From Folioceros fuciformis (taxonomy: Eukaryota): 57,216 nucleotides of DNA. Below, piece by piece: positions 1 to 57,216 of the stretch. The notes beneath the pieces are model-generated. The model was not told the DNA's origin, ran no database searches, and was given only the letters and a program-made list of their open reading frames with translations. A program made the position numbers and the translations under genes. Within the stretch, counting starts at the first letter, position 1, and each line of letters opens with the position of its first letter. Location: NCBI GenBank assembly GCA_049999805.1, contig JBNGIO010006248.1:137304-194519 (forward strand), given 5' to 3'.

Positions 1-89
1 AAGAATGACATCAAAGAATGATGACAATATATATTTAGTACTTTAAGCTACTATTAGTTCCTAGTTTTTAAGATAGAAAATTATTTAAG

Positions 90-563
90 ATGAAAATCAT
101 AACACAACTTATATATGTAACAACTTGCATATTTTGTTTGAGTATGACTGCATCACAACCTGAATGGTGGAAAATAAGAACTGAACTTGGATGTTCCATA
201 AAACAATTTGATCCAAGTGATCTATCTCATGTACAAGTGTTTACGTTAGTGCGATTACTAGTTGAACAAGCCATCGAAAATGAACCAAGACGAGCTATAA
301 TAGATCCTATCCCAGATGTTATGCACTTCATGGGCGAGGCTGAATGCACTGGCTGGGATCTTAACCCACCTCCAGTAGAAGAGATTTCTATCATAGGTAC
401 CTTTTTGTCAAAGGAGGATTGTAGACTATGCTTGAATTTCCTTGTGTCCAAGATCCATGTTCGATGCCCTATGAGTATAAGTGTTATAAGCTCAAGTCGT
501 GGTTGTAAACTAGCATATGCCTATAATAAAGACTATAATGTTTGTCCTGCACCACCTTTCTAA
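90..563 (+). CDS. Small secreted cysteine-rich protein, divergent single Gnk2/DUF26 (stress-antifungal) domain
   Basis: 157-aa intronless ORF with hydrophobic N-terminus (MKIITQLIYVTTCIFCLSMTA). GEAEC...LSKEDCRLCL...RCPMSISVISSSRGCKLAY follows the Gnk2 pattern GxAQC...LSxxDCxxCL...CPxxxGAxxxxxxCxLRY. Confidence 0.6.
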   Translation: MKIITQLIYVTTCIFCLSMTASQPEWWKIRTELGCSIKQFDPSDLSHVQVFTLVRLLVEQAIENEPRRAIIDPIPDVMHFMGEAECTGWDLNPPPVEEISIIGTFLSKEDCRLCLNFLVSKIHVRCPMSISVISSSRGCKLAYAYNKDYNVCPAPPF

Positions 564-990
564 TGTAATTTAGTCTCTGTATTGTTGGATTAACTAAATC
601 TATGTAATATTTTATTATCTGTTCCCTAAATATGGAATAATGTACACATAGTTTCAAACATTGAGATACGTTAGTATTATTTTCTTTGAACTTAGTCGAT
701 GTGATTTGTGTATATCTTATATTATTTTTGAATCAGCATAAGTATAACATGCAAGCTTCTTAGTACTTGCAAGATAAGAAATGTGTGATACTTTTTATTT
801 ATCAGAATAGTAGAGATTATTGTCTTATGTTTAGCACTTTTTTTTACAAAAAAATTTTTTTATGGAAAAACTCGTCTACCAGAAAAAGAGGGGAAATGAA
901 AAGAAAACGATTTCAATTCATGTCAATTTGACCAGGCTACTTTTCTAGCCCTCGGGACCACCACGTAGCTTTGGTATTCTCAAGCTCAAA

Positions 991-1758
991 TTGAGTAGAG
1001 ATTGAGCTTTTCATTAACCTCTAGTCTCAAATTTTTTTTTTCTTGTTGGCAGGGACTGAGCATGAGCTACATATGTTGTTAAAATGAGGGTTTAGGGCTT
1101 AGGCTTAAAACCCTAAACCCTGGTATCATTGAAACCACATTAATCGTTGAAAGATAGCCCCCTGATTAAGAAGAGAAACTCCTTTCAGCAAGGTACTATG
1201 GTGCTTGAGTAGGGATTGGGCTTTTCATTGACCTCAAGTCTCGATTTTTTTTTTTTTTTCCTCTCATTGGCAAGGATTGAGAATGAGTTGCATATGCTGT
1301 CAAAATGAGGGTTTAGGATTAAAACCCTAAACTCTAAACCCTAAACCCTAAACCCTGGTATATGCAAGTTGTCCATATCAATTATGAACCGAGCCTTTTT
1401 GGAACTATTGATCCATGAAAAAAATGGGGACCGAGGCTCATGACCGGACATTTCTTCGACCTTGCGTCTTGTAATCAATTGCTGGAATGAAGACCGGTCT
1501 TTCTGTGGTCAAAATGACACCTTGGTCTCAATAGTTAAGGGGAATGAAGGTGTGCTGAGATATATTTTTGGATCTTGCCTAATGTGGATCTCTTCGCTGC
1601 CCAACCTAGAGGGTCAAGGATTACATGACGTGCTCACAAACTAAGTTCCATATGGACTTTGTTATAAACCACATTAATCGTTGAAAGCTAGCCCCCTGAT
1701 TAAGAAGAGGTTAGCTCGACGAGAAACTCCTTTGAGCAAGGTATTAAGGTGCTTGAGC
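991..1758. repeat. Interleaved degenerate direct repeats with telomere-like (CCCTAAA)n tracts; probable transposon remnant
   Basis: 991-1126 resembles 1205-1360 (ttgagtag.gattg..cttttcatt.acct ... aaaatgagggtttagg ... aaaccctggtat). 1132-1209 resembles 1666-1758 (aaaccacattaatcgttgaaag.tagccccctgattaagaagag). CCCTAAA units at about 1324-1353. Confidence 0.7.
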
Positions 1759-2719
1759 ATCGAGCTAGATGCATAAATTAGTTGTCCACGAGGCACCCTG
1801 AAGGCACATGTTGAAAGAGAGCATGCTTCAAGTAGTAAAGTAAATAAAATTGCTAATGTGATTAGGAAAGCTTGACTACATGGCTGTATATATGCCAAAA
1901 GCCTGGTAGCTACACCTTTTCAAAAGCCTATCTAGTTTGAAAATGTAAAATTAAAGGGTTTGGCAAGAAGAGGTGTGAAATGTTGCTCGTCATTTTTGAC
2001 TACCCTAGAAAAGATAGTCTTTCAATGCAACCATTGCTCTATGGATTGTTTAGGTTCCTATTGTGGCTTCTCTCCCTCTCTAGGAGTAGATGAGTTTTTC
2101 CATCTTGTTCTTCTAAAATAAATAAGTTTTTGATTTTTTTTATTAAATGATTATTGGGATGGTTTTTGAAATCTATATTGGTGTAAGTTTCACCTTTTTT
2201 AAAGATTTTTGTTTTTGCTTTTTTTGAAAAAAATAAAATTGATATGAAATAGACATTGTATCAATATAATATCAGCAGGTTTACGAGTTATAGCAATCGA
2301 GAAAATCTCCAGGAAATTCCTTGAAAAGGCGATTAATCCAATCAGGACATTCTCGATATTCCAGCCAAAACTGAAGTGACTTCATGTTCCAAGACTTGGT
2401 TTCTGATTTAACACTATTTATGTTTTTTTCTAACTGGAGGGAGACCAATCAGGACAGCTCCCATGAAAGCTCGCCTGATCGGTCGGAATTAGGCGGGGTC
2501 GACTGTATTTCCTCGCACGTGCGGGAACGGCATATAGAGGACGTACAGGAGCTGGCTTTTCACTGTAGTGTAAGCTTGAGCCTTCTGCTACTCAGGCCTG
2601 GGCCTGGGGTGCGACGGATTGTGGAGCGTGGAGTCCGGGAAGTCGATGAGCGTCTCAAAATTCGTGAGATGCATGCGGGCGGGGTATGGTAGAAGCTAGG
2701 GTTGTGTGACGGGGCAGAG

Positions 2720-5700
2720 ATGGAGGACGCGGATGGCGCTCTCAATTTTGATTTCGAGGGAGGCTTGGAGAACGTGGCCTTGGCCGGGGGTGCAGGGCTC
2801 GGTGGAGCTTCGGGGCCGACGCCTCCTCTGGCAGCGTTGCCTGGAAGCGGAGGGCATAATGGAGGAGCGGGGCCGTTCGCCGGGAGCTTGTTAGCGGGCT
2901 CCAAGACCTCGCAGGGCCGAAAGAACTACAGGCAGACGGTGTGCCGGCACTGGCTCAGGGGACTGTGTATGAAGGGAGATGCGTGCGGGTTTCTTCACCA
3001 GTACGATAAATCGCGCATGCCGGTATGCCGGTTTTTCGCTAAGTTCGGCGAGTGTCGTGAGGCTGACTGCATCTACAAACACACTAATGAGGACATCAAG
3101 GAATGCAACATGTAGGCCTGCTCTAACTTTTATCATGCCTCAAGTGGCCATTTTGTTGTTCTGCTCCAGCCGGTAGCATGCCACAGTTGGTAGGTAGGGT
3201 TGGAGTCTTGGTTCGTTCCCTGCAACGGTGTGGGAGCTAGAGTAGGCAGCGGAGACACGGTGGAGTACGGTGTCTTGTCTTGGACAGAGTGTCTCGTGTC
3301 GGGGGTAGTGCAGTTGTGCGTTTTTGTTTTGTATGTTGTACCTAAGCCGTGGAGCACTCATAGTATCTCTATGTAAGTCAGGATCTGTATAACCTGGGAC
3401 AAGCTGAGCTTTCTGTGTAGCTGTCTGATCCAAGACTATGTTGATAGGTACAAGTTGGGTTTCTGCCCGAATGGGCCTGGTTGCCGATACCGACACCAGA
3501 AGCTACAGGGGCCCTTTCCTGCAATCGAGCAAGTGCTTCAGAAGCTCCAGCACCGAGTTTATGCGCCTAATGGTGGTCACCACGGCAAGCAGCAGCAAAG
3601 ACAGAATCAGAACCATGGACACCCAGATGGTTCTTCCTGGCAGCATCCTCCTGCGCCTGCGAACTTGGGAGCAGGCGGGGAGGACTCTCAGACCCAGCCA
3701 CAGCAGCAAAAGGGGCAGCAACGCTCAGATCAACCATCTGCTGTTCACCTAGCTCAGCCTGGTATGCATCTGATATCGGCCAATGGTGTGCAACAACCTA
3801 AAGTGGAGTCCATCTCAGCTCCAATTCCTCCAGGCTACTCTAGGTTGGTTCTTGCGTTCTAGCGCCTGCAACATTCTGGGATTTGTGAAAATGGTTTGCC
3901 CGTTTTTGTCATGTTTGTGGGCAAAAACTGACAGAACTTGATCAAATGCTTGGAACTTACTGTGTCTTTTGGCTTTGCAGGTTCTTCATAGTGAAGAGTA
4001 GCAACCGCGACAATCTCGTTTTGTCGGTTGAGAGAGGCTTGTGGGCAACGCACAGGAACAATGAATCAAAGCTGAATGAAGCTTATGATTCATGTGAAAA
4101 TGTCATCCTTATTTTCTCTGTCAACGAGACACGCCACTTTCAGGTTGGTGATGTTGGTGATCATGTTGTTGGGAATCTCCACAGACAGTTACTTGTTTCT
4201 AATACTGTTTTCTATTGTAACAGGGTTGTGCTCGGATGATGTCAAAGATTGGTGGGATTGTAGGAGGAGGCGGTTGGAAGTCTGCTCACGGGACTGCGCA
4301 TTATGGTCGAAATTTTCGCCTGAAATGGCTGAAGGTACTTGGTGGTCTTTGCCATCAGTGCTCGTGCTGTTGCCTTTTGATGGCACTCAAATCGTAGTGG
4401 GCAGGCGGTCTCAGGTTGTTGAGTGCTGGAATTGATGATCATTTGTGGTGCCTGCAGTTATGTGAGCTCTCATTTAACAAGACTCTCCTCCTTCGAAATT
4501 CTTACAACGAGAATCTTCCTGTCAAGGTTTGTGGTGGCACTTTTTAGTTCCATTTGCACTATTGAGAGTGAGCGTGTAGCGGACTAAAGGTCATGGATGT
4601 TTCCCTTGTGACTAGATAAGCAGAGATTGCCAGGAGTTGGAACCTACTGTCGGAGCGCAGCTGTCGTCTCTTCTGTATTTGGAGCCCGACAGTGAGTTGA
4701 TGGTAAGTTGATTCACATGGATTTTGAATGAGCATGCATGTGAGAAGTCAGCTCACTGCTGCAGATAGTCTTGAGTGGTTTTGCATGTCTGAAATGAAAG
4801 GTCTTTTTGATGCTTGCAGGCTGTAGCTAGGAACTGTGAAAAGAAAGCAGAAGAAAAACTTTTAGGTGGGCAGAATACAAATGAGGAATTGGAGGATCCG
4901 ACAAATATTGTGCCTTTTGAGGACAACGAAGATGTTCAAGAGGACAATGACAGCGAGGAAGATGCTTCCAGTTTGGGTGTGGGCATGGGGAACGGGAGGG
5001 GTAGACCTATGATGCGGGGGCCCAATCAGATGTGGCTACCCAATGGACCAGGACTCGATGTTATGGATCGTGGTAGAGGTCTAGGAGCAAGGCCGCCTAT
5101 GGGCTTCAGGCCTCATCCGGACATGGGTGTCGACGGGTTTCGTATGAATTGGATGAACAGGGAAGGTCCTGGGATGCTTCCTGGAGAGATGTTTGGCGGT
5201 CCTCCTCCTCCTTTCCACGGTCCTGACGGTCCAGGGTTTGGACCCATGGATGGCATGGGCCCTGTGGCTGGTCCCTACTTTCCTGTGCAGCATCATTCTG
5301 GGGGAATGTTTCCTCCTGGTGGCCCAAAGGTGATGGGTCCTCCTCCTCATATGATGGGGGTTGGGGGTCCACATCCGGGAATGATGAATCCTGGTCCTGG
5401 CGGGTCATATTACGGCCATGGCCCTATGCTCAGACCAAATCGTCCAATGGGGTTGCAATTCCCTCCACCATATCCAATTGGGGGCCCCAAACTAGGGGGC
5501 CCTAGGGGTACTGAAGATCAGCGGCCTCCGAAGAGGCCTAACGCAGCCGATAGAACTGGTGTTCCTGGGAAGAACGCACCCTCATCCTCTCAAAGGAGAA
5601 GCTCTGAATCATCCGACCACGGTGAGTATGATGGGCAGGATGGTGGCGATCAGATGACTTACGGCAGTAAATTTTACGCAGGCGACGATGATGACAGTGA

Positions 5701-5845
5701 GAGCGAAGACGAAGCTCCTCGCAGATCCAGGCATGGCGAAGGGAAGAAGAGAAGGCGGGACTGGGATGAATGGGAGAGTGCTGGAGCCACTGCCTGGGAT
5801 CACGCGGGGGATGCTGCAAATGATCTCCGCGTAGCAGCAGAGTAA
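2720..5845 (+). CDS. CPSF30: Cleavage and polyadenylation specificity factor 30, long form (3 CCCH zinc fingers + YTH domain), 7 exons
   Basis: MEDADGALNFDFEGGL start. CCCH fingers RQTVCRHWLRGLCMKGDACGFLHQYD / MPVCRFF...CREADCIYKH / KECNMYKLGFCPNGPGCRYRH. YTH segment RFFIVKSSNRDNL...GLWATHRNNESKLNEAYDS. C-terminal DDSESEDEAPRRSRHGEGKK. Approximate exons 2720-3111, 3448-3843, 3981-4143, 4224-4334, 4458-4526, 4616-4702, 4820-5845, with GT-AG introns. Confidence 0.96.
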
Positions 5846-6322
5846 AAATTTTTACTGCCTCCTCGGGTATCATTTTCCAGCAGACGCTCGTGAGCTGATG
5901 CTAGGTTAGCACATTTGCTGTCTAGCAAGCTGCCCTTGCCTCACGGCCGTCTCGTCATGAGCGAGTGCTTGCTCCGTTTCTTTCCCCCCGTTTGTGGTTT
6001 CACTGTACTCTCGTAGAGGCTGCCCCCCTGTTTTGCCTCTGAATTAGAAAGCTTATTAGTGCAGAAGATTTCTCCCTGTACCAAAAGTGCAGGAAGCTTG
6101 TCACTTGTGAAGTCTGGAGCTTTTGGCACCAGAGAGTAGTTTCACTTCGGAGTTCCTCCGGGATTCAAAGCAATCGCCCGATGTTGTAACTCTGTCCGAC
6201 CACTGAAATCGGCCTCGCTTGTCCCGGCAGAGGGAATATACTTCGGTGTTACTTGTTTTCACGTTCCACTTCAAAGGCCTGTCGTATCCTATCCACGCTC
6301 AATTCAGCAGCTGGTGAACGCG

Positions 6323-8061
6323 ATGGCTGTGGCGGGGATGCGAGCCGCCGTGCCGCGCTGCGCTCCCGCCGCTGCACGGGCAGTGTCCAGGCACACGGAG
6401 TCATGCAGCATTCCAGGCGGCGTGCGCTGCTGCTTGGGTGCATGGAAGGGCCAGGCTCTGCGGCAGGGGAGATCGGCTGCAGCTGCGCCCGCCAGGGTCC
6501 TGCACGCCTGGCGAGCATTACAGCGCCCTGACTTCTGCGTGCGTGAGAACGGGCAGCCGGAGACGCTCGATTACCGTGTCTTCTTCTCGGCCAAGTCCGG
6601 TAAAACTGTGAGATGCTCTACCTGGCACCTCGGTGGTCGTCTGTGCTGAGCTGCTCTCGATTGGCATCCCGGTAGATCAGTCTGAGCTCGTGTTCGCAGA
6701 CTGGTGTGTGTTGTGAAGTGAGGTGAGGTGATTGCGTTGCTTGCGTTATTGTCACTTTGGTGGAGTGTGGACTGGACCGGCAGTGCGTCCGATCCGTTGT
6801 AGACGTCACTGGATCGTTGGACGAAATGGCGCGGTTGTGGAGAATTCTGTCAAATCCTGAATTTGCGCCTCTCTGTCTGTCCCCGTCTGCTGACAGTCCT
6901 TGTCGGCGTTTGCAGTTTGTTTGTTGTGTGAGCACTGTTAGGGTTCATTTTCGGTGTCAGGCAGATGAGGCTTGGATACCTGCTTGCAGATTTCCCCTTG
7001 GCATGATATTCCTCTCCATGCCGGAGATGGCCTGTTTCACTTCGTAGTCGAGATTCCGAAGGAGACAAGTGCCAAAATGGAGGTGGCTACGGAGGAAGCT
7101 AACACTCCTATCAAGCAGGACACAAAGAAGGGCAAGCTCCGCTTCTATCCGTACGTGCTTTTCTACGGTATTCTTCTGTGGTTCTCGGTTGTGGTACTTG
7201 CTTAGCTCCGCGTTCGCATTCCATGGGATGTCAGGCGAAATGGTGATTGATGGTCAAGCCTGTAATTCTTTCCTGTCATTTACAGGTACAACATAAATTG
7301 GAACTATGGGTTGCTTCCACAGACTTGGGAGGATCCTACGCATGCAAACTCTGAAGTGGAAGGAGCTTTTGGGGATAACGATCCAGGTAGGTAGTATACG
7401 CTGTGGAGCTATAGTGTCACGGTCCCGTATACATTTATGGTTTTGACCGTTGAAGTCAGTCACTATCTTACGTTTGAGCTCTCGACTATGGTGGGAAGCA
7501 GTTAGTAAAGTTTGTCTTCTGCAGTGGACGTTGTGGAGATTGGGGAGAGGCAAGCGAAGATAGGCGACGTGTTGAAGGTTAAGCCTTTAGCCGTCCTGGC
7601 TATGATAGACGAGGGCGAGTTGGATTGGAAAATTGTAGCGATATCTGTGGACGATCCAAAGGCCTCTCTTGTCAACGACATAGAAAGCGTAGAGAAACAT
7701 TTTCCGGTAAATATTTAATGTTTCATTACCTTTTCATCTTGTCATTTGGTTGTGCTCGTGATCGGAGCTGATGTTGATTTCTGTTGCCAGGGAACACTAA
7801 CAGCCATCAGGGACTGGTTCAGAGACTACAAAATCCCCGATGGGAAGCCGGCCAACAAGTTCGGCCTCGGAAACAAAGCCGCAGATAAGGTGAGTTTTAT
7901 TATAAGCCCTTGCTTGCTTGACATATCCGACTTTTCTGGATTCTAAACCCCGTGCGATTCTCTTACAGGAATATGCGCTGAAGGTGATAGCCGAGACAAA
8001 TGAATCTTGGGCCAAACTCGTGAAGAGATCAGTGCCTGCCGGCGAGCTGTCTTTGATCTAG
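6323..8061 (+). CDS. PPA6: Soluble inorganic pyrophosphatase, plastid type (PPa6-like), 6 exons
   Basis: Ala/Arg-rich transit-peptide-like N-terminus, then [92 protein letters not shown]. Ends at TAG 8059-8061. Confidence 0.95.
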
Positions 8062-8552
8062 CCAGCTGTGAGCTCCAAGCGCTGAATGTGCATGTAGAAA
8101 GTTCGGCTTATTCATTGACCTCGCTAGCGGGGAATGGTCTTCAAAATCTGAGTCGTTTCGGTGTGATGAATGAATGGAATCCCATCTGTGTCCCACCACG
8201 GGTGACGGCGGATTGGACAGTAGTACTGCTCCCGACAACCTTTCTTGTGGCTGGCTTGACTTCGGTTGACTAGGTTCATCTCTCGGGATTGTCACACACT
8301 CTAAAAAAACGTTTCTCTTGCAGTGCAGAATTACGGGATGTTTACCCCTGAACCACTTGAAACTTGAAACCTGGAAGTTTGAATACTACATTAATATTTC
8401 AGGTTATATACTGCGAGAGGAATCCACCGCTGGGGCCAGGGAGCTTTGCCGTTTAACAACCTTGTTATGTTAATACACAAGCAGAGGTGCGGTGATCCAA
8501 GACTGAAGGAAGCTCCAGCCGAGACGCTGAGACTCTCCGGCGCGAGCTCGGT

Positions 8553-9089
8553 ATGGCCATACTAATCCCCTGCGCCGTGTTGTGCCTGCTGTCATTTGCA
8601 AATGCCCAAGTTCCAGAAGACCCGGGCGCATCCAGGAGGCCGCCGGTGCCCTACACTGTGTATGAATCAGGAATGAGTCCGGGCGACAAGATGCAGCCCA
8701 ACGACATCCTCAGAGTGGGAGCGTACTTGCTCAGTAGCGCTTCCAACTTCAAATTTGCAATGCAAGACGACTGCAACGCGGTGATATATAGGTGCTTCAA
8801 GGACGCAACGTCGGGCCTGGTAACGGTCGGTGAGGCAATCTGGAGCACGGGCACCAATGGCAGAGGGGGCGACTGCATTTTCCGGCTGCTCGGTCGCGGC
8901 CAGGTGTGTGTTTTGAAAGGCATGGCGAACAGCAAGGTGCTGTGGCACAGCAGCGACTACTACTTCAACGATCCTCTGCCGCGCTTCTTCCTCCAATTAC
9001 AGGACGACGGGAATTTGATGGTTCTCTATGAGACCGAATTCGATCCCGCTCCTTACACAGCTCTGTGGGCTTCCGGTTCTGTCGCTTAA
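8553..9089 (+). CDS. Secreted bulb-type (GNA-related, B-lectin) mannose-binding lectin-like protein
   Basis: Signal peptide. QDDCNAVIY matches the QxDxNxVxY site and QDDGNLMVLY is a variant of it. IWSTGT, LWHS and LWAS repeats are present. Intronless. Confidence 0.85.
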   Translation: MAILIPCAVLCLLSFANAQVPEDPGASRRPPVPYTVYESGMSPGDKMQPNDILRVGAYLLSSASNFKFAMQDDCNAVIYRCFKDATSGLVTVGEAIWSTGTNGRGGDCIFRLLGRGQVCVLKGMANSKVLWHSSDYYFNDPLPRFFLQLQDDGNLMVLYETEFDPAPYTALWASGSVA

Positions 9090-10206
9090 CGGGATTTCTT
9101 GGTCGGTGGTTTACAATCCATCGCGCAAAGCGACTCACTAAGCCGAATATGCAGTAGTACCGAATGGGAATCGCTAGGACAAGTACAACATCTTTATATC
9201 CGAAAGGGGGAGACATTCTGGATGCAAAGAATTTAATTGAGGATCAATTCCGCAGCGTGTAAGGTTTAAAACTCAAAAGAGATATACAATACTAGATTAA
9301 AAGATATCTAATAACTTATCTAGTTTAAAGCTAAGATACTCTGCTAAGAATTAACAAGCTCATTATAATTTAGCTCTATCTTAAATACAAGGGCATGGTA
9401 TTTTTACTTACCGATGTATATATCAAAAGAATGAAATCTTTCAAATAAAATGAAAGATCAAATTGATTTAGGGTTTAGGGTTGAATTCTTTAAAAAAATA
9501 ACTTAAAATTTCAGAAATACTATATACTTGACTTTATCGTTCTTAAGATTAGGGATGCTTGTTAATAACGTAGAGGAAGATGTAGATATAAGTAACTGTA
9601 AATTAATAATCACTTCAATCCACACAAGCAGCCTATCTTAAAAGTTTGCACCCAAGAACCTTATTGTTGAACTAAAATAAAGATTTCAATTTTATTATAT
9701 AAAACATCTAATGATATAAAAAATATTTATAAGATTTAGGGTATATTTATATATTATTTTAAATAAGTGATCATAATATATAGTTTTATATGAGCGCCTG
9801 GTACTCTTGTGTGAAAGGAACCGTGAGATGCTAGCGCTTTATTGTAAAATAATATAAATTTGAGCACGACTTGTTGCATGTATCCAAAAACCATATTGTA
9901 GACAACTGGATTCCTTAGCTGGTTCCTTCAACGTGGACTGTTGACTAGCGGGGTGATGCACTTCCAAAGATGGCGCGTCCGACCAAAACTCTTGTACCAG
10001 GGAGTGTCAGCAATCGTATGCCCCAGGAGCATGCAATGACAACCCCAGTGTTGCGCTGCCATCTTCACCAGCATGCCGCCTTTCTCTCATTGTGCCCATG
10101 GACATCGGCTCCCAAGCTCGACCCCTGCCCAACAATTCCCTCCTGCTTCAACTGCCGCCCCTGCACTATGCGAGCTGCTCAGAATTGGGGCGGGGGGCGG
10201 GCTTAG

Positions 10207-11562
10207 ATGATGTTTGCAGATAGGAGAGGGGCCAGGAGGAAGGAGAGTTCAGGAATGAAATTCCACAGACCACCATGTGCCATTGGACACTGTCGACATC
10301 CTCTGGACTACGTGACTGGCGTGTTGGTGGTGCTAGGCTGCGTACCTTTCATTCTGGGGAATGTGGTGATCGTTGTGAATCGGAAGTACTCGCCCATCAA
10401 GACCAAAGCTGTAGACCTGACTGTGATGAGCTCTGTGGGAGGGCTTATCTGGCTGGGAGCAACCATCGTGGTGAATGGTCACTTGGGCCGAGCCAAGGGA
10501 AGCATCTTCGCTGTGTGTCCGCTGTGGACTTTCTGGCTGCAGGCCTGTTTTGGGTTTGCGTTATGGCTGAACTGTATGACGGTGCGGCTCTTCAATTTGC
10601 ATCTCATCTTCATCAGGAAGGTGCAGACACTCAGAAGATGGAAGCACATCATTCTGCCCCTGATGTTGTTGCTGGCTCCGGTTATTGGCTTTTCGACTGC
10701 TGCCACTGTTTTCCAAGGAAGCAAGTGAGTAAGTGAGTGATGGACAGCTAGCAGCTTGGGACGTCATTGAAAGCTGGTGTGGTGCTGCACCTGGGTGGAT
10801 GTGGATGGATGGCTCGTTTGTCGTCTTCGTGGCTGATCGAATTCCGGTGGTGCCTCCAGATTTGAGAAGAAAGCGCATGATTGCAAAATACAGACATGGT
10901 TTTGGTCCTTCAGTCTTCTTGTGTTGTTTCCGCTCTATTTCTGTATCTTCCTTGGCCTTGCGTTCTCCCTGAGGAACATCATGGCACACTACAACGAGTT
11001 CAGGTGACGTTAGTAACTTCGCGTCATCTCATCCATCAAGCTCCCGCAGCACCTGGTGTTGAACATCTCCCTGGTGGTGGTGCAGGCTGATCCGCAACGG
11101 AGGGGTTATGTCTCTGTTTCTGTTTCAGCTATCACTTGTCACGATCCAAACGGAAGGCTACAAGAAACCTGGAGGCAGATGCTTCTTGTCCCTGGTTGTC
11201 GCTGGAGCAGTCTTCTACTACTTCTGGGCACGCAATGGTTGTGTGATCTACAATGTTCTCTTCCACAAAGAGCAGTACCTGAAAAGCTTCATAGAGAAGC
11301 TGCAGGCATGCACTGATACCGGCAACACAATGTTAGTATTCTCCTCACACTTGGGTTGCGTGTGTTCCTTCCACCAATCTTCCTTCCTTGCGCTCATGTC
11401 CACATACTTTCCTGGCACAGAGACTTCTACCCTGATGCCTACCCAAACATGGAGCTGCTACTGCAACAGTCCAGAGAAGAGGCTGCCGCGCATAAGATGC
11501 AAATTAAGGAGCTGGAAGAGAGGATAGCAGTCTTAGAAGCAAGGTTGTCCATGAGCGTCTGA
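10207..11562 (+). CDS. 7-transmembrane protein resembling the RGS1 membrane domain, with a short C-terminal coiled coil and no RGS box, 4 exons
   Basis: Exons 10207-10724, 10860-11003, 11086-11331 and 11421-11562 splice in frame (349 aa; alternative ATG at 10255). Motifs PCAIGHCRHPLDYV, CPLWTFWLQACFGFALWLNCMTVRLFNLHLIFIRK and DCKIQTWFW...LRNIMAHYNEFR parallel the plant RGS1 7TM region as recalled. Confidence 0.75.
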
Positions 11563-12045
11563 GCCAGTCATTAGCGGAGCAATGAGCTCAACAGAGATGA
11601 GAGTCCACACGTTGAAAGTGTTCAAAATTAATGAAGTTTGATAAGCAACTTCCTCCAATTCGATTACACGAAGTTGCAACAAGACGAGTAGCTACGACCT
11701 CAGTGGGGAAAACGGCAACACTTACAAGCCTTGACGCGAACCATAATCACGTCTCAGACTCATGCTCTTGATAAAGCGCATAACCAAACGACTGAGTCCT
11801 CAACTACCAGTTGCCATTAGCTATGGACAGGAAGAGTCTCGCGACTGCTTGGAGGCGTGGACAGCTGTTCGCCATTCAGCAGAAGCATCCAGTCATCTGA
11901 ACTCTGGTGCAGATCCGGGTACCAAAGCCACGAGGAGAAGATGAGAGCTCTGTGCGCACATTCCCATTTGACCTAACAGAGGCGCACATTGCAACTCCAA
12001 AAAGCATCGCACAAAAAGCCTACTTCACCACGGCAGTCAAGTGCT

Positions 12046-12987
12046 CTACTTCTTGAGACGGAAATGGCTGTTTAACAGTCTCGAAACTTCTACGAACTCA
12101 ACTCGGTCTTTCCCAAAGATGGTCTTCAGCTTGTCATCACACATGATCTCCCGCTTCCTCTCGGGATTCTGCTGGACAAGGCGGGGAAGTGAGAACAAAT
12201 CATAGCCACCACCACCAAGACCTACTTGTCACTCAACACCCGCAGACCCTGCTTTTCAACACCCGCAGACCCTGCTTTTCAACACTAAATCAGTTGAAAG
12301 AAAAACAACACACTCAAGACATAACCTTCCTGCAAAAGCAGCATCAGCATCAACGTAATGTTTGAGCTGACTTGCATGAACCAGTCCCCTCAACCATTTC
12401 GTTGAACAAATTAGGATGACAAACTGCGGCATCATACATTCCGCATAAACAACTTAACGTCAAGTCGGTCTGCATCTCAAGCTTCTGGACAAATAAGAAC
12501 GAGATAAAACACCGCAGGGTAACTCCAGCTGACATACTGGAGGCCACATTACAGACGCACAACAAAGGTCGACGTAAGGAAAGCCCTAGAAGGAAAGAGA
12601 CAGCTCAGGAAGCCTTGCCTGCAGCTGATTGTCCTTGATGTAGCTCCACACGGAGCGGAGGGCATTCACACGAGAACATTCTTCAACTCCAAGAAACTTC
12701 TTAAGAGCAGGGGACACCGGTTGCGCTTTGGTGAAGCCCGCCGGAACTACCTTCGCTGCTGTTTCTACAGCCTTCGCCACCGCCTTCGAAGCCACCATCG
12801 CTACGAATTGGGGGCGCACTCTGCCGGCTCAGAGGCAAGCACGGTTTCCAAGACTGTGCATTCGGACTCCGGATGACTTGCCGTCGGACTGGTTTGCGCG
12901 GTTGCGCAAAGAGAGGAGCCACCCGGTGTGGTGGACACGAAGTGCGAGCCGGTGAGAACTTACCGGCTACCGGCACCTTCCCGCCAT
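12046..12987 (-). CDS. Stand-alone SWIB/MDM2-domain protein (organellar nucleoid SWIB type), 3 exons
   Basis: Exons 12987-12977, 12820-12619, 12168-12046. GFTKAQPVSPALKKFLGVEECSRVNALRSVWSYIKDNQLQ-NPERKREIMCDDKLKTIFGKDRVEF. Ala/Val-rich leader resembles a targeting peptide. Confidence 0.88.
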
Positions 12988-13972
12988 TCCCGCCTCCCTC
13001 GGTCCACTTGGCGGCGAAGAACCCAAGACATTCCTAATATTAGCAGCCTCTCCAGCTTTATGAAGAGGTCTAGCTAGTCTGTTCATGGATTGAAGTAACA
13101 CATGAGACCTTGCCTCCTTTACCATGAGAGGAGCTTGAGCTTGTTAGCTCTAGATCCTTGCTCCTCTTCTCTTCTACTCTAGAGACCTTGAACAGCCTAT
13201 TCGCTTAGAATCACTAGCCTTATGGCAAGTTGCCTCTGCATGGTGTGCGAGGACTGCAATTTTTGCTGTTGCTATGTATGCATCTTAGTTCTACATGCCT
13301 GATCCTAGGTCCATAGGTGAGTTTGAGAGGGATTAGGGGCTGTCTATATGCCTTGTCCCTCCATGTGTGAGGACACATAAGTCTACCCTCACACCTCAAG
13401 TCTGGACTAGGTCTCTTGTCTTGTTGCATAGAGCTAATCAAGAGCATGAATATGGTTTCCTATTAACATCACAAAGATGATTTATCAAAGGATCTGAAAT
13501 TGGTGAGGTCTGAGATGAGATTGGAAGGGTTTGCGGAGTTGAATGATTGATAAAGCTGCAAGAATGCCCTCCCGTCGATAGTTGGATTCACGCAAGGGTG
13601 AGGTTCTCCATTGTCTACAACAAGCTAGCATCTAGTTGAAAAAATTGAGAGAATTCTCCCAGAAAAAGCTCCCCAAAATTGGTAGAAGGATCCTTAGGAG
13701 AAGAAGAGTGTAGGAGCTGGTCACAAATCGTTCTCGACACACCGCGAGAAGAAGGAAGAGCTCAAGCAAAAGTCGTCCTATCCAAACAAAATAGTGCTTC
13801 TGCAGCAACGCTCCAAATGTTTTATGACATCGTTGCTTGAAGGGGAGAAGTAAGGGCATGGAGAAAGGGGCCNNNNNNNNNNNNNNNNNNNNNNNNNNNN
13901 NNNNNNNNNNNNNNNNNNNNNNNNNNNNNNNNNNNNNNNNNNNNNNNNNNNNNNNNNNNNNNNNNNNNNNNN

Positions 13973-14140
13973 GGGGTGAAGGAATGTCTTGGAACCTGGT
14001 GCTCCAAACACGGGGTGAAGGAATGTCTTGGAACCTGGTGCTCCAAACACGGGGTGAAGGAATGTCTTGGAACCTGGTGCTCCAAACACGGGGTGAAGGA
14101 ATGTCTTCAGACATGGTGCTCCAAACATGGCGTGAAGGAT
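13973..14140. repeat. 39-bp tandem repeat (minisatellite), about 4 copies visible, adjoining an assembly gap
   Basis: Unit ggggtgaaggaatgtcttggaacctggtgctccaaacac. N run at 13873-13972 immediately upstream. Confidence 0.95.
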
Positions 14141-14652
14141 ATGGAGTTTACACTGCGAAGTGAAGGGAGTAGGATCGAGGATCCATTCAGAGAGGAATCG
14201 TATAGAGTTCTCGATCAAGGACAGCTCCCGACGTTACCTAGTCTAAAAAGTATGTAAGTATGTACGTAGATGCTCGACACGTTTTGTCAGGTGTCAGTGG
14301 TAGTAAGGCGGGGCTGGCGCGACTAGAGCCTACTCGCCGGAGTTCGGATTCCAGCGTTCCAGGTAACCTCGCTTCCTCCTGGTTCATCCGGTTTCACCCG
14401 CGGTCAGCATGCCGAGTGGTGTGGATATGAAGTGTCACCCGGTACAACCTTACCGGACACCGGCACCTCCCGCCACTCTCCGACGACTTGTTGGTGAAGC
14501 AAAACCCTGTACAAGAAGCGTGAGCAATAGCATCTTGGAAACAGCGAACAGTCAACAGGGAACACAGCCTAATCGAGGCTGTCACCGATCTTTTGCTCTG
14601 CCAGGCGCAGTCTGCAGTTGCTGTGGTGTGGGAGTGAAAATTCTGAAGCGGA

Positions 14653-15739
14653 ATGGAGGGGTTTCTGGACAAGATCTCTTCGATATTTGGCAACCGCGAC
14701 AACCTGCCTTGGACCGATGCGGACATGATCGTTGTACGTGACCAAAGCGGCCCTGCGATGTCTGGTTGGCAGAAATAGGGATTGTCTGGGAGACGGGATG
14801 ATGTTTTGTGGTGCATCCTTTGCATGTCTGCTGGCTTAGGGAGCGGTTTGAGTTGGATCTGCAAAACCATCTGCTGTGGTGCTGAATTGCAGGATTTCAG
14901 ATGTTTTGGACCTGTTTTGAGGCAGGATTGGCATGCATCTGGTGCAACTGTGTGCAAGATGGCAGACCGAGTTTCATGTGCAGATTGTGCTGTCTGTCTG
15001 GAGCTGTTAGGAGTTGGTGAAGTCGGCCCTGATCACATGAGCCTTATTGTTCTTAGAGTGGCTTTTCTCTCAGGAATGTGAACGGGAGGCAGCCGGAGAA
15101 GGACAAGGGACTCCTGGTAGTCAGGATAGGAGTGAGAGCATCATGAGACTGGCTTGGGCTCTTGTTCATTCGCAGCGACCTGATGATGTACAACGAGGCA
15201 TAGCCATGCTGGAGTGTGAGTATCTATCAAGATGGTCTGGTCAAGATTCTCACAGTCGTTCATGTTTGGCTCAACGGGAACTCATATTGCGAATCACATG
15301 TGGATGCAGCTTTTTTGAATCAGAAAAATGTGCCTCTTCAGGGCAGAGAGATTCTCTACCTGTTGGCGGTCGGACAGTACAGAGCGGGTGACTACGGACG
15401 AGCCCGCCGGTTGGTAGACCAGGCTCTGCAGGTGAGATTCTCAGCAATGTAGGATTGAGACACTAGCATCAACATTGCAGCGATAACATTCAGCGCTGCG
15501 CCTGCAGTTAGCACCGGATTTCAGGCAGGCTCTGGTGTTGAAGAAGATTGTTGAGGACAAAATTGCCAAAGGTATTCCTCCCTCTGTTTCTGTCTAGTAA
15601 CTTCGTTGGCCGCAGCTCACTTCTTCATGTTCTGACAACATGCATGCCTGTAGATGGAGTTATCGGCGTGGGTCTAGCAGCTGCTGCCGTAGGCCTTGTT
15701 GCTAGTGGAGTAGCTGCAGCCTTTATGCGCAAGAGATAG
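14653..15739 (+). CDS. FIS1: Mitochondrial/peroxisomal fission 1 protein, 5 exons
   Basis: MEGFLDKISSIFGNRDNLPWTDADMIV / SESIMRLAWALVHSQRPDDVQRGIAMLE / REILYLLAVGQYRAGDYGRARRL / PDFRQALVLKKIVEDKIAK / C-terminal tail anchor DGVIGVGLAAAAVGLVASGVAAAFMRKR. Confidence 0.95.
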
Positions 15740-16579
15740 GAGCTTTCCCGGAACTGGTTGAAGAAACTTGTCCACCGCTCGTGGCTTTTCTGAAGAGACT
15801 ATTCTTCGTTCCTGACAACTGTGTATATGACCATCACCTTCACGCTAGTTTGGCGAGCTTTGTATTTGGTTTGTGAACCATGTTTCTAGTACATGGATGA
15901 CTAAAACGATCAAGGAACTTGCAATCGGTCACGTTCACTTTCGGTTAACACCATCATGCGTTGTATTTTTCCTTACAAGTATGTAATTGCAGAAGAATCT
16001 TCTCGGCCGCATCTTTGCTTGACAATTTTCTACCTCCATCGTTCAACCTTCAGCCGGGTTATTGAAAAGCCATTAGCTCATCGGGCCACACTAACTTGTA
16101 AGCCCCAATCGCAAGAGGTGAGTATGGGCACGAGGAAGGGTATCTTTGGCCTGTGTGCAAGGCTCTTCATGGTACTTGTTGAGCAAACGTAGGAAGCTAA
16201 AGACGGATTACTACCAAGCTGCTCACCAAAAACGAGCTAATTCTCACGCTTCAGTGTCAACACAAATTTGATCCGAACTTTACCATCTTTTCCTCGCACG
16301 ATTCACTGAAGGAAAGCAATCGGCTCTTGATGCCCATGTATAGTTGGTTGCTTTTCCAGGCGTGAAACTGGCCATGGCCAAGGAGAACACCACTTTGTTT
16401 GCGAAGGGTGGCCGTGGCCTCAAACCGAAACGCGGGACGAACGACCCGTTAAGAGTCCATTCGTCGTTCTGGGCTTCAGTCGATTGCTAATGGGCAATGT
16501 GGATTACAGTCGTCCTTAGTCCTCGTTCGAATATGAAAGGTCTTTGAAAAATGTCTACATCGTAGCCTTCTTTCTCAAT

Positions 16580-19500
16580 CTAATTTTCACCTGCATCTCC
16601 GTTCCAAGGCTCGAATCTACAGACAGAGTCATAGATCTGCCCCCCCACCAGCTGCCCAGCCAGATGTTTGTTCTTCAGCATGGCAAGCTACACGTCACGT
16701 CAATTCAGTCAGACGACAGGGTAGTCCTCCAGAGATTCAGGAACATGTGTATGAAAATTTCAAGAAAATATGTATGAGAGAGATTCACCTTGAGAGCATC
16801 ACATTTAAATCGGGCCCTGTAGTTTGTGTGGAGAGCTCGTCCCATCCCTTCCAAGACGACCTGCCAAACCAGAAACTCCTTTAGCTCAGGAGTCTACATC
16901 GATCACAAGATAAGACGATGAGTCTCATCATGGAAGGAGGCGCGTACCAGATCTGCATCCTGGGCGAGGTCGGCAAGTTCTGAGCTGACTTGACGAAGAT
17001 CGATGCAGGGACTTCCACACCCATTTTCGGCAATCATTAGTTTGGGGGTCTCGAATGTGGAAGAGGAAACTTCTGTGCTCTCTGGCTCCATTGCATCAAT
17101 CAGAATCTCTCCTGCCTTGGCTGCTTTTCGAAGGATGTCACTATGCTGAAAACAAAGTTTGGGGGAGGTTAGAGTCCATGTTTCTGCAGGAGCGAAACCT
17201 ACCTTCTAGAAAATTAGTTGACATCTCACCTTTGCTGCAGCAGCCACAACACCTGGGAGCTCTCGAGCTGTTACATCATTTATGGCTGGAAGGGAATTTG
17301 CAACAAGCACAACCTGGGAAAAGAGCCCAATGTTGAGGAACAATTGCCTTTGGCTGAAGCACGCTCAGACACAAAGCCTCAAGGAGTGCACCTCTGTCCC
17401 TCGCCTCAAAAGCTCGCGGGCCAACGGAAGCATGCCCAGTACCACATCAGCTCCTGAGTTGTCGACAAATAGTAGTGCTCGTTTGTGGTGGTGCGGCGAT
17501 GTGCCATCAGCATCGCCAAGCAACCTCTTCGCTAATGCATCGAAGTCATCCACCTGCTTAGGCCTCGACGGTTACTACGTCTGTAAGGCATGAACATAAC
17601 ATTACATACAAACTTAAAGATCCTGACAGTCATACCCGCCAGGGACGCTGCATCTTATTCCGGCTCATTCGATAGATTTCAAGAATTGTGCCCTTTTGAT
17701 ACAGCTCCACACACGCACGTGAACCCCAGTCAAATATGTTTGCACCAAGAACGCCTTCTATTATTGCCAGCCACCTTGTCCTCTGCCATAACAGAGGTCC
17801 TTAGTGTCCAACACAACAAAAATACGACAACTCAAAGCAGAGAAAGACAGGCACAAACAACAGAAAGTACCGGCTCCATGCTGTCGAGCTCCGATAGCAG
17901 ATCAGGTAACACAGCCAAAGCTGCTTCATTCTCTCTAATAAAAACAATACAATATTTCACTTAACTTTTCATTTGCTAATGTTTTGACAAAGACCACGAG
18001 CCAGGAAATGGATCACCTCTGCTTGATTGATCTATAAGCATCCATGAAGTGAAACTCCCGCAGACATTCTTCTCTCATTTCCAACAAGTTGGCCAAGCCA
18101 AGTTTGCCATACGCAGCAGGCTCCTCACATAGTCTGTTGGTAGCAAGAACAGCACGGACTGAGCAGCTGAACCAAAAATTAATCAACAACAAAATTGCCG
18201 TTCTTTTGGAGGATGAGTGAAAAGACTTGCCTTGCAAGGTGAGCCCTGAACGCTTGAGCAAATGCATCACCCCTCCTCTTGGCATCCTCAGTACCTCCTT
18301 CACTAGCAACAGCCTGAACGTTTCGGGCAAAGGGTCAGAATAACTAGATTCAAATAAGAACCATTTTGACGTAGTCCTTGATCACCAGAGCTGTGGAAAC
18401 TTTCGAGGCACTCACTGTCTCTACAAGATCAGGCAAGTGCTCTGACAGAACGTTGAGCCAATATCTGCAACAAACAATGGAAAGACTGTGAGCACCCTAG
18501 TTTCGAAGTGCATTATGAGGAACGCGTAATCAGCTTCAGAAAGAGGGCTATTAGAACACGCGTCAACTCACTTCCGTTCACCTTCTGAATTAAGATCCAC
18601 TGTGTTGGGCTCATATCTAGAAACAACAACAACATCACTTGAGCTCAGATGGACCTTGTCGACAGCTCTACTCAGATCAGCTGAATTAGGACTCTGCATC
18701 TTAACAGTCGACAATAATCCCACCCTTTTGGATCCAAAAGCAGTGGGAATGGCTCCAACGATGGAATCAGATGGAGAACCCCAACATTAAGAGCTGCACT
18801 AGCATCAGACCGCAAAAGGCCAGCACGGGCTTGAGGTCGCTCAAAACCACCAAGCCCTGTTGTTCCAGAAGAGGCTGTTGGTATTGGTCCAACAATGTCG
18901 CCTCCTTTCCGCATAAACTTCTCCATCCATGTGATCTGGAAGACAAGTCAGGTTTTAAACCACAAGTCATTTTAAAATGAAAGCCATTTCACACGTAATG
19001 AGTACTGTAGCTGTCTTAATAAGCTTAAACATGACAAGTTGAGGCTGTATAGCTACCATCTTGCTTCCTCAGGAGACAAGTCAACGGCGAAGCTTTAAGT
19101 TTGTACGCAGCCTTACCTTTTCATTTAGATCTTGGATGGGAGGACCCTGGATTTCACCACCTACGCAAGGAGCGCCCATTGGAAATCGCTCTACAAGCTG
19201 ATGAGGTGTGAGATGGTCAAGCCCATGCTTGTCATAGCTAAGGAAGGCACCCAATGCTCCCAAGTAGCCTTCATGTCTCAAAAACATAGCCTGTGCCTCG
19301 CCTTTAGACCTGTGTACCAGAGAGGGTCAAATACAAGGAAGAGACATGACCTTATGGAGCAGAGATCATGGAATAATGCATCGTTCCATGCTATTTTCAA
19401 AGGACTCACTCACCAAAATCTTACTGCAAAGGACATTGTATCCATGGTGTAGGCATGACCACGGATAAAGAATCCCCCAAAAAATATGCGCTGAAGTCCA

Positions 19501-21633
19501 TATTGTAAAGCGTTCAAATATGCAATCTAGACCAGGCACAAACAAGATGAACCCAGGAGACCATCAGGAAAGCTGAACAAAGATATCAGCCACAAGGAAC
19601 TATCAAAGATTGACGCAGGCACAGGTCACGTGATTGCCCTCACCTGTCCAATGTTGTATGATATCATGCGTAGCAAGGACAGTGCAATATCTTCTCTCCT
19701 GTAGTCAGACAGATCCTTGTTTTCTTGCAGAACTTTGCCAAAACTTGACGCTATGGTTGAAGCTGAAAGACCAATCTGTTGTCCGTGCAAGTAGACCCGC
19801 ATGAGAAAACTTGTGCTTACACCCAAATTCCTTGGTCTTCAGACTAATGAAGATAATACCTTGGAGTAATCCAGGCCACCGTATATATCACCAACAAGCA
19901 TGTCAATCTGACTATTGTCCCCAGCCTGGGTCAGCTCCAGAATTTCGTCAAAACTGTTCAGAAAATGTGCCGATCATTTTCTGCCTCGGGAGCAAATAAG
20001 AGATCACAGCGATGGCTGCCTCTAGTATAAAGTAAGCAATCAATGGACTCAGTGACTCACCTCTTACACTTGGTAAGAAGCCTTCCAAGGCCCCAGAATG
20101 TACCGCCACCAACATTTGTTCCACTGACTCTCTCAAACTTTCGATCTCCATCAACCTTTAGAACAAGAAGGAAGAACAATGAACTATAACGTCTAATTCT
20201 GTGATGCTCCATGCAACGTCGACACCTGCCTTTGCATAAAAACTGAACCGTGTTTGCTACCTTGATCATGCTCACTCCAGAACCAATATTCACGAGGAGG
20301 TAAGGGAACAGGTCATTTTGGTCAATATCAACGAACTGTTTCTGGCCTTCCAGGTGTGTGAAAGCCTCATCACGTATAGCCTGCAAAAGAGGTCCAAATT
20401 TTTTATCGCCTTCTCTCTTTCAGAAATGCTGTAAAGACATGCAATTTGACTAAGCACTTTGAATCTCAGCTACCAATGGTAGGAGGGAAAGAGATCTACT
20501 TCCACATACTCTAAGTAGAAAGTTTGCGCCTGATACCAAGCAAGCCATCTCATCTTCCTTGTCTAAGGTAATTCCAAGCTGTTCCTTGAACAAATCCGAA
20601 TACTTGAAAGCCCCACCACCTGTGGCCTTGGCCGAGGAAATTACATGAGGTTTCCGTGGTGAGCCTTACGNNNNNNNNNNNNNNNNNNNNNNNNNNNNNN
20701 NNNNNNNNNNNNNNNNNNNNNNNNNNNNNNNNNNNNNNNNNNNNNNNNNNNNNNNNNNNNNNNNNNNNNNGTTGTTAACCATCGTGTTAAGCTAGCTTTA
20801 CGGTCATCCAATCGGATTGACGAAACCAGGGTCAAAAATATCATTTCTCCCTACAACCGCTTGCATCATAGAGCTCGAAATCCTGGGTCAAGGATTTAAC
20901 GCTTCAGATCAATACCTTGACAGTAGGTCCATGCTGGGGATTACGAGCAAATGTTTGCCCGTCTGCTTGTAATTCTGCAGTAGCTTAAAATACAGAATAT
21001 TCATGGATGTTATCAGGGGATAATTCGAATCTGTGAAGGACAACGCCACAAGACATAGAGCACCATGCTACCAGGTCATGTGTAAAACCAAATCCGACAT
21101 CACGATCATGTAACACTGATGGACAACAAGAACCTTTCGAGATCCCGAAATGCAGCTTCTTGGACTGGATGAACTTGATGCACTCATTGAGCTTGCTGGT
21201 CTCAAACTTGACAAACGTGAGTCGACCACCTAGCACAGGAGATGTTGACTTAAAACTGGACCACCTCCTCTCCTGCTGTGGACCCAAGGCGGGGCTGGAC
21301 TCGGGCCGCCGTGTGAAATAGACCAGCTTAACCAAAGACCCTGCAGAACAAGAGAAGACATCCGATTCAGCAGCCAGTCAGTTCCACAACACTTCAATTT
21401 CCTGTCCTCCAAGTTTCCTTCCCTTCCAGAGCACCACCATGACTGTGACAAGTACCTCCTAAGTCGATGGCGAAGTGGAAGATGTCATCACTCTGGTTTG
21501 GCAGAAGAATTGTGGGATTCCTCTCCTCGGTGGACCCTTGAATTGCAGCCCCACTCAGGTCCAGCAAAGGTCTCGGCGGTACCCTCACCAAGTGAGAACC
21601 TCCTTCCTCGATGCCACCTGCATCGCTCGACAT
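16580..21633 (-). CDS. PANK2: Pantothenate kinase 2 (type II PanK + C-terminal DUF89/ARMT1-like phosphatase), multi-exon
   Basis: [123 protein letters not shown], last exon [27 protein letters not shown]. An assembly gap (20671-20770) lies in an intron. Confidence 0.95.
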
Positions 21634-22415
21634 GCTTGACTGTAGAACTGGAGACACACGAAGGCCACAGCTCGTACAAGAGGCGACGAGAAGCAGCTTC
21701 CATCCGGAGCTCTACTCGTACCGAATTCTCATTCTCGTAAAGGAGTCCTGTTTAGGCTCTAATGTATAGCAGCAACTTATGTACATTTTTTTGAACCCCT
21801 TACTTTCTCTTAAACCTTCTCCTCCTCCTCTCCTTTTCTCCATTTGCTCCCTCCTGCCTTGTTCTCAGATATAGTAACCACCGTGTGAGAAGAAGAAGCA
21901 ACAAGACCTGTACTCAGAGTTGGTAAAGGAGGCAAATTAGCAAGTCGATCTTTCCAAGGTTTAGGGTTTATGGTGGAGCGAAGCTGTGCTGTTCAGGAGC
22001 ATATTGTAATACGATTCCGTAAGAGAAGGTTTATCGGTACATACATACTCGGAAAACTATGCCATGGTGGAGCGAATGTGTAAGGAGCTGCCGCTCTTGA
22101 GAGGCTCGACAAGCGCTGCGAGGAGCAGGGTGTGGGCTTGTTTGTTGATTGTTGGCGGCCGGCGCATGGATGGTTGCTCGATGCTTGCCTAGAAGAGATG
22201 TAAATTTGGTCTGTCAGGTGCAGAGTGTGCAAGGATTGATCCATGGTGCGCCCTAATACTGGTACTGGGTTGCTGGATGTGAGCAGCTACTGAATGCGGT
22301 TACCAGCCGCTGGGCATGGTGAAGGTGGAGGGTAGCAACAGGAATAGCAATAGCTAGTAGCTCCGTGTGTTGAGGCACACATTGCAGGGCTAACAGGGCT
22401 GCCACAGCCGTGGGG

Positions 22416-23807
22416 ATGAAGCCGGAGAAGGAGTCTGAGAATGAGAAGCGGGAGGGCAGTTTGGATCGTCGGCTCAATCAGACGCTCAAGAGTGTGCAGG
22501 GTTTGCTGAGGGGCCGCACATTTCCTGGGAAGGTCTTGCTGAGCCGGAAAGGCTCGGATCAGCCTCCTCGAAGCGGGTCTCCGATTGATCCTTCCTCTGC
22601 TGCTGACAGGCAAGCTGAGGATGAGGGCGCCAGCGGGAGCGGCAACGCAAGTGAGGTGCGGGTAGACAAGAGTGTTGGATCCCAGGATGGAGCGGAGGAT
22701 GATGTTGGTGGGTCACAGGCGGAGGCAGGAGGGCCTTCTGGGGCAGGGGCTCCTGCGACAGACAAGGTTTCCTCCTCTACCGACTCCTCTTCCTTGAGGC
22801 CGGCCACCGGAAGCAGAGCAACTGACAGTGCACGCGTGGCCAAGTTTAAGAAAGAGCTGGCGACCACAACTGTGGACTTGGACGCTTTACGGGAATTGGC
22901 ATGGAGCGGGGTTCCTCCTGATATGCGGCCTCTTGTGTGGCGGCTTTTGCTGGGATATGCTCCACCGAATGCAGATAGAAGGGAGGGGACTCTGGCAAGG
23001 AAACGGCAGGAGTACATCGAATGCGTGACGCCGTATTATGATATTGCAGATTCGGAGCGAAGTGAGGATGAGATTCATACTCTCCGGCAGATATCTGTGG
23101 ATTGTCCTAGGACAGTTCCAGATGTGCCTTTCTTCCAGCAGCCTGTGCTTCAGAAGTCTTTGGAACGTGTGTTGTATATATGGGCCATTCGGCATCCTGC
23201 AAGTGGTTACGTTCAGGGTATCAACGACCTGCTCACACCCTTCTTGGTTGTCTTCCTGTCGGAGCATCTCGAGGGCGAGATGGAGAGCTGGCAGGTATCT
23301 GAGTTGCCTCAGTCTGTCATATATCAGGTGGAAGCAGATTGCTTCTGGTGTTTGTCCAAGCTTCTAGATGGGATTCAGGACCATTATACTTTTGCCCAAC
23401 CAGGAATCCAGCGTCTTGTATTCAAGCTGAAGGAGCTGGTGCGACGGATTGATGAGCCTATGGCAAAACATCTGGAGGAGCAGGGCCTTGATTTCCTGCA
23501 GTTTGCCTTCCGCTGGTTTAACTGCCTTGTGATCCGTGAAATACCCTTCTCTTGTGTAGCTCGTCTCTGGGACACATATTTGTCAGAGGGAGATGCTTTT
23601 CCAGAATATCTTGTATACTTGTGTGCAAGTTTCCTGCTAAGTTGGACAGATCAACTGCAGCAACTTGACTTTCAGGACATGGTTATGTTCCTGCAACATC
23701 TCCCAACTCAAAAGTGGACGCTTCAGGAACTGGAGATGGTCTTATCCCGAGCCTTTATGTGGCGAGTCATGTTCGACCGTGCTCCAAATCACTTGAATGC
23801 ATCTTGA
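22416..23807 (+). CDS. GYP1: Rab GTPase-activating protein, TBC domain (GYP1/TBC1D22-like), intronless CDS
   Basis: LRELAWSGVP, RQISVDCPRT (Arg finger), SGYVQGINDL (Gln finger), EADCFWCLSKLLDGIQDHYT, FLQFAFRWFNCL. Confidence 0.93.
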   Translation: MKPEKESENEKREGSLDRRLNQTLKSVQGLLRGRTFPGKVLLSRKGSDQPPRSGSPIDPSSAADRQAEDEGASGSGNASEVRVDKSVGSQDGAEDDVGGSQAEAGGPSGAGAPATDKVSSSTDSSSLRPATGSRATDSARVAKFKKELATTTVDLDALRELAWSGVPPDMRPLVWRLLLGYAPPNADRREGTLARKRQEYIECVTPYYDIADSERSEDEIHTLRQISVDCPRTVPDVPFFQQPVLQKSLERVLYIWAIRHPASGYVQGINDLLTPFLVVFLSEHLEGEMESWQVSELPQSVIYQVEADCFWCLSKLLDGIQDHYTFAQPGIQRLVFKLKELVRRIDEPMAKHLEEQGLDFLQFAFRWFNCLVIREIPFSCVARLWDTYLSEGDAFPEYLVYLCASFLLSWTDQLQQLDFQDMVMFLQHLPTQKWTLQELEMVLSRAFMWRVMFDRAPNHLNAS

Positions 23808-24140
23808 CTCGGGGCATTTTTTGTTTTGTATGCTTCCTTCCTGATGGCATTGTTGTCTCGGGACTGTATTGATCTGAGCATTTCTAGGGTACGTAAAGTG
23901 GATGACTTTTAAGTACACTTCATGTTAAGACGAAATAGGATTTGCAATATTTGAATTGCAAAGTAAAGGGGGTTGGTTACAACGATGATTGCGAGCATAA
24001 AGAGCCTGCAAATGTGAAACGCGTTTTGCTTGAAACGAGGCTACAAGGAACAAGAGACTCTTCTTAGAGTCCCTTGGTGTACGCTTTGGCCTTAACATTT
24101 TATTCATCCACAAATCAAAAAGAATACGGGACTATATGTT

Positions 24141-26452
24141 TCAAAGTAATCGGTGTCGCCGCCTGGCAGGTGGTGACCTGCGTGAGGGAATGAGCCATTT
24201 GATCCATCCAAACACAACGTCTCCTTCCCCTGCAGAGGCCACTTCATCCTGATGCTGCCTAACCACTGAACCCCTTTCTCGGGCAGCTATGCTTTGAGAT
24301 ATTACCAACTCGAGGCGTTGAGTCTGCGCCTCCAATTTCTGTTGCAACTCCATGTTCGCAGAGCGTAGTTCAGCCGCTGAAGCAGACTCTGCGTTCAGTG
24401 CTCGTATGAGAGCTAGTTTGTCATCTGCCAACTCTACAATCAGAGAATTTATGCTCTCTATACATTTAACTTGAGAGTCAGGGATGGTAGCTGATAGCGA
24501 AGGTAATGGGAAGCTGATGAGCGCTCTCTGGCATAGATCTTCACAAGTGGCTATGCCTGAAGCCCGTGACGAAGTAGAAGTCACCCCCGCTTGCTGCGTC
24601 TGCAAAGGAGCCCCTGACAAACGAGAGTCATTAGGTGCACGTTGGTCCTGAGACACACCCGGCTCGCTACTCTCCTGACCCGCTCCAGCCCAATACAAAC
24701 CGGCAGACCCAGCTCCAAAACTTGGTGGCATATCGTCTGTAGAAGTACAAGCGTCTGCTTTCTTCAGCGTGGCAGATAAAGGATTCCGACCCGAGGCGAT
24801 CTGTTGAGGGACCTTGGACGACTGCTGAAGTCGAGCTGTTAGCAACCTTTTTTCCTCCTGGACAGCCTCAAACATGGATTTGAGATTTGCTCGGTCTTTC
24901 TCCAAGGACAACACGTGTTTCTTGTGTGAGTCGTTCTCAGCTGTCAAGGCTTCCATACTTCTTTCCAGCTTGAGCCCTTGTGACTTCAACTGAAGCACAC
25001 GCTCCTCAAGAGAAACCACCTCTGCTGCAAGCGTCTGTGATCGCTCAATAGCACTGGCACTCTCAAGCTGAGCCTTTTTCCTCTCAGCTCTCAGACTTGC
25101 TATCACCAGGGCCTGTGCTTGGATCTCTGCTTGTTGCTGCGCAATGTCGTCTCTAAGCTGGTTGACCACCTTCCCCTGATGGTTATAGTTTTCAGTCAAC
25201 GAAGAGTGTTCCTTAGCCAACTGATCTGCCACCTCATTTGCTACAGCCAGACCACGCTGCAAAGAGAACTTCTCCTGGGTTAGATCCTCTATGTGCTGCT
25301 CTAATGCACGGAAATCATCTTTGCTTGCCGCAGGTTGCCAGTAGTTGTGAGACATCGAGCTTCCTTTCTTTGCTGGACTGTCAACCACCTGTTCAAAGCG
25401 CTTTTCACCACCAGCTCCTGATTGCACTCCAGCTCCAATTGGTGGAGGTATACTGTCAGCTCGCAGAGAGCTCATACCGAAGCCTGGTTGTGCGCCAGGT
25501 CCCATTGAGAGAGAACCATAAGCAGAAGTATTCTGGGTCGGCAGGCTGTAAACACCAGCGCCTGGTTGTGTTGCAACTCCCGACGTCAAAGGAATCCTAT
25601 CAGTCGGCAGTCTTTTGACACCAGAGCCTGATTGTAGGTCTGACAGTCTCTTAACACTAGAGCGTGATTCTGTCGCATCAGAGACCAGGAGGCGAATATC
25701 AGGGGCCGGTGGTCTCTTAACACCAAATTCTGATTGTACGTCAGCTCCTGATCGTGGAGGAATCTTCTCAGTTGGCAGCCCGGATGCAGGAAATGGCAGC
25801 TCCCCTGGAACCTTGTTCTCTGACATGACCAGACCAACATTGCCTGACTGCGTCGCTGCCACACCCGTACCCGCATCATATGAGTCGTTAAGAAGTGCAA
25901 TTCCCTTGTCCCCGTTTCCCAGCCTGTTCTCTGCCACCCCGTTCTCTTGGGAAGGTTGCCAGGACCTCTGAGGTATGGGCTCCGCATTCTGGGATGAACT
26001 TTCAGTCACTTCATGCTTATCAATCACGTGCCCATTTTCTGAAGGCAATCCACCGTGCACTGATTTCACCAGACTCTCAGCAGCTGGAAGGCGTGAAGTT
26101 GACTGCTCATCAGAACATGCTGCAACATTCCCATCCAGCTGACCTTCTGAATCAGCCTTATTGCTGTTATCGGCTCTAGCCAGGGAGACTTTCTTGCCCT
26201 TCTCAGCATTTTTCTTCTCCCGGAATTTCTCCAGCCGTCTGCGGCCTGCATCCAATTGTTGCTTGCGAACTGTCGACACTGAACCGCAGCAACACGAGGA
26301 TAATTTAGACACCACCTTTCAGCACAAGAAATGAAGCAGCCGCTTCATCAGAAACACAACACTTCAAAGCAAAAGAGCCAGTTAGCATTGAAAAGACCAG
26401 GATCCACTCGTGAGTAGAACTTACATCCAGGGACACCCGGCTGTTCTACCAT
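24141..26452 (-). CDS. BLI: BLISTER-like coiled-coil protein, 2 coding exons
   Basis: Exon 1 26452-26425 (MVEQPGVPG, gtaagt donor) joins exon 2 26278-24141 in frame. RKQQLDAGRRRLEKFREKK, DDFRALEQHIEDLTQEKFSLQR, QKLEAQTQRLEL, C-terminal VFGWIKWLIP...RRHRLL. Confidence 0.88.
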
Positions 26453-26584
26453 CCTGTATGGCCTTCTACTCCAACCCAGTGCATCCCTGGACAAAGGTGT
26501 CTGCAACAAGCTGTCACCTGACAGTGAAATCCAATCCACCCGCTCCAAGCCCTATGAGCAATCCGAAAAGTCCTTCGGGATAGC

Positions 26585-26790
26585 TCAGGCCAGACGACGC
26601 AGATCCGCGATGGAAGGAGAGGTGTACTCAACGTCTTGCACGTCCTTTCCAGCTGCCTCGAACACTGTTCTCAGCCAAGATTTCAGGTCCGCCACATGGG
26701 CTGGATCAAAGCTAAATTCAGCATCGACTGCTGCCGCCATCTTCTTTGATGCAAACCACCACTCACAGATCAGCTAGGCTGGATGAACCT
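26585..26790 (-). pseudogene. Inverted partial duplicate of the AUG1 5' leader and N-terminus; 51-aa ORF at 26740-26585
   Basis: MAAAVDAEFSFDPAHVADLKSWLRTVFEAAGKDVQDVEYTSPSIADLRRLA* is 38/51 identical to the AUG1 N-terminus at 30062. Upstream motifs ttgccctaaccaggt and caaag.agatggc are shared. Confidence 0.85.
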
Positions 26791-28891
26791 GGTTAGGGCA
26801 AATTGAGTGAATCGAAGCCGAGGAGATGCGATAGCCATACACATATACAGAGAGGCATACACACATTTGTAGTAGCCCCGAGGTGGCTTCCTACGCTATA
26901 GTTTCCGAGACAGCTGGCAGCGAGCTGAACCTGTAGTGACCAAGGAGCCGAAAAACGGAGCTGTGTTCCCTACTCTACGATACACCAGATGCGGGCGATG
27001 AACAAGAAGCTGGCTACGGAAGCAGGGCGGAGAAGAAGCAAAACCGAAATTCCAATCAACAATGCTGAGATCCCGGCGGGGAGGAGCCCAAGGGAAGTCC
27101 CGCTTCTTCCCTCGCACACGGCGTGAGTAGCTCCCCCTCGCGCACCAACCCGCTACAAACCCGTGGGCTGGCTACTCGGGCATTACCTCCTACAAGTGCG
27201 CCCGGAACTGAGTTGTTAGCTTTGTTTTGCCGGTAACCTGCGAAGAAACAAACCAGATAAGCTTGACCTAGATTCGACACATGTAACGCGGGTCCTGGGA
27301 TGTGCCAATTTCTCAGCTCCAGTGTCACTGATTTGGGACTTCGTAGTGCAGTATCGTGGTCGGTATGCCTAAGAACGTGAATAGGAGGAGACTTTGAAAG
27401 CCATCCTTGCTGTGGAAGACCTCGCTGACGGTTTCGACTTGAAGGAGTTAGCTGTTGTTGAGGGCTACAGTGGCTGTGATGTGAAGGTAACGGACCGTTC
27501 CTTCCGTTCAAGACTCGGGATCTACCTCGTTGTGACTTCATTCATGTGCATGATGATGGTACAACAATCCTGACTGCATCATGTTGTGTATAATCTGTGC
27601 GTAGCGGCCACATACAGGTCCATGAGGGAGTTTCTTTCTCGACCAATAGCACCGGATGTATTGATCACATGAAACTTCTCTCGATTTGTGTCGTCAAAGA
27701 TCCCTTCCTCAAGGTCCTGGCAGAAGAATCTTGACCTCTGACTGGTCTCTGCAGGAGGCAAAGATGAAGGTCGCTGCCAATGCTACAGCTGCTTAAGCTA
27801 CCGCACAAGCTGCCAACGTTTCTGAGGCTGTTGCCGAGGCTGCTGCTAAGGCTCTCTCTTACCCTGGAGCTTCTTCTGTGGAGTCCGTTGCGCCTGCAAC
27901 TGAAGAGGTCGCAGTGGAAGAAGTCAGTAACGCGGCAACAACAGACACTGAGGGCGTCAAAGAGCCAGAAAATCAAAGACCCACGGGGATTTAGCCCCCT
28001 GTCAATCTGAATGTGTCAAGCTGTAGCGTACTGAGCCTCCGGACTTTGACACTGGAAGATTTCAGACATGTCAAAAATCAGTAACATTATTTTTCCTTCC
28101 TCAATGTCGTTGACCTCACCGATTTTGCTCAACCTATTAGGGTTTTGCAAGTTTTACGACCGTAGGTTGTGGCAAGCAGGAGCTTTGGGATTGGAATGAG
28201 CTGAATAGAAGCAGCAGGTCTCCTACTGCCCTAGTGCGTCACTGAAAGGTGGCCTGGTCAATTTCGTCGATGAAGAGTTGCACAGTACCCGCGTTGTTCT
28301 TTGGGGTGATTCATGGTACCTCCACTGCTGAATAAGCAGGCACACGGACGTATGTACCTTGACCAGCAGATTTGGGAGGTAGTTTGATCCATTTTTTTCA
28401 GGTGATTGTCTTGTTGTGATTCTTAGGGCTTAACCCTGATATGATTCGTCCAGGACATCGCTGTTCCTTGTACGCTTACCAAGCTAAGCTAGGTGTGATC
28501 CCCGACAAGGGGGGGCAACAAACAGATTTGTACTCATGTGGTCTATTGAAATTGACTGAAAAGGCGTTCTCTCCACTGGCTCAAATTCTATTATCTTGGA
28601 TTACTGAAGAAACTCTTGAGTCCAAATTCTTTTGTCCAGGACGGGTAAGTAGCAAAGATACTTGAGTTAAAATGGAACCACGATCCCTCGTCTTAGGGGT
28701 TTCAAGGGATTTGCGGAATCGATCCTTTGAATACGGTCAATGTGTCGCACAAGGAAAAGGAGTCTTCACACAAGTGTTCAGGCACAGCCTAAACCCGTAT
28801 CACAACCCTTAGATTGGGTTTAGTCTTCCCCTTTCTCAAGTATTTGTTTTGTGAGATTATATAGGATATCCATCCCTCCACAAAAGGCTCC

Positions 28892-29093
28892 ACTAATGTG
28901 GGGTAGAGAACTTGATTAGGAACTTTGAAGCAGGAAGCAAATTCTTGGAGTCTGACCTCGACTAATGTGGGGTAGAGAATTTGATTAGGAACTTTGAAGC
29001 AGGCAGGAAATTCTTGGACTATGGCCTCGACTAATGTGGGGTAAGAATTTGATTAGGAACTTTGAAGCAAGAAGCAAATTCTTGGAGTTTGAC
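28892..29093. repeat. 69-bp tandem repeat, 3 copies
   Basis: Units begin actaatgtggggta...ttgattaggaactttgaagca at 28892, 28961 and 29030. Confidence 0.9.
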
Positions 29094-30061
29094 ACTGAAT
29101 GGAAGTTCTATTTACCATGTGACAAGGGGAACAACCTACAATGGGAAAAGCCAAGAATGGGGCCTAATACCCTCGTCTATCTAGCCTACAACTCCTATCA
29201 CCCCAAAGATGTCATATTCATGTATAAGGTATGGCTTACTTTATCACCAGGGCTGCTGAAGCCACAGGCTTCAGCAGCCTTAATGTTGTCTGATAAATCG
29301 TCTTTGCCAAGGCTTGTTATAGCGCAATCAAAATTCGTTGCCGAAAAAATGCCACTACGCCAGATAGGGGAAGCCCTATGCCACTCTTGTTGACGTGATG
29401 GGTCTTCGCACATGTCTTCAAAAACTTAAAAAATCCCTACCCATGGCCCATGCATTTCAATAACAAGGAGATGAACAAGTGACCCTACTGCATAGGCATA
29501 TACTTGCAAGTCTCTCTTGTAGCACTTGTAAGTCTTCCTTGTTGCACTTGCAAGTCTTCTTTGTCGCACTTGTAAGTTTAAGTCTTCTTTGTCGTACTTA
29601 TAAGTCTTCCTCGTCGCACTTCCTTGTGCTGCTCAACCAGGGGTTGATAACGACATACTTTCTAATGGTTGTCCGAGTGGGCCCATTTGGCAGGGTAGGG
29701 CCTTTCATTTCCTTGACTATGTAGTTGGCTGACCATCTGATAATTTCAACTTCCGGACTAGTTTCAGATTTCAAGTACCTTGCGAGTTGGGGATAGATGG
29801 ATAGTAAAGTATATACCCCCTTTCTTTACATAAACCCAAGCGTACTTTGGGTCCCCGAAATACGGAACTCTCGTGGTTTATATCAAAATGTGCCACCATG
29901 GGGCTTACTTATCGTCTTCACGTTTGGGCATGGATGTGCAGCAGGAGTGTGTATGCAGAGCTCTCCACATGAGCCCGTCCTCGAGTTGCCCTAACCAGGT
30001 GATCTCAAGGCGGGTTGGCGAAGCACCTGCCGATCCATGAGCGCGTTTTGACGCAAAGGAG

Positions 30062-30937
30062 ATGGCATCAGCAGTTGATGTAGAAGCGAGCTTTGACCCG
30101 GCCCATGTGGCGGACCTCAAATCTTGGCTGAAAACAGTGTTCGACGCAGCTGGGAAGAATGTGCCAGACTTTGAGTATACCCCTCGATCCATCGCGCACC
30201 TGCATCATCTGGCCAAGACCTCTCAAAGACGCACTCAGGTGGCTGCCACAGTCGCAAAAGATGCTCGCCAGCGGGCAGGGGAGTATCGCAGCGAAGTGGC
30301 CAGGGTGCTGGAAGTGCTGGACTCCGCAGGGTTGTCTCAAGATAGCTTGTCGCAGTTAGGTCTAGGTTTTGCGCACTCTATAGGACGGCTGGCCGATGCG
30401 CTGGATCTCAAGGACACGGAATTGAGCAGCTTCCTGCTGGCCATGGCTGACCTCTCGCTCAAGAGGATCGACATCGAACAGAAGCGCGCGAGAGCTCAGG
30501 GCGACTCCCGGATGTTGTTAGACAATACCCGTAAGGCCATTTCTCGGTTGACGTATCTGAGGAGAACGCTGGCGCAGCTGGAAGAGGAGGCTTCCACCAG
30601 GGAGGCTAACACGTCACAGTGGCAGATAAACCTCAAAATGATGGCTTCCAAGGAGCGCCAGTACCTACAGCAGCTGGCCAACTACAAAGCCATGTTGAGC
30701 CGCGTCGGTTACACTCCGGACATCAGGCATGGCGTGCTCTTGAGGCTGGTGGAACACCATGATGAGCTTGAAAGGAAGATGAAGCCCCTTCTTGACACGC
30801 TACGGAGTTACCAGGATCTGCCCCCTGACAAGGCGCTCGCTGAGCTCGCCATTGAAGACAAAAGGCGTGAATATGAGGAAGCAGAAAAGTATCTCGAGGA
30901 GGCTCTTCATTCGGCCCTCAGCACAGCGGATCATTGA
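30062..30937 (+). CDS. AUG1: Augmin subunit 1 (HAUS1), intronless
   Basis: KSWLKTVFDAAGKNVPDFEYTPRSIAHLH, RQRAGEYRSE, TRKAISRLTYLRRTLAQLE, KERQYLQQ, LDTLRSYQDLPPDKALAELAIEDK. Confidence 0.92.
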   Translation: MASAVDVEASFDPAHVADLKSWLKTVFDAAGKNVPDFEYTPRSIAHLHHLAKTSQRRTQVAATVAKDARQRAGEYRSEVARVLEVLDSAGLSQDSLSQLGLGFAHSIGRLADALDLKDTELSSFLLAMADLSLKRIDIEQKRARAQGDSRMLLDNTRKAISRLTYLRRTLAQLEEEASTREANTSQWQINLKMMASKERQYLQQLANYKAMLSRVGYTPDIRHGVLLRLVEHHDELERKMKPLLDTLRSYQDLPPDKALAELAIEDKRREYEEAEKYLEEALHSALSTADH

Positions 30938-31343
30938 GTATCTGAGCTTTCTTTCACCTTCGCCTGTTTCTCCGGCGGCATCATGACAATGTAGGGCTCA
31001 AGCGAACACCGGCAACATTTTCTTTCTCCATGTTCTGGGTTGGCAGACCTCCTGGCCATGTTGTCTGAGCTCAACTTTCTTTGGCGCCAGGAGAAGTCTT
31101 CTGTAGAAGCCGGACGTGGTAAACCCTAAATGCAGAAGCAATAAAAGAGTCGGTCACAGTTTTTCGAAAAAAAGGATCGGCACACCCCGTTTGTCCGCCC
31201 GTTACGTGGGAGTGGGCGGGCGGTATGAATTCAAATGCCCCTCTTGTCAGAGGGTGAGGTGGGAGGCCAATCTCCCATTTTGTTCCAAAGCACAGGTTCG
31301 ATATTCGGTGTTGTGGAGGCCTCATGGTTGTGGCGGTTTGAGA

Positions 31344-32869
31344 ATGGAAACGTCAACGGAGACGTTTGTGACAGCATCCGAGGAGGAAGTTTGGCGCTTT
31401 GAGGAGGACATGGTTGCGGGCAAGTGCGATGGGGGCTTCTCTGACAGGATGCTGGCGCCGAGTGCGGAGGACACGGGGAGCCCGACCAAGGCGAGGCTGG
31501 AGCAGGTGGAGGCAGAGCTGGCCATAGCCAATGCCGAGCTTTCCAGCTTGAAGCAGCTCTTGAGCTTGGCGGAAGCCCAGCTGCGGGAGGTTGTTGATCG
31601 GGTAAGGAGAGTGCGCGGCACGGGTGTCTAATGTTGGAGGCGGGAGCGGGGAGCTAACACTGGTGTGTGTGGTGTCTACAGAGTGCGATGTACGTGAGAG
31701 ATGTGCAGAATGCAGCTAACAAGGAAATCTACACCACCATCGCTCACTGCAACTTGCTGTTAAGGAAGTTAGAGAGTAGCGGTGGGTTGAGGCAGCTTGA
31801 AGGTCGGAGGGGCGGCGTGGCTGGCGGTGTGGAAGGAGAGCGGGGAGTTCAGTTGCCTTCCAGCTTGATGGGTATTAGGAATGCTGTCGAGCTCGGCCTC
31901 GAGGGTCTGGAAAATGGCCATTCTCTTCTGGACCAGCTCAAGTCCGTGGAGAAAGAGCTATTTTTGTGTAGAGTTCGGGTAAGGGAGTGTGTGGTTTGGT
32001 GTTATGGTGGCAGGGGTGGCGTGTGTGTGCATTGGGCTTCGGCGGCTTTAGTCTTGGTTTGTGTTGGCTGCAGCTTAGTGAGGCGGAAAGGGAGATTCTT
32101 AAGTCAAACGTGGAGAAGAAGATATTGGAGGAGAATCTGCAGATCTCGGTTCTGACGGCGTTGAAGGTTTCTGCTCACTTCACAAACAACGAGGAATGAG
32201 GTTGAAATGGTGGATCTTGATGAAATCGTCTTTATGTTCAGTTGCAGGACGTCTTAGTAATGCAGAAGATTGTTATGAAGCTGGAGCAAATGGTAATGTT
32301 TGCTGTCGAGCATGAGTTATGATGTTGAATGGTGTGGCTAGGCTTTCGTCTGTGATGTAGATCTATTTCCGAGGGGCAGAAGATGTCAGGTTCTGACTCG
32401 CCAGGTGGGGTCGAAATTGTTTTCTGATACTCTTGTTTCTATGTTTGGGGTTTCCAGGCTCTCAGGGACCAGGGGATCGGCCATGAAGGAGGAAATGTCC
32501 CTGTGGGAAAGGACGAGGACTCCATTCAGGGCTCCCAGTCTCTAAATCAGCACCAAGATTCCTCTTCGTCGTTGTGTGTCTCAAAATTTGCTGAAACACA
32601 AAGCTTCCAGAAAAGGAAAAGGCAGCCTACCGAAAGTCTTCCTGGTGGTCTCCTGCAACAGAAGCCACAGGGCCCGAAAGTCACTCAACAGCAGGTACTT
32701 TTCTTTTTCTCTGTTTCAGTTCAGGATGATGAGTAGGATAGCTGTCCAGTTGAACTGTCCCATGCTCCTGAACTGTGTCGTGATCAACACAGCCACAGGC
32801 ACCATAGTTCGAGAGCTACGGCTGGTGATCTCAACGCGGAGAAAGCGTTGCAGGCTCAAGACGTACTGA
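31344..32869 (+). CDS. Hypothetical multi-exon coiled-coil protein
   Basis: Consecutive GT-AG bounded exons read in frame (METSTETF...LREVVDR / SAMYVRD...LCRVR / LSEAERE...TALK / LQDVLV...EQM / ALRDQG...QQQ), with heptad segments. The 3' end is uncertain and no family was recognised. Confidence 0.55.
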
Positions 32870-33265
32870 AAGTCCAGGGTCCTACCGCTGCAGGTGTTGA
32901 CAAATGGATGGCGCGCTGTTGGATCAATTCGTCCTCGCTTCTGAATCCGTGTGAGACAGTCCCAGTTGATGTCCTTATCGATGTCCATGATTAGTGTTTG
33001 CTGAAGAAGCTCAATGCTTGCTACAGGTTGTGTTCTCCGGACCCAGATCCTGGGCCTTGTCCAATTTTCACTGTACATATGACGCGTCCAGTCTCCCAAT
33101 CATCCAATCAGTTTCTACTTTTTCAGATTCCAAAGGGTCGTTCATTGACTCTGGAATCTAAAGAATCAAATTGCTTAGGAAACGGCTTGCAGATAATGAC
33201 ACATGTCCGCCAGATACCAAAGATGGTAAGGATGTCCTAAACACAAAGTACGATTGTGGCTATCA

Positions 33266-34291
33266 TTAATCGTCATCGCTTCCAGTTCCATCATCGGTGG
33301 AGAAGTCGTCAGAGAAAAACTCGTCAGAAAGTTCGTCGTCGGCTCCATCTGAAGAAAAGTCAAGTACAAAGGGGTCGCCTTCAGAATCCAGTGGGTCATA
33401 CCTGGCGTCTAGGTCACACTGATAACAGCTTGAAGGTCCTCCTGAGACGGTTCCATGACCCTCGCACGCTGCATCAAGCCCCCAGTCCTCTAGCGCCTCC
33501 AGCTCGTCGCTGGTTCCTTCGATGCTGACGGAAATAGCTGACTCTGACTTGCCGTCCTCGTCACTGTCTGATTCCGTGCAGGAGGAATCAGATGGCTTTG
33601 GAAACACCTCAGGCTGGAGCTTGTCACTGTCTGATTCCTTGCTAGAGAAATTAGATGGCTCTGGATTCCCTTGGCTGTTGACGTCCTCCAAACTCAAGCT
33701 ATAACACTCTCCATAACTGTCATCATCCCAATGGTGCTCGGTGCACCCATCCCAATGGTCCTCATACCAATGGTCCTCGGTGTCCCCATCCGAATGTTCT
33801 TCTGTGTCCTCATGGAGGAAGGCTTCCCATGGAAGGAGCATCATGTCCTCGGTGTCCTGATCTGACAGTAACGCACTTTCATGATAAGCAGGGTTATCCA
33901 CTGTGATGCCCCGGGACTCGTGGACATCCAGGCAGTCAGGTTCAGACTTCTCTACCAGTGGTAGTTGGTCAGCATTGCAGTTTTGGGATTGCTCTGCCAA
34001 TTGCAGAGCTCCTTCATCCATTGGCTGACCGTCATTCTTCCCTTGCTTAGCTACGAGTATACTGTCAACTGGTTCCTGCACATTGTCAGCGTCGTGCATA
34101 CGGACGTCCTCCGACCCTTCTTTCAAGACCTCGCACCCTGCAGCCTTGGACCTTACCCGCTCTACACACTCGCTGACGGGTTTGGCAATAGAATCCCCAG
34201 GAGCCTTGGGAAAAGCACGAATCCCACCCTCTTTCACCAGTCCCTTATCTTCTGTTGCTCCTCCATTCTCCTCCTCCTTGGTTACTGCCAT
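33266..34291 (-). CDS. Hypothetical acidic, low-complexity protein
   Basis: About 340-aa ORF from MAVTKEEE, preceded by a ctgcag acceptor (possible 5'UTR intron). Very D/E/S-rich, with EDHWY/EDHWD/EHHWD repeats and one CxxC. No family recognised. Confidence 0.5.
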   Translation of the reverse strand: MAVTKEEENGGATEDKGLVKEGGIRAFPKAPGDSIAKPVSECVERVRSKAAGCEVLKEGSEDVRMHDADNVQEPVDSILVAKQGKNDGQPMDEGALQLAEQSQNCNADQLPLVEKSEPDCLDVHESRGITVDNPAYHESALLSDQDTEDMMLLPWEAFLHEDTEEHSDGDTEDHWYEDHWDGCTEHHWDDDSYGECYSLSLEDVNSQGNPEPSNFSSKESDSDKLQPEVFPKPSDSSCTESDSDEDGKSESAISVSIEGTSDELEALEDWGLDAACEGHGTVSGGPSSCYQCDLDARYDPLDSEGDPFVLDFSSDGADDELSDEFFSDDFSTDDGTGSDDD

Positions 34292-37183
34292 TGGTGCCTG
34301 TGCCGCTTGTCGGCAAAACCTGCAGGATGACAATCATGAGTTACCCTAATTCGCCACAGGCTGCGAGCAGGCCAACACCATTTCCAGATTGGAAGACGGA
34401 CACCTGCAGCTCCAGGCTAGAGGTGTTTAAGGTACCAAGGACCGGGCCAACAAAACAACCAAAATATATATCCAACAGGAACCTGGAAACTTTCTACCAA
34501 GCTCAAAGGCACGTACTTCAACCAGGGACCTCGCGAATTATGGTGCTTTCATTTCTCTGAATTTCCACAAAGGCAACCCGAGAGAGGAGAGCAACCAAAG
34601 CACAACGTTTCCTTCAAAGGATACCTGTCAATTTAAACGTGATCGTAGCATTCCACGCTCTACCAGCTCGTAAACCTCAGCAAAAACCTAATAAAGGCTG
34701 CTATAAGCAGAGATGCAGTGAAAAAGCCAGGTCCCAGACCATTTGTAACTAAAGCATCCTCGGCTCAAAGCATAGACAGCAGGACTACGCAGCTAGAAAC
34801 AAGAGAGGCTGAAGGAGGAGTTGTCAGCGTCCCAATTCGGGGAAAACAAGCTGAGGGAACTGCAGAGGAGGCCTGGTGTTACCTGGCACGTCCCTCCCTG
34901 CACGTGCCGGTCTACCGATGAACTGCCAAAACATGCAACTCCCAGAGCACGATGCGATGGAGGGAAGGAAGGAATACTACAGCCTCCACCCGATAACTCT
35001 TGAGCGTGCAAACCCTTGGGCCGAAGATTAAAAGCCGAGGGCACGGTCCGACTCCGAAGGTCTCATACCCGCGGTACATGTATCGCCATATACACGATTG
35101 GAGTCATCGAGATGGAAACGAGGTGACCTATCGCAATTGAACAAAGGGGAATTCAAAGCCACCACGCGCGTTAAGGACGTCCTCGACAACAATCGTTCTG
35201 AGCCGGAGAAGGTAGCGGTAAAGAGACCCAGCGTAATGTGCCGTGCGCCTGGATGTATACGCGATTCCTAGGCAAATGATAGTGGCATCATTTTGCGGAA
35301 GAGAAGTGCTCGCAAATGCTGGAAACATATGTTTCGGAGCAAATGGAAGAAATCAGACCAGTGTCACCTGCCTTTTTGCATGCGAATAAAGGAGACACCA
35401 CTCCTGCTCAAATCACAGTTGAAATCAGGGACTAAGTCCGAGCTCGCAGTGCTGAAAACGTCTCGCCTTGCAGAGTTCACAAGTATTCCATCATACTATA
35501 ATCTACCCGCCTGTCTGTACAAACAGACGCAGTGATGAAAGCAATAATCTACGCATCTGCACAGAACAACAACGCTGACGCCTAAAAGATCCATAGCTGA
35601 GCCTGACACAGGACTCTGAGGACGGCACCACACCGTCTAGGATTCTGTCTTTTGCCGTGCTGGTGCAGCATCCGTCTGAGGCCACGCATAGCTCTGAGAG
35701 TCCACTTCAATCTGCGCACCAGTGTCATTTGCCATTGTATGCGAATCAAGAAGTCGAGATTCCTGCTAAAACCGGACTTTCCATTGCGAGTAATCCAAGT
35801 CGTTGCCTCGCTTGCAGTACTCGCAATGAGAAGGTTTTCCATCCCTGCTTCCTGCATTTCCTCCTGTACTTCTCAATTACCAACGGAGAAATATCACCGT
35901 GACATCTTCGGATCCAACACATCACTTCACTGCCACGACATTTTCTACAGTGAGTCTCCGACTCCACGTTGCCACAACCAGATGGCCATGGAGGCCTACC
36001 CAAAGCAGGAAGTTCGAAGAAAGGATGGCCTGTGCCAGTCAGTGAGCAGCGCGCGTGGCCATCTCAACGGGGTGAAAACAAACCAGCTTGCCCATATATT
36101 ATACTAAACCAAAAGTAAATAAATAGATTTTCTTTATTTGTTTGTTTATTTACACCATACAACCCAAAATGGAAACAGAAGATTCCCTACACGTGTCAAT
36201 GAAGAAACGAGATTCCTGCTCAAAATTGGGACAAGTCTCCACCACAATGTTAAAAAGGCAATAATCTACGCATTGACACAAAACGAAATCAAGACTTAAA
36301 CATAAACAAAAACTCCATGCATAACTTTGGAGATTCGATCTTTTGTGACATCTACAACATCATACATGAGTGCATAGATGCTCTAGTTCACTTCAAATTT
36401 AAGCACACCTATATCATGTACTGAAATCTTAGTTAAGAATGCGGACTAGTTTGTAGCCTTAATGTTGAAGCCACCCCAGAACTCGAACTCGAAGCCCGGG
36501 CATCTATGGATTTGCACAATCAATACTACTCAATCATGAAAGATCCATAGCTAATCCTAACAATAACTTTGAACATTGTGCTACGTTCTCTCATATTTTG
36601 TCTTTAATTTCACTATCTTGATAGTTGATGTCAATCTCCACTTAGCATCTAATTACTTAGAGTATGAGGTAGTGCACCTCAATTGTTGACCCTTTGCTCA
36701 ATCTGAAAGGAAGGACTATTAGGAACGTCTCTATAAACAGCTAATCATGGGGCTAAGGATTCGAATCCTAGGGTTTCACTATCTTTTTACTCTCCCCACA
36801 TTTAGGAGCCTTTAAATTAATTTATTAGTATCCAGAAATGCGGGTTGAAAACCAAGCGGCATTTGCAATTCCATGCTAAGAACCAATTATAGTACAAAAG
36901 TTTGTACTAAGTGCAAACCACTACACACAAATTCTTGCTATGAGTATGCCTGTGTTCACAAGTGTGCTCCATAAACTAGCTAATACACATTTTAAGCACA
37001 TAATGATCAAAACAATCCTAAAAAATAGGGAAAAAAAAACCCAAAAAAATCCATTTTCTGGGCACTAGCACGTACTTGTGCGCACCATGGCTTTAAGGTT
37101 TTATTATTTTTTGGATTTTTTTTGTATAAAAGATCTGTTTTGATCATTTTTTACCCCTTTTTGCACAATTTTGTAGTGAGAAC

Positions 37184-38344
37184 ATGAGTACATCTTAACT
37201 AGTCCTCATCTTTCTTTCGATCATCTATAGTTACAAGTACAATGGGTATGCAGGGAGTTCTTGGAGCTCAAGGAATGCTAGGCTGAGATCCTCTCAAGAG
37301 CGCTCTTGGCTTTGCTGATGCCAAAATAGCAAAACGACCCCCCATTAAGCAGTTAGCCTCTTGTTCCAATCTTGGGAACATTGTCATTAAGGCTACTAAG
37401 TGGGGTAGGTGTGAGCGTACTCACTGAACTCTAGGAGTGCACCGGTATACCGATGCACCCGCACTTGAAAACCTTCATTTTCAATCAAGAAAGCTTTCTT
37501 CAACATAGTCACTTAACTGCAAGAGTGACCATGTCTACTAACGCCCTTGCACTTGAAAACTTCATTTTTCATCGAGAAAATTTTCTTAAACATACTCACT
37601 TAATTGCAAGGTTGCATCGGTCTATTGGTGCACTCACACTCGAAAAACTTTATTTTCAATTAAGAAAACTTTCTTAAACATACTCACTTAACTATAGGAG
37701 AGCACCGATCTACTGTCGCACCCACACTGTAGAATTGCGCCGGTAGACCGGCGCACTTGGACCGCTTGTTTTTTTAATTTTTGAATTAAGGAGTTGCAAA
37801 AAATGGTAAAAAGTGGATACAAAGCTAGGATCGTACCAATGGCAGAATGCACCAAACAGGCTTTGTGGAATCCGATCGTTTTGACCAGATTGAATTATCC
37901 AATCTATGCCCTGACTCCATTATATTGAACTTCGTTTCCTCTAATTGACAACCATGTCTTGTCCTTCGCCCCGCTAGATCCTTGAGCTGGGATCCGAAGG
38001 CATTCACCAACTTGAAGGGGTCACTAGACAGCGAGCCCTGCAAGTTAGACCAATCCACCAACCGCTTAGGAGTTCATCTTCTCATACCTCGTCTCGTAGG
38101 ACCCCTGAGTACGCTCACACCTACCCCACTACGTAGCCTTAACGACAGTGTTCCCAAGATTGCAACAGGAGGCTAATGCTCAATGGGGGGTCGTTTCGCT
38201 ATTCTGGCGTCGGCAAAGCCAAGAGCGCTCCTGGGAGGATATCAGCCTAGCATTCCTTGAGCTCCAAGAACTCCCTGCATACCCATTGTACTTGTAACTG
38301 TAGATGATAAAAAGAAAGATGAGGACTAGTTAAGACGTACTCAT
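37184..38344. repeat. About 240-bp inverted repeat arms (37184-37423 / 38106-38344) flanking a spacer with ~88-bp tandem repeats
   Basis: Arms are reverse complements over long stretches (e.g. gttacaagtacaatgggtatgcagggagttcttggagctcaaggaatgctaggctga). Spacer 37461-37730 has about 3 copies of gcacttgaaaac.ttcattttc...aacata.tcacttaa.tg. Confidence 0.85.
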
Positions 38345-39022
38345 ATTCGTGAGTTAAGTTAGTAAGAAAGGAGCCCTTCTTCCAAGAGCCTCACACATTG
38401 GAGGGTACGAACCCACCTTGCCAACATAGTGCACCCTACATGTCGGAAGACGAAGTCTTTTCCACTCCTTGTGCAGATGATGATAGTGAAACTGATTGGC
38501 ATGAAGTTATGATCACACTCCTAAGTGAAGAGGGTAACTCAACGGCGCTCATTCTCGTAGGAGAGGAGGACTGCGATTTTGTGAAGCAAGGGAATCTTAA
38601 CCTCATCCTTATATAAGTGGAGAAAATCGATCATGGGCAGGATCAAGAATAGCTGGGTCTAGAATGAGGCAAGTCTCGATTGCTATCCTGGTAGCAAGGA
38701 AATTAGGGGCATCATGGTAGTATTTGGCTGTGGCCACTTCTAACCCTAAGGAACTTCCAATGGTGGTAACTAGGGAAAAGATGCGAGCATTATATGATAA
38801 GGTTTTTGCAACTCTCATGTTGGGGNNNNNNNNNNNNNNNNNNNNNNNNNNNNNNNNNNNNNNNNNNNNNNNNNNNNNNNNNNNNNNNNNNNNNNNNNNN
38901 NNNNNNNNNNNNNNNNNNNNNNNNNGGTGATAGGTATGTAGGGAACTGAAGTGGAGTTTTTTTAGTGGAAACTACTTGAAAGAGGGTCAACACTATGTTG
39001 TAGTCCTCCTACGAGAGGCTAG

Positions 39023-39304
39023 TGTAGGGTTATTAAAGCCCAATGTGCTTAGGCTAATGTGTTTAGTCTAAGATTAGTGTCTAGTTAAGTATCATTAGTT
39101 TAGATTAGCTTAAGCTAATCTGTAGGAAGCTTCTTGCGCAGCTTGCTGTGAGCTTCTTGTGAAGCTTCCTAGGGAGCTCTTCTAGAGCGTATAAATACCC
39201 CCTTGAGCTCCCTTGCCAACTACTCTCAATGTGACCTCTTCTTCTCCTCTCCTCTCTGCCTCCTCTTCTCCTCTCCTCCACCATGCTCCTCTAGTGATCC
39301 TATT
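39023..39304 (+). repeat. 5' LTR
   Basis: Direct repeat of 43445-43735, containing tataaata. Confidence 0.93.
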
Positions 39305-39913
39305 AGTGGTATCAGAGCAGGTTGTGGAGCAAGACCATGAAGATGGCCATCTAGGAGAGGGAGGGTAGCCACGCAGGCGCCACCTCGATGCCATGCAGGC
39401 GCCACCTAGGCGCCATGTGAGAGCCACTTGGGCGCCACCGGGCGCCACATCAGCGCCACCTAGGCGCCATGTGAGCACCAACGGGCGCCACATCAGCGCC
39501 GCTTAGGCACCACGCGGGCGCCACCTTGGCGCCACTAGGCACCACTTGGGCTCACCGGGAGCCACGCAGGCGCCACCGGCGTGCCACCTAGGCGCCTCCG
39601 GACACCACGTGGGTGCCCATTACGCGTGAAACGAGCATGCCAGTGAAGCGAGGACCCGATTGACGAGCGCCAGAAAGTGAACAAATCGCAGACGCCGGGA
39701 GCGAGTGTGTGGGCGCCGTATTGACCCCGGCTGAGGAAGTCAGGATCTCGATCAGACGTAGGAGGACATTCCTGTTATGAACGATAGAGGCCCAAGTTGT
39801 GGACATACGATTCGGAAGAAGTTATGAGGGTAACCTGTAGAATCTACATTTCATTTCGACCAATTTCAAACTAGCTTTTTGGTTGATTTGGATCGATTTT
39901 GAAGCATAACGTC

Positions 39914-42900
39914 ATGTTCAATATCGAGAAGTTAGATGGTACTAACTTCCCGTTCTGGAAAGAACAAGTGTATAATGTTCTAGTACAGAAGAAGCAGATC
40001 AAGCCCATCAAGCTGCTAGGAGTGAAACCTGTTAGCATGACTCAGGATGAGTGGCAGGATCTAGATGAGCTTGCTAGGTCTACCATCATGCTAACAGTGT
40101 TGAAGTCGGTCTACTTCAACGTGAAAGACAAGACCACAAGTTTCGCGCTATGGCAGAAGCTGTGTGACTTGTATGAGAAGCAAAGTGCGGCTTCTCAGGT
40201 GTATTGGTTGAAACAGCTGGTGGACTTGAAGATGAAGGAAGGGACGAGGATGTCCGATCATCTGAATGAGTTCAATACCATTTTCAGCCAGCTCTCATCT
40301 CAAGGTATCTCGTTCCCAGATTCCATGAGAGCTATGTTTCTGTTGGTCACATTACCAGAGAGCTGAGACACCTTCCGTACGGCTCTGAGTAATTCCGCTC
40401 CTGCCAGTGGTCTTACCGTTGTAAATGTAGAAGGTAGCCTGTTAACAGAGGAGGTGAACAGGAAGAATATGGAACCTTCGAAAGGTTCTAATGCCCTCAT
40501 GGTGAGAGGAAGGTCCACTTCAAAGGGGAAGTACAAGGAGCGAAGTTCTTCCCGCAGCAAATCTCGTAGTCGTAACAATGTTGAGTGTTACCATTGTCAC
40601 AAGAAGGGTCACATCAGAAGGGACTGCGAGAAGTTCAAGAAGGAAAAAGGCAAGGAGAAGAAGCAGAGCGACAACAAGGCAGATTCGAGTATCGAGCGTG
40701 ATGAGGTGAACTCTGTTGACGATGAAGATGTTCTTATCTCTTCTTCTTTTGATTCTGCACAACTGACAGCCATGGAGAGTCACTTATTCTCTAATTGGAT
40801 AATTGACTCTGGAGCATCTTTCCATGTTACTTCGCATAGGGAGTGGTTTAGCACTTATGATGCTACTAGGAAAGGATGTGTTCGGCTTGGAAATAACTAC
40901 GCGTGCAAGATAGCAGGCGTTGGTGATGTGCAGCTGAAGTTCGACAACGGATCTTCATTCACACTAAAGGATGTCAGGCATGTTCCGAAGTTGACCAAAA
41001 GCATGATTAGCGCAGGGCAGTCGGATGACGCTGGCTACCACTATTGGTTTGGAGATCGTTCTTGAAAGATCTCCAAAGGTTCTCTTGTGATAGCTCGTGG
41101 ATCGAAGTGTGGCACTTTGTACTCACTTCAGGTAACCACTGTCAAGGATCATGTGATTTGTGTAGCGGAACAGCCAAGTGTTTCCTTGTGGCATAGTCGG
41201 TTAGGACATATGTCTCAGAAAGGAATGAAGATCTTATCTCGTTTTGGTTACGTCCCTGCTCTTGACTTCTCCGATTTCTCCGTGTGTCAGCACGTGTGAA
41301 GCGGTGGTTACGGCAGTGCATCTTATTAACAGATCTCCTAATAGGGCTGTGGATGAACAGGTTCCAGAGGAGATGTGGTCTGGAAAGAAGCCGTCATACA
41401 AACATCTACGAGTGTTTGGCTGCGAGGCATACTACCATGTTCTGAAGGAGTTTCGCGACAAGTTGGCTCCTAAGTCAAGAAAATGTATTTTTCTTGGCTA
41501 TGGTGAATCTGGTGAGATGGGATACCGTCTGTGGGATCCAGAAGCCAAGAGGATGGTTCGCAGCAATGATGTGTTCTTCAATGAGACCAAGATGCACAAG
41601 AAGCCTACTCCAACTGTGGAGGTGCGACGGGTGGTCTTCCAAGAAGATGGACTTGACCGTCCCGCGCAGGCTGAACATCGTGATGTGCAGGAACAATTTC
41701 GTCCATTTGTAGACGAGGAGAGAGTGCAACCAGCTCCGGTCGAGGCGCCAGTGCTTCGTAGGTCAGTGCTTTGTAGGTCAGGAAGGATCTCACGTCCTCC
41801 TGACAGGTATGTTGCATCTCTTGATTATGTCATGCTGACGGATTGTGGGGAGCCCTCTTGTTACCAAGAGGCCATGTCAGTGACTGACAAAAACAAGTGG
41901 GAGAAGGTGATGCAGTCGCAGATGGATTCGCTCCATAAGAACCAAACTTGGGAGTTGGTTCGGTTGCCTAAGGGCAAAAAGGCGTTGCCATGCAAATAGG
42001 TGTATAAGATGAAGGACATACCCCATTATGGCAAACCCAAGTACAAGGCACGATTGGTTGCGAAGGGTTTTAAGCAACAGCAAGGTATTAACTTTGATGA
42101 GATTTTCTCACCAGTTGTCAAAATGACCACCTTGCGATGTGTTCTTGGTCTGGTTGCGAGGCTCGACATGGAACTTGTCCAGATGGATGTGAAGTCGGCA
42201 TTTTTGCATGGTGATCTCCAGGAAGAGGTATACATGCAGCAACCAGAGGGTTTCATTGAGAAGGGCAAAGAGAGTCTGGTGTGCAAGTTAAAGAAGAGCC
42301 TTTATGGTTTGAAGCAAGCACCCAGGGAGTGGTATTTCAAGTTCCACTCATTTATGCTTTCTCAAGGCTACAAGCGTAGCGATGAGGATCATTGCCTCTG
42401 TACGAAGCAAGCTAAGGATGGAAGCTTGCTCATTCTAGTCCTCTATGTGGATGATATGCTAATTGCTGGGACTAACATTGATGAGATTTCAGCGTTGCAG
42501 TCAAAGTTGAATGGTCGCTTTGACATGACAGACTTGGGGGAGGCAAGCCATATTCTTGGCATGCGTATTCGTCGAGACAGACAGAAGCGTTTGATGTACT
42601 TGTCTCAGACAGAATACATTAACAAGGTGCTTCAACATTTCAATATGGAGAAGGGGAAGGTCTTAAGTACTCCGTTGCCTCCATATGTGAAACTTTCGAG
42701 CAAGGATTGCCCAAGTTCTACGGAGGATAAAGCTGAAATGGAGAAGGTTCCATACTCATCAGCTGTAGAGAGTTTGATGTATGCAATGATTGCTACACGT
42801 CCTGACATTGCTTTTGCAGTGGGAGTGGTTAGCAGGTTCATGTCAAACCCTTGCAGGAAGCATTGGGAGGCAGTGAAAAGAGTTATGAGGTATTTGAATG

Positions 42901-43401
42901 GTACAAAAGCTTTGTGCTTATGTTTTGGTAGTGAAGATGCATCTGTAGTGGGATATACGGATGCTGATTATGCAGGGGATATGGACAAAAGGAGGTCCAC
43001 ATCAGGTTATGTCTTCATGTGCACTGGAGGGGCAGTCTCATGGCGATCTCGTTTGCAATCGTGCATAATGCTATCTACCACAGAGGCCGAGTATGTTGCA
43101 GCGACTGAGGCTTGCAAGGAAGCCATGTGGCTTGCTCGTTTAGTGGGAGATTTGGGGATCAAGGTGAGCTGCCAGTGTTGCATTGTGATAGCCAGAGTGC
43201 TATCCAGTTGGCGAAGAATCCAGTGTTTCATGCGAAGACCAAACATGTGGAAGTGAAGTATCACTTCATTCGAGAGGTGTTGGAAGACAAGAGGGTACAG
43301 CTTGTCAAAGTTCACACCAGTTAGAACCCTGCAGATGTTCTTACCAAGGGGCTCTCTACGGAGCAATTCACACAAGCTCGGACACTCATGGGCATGAGCT
43401 A
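39914..43401 (+). pseudogene. Disrupted gag-pol polyprotein
   Basis: Stops at 40364, 41063, 41997 and 43322. Integrase core missing near 41290. Frameshift near 43160. Confidence 0.92.
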
Positions 43402-43444
43402 GACCACTCTCTTATGAAGGTAAATTGGCCTTTAAGTGGGAGGT

Positions 43445-43735
43445 TGTAGGGTTATTAAAGCCCAATGTGCTTAGGCTAATGTGTTTAGTCTAAGATTAGT
43501 GTCTAGTTANNNNNNNNNNGTATCATTAGTTTAGATTAGCTTAAGCTAATCTGTAGGAAGCTTCTTGCGCAGCTTCCTGTGAGCTTCTTGTGAAGCTTCC
43601 TAGGGAGCTCTTCTAGAGGGTATAAATACCCCATTGAGCTCCCTTGCCAACTACTCTCAATGTGACCTCTTTTTCTCCTCTCCTCTCTGCCTCCTCTTCT
43701 CCTCTCCTCCACCATGCTCCTCTAGTGATCCTACA
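43445..43735 (+). repeat. 3' LTR
   Basis: Near-identical to the 5' LTR; contains a 10-N gap; ends in CA followed by the GCTAG TSD. Confidence 0.95.
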
Positions 43736-43996
43736 GCTAGTGTGCCTCTATGACTCCTTTGAATCCATGATGGAGATGGGTACTACATACGCCATGGATG
43801 CATGAATGGATGGGTTTCATGCATACCTTACATCCTGAGAGGATGCCTTAAGGTTTAGGGCTTAGGGGGGTATGCATGAGTAAGGTATGCATTTAACCCA
43901 TGGGTTTAGGGTAAGGATGCCTTAGGGTTTAGGGTTTCATGGATGCATACATCACACACAACCAGTCCCACAAGGAAGAAGGGCTTACGACAACAT

Positions 43997-44175
43997 CCTT
44001 GCAAATAAACCGCTGCTTGACACAAAGGACTACACCCCTTGCAAATAAACCGCTGCTTGACACAAAGGACTGCTCCCCTTGCNNNNNNNNNNCCCTTGCA
44101 AATAAACCGCTGCTTGACACAAAGGACTGCTCCCCTTGCAAATAAACCGCTGCTTGACACAAAGGACTGCTCCCC
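43997..44175. repeat. 40-bp tandem repeat with an internal gap
   Basis: Unit cccttgcaaataaaccgctgcttgacacaaaggactgctc, at least 4 copies. Confidence 0.92.
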
Positions 44176-44492
44176 ACTGTTTAGGTCCATTTGGAGCAGC
44201 TACCTGGAAGTCAAGACTCTTCTGATGCCGCCCCTTCTCGTGAACATGAACAACGTTCTAGGTACCCTTTTACAAGGCTTTTGGAGACTTAGGGCGCCAT
44301 AGATTGTGTCGCGAGAGTATGGCTTGCAAATATTTGGGGAAGTTGGTCGCCAAGGGTAGTGCCAACTTGGGCACCTATGAAACAAGGTTGGGAGCTATTG
44401 GAAAGAGGTGAAGGAAATCTGAGAGGATTTTGGAATCTTGGTGTGACATATTCGTTTTATGCTTAACTGGTTATAGGAAGGGCTGATTGTGA

Positions 44493-44790
44493 GGATGAAG
44501 CAAGCCTTGCTTCAGAAGTCGGAAATGGTCGAGGAGGTTAGGGGAGCCTATGGCATGGATACTAGGGAGGGAGATTCTGACGCCCAAGACCAAGAGGCTT
44601 CTTTGGAACTTGATCAGGCATTCTATGTTTTGCCAGGGCTGAATGTGGGGATGAAGCAAGCCTTGCTTCAGAAGCCGGAAATGGTCAAGGAGGTTAGGGG
44701 AGCCTATGGCATGGATACTAGGGGGGGAGATTCTGACGCCGAGGACCAGGAGGCTTCTTTGGAACTTGATCGGGCATTCTATGTTTTGCC
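44493..44790. repeat. 156-bp direct duplication (about 1.9 copies)
   Basis: ggatgaagcaagccttgcttcagaag...gcattctatgttttgcc starts at 44493 and 44649. Confidence 0.9.
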
Positions 44791-46051
44791 GCAAGCGGAT
44801 GATGGAGGCTCGAGATCCTTTAGGGTGACATCACTAGAAGGGTTTCTTGGAGAAGCAAGGCAAGAGAGGGTTAGATTTTTCAACAATCCCTGCCCCCCAT
44901 CACAATCTTGACAAGGTCCCCGCAAGCAAGACGGTGGCCCAAGAAGAGCAACCTGCTCATCCAGGGTCCATAAGCAAGCCTCTGACCTAGTGTTGGTTCT
45001 GCTTGGTAGAGAATTGGCAACTGACCTTACGACCCGATATCTTTCGATGGCCAAAGTGGTTAGGTGGCCAACATGGGAGCTCTTTGTCCTTCTTTAACTT
45101 TTGAACAATAGACTTTTATTTTTGCTTGGTTCGTTTGCAAAAAGTTAGTCAGCGTCGACCAATGGCTCCAAGGTGGAGCATTCCCGTACGGCATCAGAAA
45201 GTAGCCCTCTGCCTTCTTTGGTCAACTGCAGGAGTTCCCCTTAATGTCAGAGTTCCAGTTTGGTGCCCTTTTCAGGCTTGTTTACCTAATGCAAACTATT
45301 GAGATGGGTTGTTAGTAGCAGCGGGGGACGAAGCATGCAGATTATGCAACAATGGAGCCCTGCACAACAGCCAAAATATGTTCTTCCAATGCAAGTTTGC
45401 TCGACAAGTTTGGCGAGAGGTTGAGGGCTGGATGCAATAGCTCTTTCCTTTGGTGAATCCGATACGCACAAAACAATCTGCCCTCTTCGATCTAGGTCAA
45501 TCTTCGGGTAATCCATTGATGCCGAATCAATGATGGGGTTTGGTTTGGAGCTCATGCATCTTTTGCCTTTGGAGGAACTAGACAACAATTATATATGGCG
45601 GGAGGGCCTCATTGACTACCAAGGTTGTAGTATGGCACGTTTGAGAACAAGTCGTAACGGCAGCGGAAAATCTCCAAGTATACTTCTCCTCGTAGGTTCA
45701 AACGGAAAGATACGAAGCGTGCATGCTTTTTGCGATGATATGTGGATTCACAATTGCCCTTGGGGAAGTTTATCAGTGAACTAGGTCGGGCAAAGTCCCC
45801 TCCTCAGGCTCATGCGCTCTGAGTGTATAGTGGTCGCCTAAAAGTGCCTACACGCAATACTTATAATCTCCCTTAGCAAGCAATTACTTGTACAATCTGA
45901 AGTTTGTTTTTGCAAAACAAAATTATTATTGAAACTCTATCCATATGCCTATGTTTATAGGAAAGGTAATAGAACAAAAAAATTATAATTATAATTAATA
46001 ATATTAAAATTTGAGTTTGAACATACAATGTTTTTAGAAGGTCTAATCTAG

Positions 46052-46981
46052 TTAACTATTCTCACCTTGAAAAACATTCAACTTTCTCATTTTCCTCTTG
46101 AAAACATTAAAAATGATATCTTTGTCTCTTTTCCTAATGTGCGTATCCTTCTCTCCCTTAAACCAATTGTGTTGTTTTATTCTTGAAATATCAATACGCT
46201 CTTTCGGATCACGAGTTAGCATTCTTAATAGTAAATCAACACATTCATAAGAAAGCTCATTAACACTTAGTAGTGCATACTCATTAGCCAAAAAATCATC
46301 ATCCTTATTAGGTTGGCTAAAGAGCTCTTCTCCCACTACCATTTTGAATAAAGTTACCCCTAGAGACCATATATCACATGGTGGTGCTTTATAAGTCGAA
46401 TTCGAACGAATTTCTGGAGCCATGTACACTCTTGTTCCACAGTAACCATTATATTCTGTATCAGAGTCCCCTCTACAAGCGCATCCAAAATCTGCAATCT
46501 TTAAAACATCAGATTCATTAAGAAGTAAGTTACTTGGTTTAAGATCACGATGGAAAATTCCTTTATTATGGCAATATTCTAAACCATAAACGATTTGCTT
46601 GAAGTAAAATCTCGCCCTATCTTCATCCAAGCCATATCCTTCTTGTATAGCTTCTCGTAAGGTTCCACCTTTCATCATTTCTGTAACTAAAAATACTCGA
46701 TTATTACTTTTATATTTGGTAATAATCTTCAGTATATTTGGGTGGTCCAAATCTTGGAGGCACTTCATTTCAAATAATATTTTTTTATACATATTGTTGG
46801 AACCTGTGTGACGGAACACCTTGATTGCTACTGGGCTTTTGGTCATTATATTTTTTCCAAGAAAAATTCGGCCTCCGGAACCTTGCCCTAACAACTTTTC
46901 TGTGTACATATTATAATTTCCAATTTTTTCAACTTTGTAGCTATGCCCGGCAACACGAGGTTCTCTTTGTGCCTTTTCCAT
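46052..46981 (-). CDS. Ser/Thr protein kinase, CAMK group (SnRK/CIPK-like catalytic domain only), intronless, AT-rich
   Basis: LGQGSGG, VAIK, HPNI, YFKQIVYGLEYCH, HRDLKPSN, DFG, CGTRVYMAPE, DIWSLGV, DPKERI. First ATG is MEKAQRE. Confidence 0.9.
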   Translation of the reverse strand: MEKAQREPRVAGHSYKVEKIGNYNMYTEKLLGQGSGGRIFLGKNIMTKSPVAIKVFRHTGSNNMYKKILFEMKCLQDLDHPNILKIITKYKSNNRVFLVTEMMKGGTLREAIQEGYGLDEDRARFYFKQIVYGLEYCHNKGIFHRDLKPSNLLLNESDVLKIADFGCACRGDSDTEYNGYCGTRVYMAPEIRSNSTYKAPPCDIWSLGVTLFKMVVGEELFSQPNKDDDFLANEYALLSVNELSYECVDLLLRMLTRDPKERIDISRIKQHNWFKGEKDTHIRKRDKDIIFNVFKRKMRKLNVFQGENS

Positions 46982-47479
46982 GTTGAAGTATTTGTCAAAT
47001 GGCACCTTCAAGTTCAAGTAAAGAAATAAAGAAATAATTATTATGAAGGAGAGATGAAGAGAAACCCTACAGATGAACGTATTGAGATCTTTGAACTCCA
47101 CCTCTTGTGCTTGGTTTTGAAGCATCAAAGGACTGACTGCAATCAACACTCTTGCTTGTGCAATTTACTCCAATAGAAAATGAAGAACGTTGTAAAGGGT
47201 AGAGAGAACTCGCCGTCTTCGCATAAGGTAGAAGCTTAGCTCACTTAACTTGACCATCTCCTCCAAGGCTCCCCCAAGTTCTCGTAAGCTGTGCTCTCAA
47301 CTTACTAAATGACCTTTCTTACTAGCCTAAGCCCCATTTATATTGAGGTGTATGTTACACTTTTAATAACTACCTAGAATACAACCTAGCCAATTTTAGA
47401 TAGTTACTTAAAGAAAGAAAGGAGTTGAAAGAAAGGTTTAAAATTGACCTCATATCTTAAAAAGGCCTTTGTGTCTTTT

Positions 47480-47645
47480 TTAAAATGACTATGTTTTAGG
47501 GTTTAAGAAAGGCTTCAGGTTTGGTCTCTTTTAAAATAACTACGTTTTAGGGTTTAAGAAGGGCTTCAAGCTTGGCCCCTTTAGTGCAGGTGAACTTAAG
47601 GGTTTAGGACTTAGGGTTTAGGGTTTAATGCTTAAGGTTTAGGTT
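47480..47645. repeat. Short tandem duplication plus degenerate interstitial telomeric (TTTAGGG) repeats
   Basis: ttaaaat.acta.gttttagggtttaagaa.ggcttca occurs twice, followed by agggtttaggacttagggtttagggttta. Confidence 0.7.
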
Positions 47646-49066
47646 TATTTCCTCATTATAAAAATTACATGAAGCTAGAGCTGGAGCCATGGGGAAGACA
47701 ATAGTGGGTCTCTAATCTACACTGTTTCCTTACGCATGGTGTTATTTAAGTATTTTTGTGTATTTTTCAATTATGCAAGTGTGAATGGATAAGGCTTTCA
47801 ATGAAGTGTTCATGAGTTTTCAAAAAAGGGCTAGACAAGGGTTGTGTCTTGCGAGCCAGTGATCAGCAGCAGGGCTGTGCATCGCGAGCGGAACCCGCTC
47901 TTTTTCCATTTGGTGCGTTGGTGAAGGAAAGGCTGGCCAGCAACCCGGGGCGTGCCCCTTGATGAAAAATTGCAGGAGGGCGCGGCACCAATCGAATTCG
48001 GAGCCGGATGGAGGGCCGAGCTCGCCGGCTGTAGATGGGGTACTAGCCGGGCCGGGGGCCGAACTCGGGCTCGAATCGGAGCGCGATGAGGAAGCCGGAG
48101 GCCGAGACAGGCTGGCGTAATCGGAGGGTGTTCACGGGTGCGCTGGAACTCGGGGCAGCTGGTTGGCTGCTGGGCGTCGGATCATCGGGGTCCCAGTGTG
48201 ATCGAGGAGGCTCAACGATCTGCTGGTAAACGAGCGCTGCGATCTGCAGGAGGGGCACGCCTAGATCAGAGTCGGGAGGCAGCAGGATTGCTGGGATTGC
48301 TGGGATTCCTGGTCGAGATTCCCTGACTGTGGAGGTCGAAGTGAGGACGCGGGGCCTGGGTCGGAGCCTCGGCTCCNNNNNNNNNNNNNNNNNNNNNNNN
48401 NNNNNNNNNNNNNNNNNNNNNNNNNNNNNNNNNNNNNNNNNNNNNNNNNNNNNNNNNNNNNNNNNNNNNNNNNNNNTCGGCTCCGAGGATTCAAGCTGGA
48501 GGAGGGGCGCGCCCTCGGCCCGCTGCCAACCGGGCCAGCAAGGGGAGGAATCGGGCAAGGGGACGGGGTGCCGGTGGTCACTGGGCAGAAAATCGGGGAG
48601 ACGTGAGCAGCTTGGAGCGCGGTGAGGGGATGGGAGTTCATTAATACTAATGGTACGATGGAGGCTAGAAAAGTTTAAATTAGTGTCTTGCTCTCTTGTC
48701 TATCCTTACTTGGTTAACCAAATAGACTAGGAGAGCAAGACATGAACCACCACTTGTCCTTTATGTTGAGGATAAGTGCTGGTGTCGGCCATGTGTTTGC
48801 ATAGTGTATGATTGAGACCATGAGGTCCAGTGGCCAAGGTAAGGGGCTCGGACCTTTGGAATGTTGTAACCTCCAAGCATGAGTTATGGTTAAAGCTTCA
48901 GAGGCTTTATTGTGTGGAGCTTTACGTCTAGGGAAACAGCTCCCTTTTCAGATACAGGAAAGAAATGTGGAACCAGGGAACAACAATCCTAGCCTAGTGA
49001 TCTCTTGAATGTCCTAATCCGATAAAAAGATACGTGCTAGATTACAGAAAAAAGAGTCTGCCCTGT

Positions 49067-50109
49067 TCATAGCAGGAAATGAGAGTCGCAGTGCGTACCG
49101 GCACCTCCCGATCCAATTCGGAATTGCGTGAACGGCCTGAGAAGTTCCCGGACTCCAATGCGGTTCGACATGCCACACTTTCCTGACTCGATGTGTTCAA
49201 CGAGGCTAGATAACCCTGCAGCGCAATAGCAGGATGGTCACGGAACTGTTTTTTGTTATCAAGCAGCAACCAGAGGGAAAGGTTGAAAGCTTACAGGAGG
49301 CAGTGAAAAAGCATTCGCGGCAACGGAAGTCCTTTGGGTCATGATGGCCAGAGTTGAGATGTTGATTTAAGCTGTTCAAGGATCCGAACTGTCTGTCGCA
49401 AAAATAACACTCGTAAAAATCTCCGTTCCATGCTGCGTTGGTTGCCTGATACGTGGTTGATATTATTAAGCTGTGCATCACCACGTCCTTCAACCCATTA
49501 GATCTGAACAGCAAGGCTATCGAGGATTCATCCAGAACCGTTTGAACGAACTCACCTGCTCTCTCCATGATAGGTGAGGCGAGGAACAGTGACGGCATTC
49601 CTATTCCCCGTCCTTATTTCCCACCTGCGTATCGCCTCGACATACTCAGCGTGAGAGAACTTGCCGAAGCATGAAGATCTCTCAATCTGCAAACCGAAGA
49701 GAAACCAAACAAAATCAGTCGCTACACTTGCCTCCATGTTCATGTCAAGCAGCTCTTGATGCAATGCAATGATGAGGAACTTGAAGAAGGGGGAAACGAC
49801 TGGGTCAAGAAATTCTACATGCTTCACGGCGGCGGATGTCGTGGAAAACTTGGCAGGGCACTTAGGACAGCGGATATTCTTTGGCTCATGCACCACCTGA
49901 TGACCTCTCAAGGACGAAGGAGTTTTGAAATCTCGGTCGCAAATTTCACAAAAGTTGTGCTGCAGGCTTTGAACCATGTGGGACCTCAAAGTGCGCTCCG
50001 AGAAGAACACCTTGTCGCACTTAAAACAGTAGTCATGGACTTCTCTCTGATGGTCAATCATGTCCTCTGCATAGCGGAAACCGACCTGGCACACTTTGCA
50101 GAGAACCAT
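49067..50109 (-). CDS. Multi-C2H2 zinc-finger protein, 4 exons
   Basis: CKVC..HQREVH, CFKC..HMVQSLQH, CEIC..HQVVH, CPKC..KHIERSSC, CYFC..LNQHLNSGHH, CREC..LVEHIESGKC. Exons join via GT-AG. The last few codons are uncertain. Confidence 0.85.
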
Positions 50110-50630
50110 GTTGCCCGTTGCCGCAATTCCGCTCCTCACCGTTAGTCTACCTGCAAAGGGCGGCCGTCAGATACAAGGGCAGAGGCAATCTAAGCTGCAA
50201 GCAAGACCCAAAGCACTTGTCCACCTATTCAGCTCAATCACAGAAGAGAGTCTCCTGTGATCTATCTACAAGTACGACAGCTTGCTTCCCCGTCTTCACT
50301 ATGCTGGATGCGTCTGATTGCCGCAACAACGGCGGGCACGAATAAAAGAAGCGGAGAGGCGAGCATCGGGAAGAGGAGGACAGATAGCCTTAGGCCAGTA
50401 CCCGACCAGTCCCAGCTCCCTGACCCCGCCTAAACCTGATTAGGGCCGCTAACAAGACGTCTTGACACCTTGTCACGTAACTTTAACTCAGAGGTTAAAG
50501 TTATCCTAGTTCCTAGTAGGAACTAGAGAAAGCCAAGGGCTGGTGCGACCGAGCGTAACGTCAGGGCCCACCGCTACATCCCCGACCATATATACATCAT
50601 TATCCCAAGGATACGTAGTGTTCACACAAG

Positions 50631-53600
50631 TTAGCTATGAATCCTCATACTACTGTAGACTGACACTCTCCCGTCTTTCGATGCAGTCGCGAAAATGCCC
50701 ACTGACTGGTCGGCGGCCACTGAAGTTATGCGAGAACCTGTGAGTCATACACGCTTGGTCAGAGTCTGAGGTAGAAGATGAAGAGGCAGAATGAAGAAAC
50801 AAAGAATACCAAGCCAGACCTTTGAGCTCCAGGAACTGTAGGAGCTTTTCTCCCCGCAGAACGTCAACTGCATACGCCTCTCCGTCCTCTGTCCCAATGA
50901 TCGCGCAAGAACCTATTGTGCTTGATGCAGAAGCCCTACGAGCACAAGATTCGGAAGGCTTTCTCCAGAATGAGAACATGAGCTTGTTCTTCAAGAACGA
51001 GAAGATGCTGTGAGGGTGGAAAGCGGCACTGTCAAATACCTGTCATTGAGTGGCCGGCTCAGGAAGACTTCATCTCCTGCGACTGCCGCATAGCAGCAGC
51101 TTAGCCTCCTTGATTCAGTGTTCTGAAATCTTTCGGTATGATCTCCATCATCGAATTTTGCGCTTGTGCAGACAAGAAAACAGAAATCGACGTTCGGGGG
51201 TGGCCAGCAGTTTGCACCGTCTTCATTGGCGGGTGGAGACGGTACGAAGTCAATCAAGTGAGCTGTCAAGAGAATGAAGTCTGGTTGAGGGCTGCCAAAC
51301 AACTTCAGTAGGACCCGTTGTCGATAATCCCTGCAAGGTGCGACCAATGTGTGAGGGCCGAGTCTGACAGTCGGTAGCTGGTCGCTGGCATGACGACATG
51401 CAGGAGGGCGGAACCTACCAGACGGCAAACATCCCCTCAGAAGTACATCCCACAATATAGTGCCGAGACCTAGGCACCATGAGGAGCTCGATGATAGTTG
51501 ATGTGACTAAACCTTTGCTTGGCAGGTTAAATGCCTCCTGGCAAAATCTGCAGGTTTCACAGAAGTGCGCAATTAACAACGGACACGCGTCACAACGAAG
51601 ACGTATACTCCCGACCATTCTTGTCTGGATGAGTATGGTGCATGACACGAAGAGCTACAAGTTACCTGCATCACTTCGAGCCTAAGTTGAAAGGTAAGGA
51701 GATCACCGGTACTCACTTCCAGCTAGTATCCATGACCCAGCAGTTGACGTGGCCAGAAGTTCCAGCAGCAATGACGACCAATGGCTCTGGGGCTATCAAG
51801 CAGCGCATTCCTGTGGAGCACCTCAGCATTGCTTGAAGCCAAACTTCTTTATTGTTGAAGGCCACGATGTGGAGTCCATGGCCGTATGGAGCACAGTGCC
51901 TGTCAGCCAGCCCAGTCAAAATCGAATATGCTTATTCGAAAGGTGTGGTCCGGAACTGAAATTCACACACAAGCCGACCCCAAAAGCCAAACCATGTTTA
52001 ATCGCAAGATTTACCTCGTATTTGGTAACCCGAAGAAGTCGAGCATCATAATCCCCTTGCCATCTGGCGTAAAAAGCAAACCTTGACCCTGAGCAGTAGG
52101 TTGGAAGGGATAAGACCGTAAGACAGAAAATCTCCCGAATCCAGGAAGAACAACTGTTCAATTTCAGTGCAGGTCACTCACCTCCTTTACAAGACTGCTC
52201 TTGATAGCAAGAGTGAACGACGTAACAAGATCAAACTCTATGTCCCCAGATGCCGAATTCTCACTTCTGAAAACGAAAAGTCTGCGGCTTTTTTCTTCAC
52301 CACTAGCGCAACCCACGCAGAGTTGGATGGCATCCTGACCGACACGAAGGGTCAAGAACACCACAGGTGATGGACACACGAAATGCCCAATGCATTGAGG
52401 TGCAGGTGATCGAACCAAATCCTTCGAAGCCGGAAGTTGAGACACACAAACACTTTCCAGATCCTGTGGAACATAAGGATTCTTGTCATGTGGATTCTCG
52501 GATCCCTGTTTCGAGTATCTGTCCTTACCAACGCAACCCGCAACAACTTCTAGCAGCTCCTGTGAGCTGTAGAGATCCTCAGGGTTAAGGTCTGTCGTCC
52601 ACCATTCAACAGGCTGTACTTGAGGATCGTCTCCGGTGTGCATAGTTGTGCTCTGACCTGTTGACCCTTCGGCTTTTCTGCCAATACAGTCGTCCACAGA
52701 GAATTCTCCCATAGCTCGTAAGTTACTGGAGAATTGCAATTTTCCGTTATTGCACAATGCTTGATCTTGCTCTCTGGCAGGTTGTTCGTCAATCTGCTTC
52801 ATTAGACGCGCCTCGATCTCTGACTGCAATGATCCAGTGGTTGAAAATGCAGGATGAACTCCCTTCGCAACAGCAAAAGCTTGTTGGTCACGCTGTTGCC
52901 CTAATTGGACACAGTTCTCTGTCGGCAGCTCCTTCGGATGACAGCGGGGTACTGATGCAGGAGTTCTCATCTTTGCAGAGTCATCTTTATCTACCCGAAC
53001 CACATCTTCGTACAGAGAGCTCCTGTCCATGCAGTTTCTGTTGACTTCAGGCCAGGGCCTGACACTCAGTTGGTGCAGGCTAGCAAGTGCAGAAGGATCA
53101 TCTTGAGGTGGACCATGTTCTGTAGATCCCTCTACCTTGTCGAGTAGTCCTGACGCGGTGCTTCCCTCGTTCATTGCTGGACCCACATCACCTCGCGTGC
53201 TTACTCGATGAAAAGGTGATGCATCGCTGATGGAAGTCGGCTCTGGAACTACTGGTCTATTCCTCCGTTGTGGTAATGTTGGTAGAAAAATTGCCATCAT
53301 GTCATGTGCTGCCTGCTGCCCGTCTGACATCTCATACTGGCTGTGGCCCTCGATCAGTTCTCCCACTAGTTCACCCCCCGCATCTTGTTCAGGATCAGTG
53401 TCCAGGTCAAGGTCAACATCAACATCAGAAGGCAAAGTAGTAGCCACACCAAGGTGGTTCGTTCTGCATGGGGCCACAACAAACTTCGACCGTTTAGCGA
53501 AAACAGGCCTACTCCTACTTCTGATGAAGATATTCCCCTGTGAAGAACCATACTCAAGATCCGAGCCGTCTATACGACAATCTTCTCCCTTCCTCTTCTT

Positions 53601-53966
53601 ATTGCAAAGAATGTTGCTTGATGGTTCCTCCGTTTCAGAGGTGGATGCCAAGCTGAAATGCCTCCCACTCCTCCCCAGAGCAGACAGAACGTTTTCCCTT
53701 ATAAAGCCTGCCTCGTCCTCATCCTTAGGAACTGTTGCCTGCGCAGTGTCACATCCATTGCGAACCAAATTCTCCTTTCCCCGCTTACTGGATGGCAACT
53801 GCAGCTTCCCTGGTCTCTTCTTTTCAGCTGAGCCTGCGCAGACCGAAGCGGCCATCCCGTCTCTCTCCCGTTGCGTGCCATGAGAAGATCCTCTCCTGGA
53901 AGCACCACTATTTGCAGTGACTAGCGAGCTCTCAAGAACACCATGACCGTTGATCGTCTCCATCAT
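50631..53966 (-). CDS. AT1G26330-like protein: long disordered region plus C-terminal WD40-like beta-propeller; start uncertain
   Basis: In-frame spliced 3' exons: CPSPVVFLTL / GLLFTPDGKG / AAGTSGHVNCWVMDTSWK / IIELLMVPRSRHYIVG...FAVW / DYRQRVL / AIIGTEDGEAYAVDVLRGEKL / GSRITSVAADQS...ASKDGRVSVY. The motif order matches the family as recalled. Confidence 0.7.
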
Positions 53967-54074
53967 ACCCTGAGATGGAAAATTGCAACATCCTTTCCCA
54001 TTTTGTACGTGCGGAGTCGTTCGACACACAGCATGTGCAAACCTCTTTGTTGCACTGTGAGAGGAAGCTGCAAG

Positions 54075-54577
54075 TAGATCCTTAAGTAGCTCATGCACTG
54101 ACCGATGATTGAAACCAAATAGCTGCAGAGCGGAGCACAATTACTTCAAACACTAGGGGACACCTTCCTACGTTGCTGGCCAGAGTGAACAGAAAACGTA
54201 GTCTCACGGTTTATCTCCGGGCCATCTTCAGCAGACACCAGCTCCCTTCGTCCCTGTCTTCCACTCAGCGCGTTTCTCCAGGCTTCTGTTGCTGTCTCTC
54301 TTGACCTTGCAATCCTGCTTTTGGAAGTAACCTAAACAAGAGGAAGAATTTGAGCAGAGTTGCCCTGACCTCTATGCATCAGAATCCTTCTTGCTCACCA
54401 AATAACCTCCAAGAGACGCCCGCTTAGCCCCTCCCTGACCTCCATTGTAAACCAGAATCAATGTCACTGTCGCTTAGCCTTGTAGCCTACTAGAAACTTT
54501 TTCCTGTCCAGCGCAATCAAGCCAGCATTTTTCCAGCGGTCCAGTTCTTCAAAAGTAGAGAGGCACATTGTCACCAT
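54075..54577 (-). pseudogene. Decayed FYRN/FYRC-like 5' exons of the AT1G26330-like gene
   Basis: VGYKAKRQ*H*FWFTMEVREGLSGRLLE / ETATEAW...DGPE / LFGFNHRSVHELLKDL. Two TGA stops (54464-66, 54458-60), and AT instead of GT at the expected donor (54214-13). Confidence 0.6.
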
Positions 54578-55485
54578 CCTACTCCTCTTTATCTGAGCCG
54601 TAGCCCGGCGAGGCCTGTTTGAACAAGCCCGCTCCCGCGCGAGAAGTCCAATCCTGTTACTTGTCGTTCTCAGGACGTTCCGACGTGTGTCTCTAGACCC
54701 GTTCCGTTTCCTGTGATTAGGTTGAATGCCTATTTGAAGATGAAATCAAAAGTACTTTATTAAAGATAGACGATGGAAAAATCCATCAACCACGAACCCG
54801 GAGAGGAACCAGGAAGCTGCCGTATCCCAGCACTGTCTAACATAAAGATGATTATCTTTAAGGAAAAATCATGAAATTCGAATCAGAGGATTGGACATGA
54901 TTGGAACTTCACTTGATTGAGGACGGCACGCAGAGAGACAGATCCATGGCCTCTCCAAGAACGGAAGCAAACAGACTGAACGGAACGGGCCCGTTGGGGC
55001 CAAAGGAGTTGATACCGTTCCGTGCCATTCTCAGGGCGTAGAACCCGTTCTGTTTGCCAGTGGTGCTTACTAGGGACATCTGCAGAAAAACGGTGCCCGA
55101 CTTCCTGCATTCCTAATTAGCCAGATACGTGGGCAGAAATGATGTACTTAAGCAAAAAAATTCACCAAGAGAGTTGCAATGGATGGAAACAGATCCAGAC
55201 TCAATCCGCATCTGCATCGGAGCCTGAGGAAGGTACATAACCAGCCTACATACATGCATATCTAGTTACGCTTTCAGCTAGGTGTATAGTCTCTTCTGGA
55301 ATGTGGGCCGAAAATCTGGTGCTCAGATACAAGCAAGCTACGACATTGCAGGGGGAGACTGGAGTTAGGAGAAAAATGGAGATGTGGCTACAAGCAGTGT
55401 GATCCACAAGGACATTGTAGGAGCCAACCTTGTTTTGCTTCAGGCAAATCTCCTACTCAGACCGATAAGACAGGCTACTCACAGT

Positions 55486-57216
55486 TCAGGCAGATCGATC
55501 AGGCCTCCACCTGGATTTCTGCATAACCACAATCTGCTCTAGGTCTTGCTCGTCGTGATAGATTTGCAGCCAGTGCAAGGAATTGAGGACGGGAAGTACA
55601 TCCTCCGCTAAGACCACGGTCTTGTCACGGAAGATGACCCATCCTTCAGGCCTTACTATCCGGTCCACCTCGATGAGAGTGTTGACAATGCCACAGCGCT
55701 TCTTCAAGCGCGAGAAGACATGATCGGAATGAAGGAGGTCATAGGTTCGGGGGTAGGTGCTGAAGGATTCACACCAGTCATGATATATCCCGAACAATCC
55801 CCGTTCGTAGATGATGGGTAGAGTATCCGGCTCGTGCGTAGGCACCACGTTCATAACCCAGAGTGGCTGGTCGGCCAAAGCAGCAGCGAAGCCTCCATAT
55901 CCTGCGCTCATGTCCATCACATTGCGCACATGGGTCCAGTCAATGCCCAGCCCCTTCAAGTACAGCTTCTGAATCACACGGCTCCAGTGCTCACTGTTCT
56001 CCTGGAACTCCTCACCAGCTGGACGCCCATACAGACCCTTGGGGATCTTATAAAGCCAGGCCGGCACCGTCGTCAGCCGACGGGGCCACTGCTCCGGCCA
56101 CTGAGCTCCTCGCACATCGCCTTCCGGCAGCCTGTGGACGCATGCATTCATGGAGACATACCAGGCAGCATCCGGCTTGTCATCCTCTCCACACAAGGGA
56201 GGGAAGTTCTTCTTCCGGTTGTCATAGCATGTGTTGTCAGTAGGCTTCTGGAAAATAGCCACCCCAATACCCGTGGTGGCATCCGTCGTCCGGGAAAGCA
56301 GATCCCAGCAGATCTTGGACGTCAGCCTAAGCATAGCCTTCCAATCATCAGCCTCCGCCCTCTTGTAAACAGGGGTAGCAGACCAAACGAAAAACCCACC
56401 AGGCCTCAACATCCTGTTCAGCTCCAACAGCAGCATCCCACCCTCAATCTCCCAAGGCACCCGGCACCGTGCACAATGCACCACATCGAACACATTACTC
56501 GGGAACGGCAGCCTCTGGGTACCCATCACAGCGGAAATGGCAGGAATCCCACGCTCCAGAGCAAACTGCACCTGAGCCTCGTGCTCATCCTTGGGTGCCA
56601 AGGACATCGCCAACACATCCCTATCAAACAGGAAACCCCCAAAACTAGCCACACCACAGCCAACATCCAATATAACACGAGTGCGCTTCCCCCACGCAAC
56701 ATCCGTCTTGCTCTTCTCTATAAAGTCTATGTAATGCCCAGCACCGGCCTTGAACTGCGTCCCACCACCAGGAAAGATGAGGTAATCTCCACGCTTCTTC
56801 ACCCAGTTCTGATCCGCCTTGTAGGTAGCCAGCTTGGTATAGGGCACATTGGAATACCAGACCTTGCTGCGGCTCTCCGGCCAGGTGATGGGCACCTGGT
56901 ACCCCTCCGGCAACGGCACCAAACATTTGGGCATCTCAGCCTCAGCAGGACAGTGCCTTTCCCTGTGCTCGTAATGCTTAGTGCTCTTCAACTGAGAAAT
57001 AGCCTTCTGGTTATCCAAGCAGGGAATATAGTCCTGCGCACCACTCCACTCGCAGCTCTTCCAATCGTTCGGGGCTCCATCACCTTCGCTCTGATCCCCC
57101 CCGCTCGACACCGTCACAGGCTTGATCTCATCCCCCTCCGCGGTCGGCCCCTTCCGATCCGCCTCCTCCCCATCGCCGGAACCCGTCTCCTCCTTCGACT
57201 CCACCGACTGGCTCTT
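55486..57216 (-). CDS. Probable SAM-dependent methyltransferase, PMT/DUF248 (Methyltransf_29) family; 5' end outside the window; no introns in the visible part
   Basis: DYIPCLDN, EHRERHCP, FPGGGTQF, LDVGCGVASFG, QVQFALERGIPA, RNVMDMSAGYGGFAAAL, HDWCESFSTYPRTYDLLH. Resembles the PMT24-28 subgroup. Confidence 0.95.
   Translation of the reverse strand, partial: KSQSVESKEETGSGDGEEADRKGPTAEGDEIKPVTVSSGGDQSEGDGAPNDWKSCEWSGAQDYIPCLDNQKAISQLKSTKHYEHRERHCPAEAEMPKCLVPLPEGYQVPITWPESRSKVWYSNVPYTKLATYKADQNWVKKRGDYLIFPGGGTQFKAGAGHYIDFIEKSKTDVAWGKRTRVILDVGCGVASFGGFLFDRDVLAMSLAPKDEHEAQVQFALERGIPAISAVMGTQRLPFPSNVFDVVHCARCRVPWEIEGGMLLLELNRMLRPGGFFVWSATPVYKRAEADDWKAMLRLTSKICWDLLSRTTDATTGIGVAIFQKPTDNTCYDNRKKNFPPLCGEDDKPDAAWYVSMNACVHRLPEGDVRGAQWPEQWPRRLTTVPAWLYKIPKGLYGRPAGEEFQENSEHWSRVIQKLYLKGLGIDWTHVRNVMDMSAGYGGFAAALADQPLWVMNVVPTHEPDTLPIIYERGLFGIYHDWCESFSTYPRTYDLLHSDHVFSRLKKRCGIVNTLIEVDRIVRPEGWVIFRDKTVVLAEDVLPVLNSLHWLQIYHDEQDLEQIVVMQKSRWRPDRSA

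Follow-up and report, generated by a model that had tools for sequence, protein, structure and literature searches.

A class C-type seven-helix membrane protein of Folioceros fuciformis with a predicted coiled-coil tail in place of an RGS box

The gene at positions 10207 to 11562 (forward strand) of the 57,216-nucleotide stretch of DNA analysed here (the window) is real, expressed and under coding constraint, and it encodes a seven-transmembrane (7TM) protein without an RGS box. From sequence profiles and the structural model of a relative, the protein is assigned to the class C-type 7TM proteins, with neither a Venus-flytrap nor a cysteine-rich ectodomain. Its sequence places it in clade g1 of a conserved, two-clade family of land plants, and points to a paralogue of the membrane module of the 7TM-RGS proteins in which a predicted coiled coil replaces the RGS box. 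This identity and architecture are very probably correct.

The coding region consists of four exons joined at GT-AG sites, and specifies 349 amino acids (Table 1). With GT and AG sites enumerated so that one frame stays open as far as the stop codon (11560-11562), 16 combinations are possible, of which the model with the strongest, most consensus-like sites was chosen. The same exons are found by tblastn with eight homologues, whose matches in the whole 57-kb window are confined to these four segments, and in an assembled transcript contig (see below). The four-exon, polytopic membrane protein of about 349 residues that was drawn up in the original prediction is therefore the product of this gene. 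An in-frame TAG codon (10204-10206) abuts the ATG at 10207, and therefore the N-terminus cannot be extended upstream without splicing. A tblastn search with proteins of the second clade of the family (g2) finds no second locus in the window, as its matches are to the gene at 10207 to 11562 only.

Table 1. Features of the gene and its transcript, in window coordinates.
Feature	Position	Strand	Evidence
5' UTR with uORF	9950..10206	+	X1 contig starts at 9950; in-frame upstream ORF 9970-10206
Exon 1, coding: N-terminus, TM1-TM4, start of extracellular loop 2	10207..10724	+	Site enumeration; X1 joint 10724>10860
Intron 1, 135 nt, GT..AG	10725..10859	+	X1 contig and site enumeration
Exon 2: remainder of extracellular loop 2 (conserved Cys), TM5, NEF motif of intracellular loop 3	10860..11003	+	
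Intron 2, 82 nt, GT..AG	11004..11085	+	X1 joint aligned as 11000>11083, 'cut +3' = 11003>11086
Exon 3: TM6, TM7, helix 8, linker	11086..11331	+	Enumeration, tblastn, X1 contig
Intron 3, 89 nt, GT..AG	11332..11420	+	X1 contig and site enumeration
Exon 4, coding: cytosolic tail (predicted), heptads at about residues 312-345 (11446-11547), stop 11560-11562	11421..11562	+	
3' UTR, colinear with the genome, reaching the final exon of SWIB (convergent, minus strand)	11563..12172	+	X1 contig

The transcript contig was recovered from a public run (X1). It is 2108 letters long and covers 9950-10724, 10860-11003, 11086-11331 and 11421-12172 with 0 mismatches. Its three joints have GT..AG borders and leave out 135, 82 and 89 nt, the three modelled introns. 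The recorded run type is a guess, and X1 is taken as RNA because the three introns are precisely removed. The run contains 0.71 of the sampled words, which is about the share of exons and untranslated regions in the query. Past the stop codon the contig remains colinear with the genome for 610 nt, with no splicing in 11421-12172. Read as its reverse complement, the loose end beyond 12172 codes for the following SWIB exon, on the minus strand, and the contig is therefore a merger of two convergent transcripts. Nothing from two other runs, X4 and X21, aligns with the window. No splice from the gene to a further exon is seen in X1, in the sole contig recovered from this one run. The complete transcriptome open reading frames of relatives also stop after the coiled coil, and neither they nor the contig include an RGS exon.

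No RGS domain (PF00615) is detected by Pfam in any of the four exons. A hidden Markov model built from six RGS domains finds nothing in the six frames of the 57-kb window (best E value 6.7), and tblastn with the same six domains finds nothing in the whole window either (best E value 0.23). Among the relatives, RGS domains are absent from the family proteins scanned with Pfam, and from the precomputed Pfam column of the 36 profile matches described below. The stop codon of SWIB (12046-12048, minus strand) is located 483 nt past that at 11560-11562, close to the 480 bp from which it had been argued that little room is left for an RGS box; the blank RGS searches are in keeping with that argument. 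An incomplete gene model, with an RGS or other domain contributed by an extra exon elsewhere, is extremely unlikely. The 3' end of the model does depend on one contig from one run, and contigs drop rare isoforms. However, this contig reads past the stop codon into SWIB, an in-frame stop precedes the ATG, RGS-like sequence is found nowhere in the 57 kb, and the full-length homologues from transcriptomes and genomes finish at the same point.

Evidence for coding constraint comes from a second run (X2), of a related organism that is about 90% alike, in which a contig represents part of an orthologue. Among the differences listed between X2 and the window in 10320-10635, 22 of 35 are at third-codon positions (binomial P 3.3e-4). 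Five rows beside an indel (10283-10298) were left out of this codon-position count, as were 10 further rows beyond those listed.

A Kyte-Doolittle profile of the window protein has seven hydrophobic segments (residues 39-57, 71-89, 100-136, 148-166, 192-210, 223-241 and 251-275), the same number as the TM helices in the structural model of its closest relative, P0001, and in agreement with the seven helices proposed at the outset. Only 38 residues are located ahead of TM1, and a Pfam match to the Venus-flytrap domain (ANF_receptor) is absent. The segment NRKYSPIKTK (residues 58-67) lies immediately C-terminal to TM1, and may correspond to the loop-1 motif of class C receptors. A cysteine at the top of TM3 (C109 in P0001 numbering) is present in 48 of 48 aligned sequences, and another in the TM4-TM5 loop (C191) is conserved in at least 90%. 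The equivalents of both residues are kept in the window protein, and they may form an extracellular disulfide. Because GPCRs have a like Cys pair, with one residue topping TM3 and the other in extracellular loop 2, the N-terminus is predicted to be outside and the tail in the cytosol. The N-terminus of the window protein is rich in Arg and Lys, and an outside location is therefore not favoured by the positive-inside rule; the same region is not conserved in the X2 relative.

Exon 1 alone (TM1-TM4) matches the Pfam 7tm_3 profile with 20.7 bits (E value 3.6e-4), below the gathering score of 33.5, with residues 31-160 aligned to profile positions 5-131. Five relatives are above the gathering score, namely P0001 (41.7 bits), P0008 (42.6), P0007 (40.4), P0004 (37.5) and P0018 (53.6). 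A phmmer search with exon 1 against the sequences of the PDB gives 0 matches. The evidence for the fold is an AlphaFold2 model, based on a 48-sequence alignment, of P0001, a relative with 54% identity, and not of the window protein itself. The model has a mean pLDDT of 86.7 and a pTM of 0.78, and contains seven TM helices, a β hairpin between TM4 and TM5 (extracellular loop 2), a short helix 8 and a long terminal helix. In a Foldseek search of the PDB with this model, GPR156, GABA-B, CaSR and mGlu receptors lead, with E values of 5.4e-6 to 2.5e-4, and one class A receptor (8zps_R) is in the list, at rank 29. VIA-align superposes the P0001 model on the GB2 subunit of GABA-B (7eb2_D) with a Z score of 23.8 and an rmsd of 3.4 Å for 253 residues. 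Among the 50 matches listed, Z scores are 21.8-23.8 over 234-273 residues, all for class C receptors. A language-model feature search of the Atlas places GPR156 clusters nearest, with a score of 0.93. The class C affinity suggested by the loop motif in the original prediction thus finds support in the five relatives that pass the 7tm_3 profile and in the superposition of the P0001 model on class C receptors.

There are 74 residues after TM7, where about 75 had been estimated, and they close in the heptad repeats quoted in the original prediction. From the sequences and the model, a conserved C-terminal coiled coil of four to five heptads is predicted after helix 8. Such a tail is present in 14 of 14 sequences of the family alignment (A1), and 24 of 34 family tails have Leu, Ile, Val or Met in at least six of the eight a/d positions. 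After shuffling of the tails, the mean is 4.3 of eight positions filled, and fewer than 1% reach seven. The tail of the window protein is short; hydrophobic side chains follow the a/d spacing in its last 35 or so residues, and five of the eight a/d positions are filled in its best 28-residue frame. In the P0001 model the tail segment is a single long helix (residues 317-364), with block pLDDT values of 82-97. The A1 profile matches only coiled-coil chains in the PDB, weakly (E values 0.003 to 1), and no class C chain is found there at E values up to 1. A dimer prediction for the tail (P0001 residues 306-365, two chains), run without alignment or controls, has a score of 0.25 against a mark of 0.32, and gives no evidence either way. 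The net charge of the tail has a mean of -4.2 in g1 proteins (-8 to 0) and -1.6 in g2 proteins (-6 to +3), a weak trend towards complementarity without a clean acid/base pair. Oligomerisation through the tail, as suggested by the heptads and the modelled helix, is given about an even chance.

The membrane domain was compared with that of six 7TM proteins having a Pfam RGS box (alignment A3), found among 124 proteins scanned; these are cluster representatives and not a named plant RGS1. The hhalign comparison of A1 with A3 gives a probability of 100%, an E value of 7e-51 and 27% identity over 263 columns, which extend from before TM1 to helix 8. The RGS1-type similarity of the 7TM region, put forward from sequence motifs in the original prediction, is well supported by this match to the six 7TM-RGS proteins, none of which is a named plant RGS1. 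The two alignments diverge directly past helix 8, with a coiled coil in A1 and an RGS box in A3. Exon 1 alone matches the closest RGS-bearing protein, P0020, with an E value of 3e-20, and a search with P0020 returns P0020 itself only. When 7tm_3 clusters are excluded from the Atlas search, the nearest named cluster is RGS-bearing, with a score of 0.75, which is a lead only.

Homology of the window protein with the plant and protist 7TM-RGS proteins (AtRGS1 type) covers TM1 to helix 8. Both have the TM3-top and extracellular loop 2 Cys residues, the NE[FY] motif after TM5 and the GR motif before TM7. The cytosolic loop motifs NRxYxPIKxK after TM1 and NEFR after TM5 are also common to both. AtRGS1 presumably has these shared motifs of the family. 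The label 'RGS1-like' is used because of the matches to 7TM-RGS cluster representatives, an automatic name given by NCBI (see below), and the motifs that AtRGS1 presumably shares. There are two differences, however, between the window protein and the 7TM-RGS proteins. The window protein has no RGS box but a predicted coiled coil of four to five heptads past helix 8, and in the phylogenetic tree the six RGS-bearing rows are separate from the g1 and g2 family.

Nine longer proteins were retrieved in a word-seeded search with exon 1, with 49-59% identity to it, and Riccia fluitans, Diphasiastrum complanatum, Selaginella moellendorffii and Cryptomeria japonica are among their sources. All nine have seven helices and a like tail. 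An exhaustive phmmer search returns 118 cluster representatives at E values up to 1e-3, 29 of them at E values up to 1e-10. The window model has 54% identity with P0001 over 327 amino acids (E value 4e-114), and 46-50% identity with the proteins of Riccia, Marchantia, Diphasiastrum and Cryptomeria. A profile built from the 14 sequences of A1 was used to score the 7999 candidates sharing the most words, and 36 proteins are found at E values up to 1e-5, 16 of them without an organism name. The named matches are from liverworts (Marchantia and two Riccia species), lycophytes (Diphasiastrum and Selaginella), ferns (two Adiantum species and Ceratopteris) and conifers (Picea and Cryptomeria). One further match carries a Ginkgo-style identifier, and is taken by us to be from Ginkgo. 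No angiosperm, moss, hornwort or alga is among the named matches from the 7999 candidates scored, 16 of the 36 matches being unnamed. Proteins of the family have about 310-430 residues; 34 of the 36 matches have 215-433 residues, and two are longer, with 429-542 residues.

In the databases these proteins are titled 'hypothetical protein', 'uncharacterized protein' or 'G-protein coupled receptors family 3 profile domain-containing', and one Cryptomeria isoform was automatically named 'regulator of G-protein signaling 1 isoform X4' by NCBI. The family is unstudied, yet already in databases under automatic names. The identifiers Mp1g05640, LOC9657419 and SELMODRAFT_449405 are named in no paper found, and no paper was found that combines 7tm_3 or PF00003 with Marchantia or Selaginella. 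Among the papers found, supplementary files aside, none describes an RGS1 relative with a coiled-coil tail and no RGS box; the survey of Mohanasundaram et al. 2022 (PMC9237705) may mention the family.

The maximum-likelihood tree has 63 rows, comprising the window model, 19 other g1 proteins, 17 g2 proteins, the six RGS-bearing proteins and 20 other 7tm_3-like matches. It is a quick, unrooted tree of rows picked by hand among the full-length matches, and several of the outgroup rows have long branches. The window protein is located in clade g1 (SH-aLRT support 96), the support for g2 is 100, and g1 and g2 are joined at 99. The six RGS-bearing rows are outside g1 and g2, and are not resolved as one clade. 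Proteins of both clades are found in Marchantia, Riccia fluitans, Selaginella, Ceratopteris and Cryptomeria; in Marchantia polymorpha the g1 gene is MPTK1_1g05640 and the g2 gene MPTK1_6g08470. The 'orphan receptor-like protein' of the original prediction is therefore receptor-like in its 7TM domain, but it is not a lone orphan, being one member of a conserved family with two clades.

This distribution bears on whether the gene is a decayed RGS1, a functionless pseudogene or lineage-specific truncation from which the RGS exon was lost. In favour of decay, homology to the 7TM domain of the RGS-bearing proteins is clear, a Cryptomeria member was automatically named as an isoform of regulator of G-protein signaling 1, and loss of 7TM-RGS in bryophytes is reported in the available text of two papers (PMC3386157, PMC12017998). 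Decay is nonetheless very unlikely, as two paralogous clades keep the architecture and the tail, from liverworts and lycophytes to ferns and gymnosperms. The window protein retains 36 of the 37 columns of A1 that are conserved in at least 90% of the sequences, the exception being the column of the start Met. The X2 differences are enriched at third-codon positions (P 3.3e-4), and the X1 contig is spliced. Moreover, g1 coexists with 7TM-RGS in Selaginella and, at the genus level, in Picea (P. sitchensis against P. glauca), so the family is not a mere remnant of RGS1. A table in PMC3386157 credits a 7TM-RGS gene to Selaginella, Pinus taeda and Picea glauca.

A comparison can be made with two animal receptors. 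The window protein is like GPR156, an orphan class C receptor of vertebrates that lacks a Venus-flytrap domain, in its short N-terminus and in having the class C-type bundle alone. GPR156 is also the best Foldseek match of the P0001 model (8yk0_A, E value 5.4e-6), with a Z score of 22.5, and the nearest language-model cluster (0.93). In contrast, the sequence identity is just 12-15% in the GPR156 rows listed, and therefore orthology is not implied. According to the available text of PMC11621567, GPR156 is a class C receptor without a large ectodomain that is dimeric and constitutively active.

The likeness to GABA-B is in the superposition of the TM domain, the best one obtained (7eb2_D, Z score 23.8), and in the presence of two paralogue clades, g1 and g2, side by side in the same plant species. 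Both GB1 and GB2 have a C-terminal coiled coil past the 7TM domain. In comparison, the window protein lacks a Venus-flytrap ligand-binding domain, and the tail charges of g1 and g2 complement each other weakly. GB1 and GB2 form an obligatory heterodimer, as stated in the available portion of PMC12499500.

The best explanation of the data, which we regard as fairly probable, is a dimeric class C-type 7TM protein with a coiled-coil tail, the output of which would go through cytosolic partners. The protein would sit in the membrane with its N-terminus outside and its tail in the cytosol. The tail would zip two subunits together, as a g1-g1 homodimer or a g1-g2 pair. The 7TM bundle may sense a small ligand or the state of the membrane, in the manner of GPR156 and of the allosteric sites in class C receptors. 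Partners in the cytosol, bound at the loops or the tail, would carry the output, and plant Gα/XLG proteins are the most plausible of these. The NRxYxPIKxK and NEFR loops, common to the 7TM-RGS proteins, would touch the same kind of partner. A direct link to G proteins, suggested by analogy with these proteins, is a tentative proposal with less than even odds.

The chief rival to this explanation is a role outside G-protein signalling, in which the class C-type bundle would, for example, serve endomembrane trafficking or tethering, scaffolding or a transporter-like task, and the coiled coil would be a tether or adaptor site. A common fold does not prove a common function. Plant Gα is reported in the available text of PMC3386157 to be self-activating without a receptor, and other plant 7TM proteins have been linked to cellulose synthase secretion in the available part of a preprint (bioRxiv 10.1101/2020.10.20.345868). 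On the other hand, the closest relatives with two domains bear an RGS box, a Gα-directed module (six of the 124 proteins scanned), and the nearest named Atlas cluster outside 7tm_3 is RGS-bearing, as a lead only (0.75). The conserved NRxYxPIKxK and NEFR loops are also common to the RGS-bearing proteins. A role of this kind is considered rather unlikely.

Returning to the dimeric protein with cytosolic partners, its boldest form would be a g1-g2 heterodimer formed through the coiled coil, similar to GABA-B without the ectodomain, and acting as a true class C-type receptor in non-flowering land plants, with Gα/XLG under its control. This form is improbable. If it is true, the receptor could work by bringing in a separate GAP or by affecting nucleotide exchange, and it could fill a regulatory gap where Gα is present and 7TM-RGS is missing, for example in liverworts. 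A classical role as an exchange factor is not expected, because plant Gα is reported to be self-activating (PMC3386157, available text).

Receptor-type 7TM partners for plant G proteins are an old open question. RGS1 is the one accepted plant 7TM regulator, and it has been reported lost in bryophytes and cereals. The family described here is a concrete candidate for the missing upstream component, and it occurs in Marchantia, where knock-outs are routine and where Gα reportedly has fast GTP hydrolysis in the absence of an RGS. It is also a natural experiment on what the 7TM half of RGS1 would do alone. The absence of angiosperms among its named matches may explain its neglect.

For liverworts and mosses, the available text of PMC3386157 and PMC3718340 reports that an RGS homologue was not found, and that the liverwort Gα has fast GTP hydrolysis without RGS. 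The 7TM-RGS proteins are described as having arisen in streptophyte algae and been lost in bryophytes and some cereals (PMC12017998), and RGS as having been lost repeatedly (PMC11061236), in the available portions of these papers.

Other genes in the window encode CCCH-YTH, SWIB, Fis1, pantothenate kinase, RabGAP-TBC and HAUS1 proteins. Also present are genes for a protein kinase and a C2H2 zinc finger protein, a Methyltransf_29 gene and a copia element. This set of genes fits a land plant or a close algal relative.

The 5′ untranslated region of the 7TM gene contains an upstream ORF of 78 codons, six of them for Cys, in the frame of the main ORF. Its TAG stop codon is immediately followed by the ATG ATG start of the main ORF. 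The upstream ORF is fully spanned, with no mismatches, by the RNA-like spliced contig (run X1). In the contig from the related organism (run X2), 46 nucleotides of the window around the main start codon are replaced by 74 different ones.

At the other end of the gene, the stop codon lies 483 nt from that of a convergent gene encoding a SWIB/MDM2-domain protein. A single contig spans both 3′ ends (11563-12172), and therefore the 3′ untranslated regions of the two transcripts probably overlap, or the assembler merged the two.

Within the 7TM family, the Cryptomeria isoform that bears the name 'regulator of G-protein signaling 1 isoform X4' has only five helices (comparison of P0007 with P0009): the TM6-TM7 block is missing, and the coiled-coil tail follows directly on the NEFR motif, which comes after TM5. 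The tail itself is unchanged, and the C-terminal extension is different. Two proteins similar to the g2 clade, P0029 (659 aa) and P0132 (542 aa), are far longer than the other members, and have the same C-terminal tail as the remaining family. These long proteins may be fusions or mis-predicted models.

Features of the window near the 7TM gene and elsewhere
Feature	Position	Strand	Remarks
CCCH zinc finger, then YTH domain	2693-4236	+	
Upstream ORF of the 7TM gene	9970-10206	+	
SWIB/MDM2-domain gene	12046-12828	-	convergent to 7TM gene
Copia-type LTR retrotransposon ORFs	39887-43253	+	gag, Pol beta-barrel, SH3-like, RVT_2
Methyltransf_29 protein ORF	55489-57216	-	E 1.7e-222

Elsewhere in the window, the CCCH-YTH architecture is one known from plant CPSF30-L. 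The retrotransposon ORFs are spread across several frames. The Methyltransf_29 ORF is unbroken over 576 aa and continues beyond the end of the window, and the gene apparently has no introns across this region.
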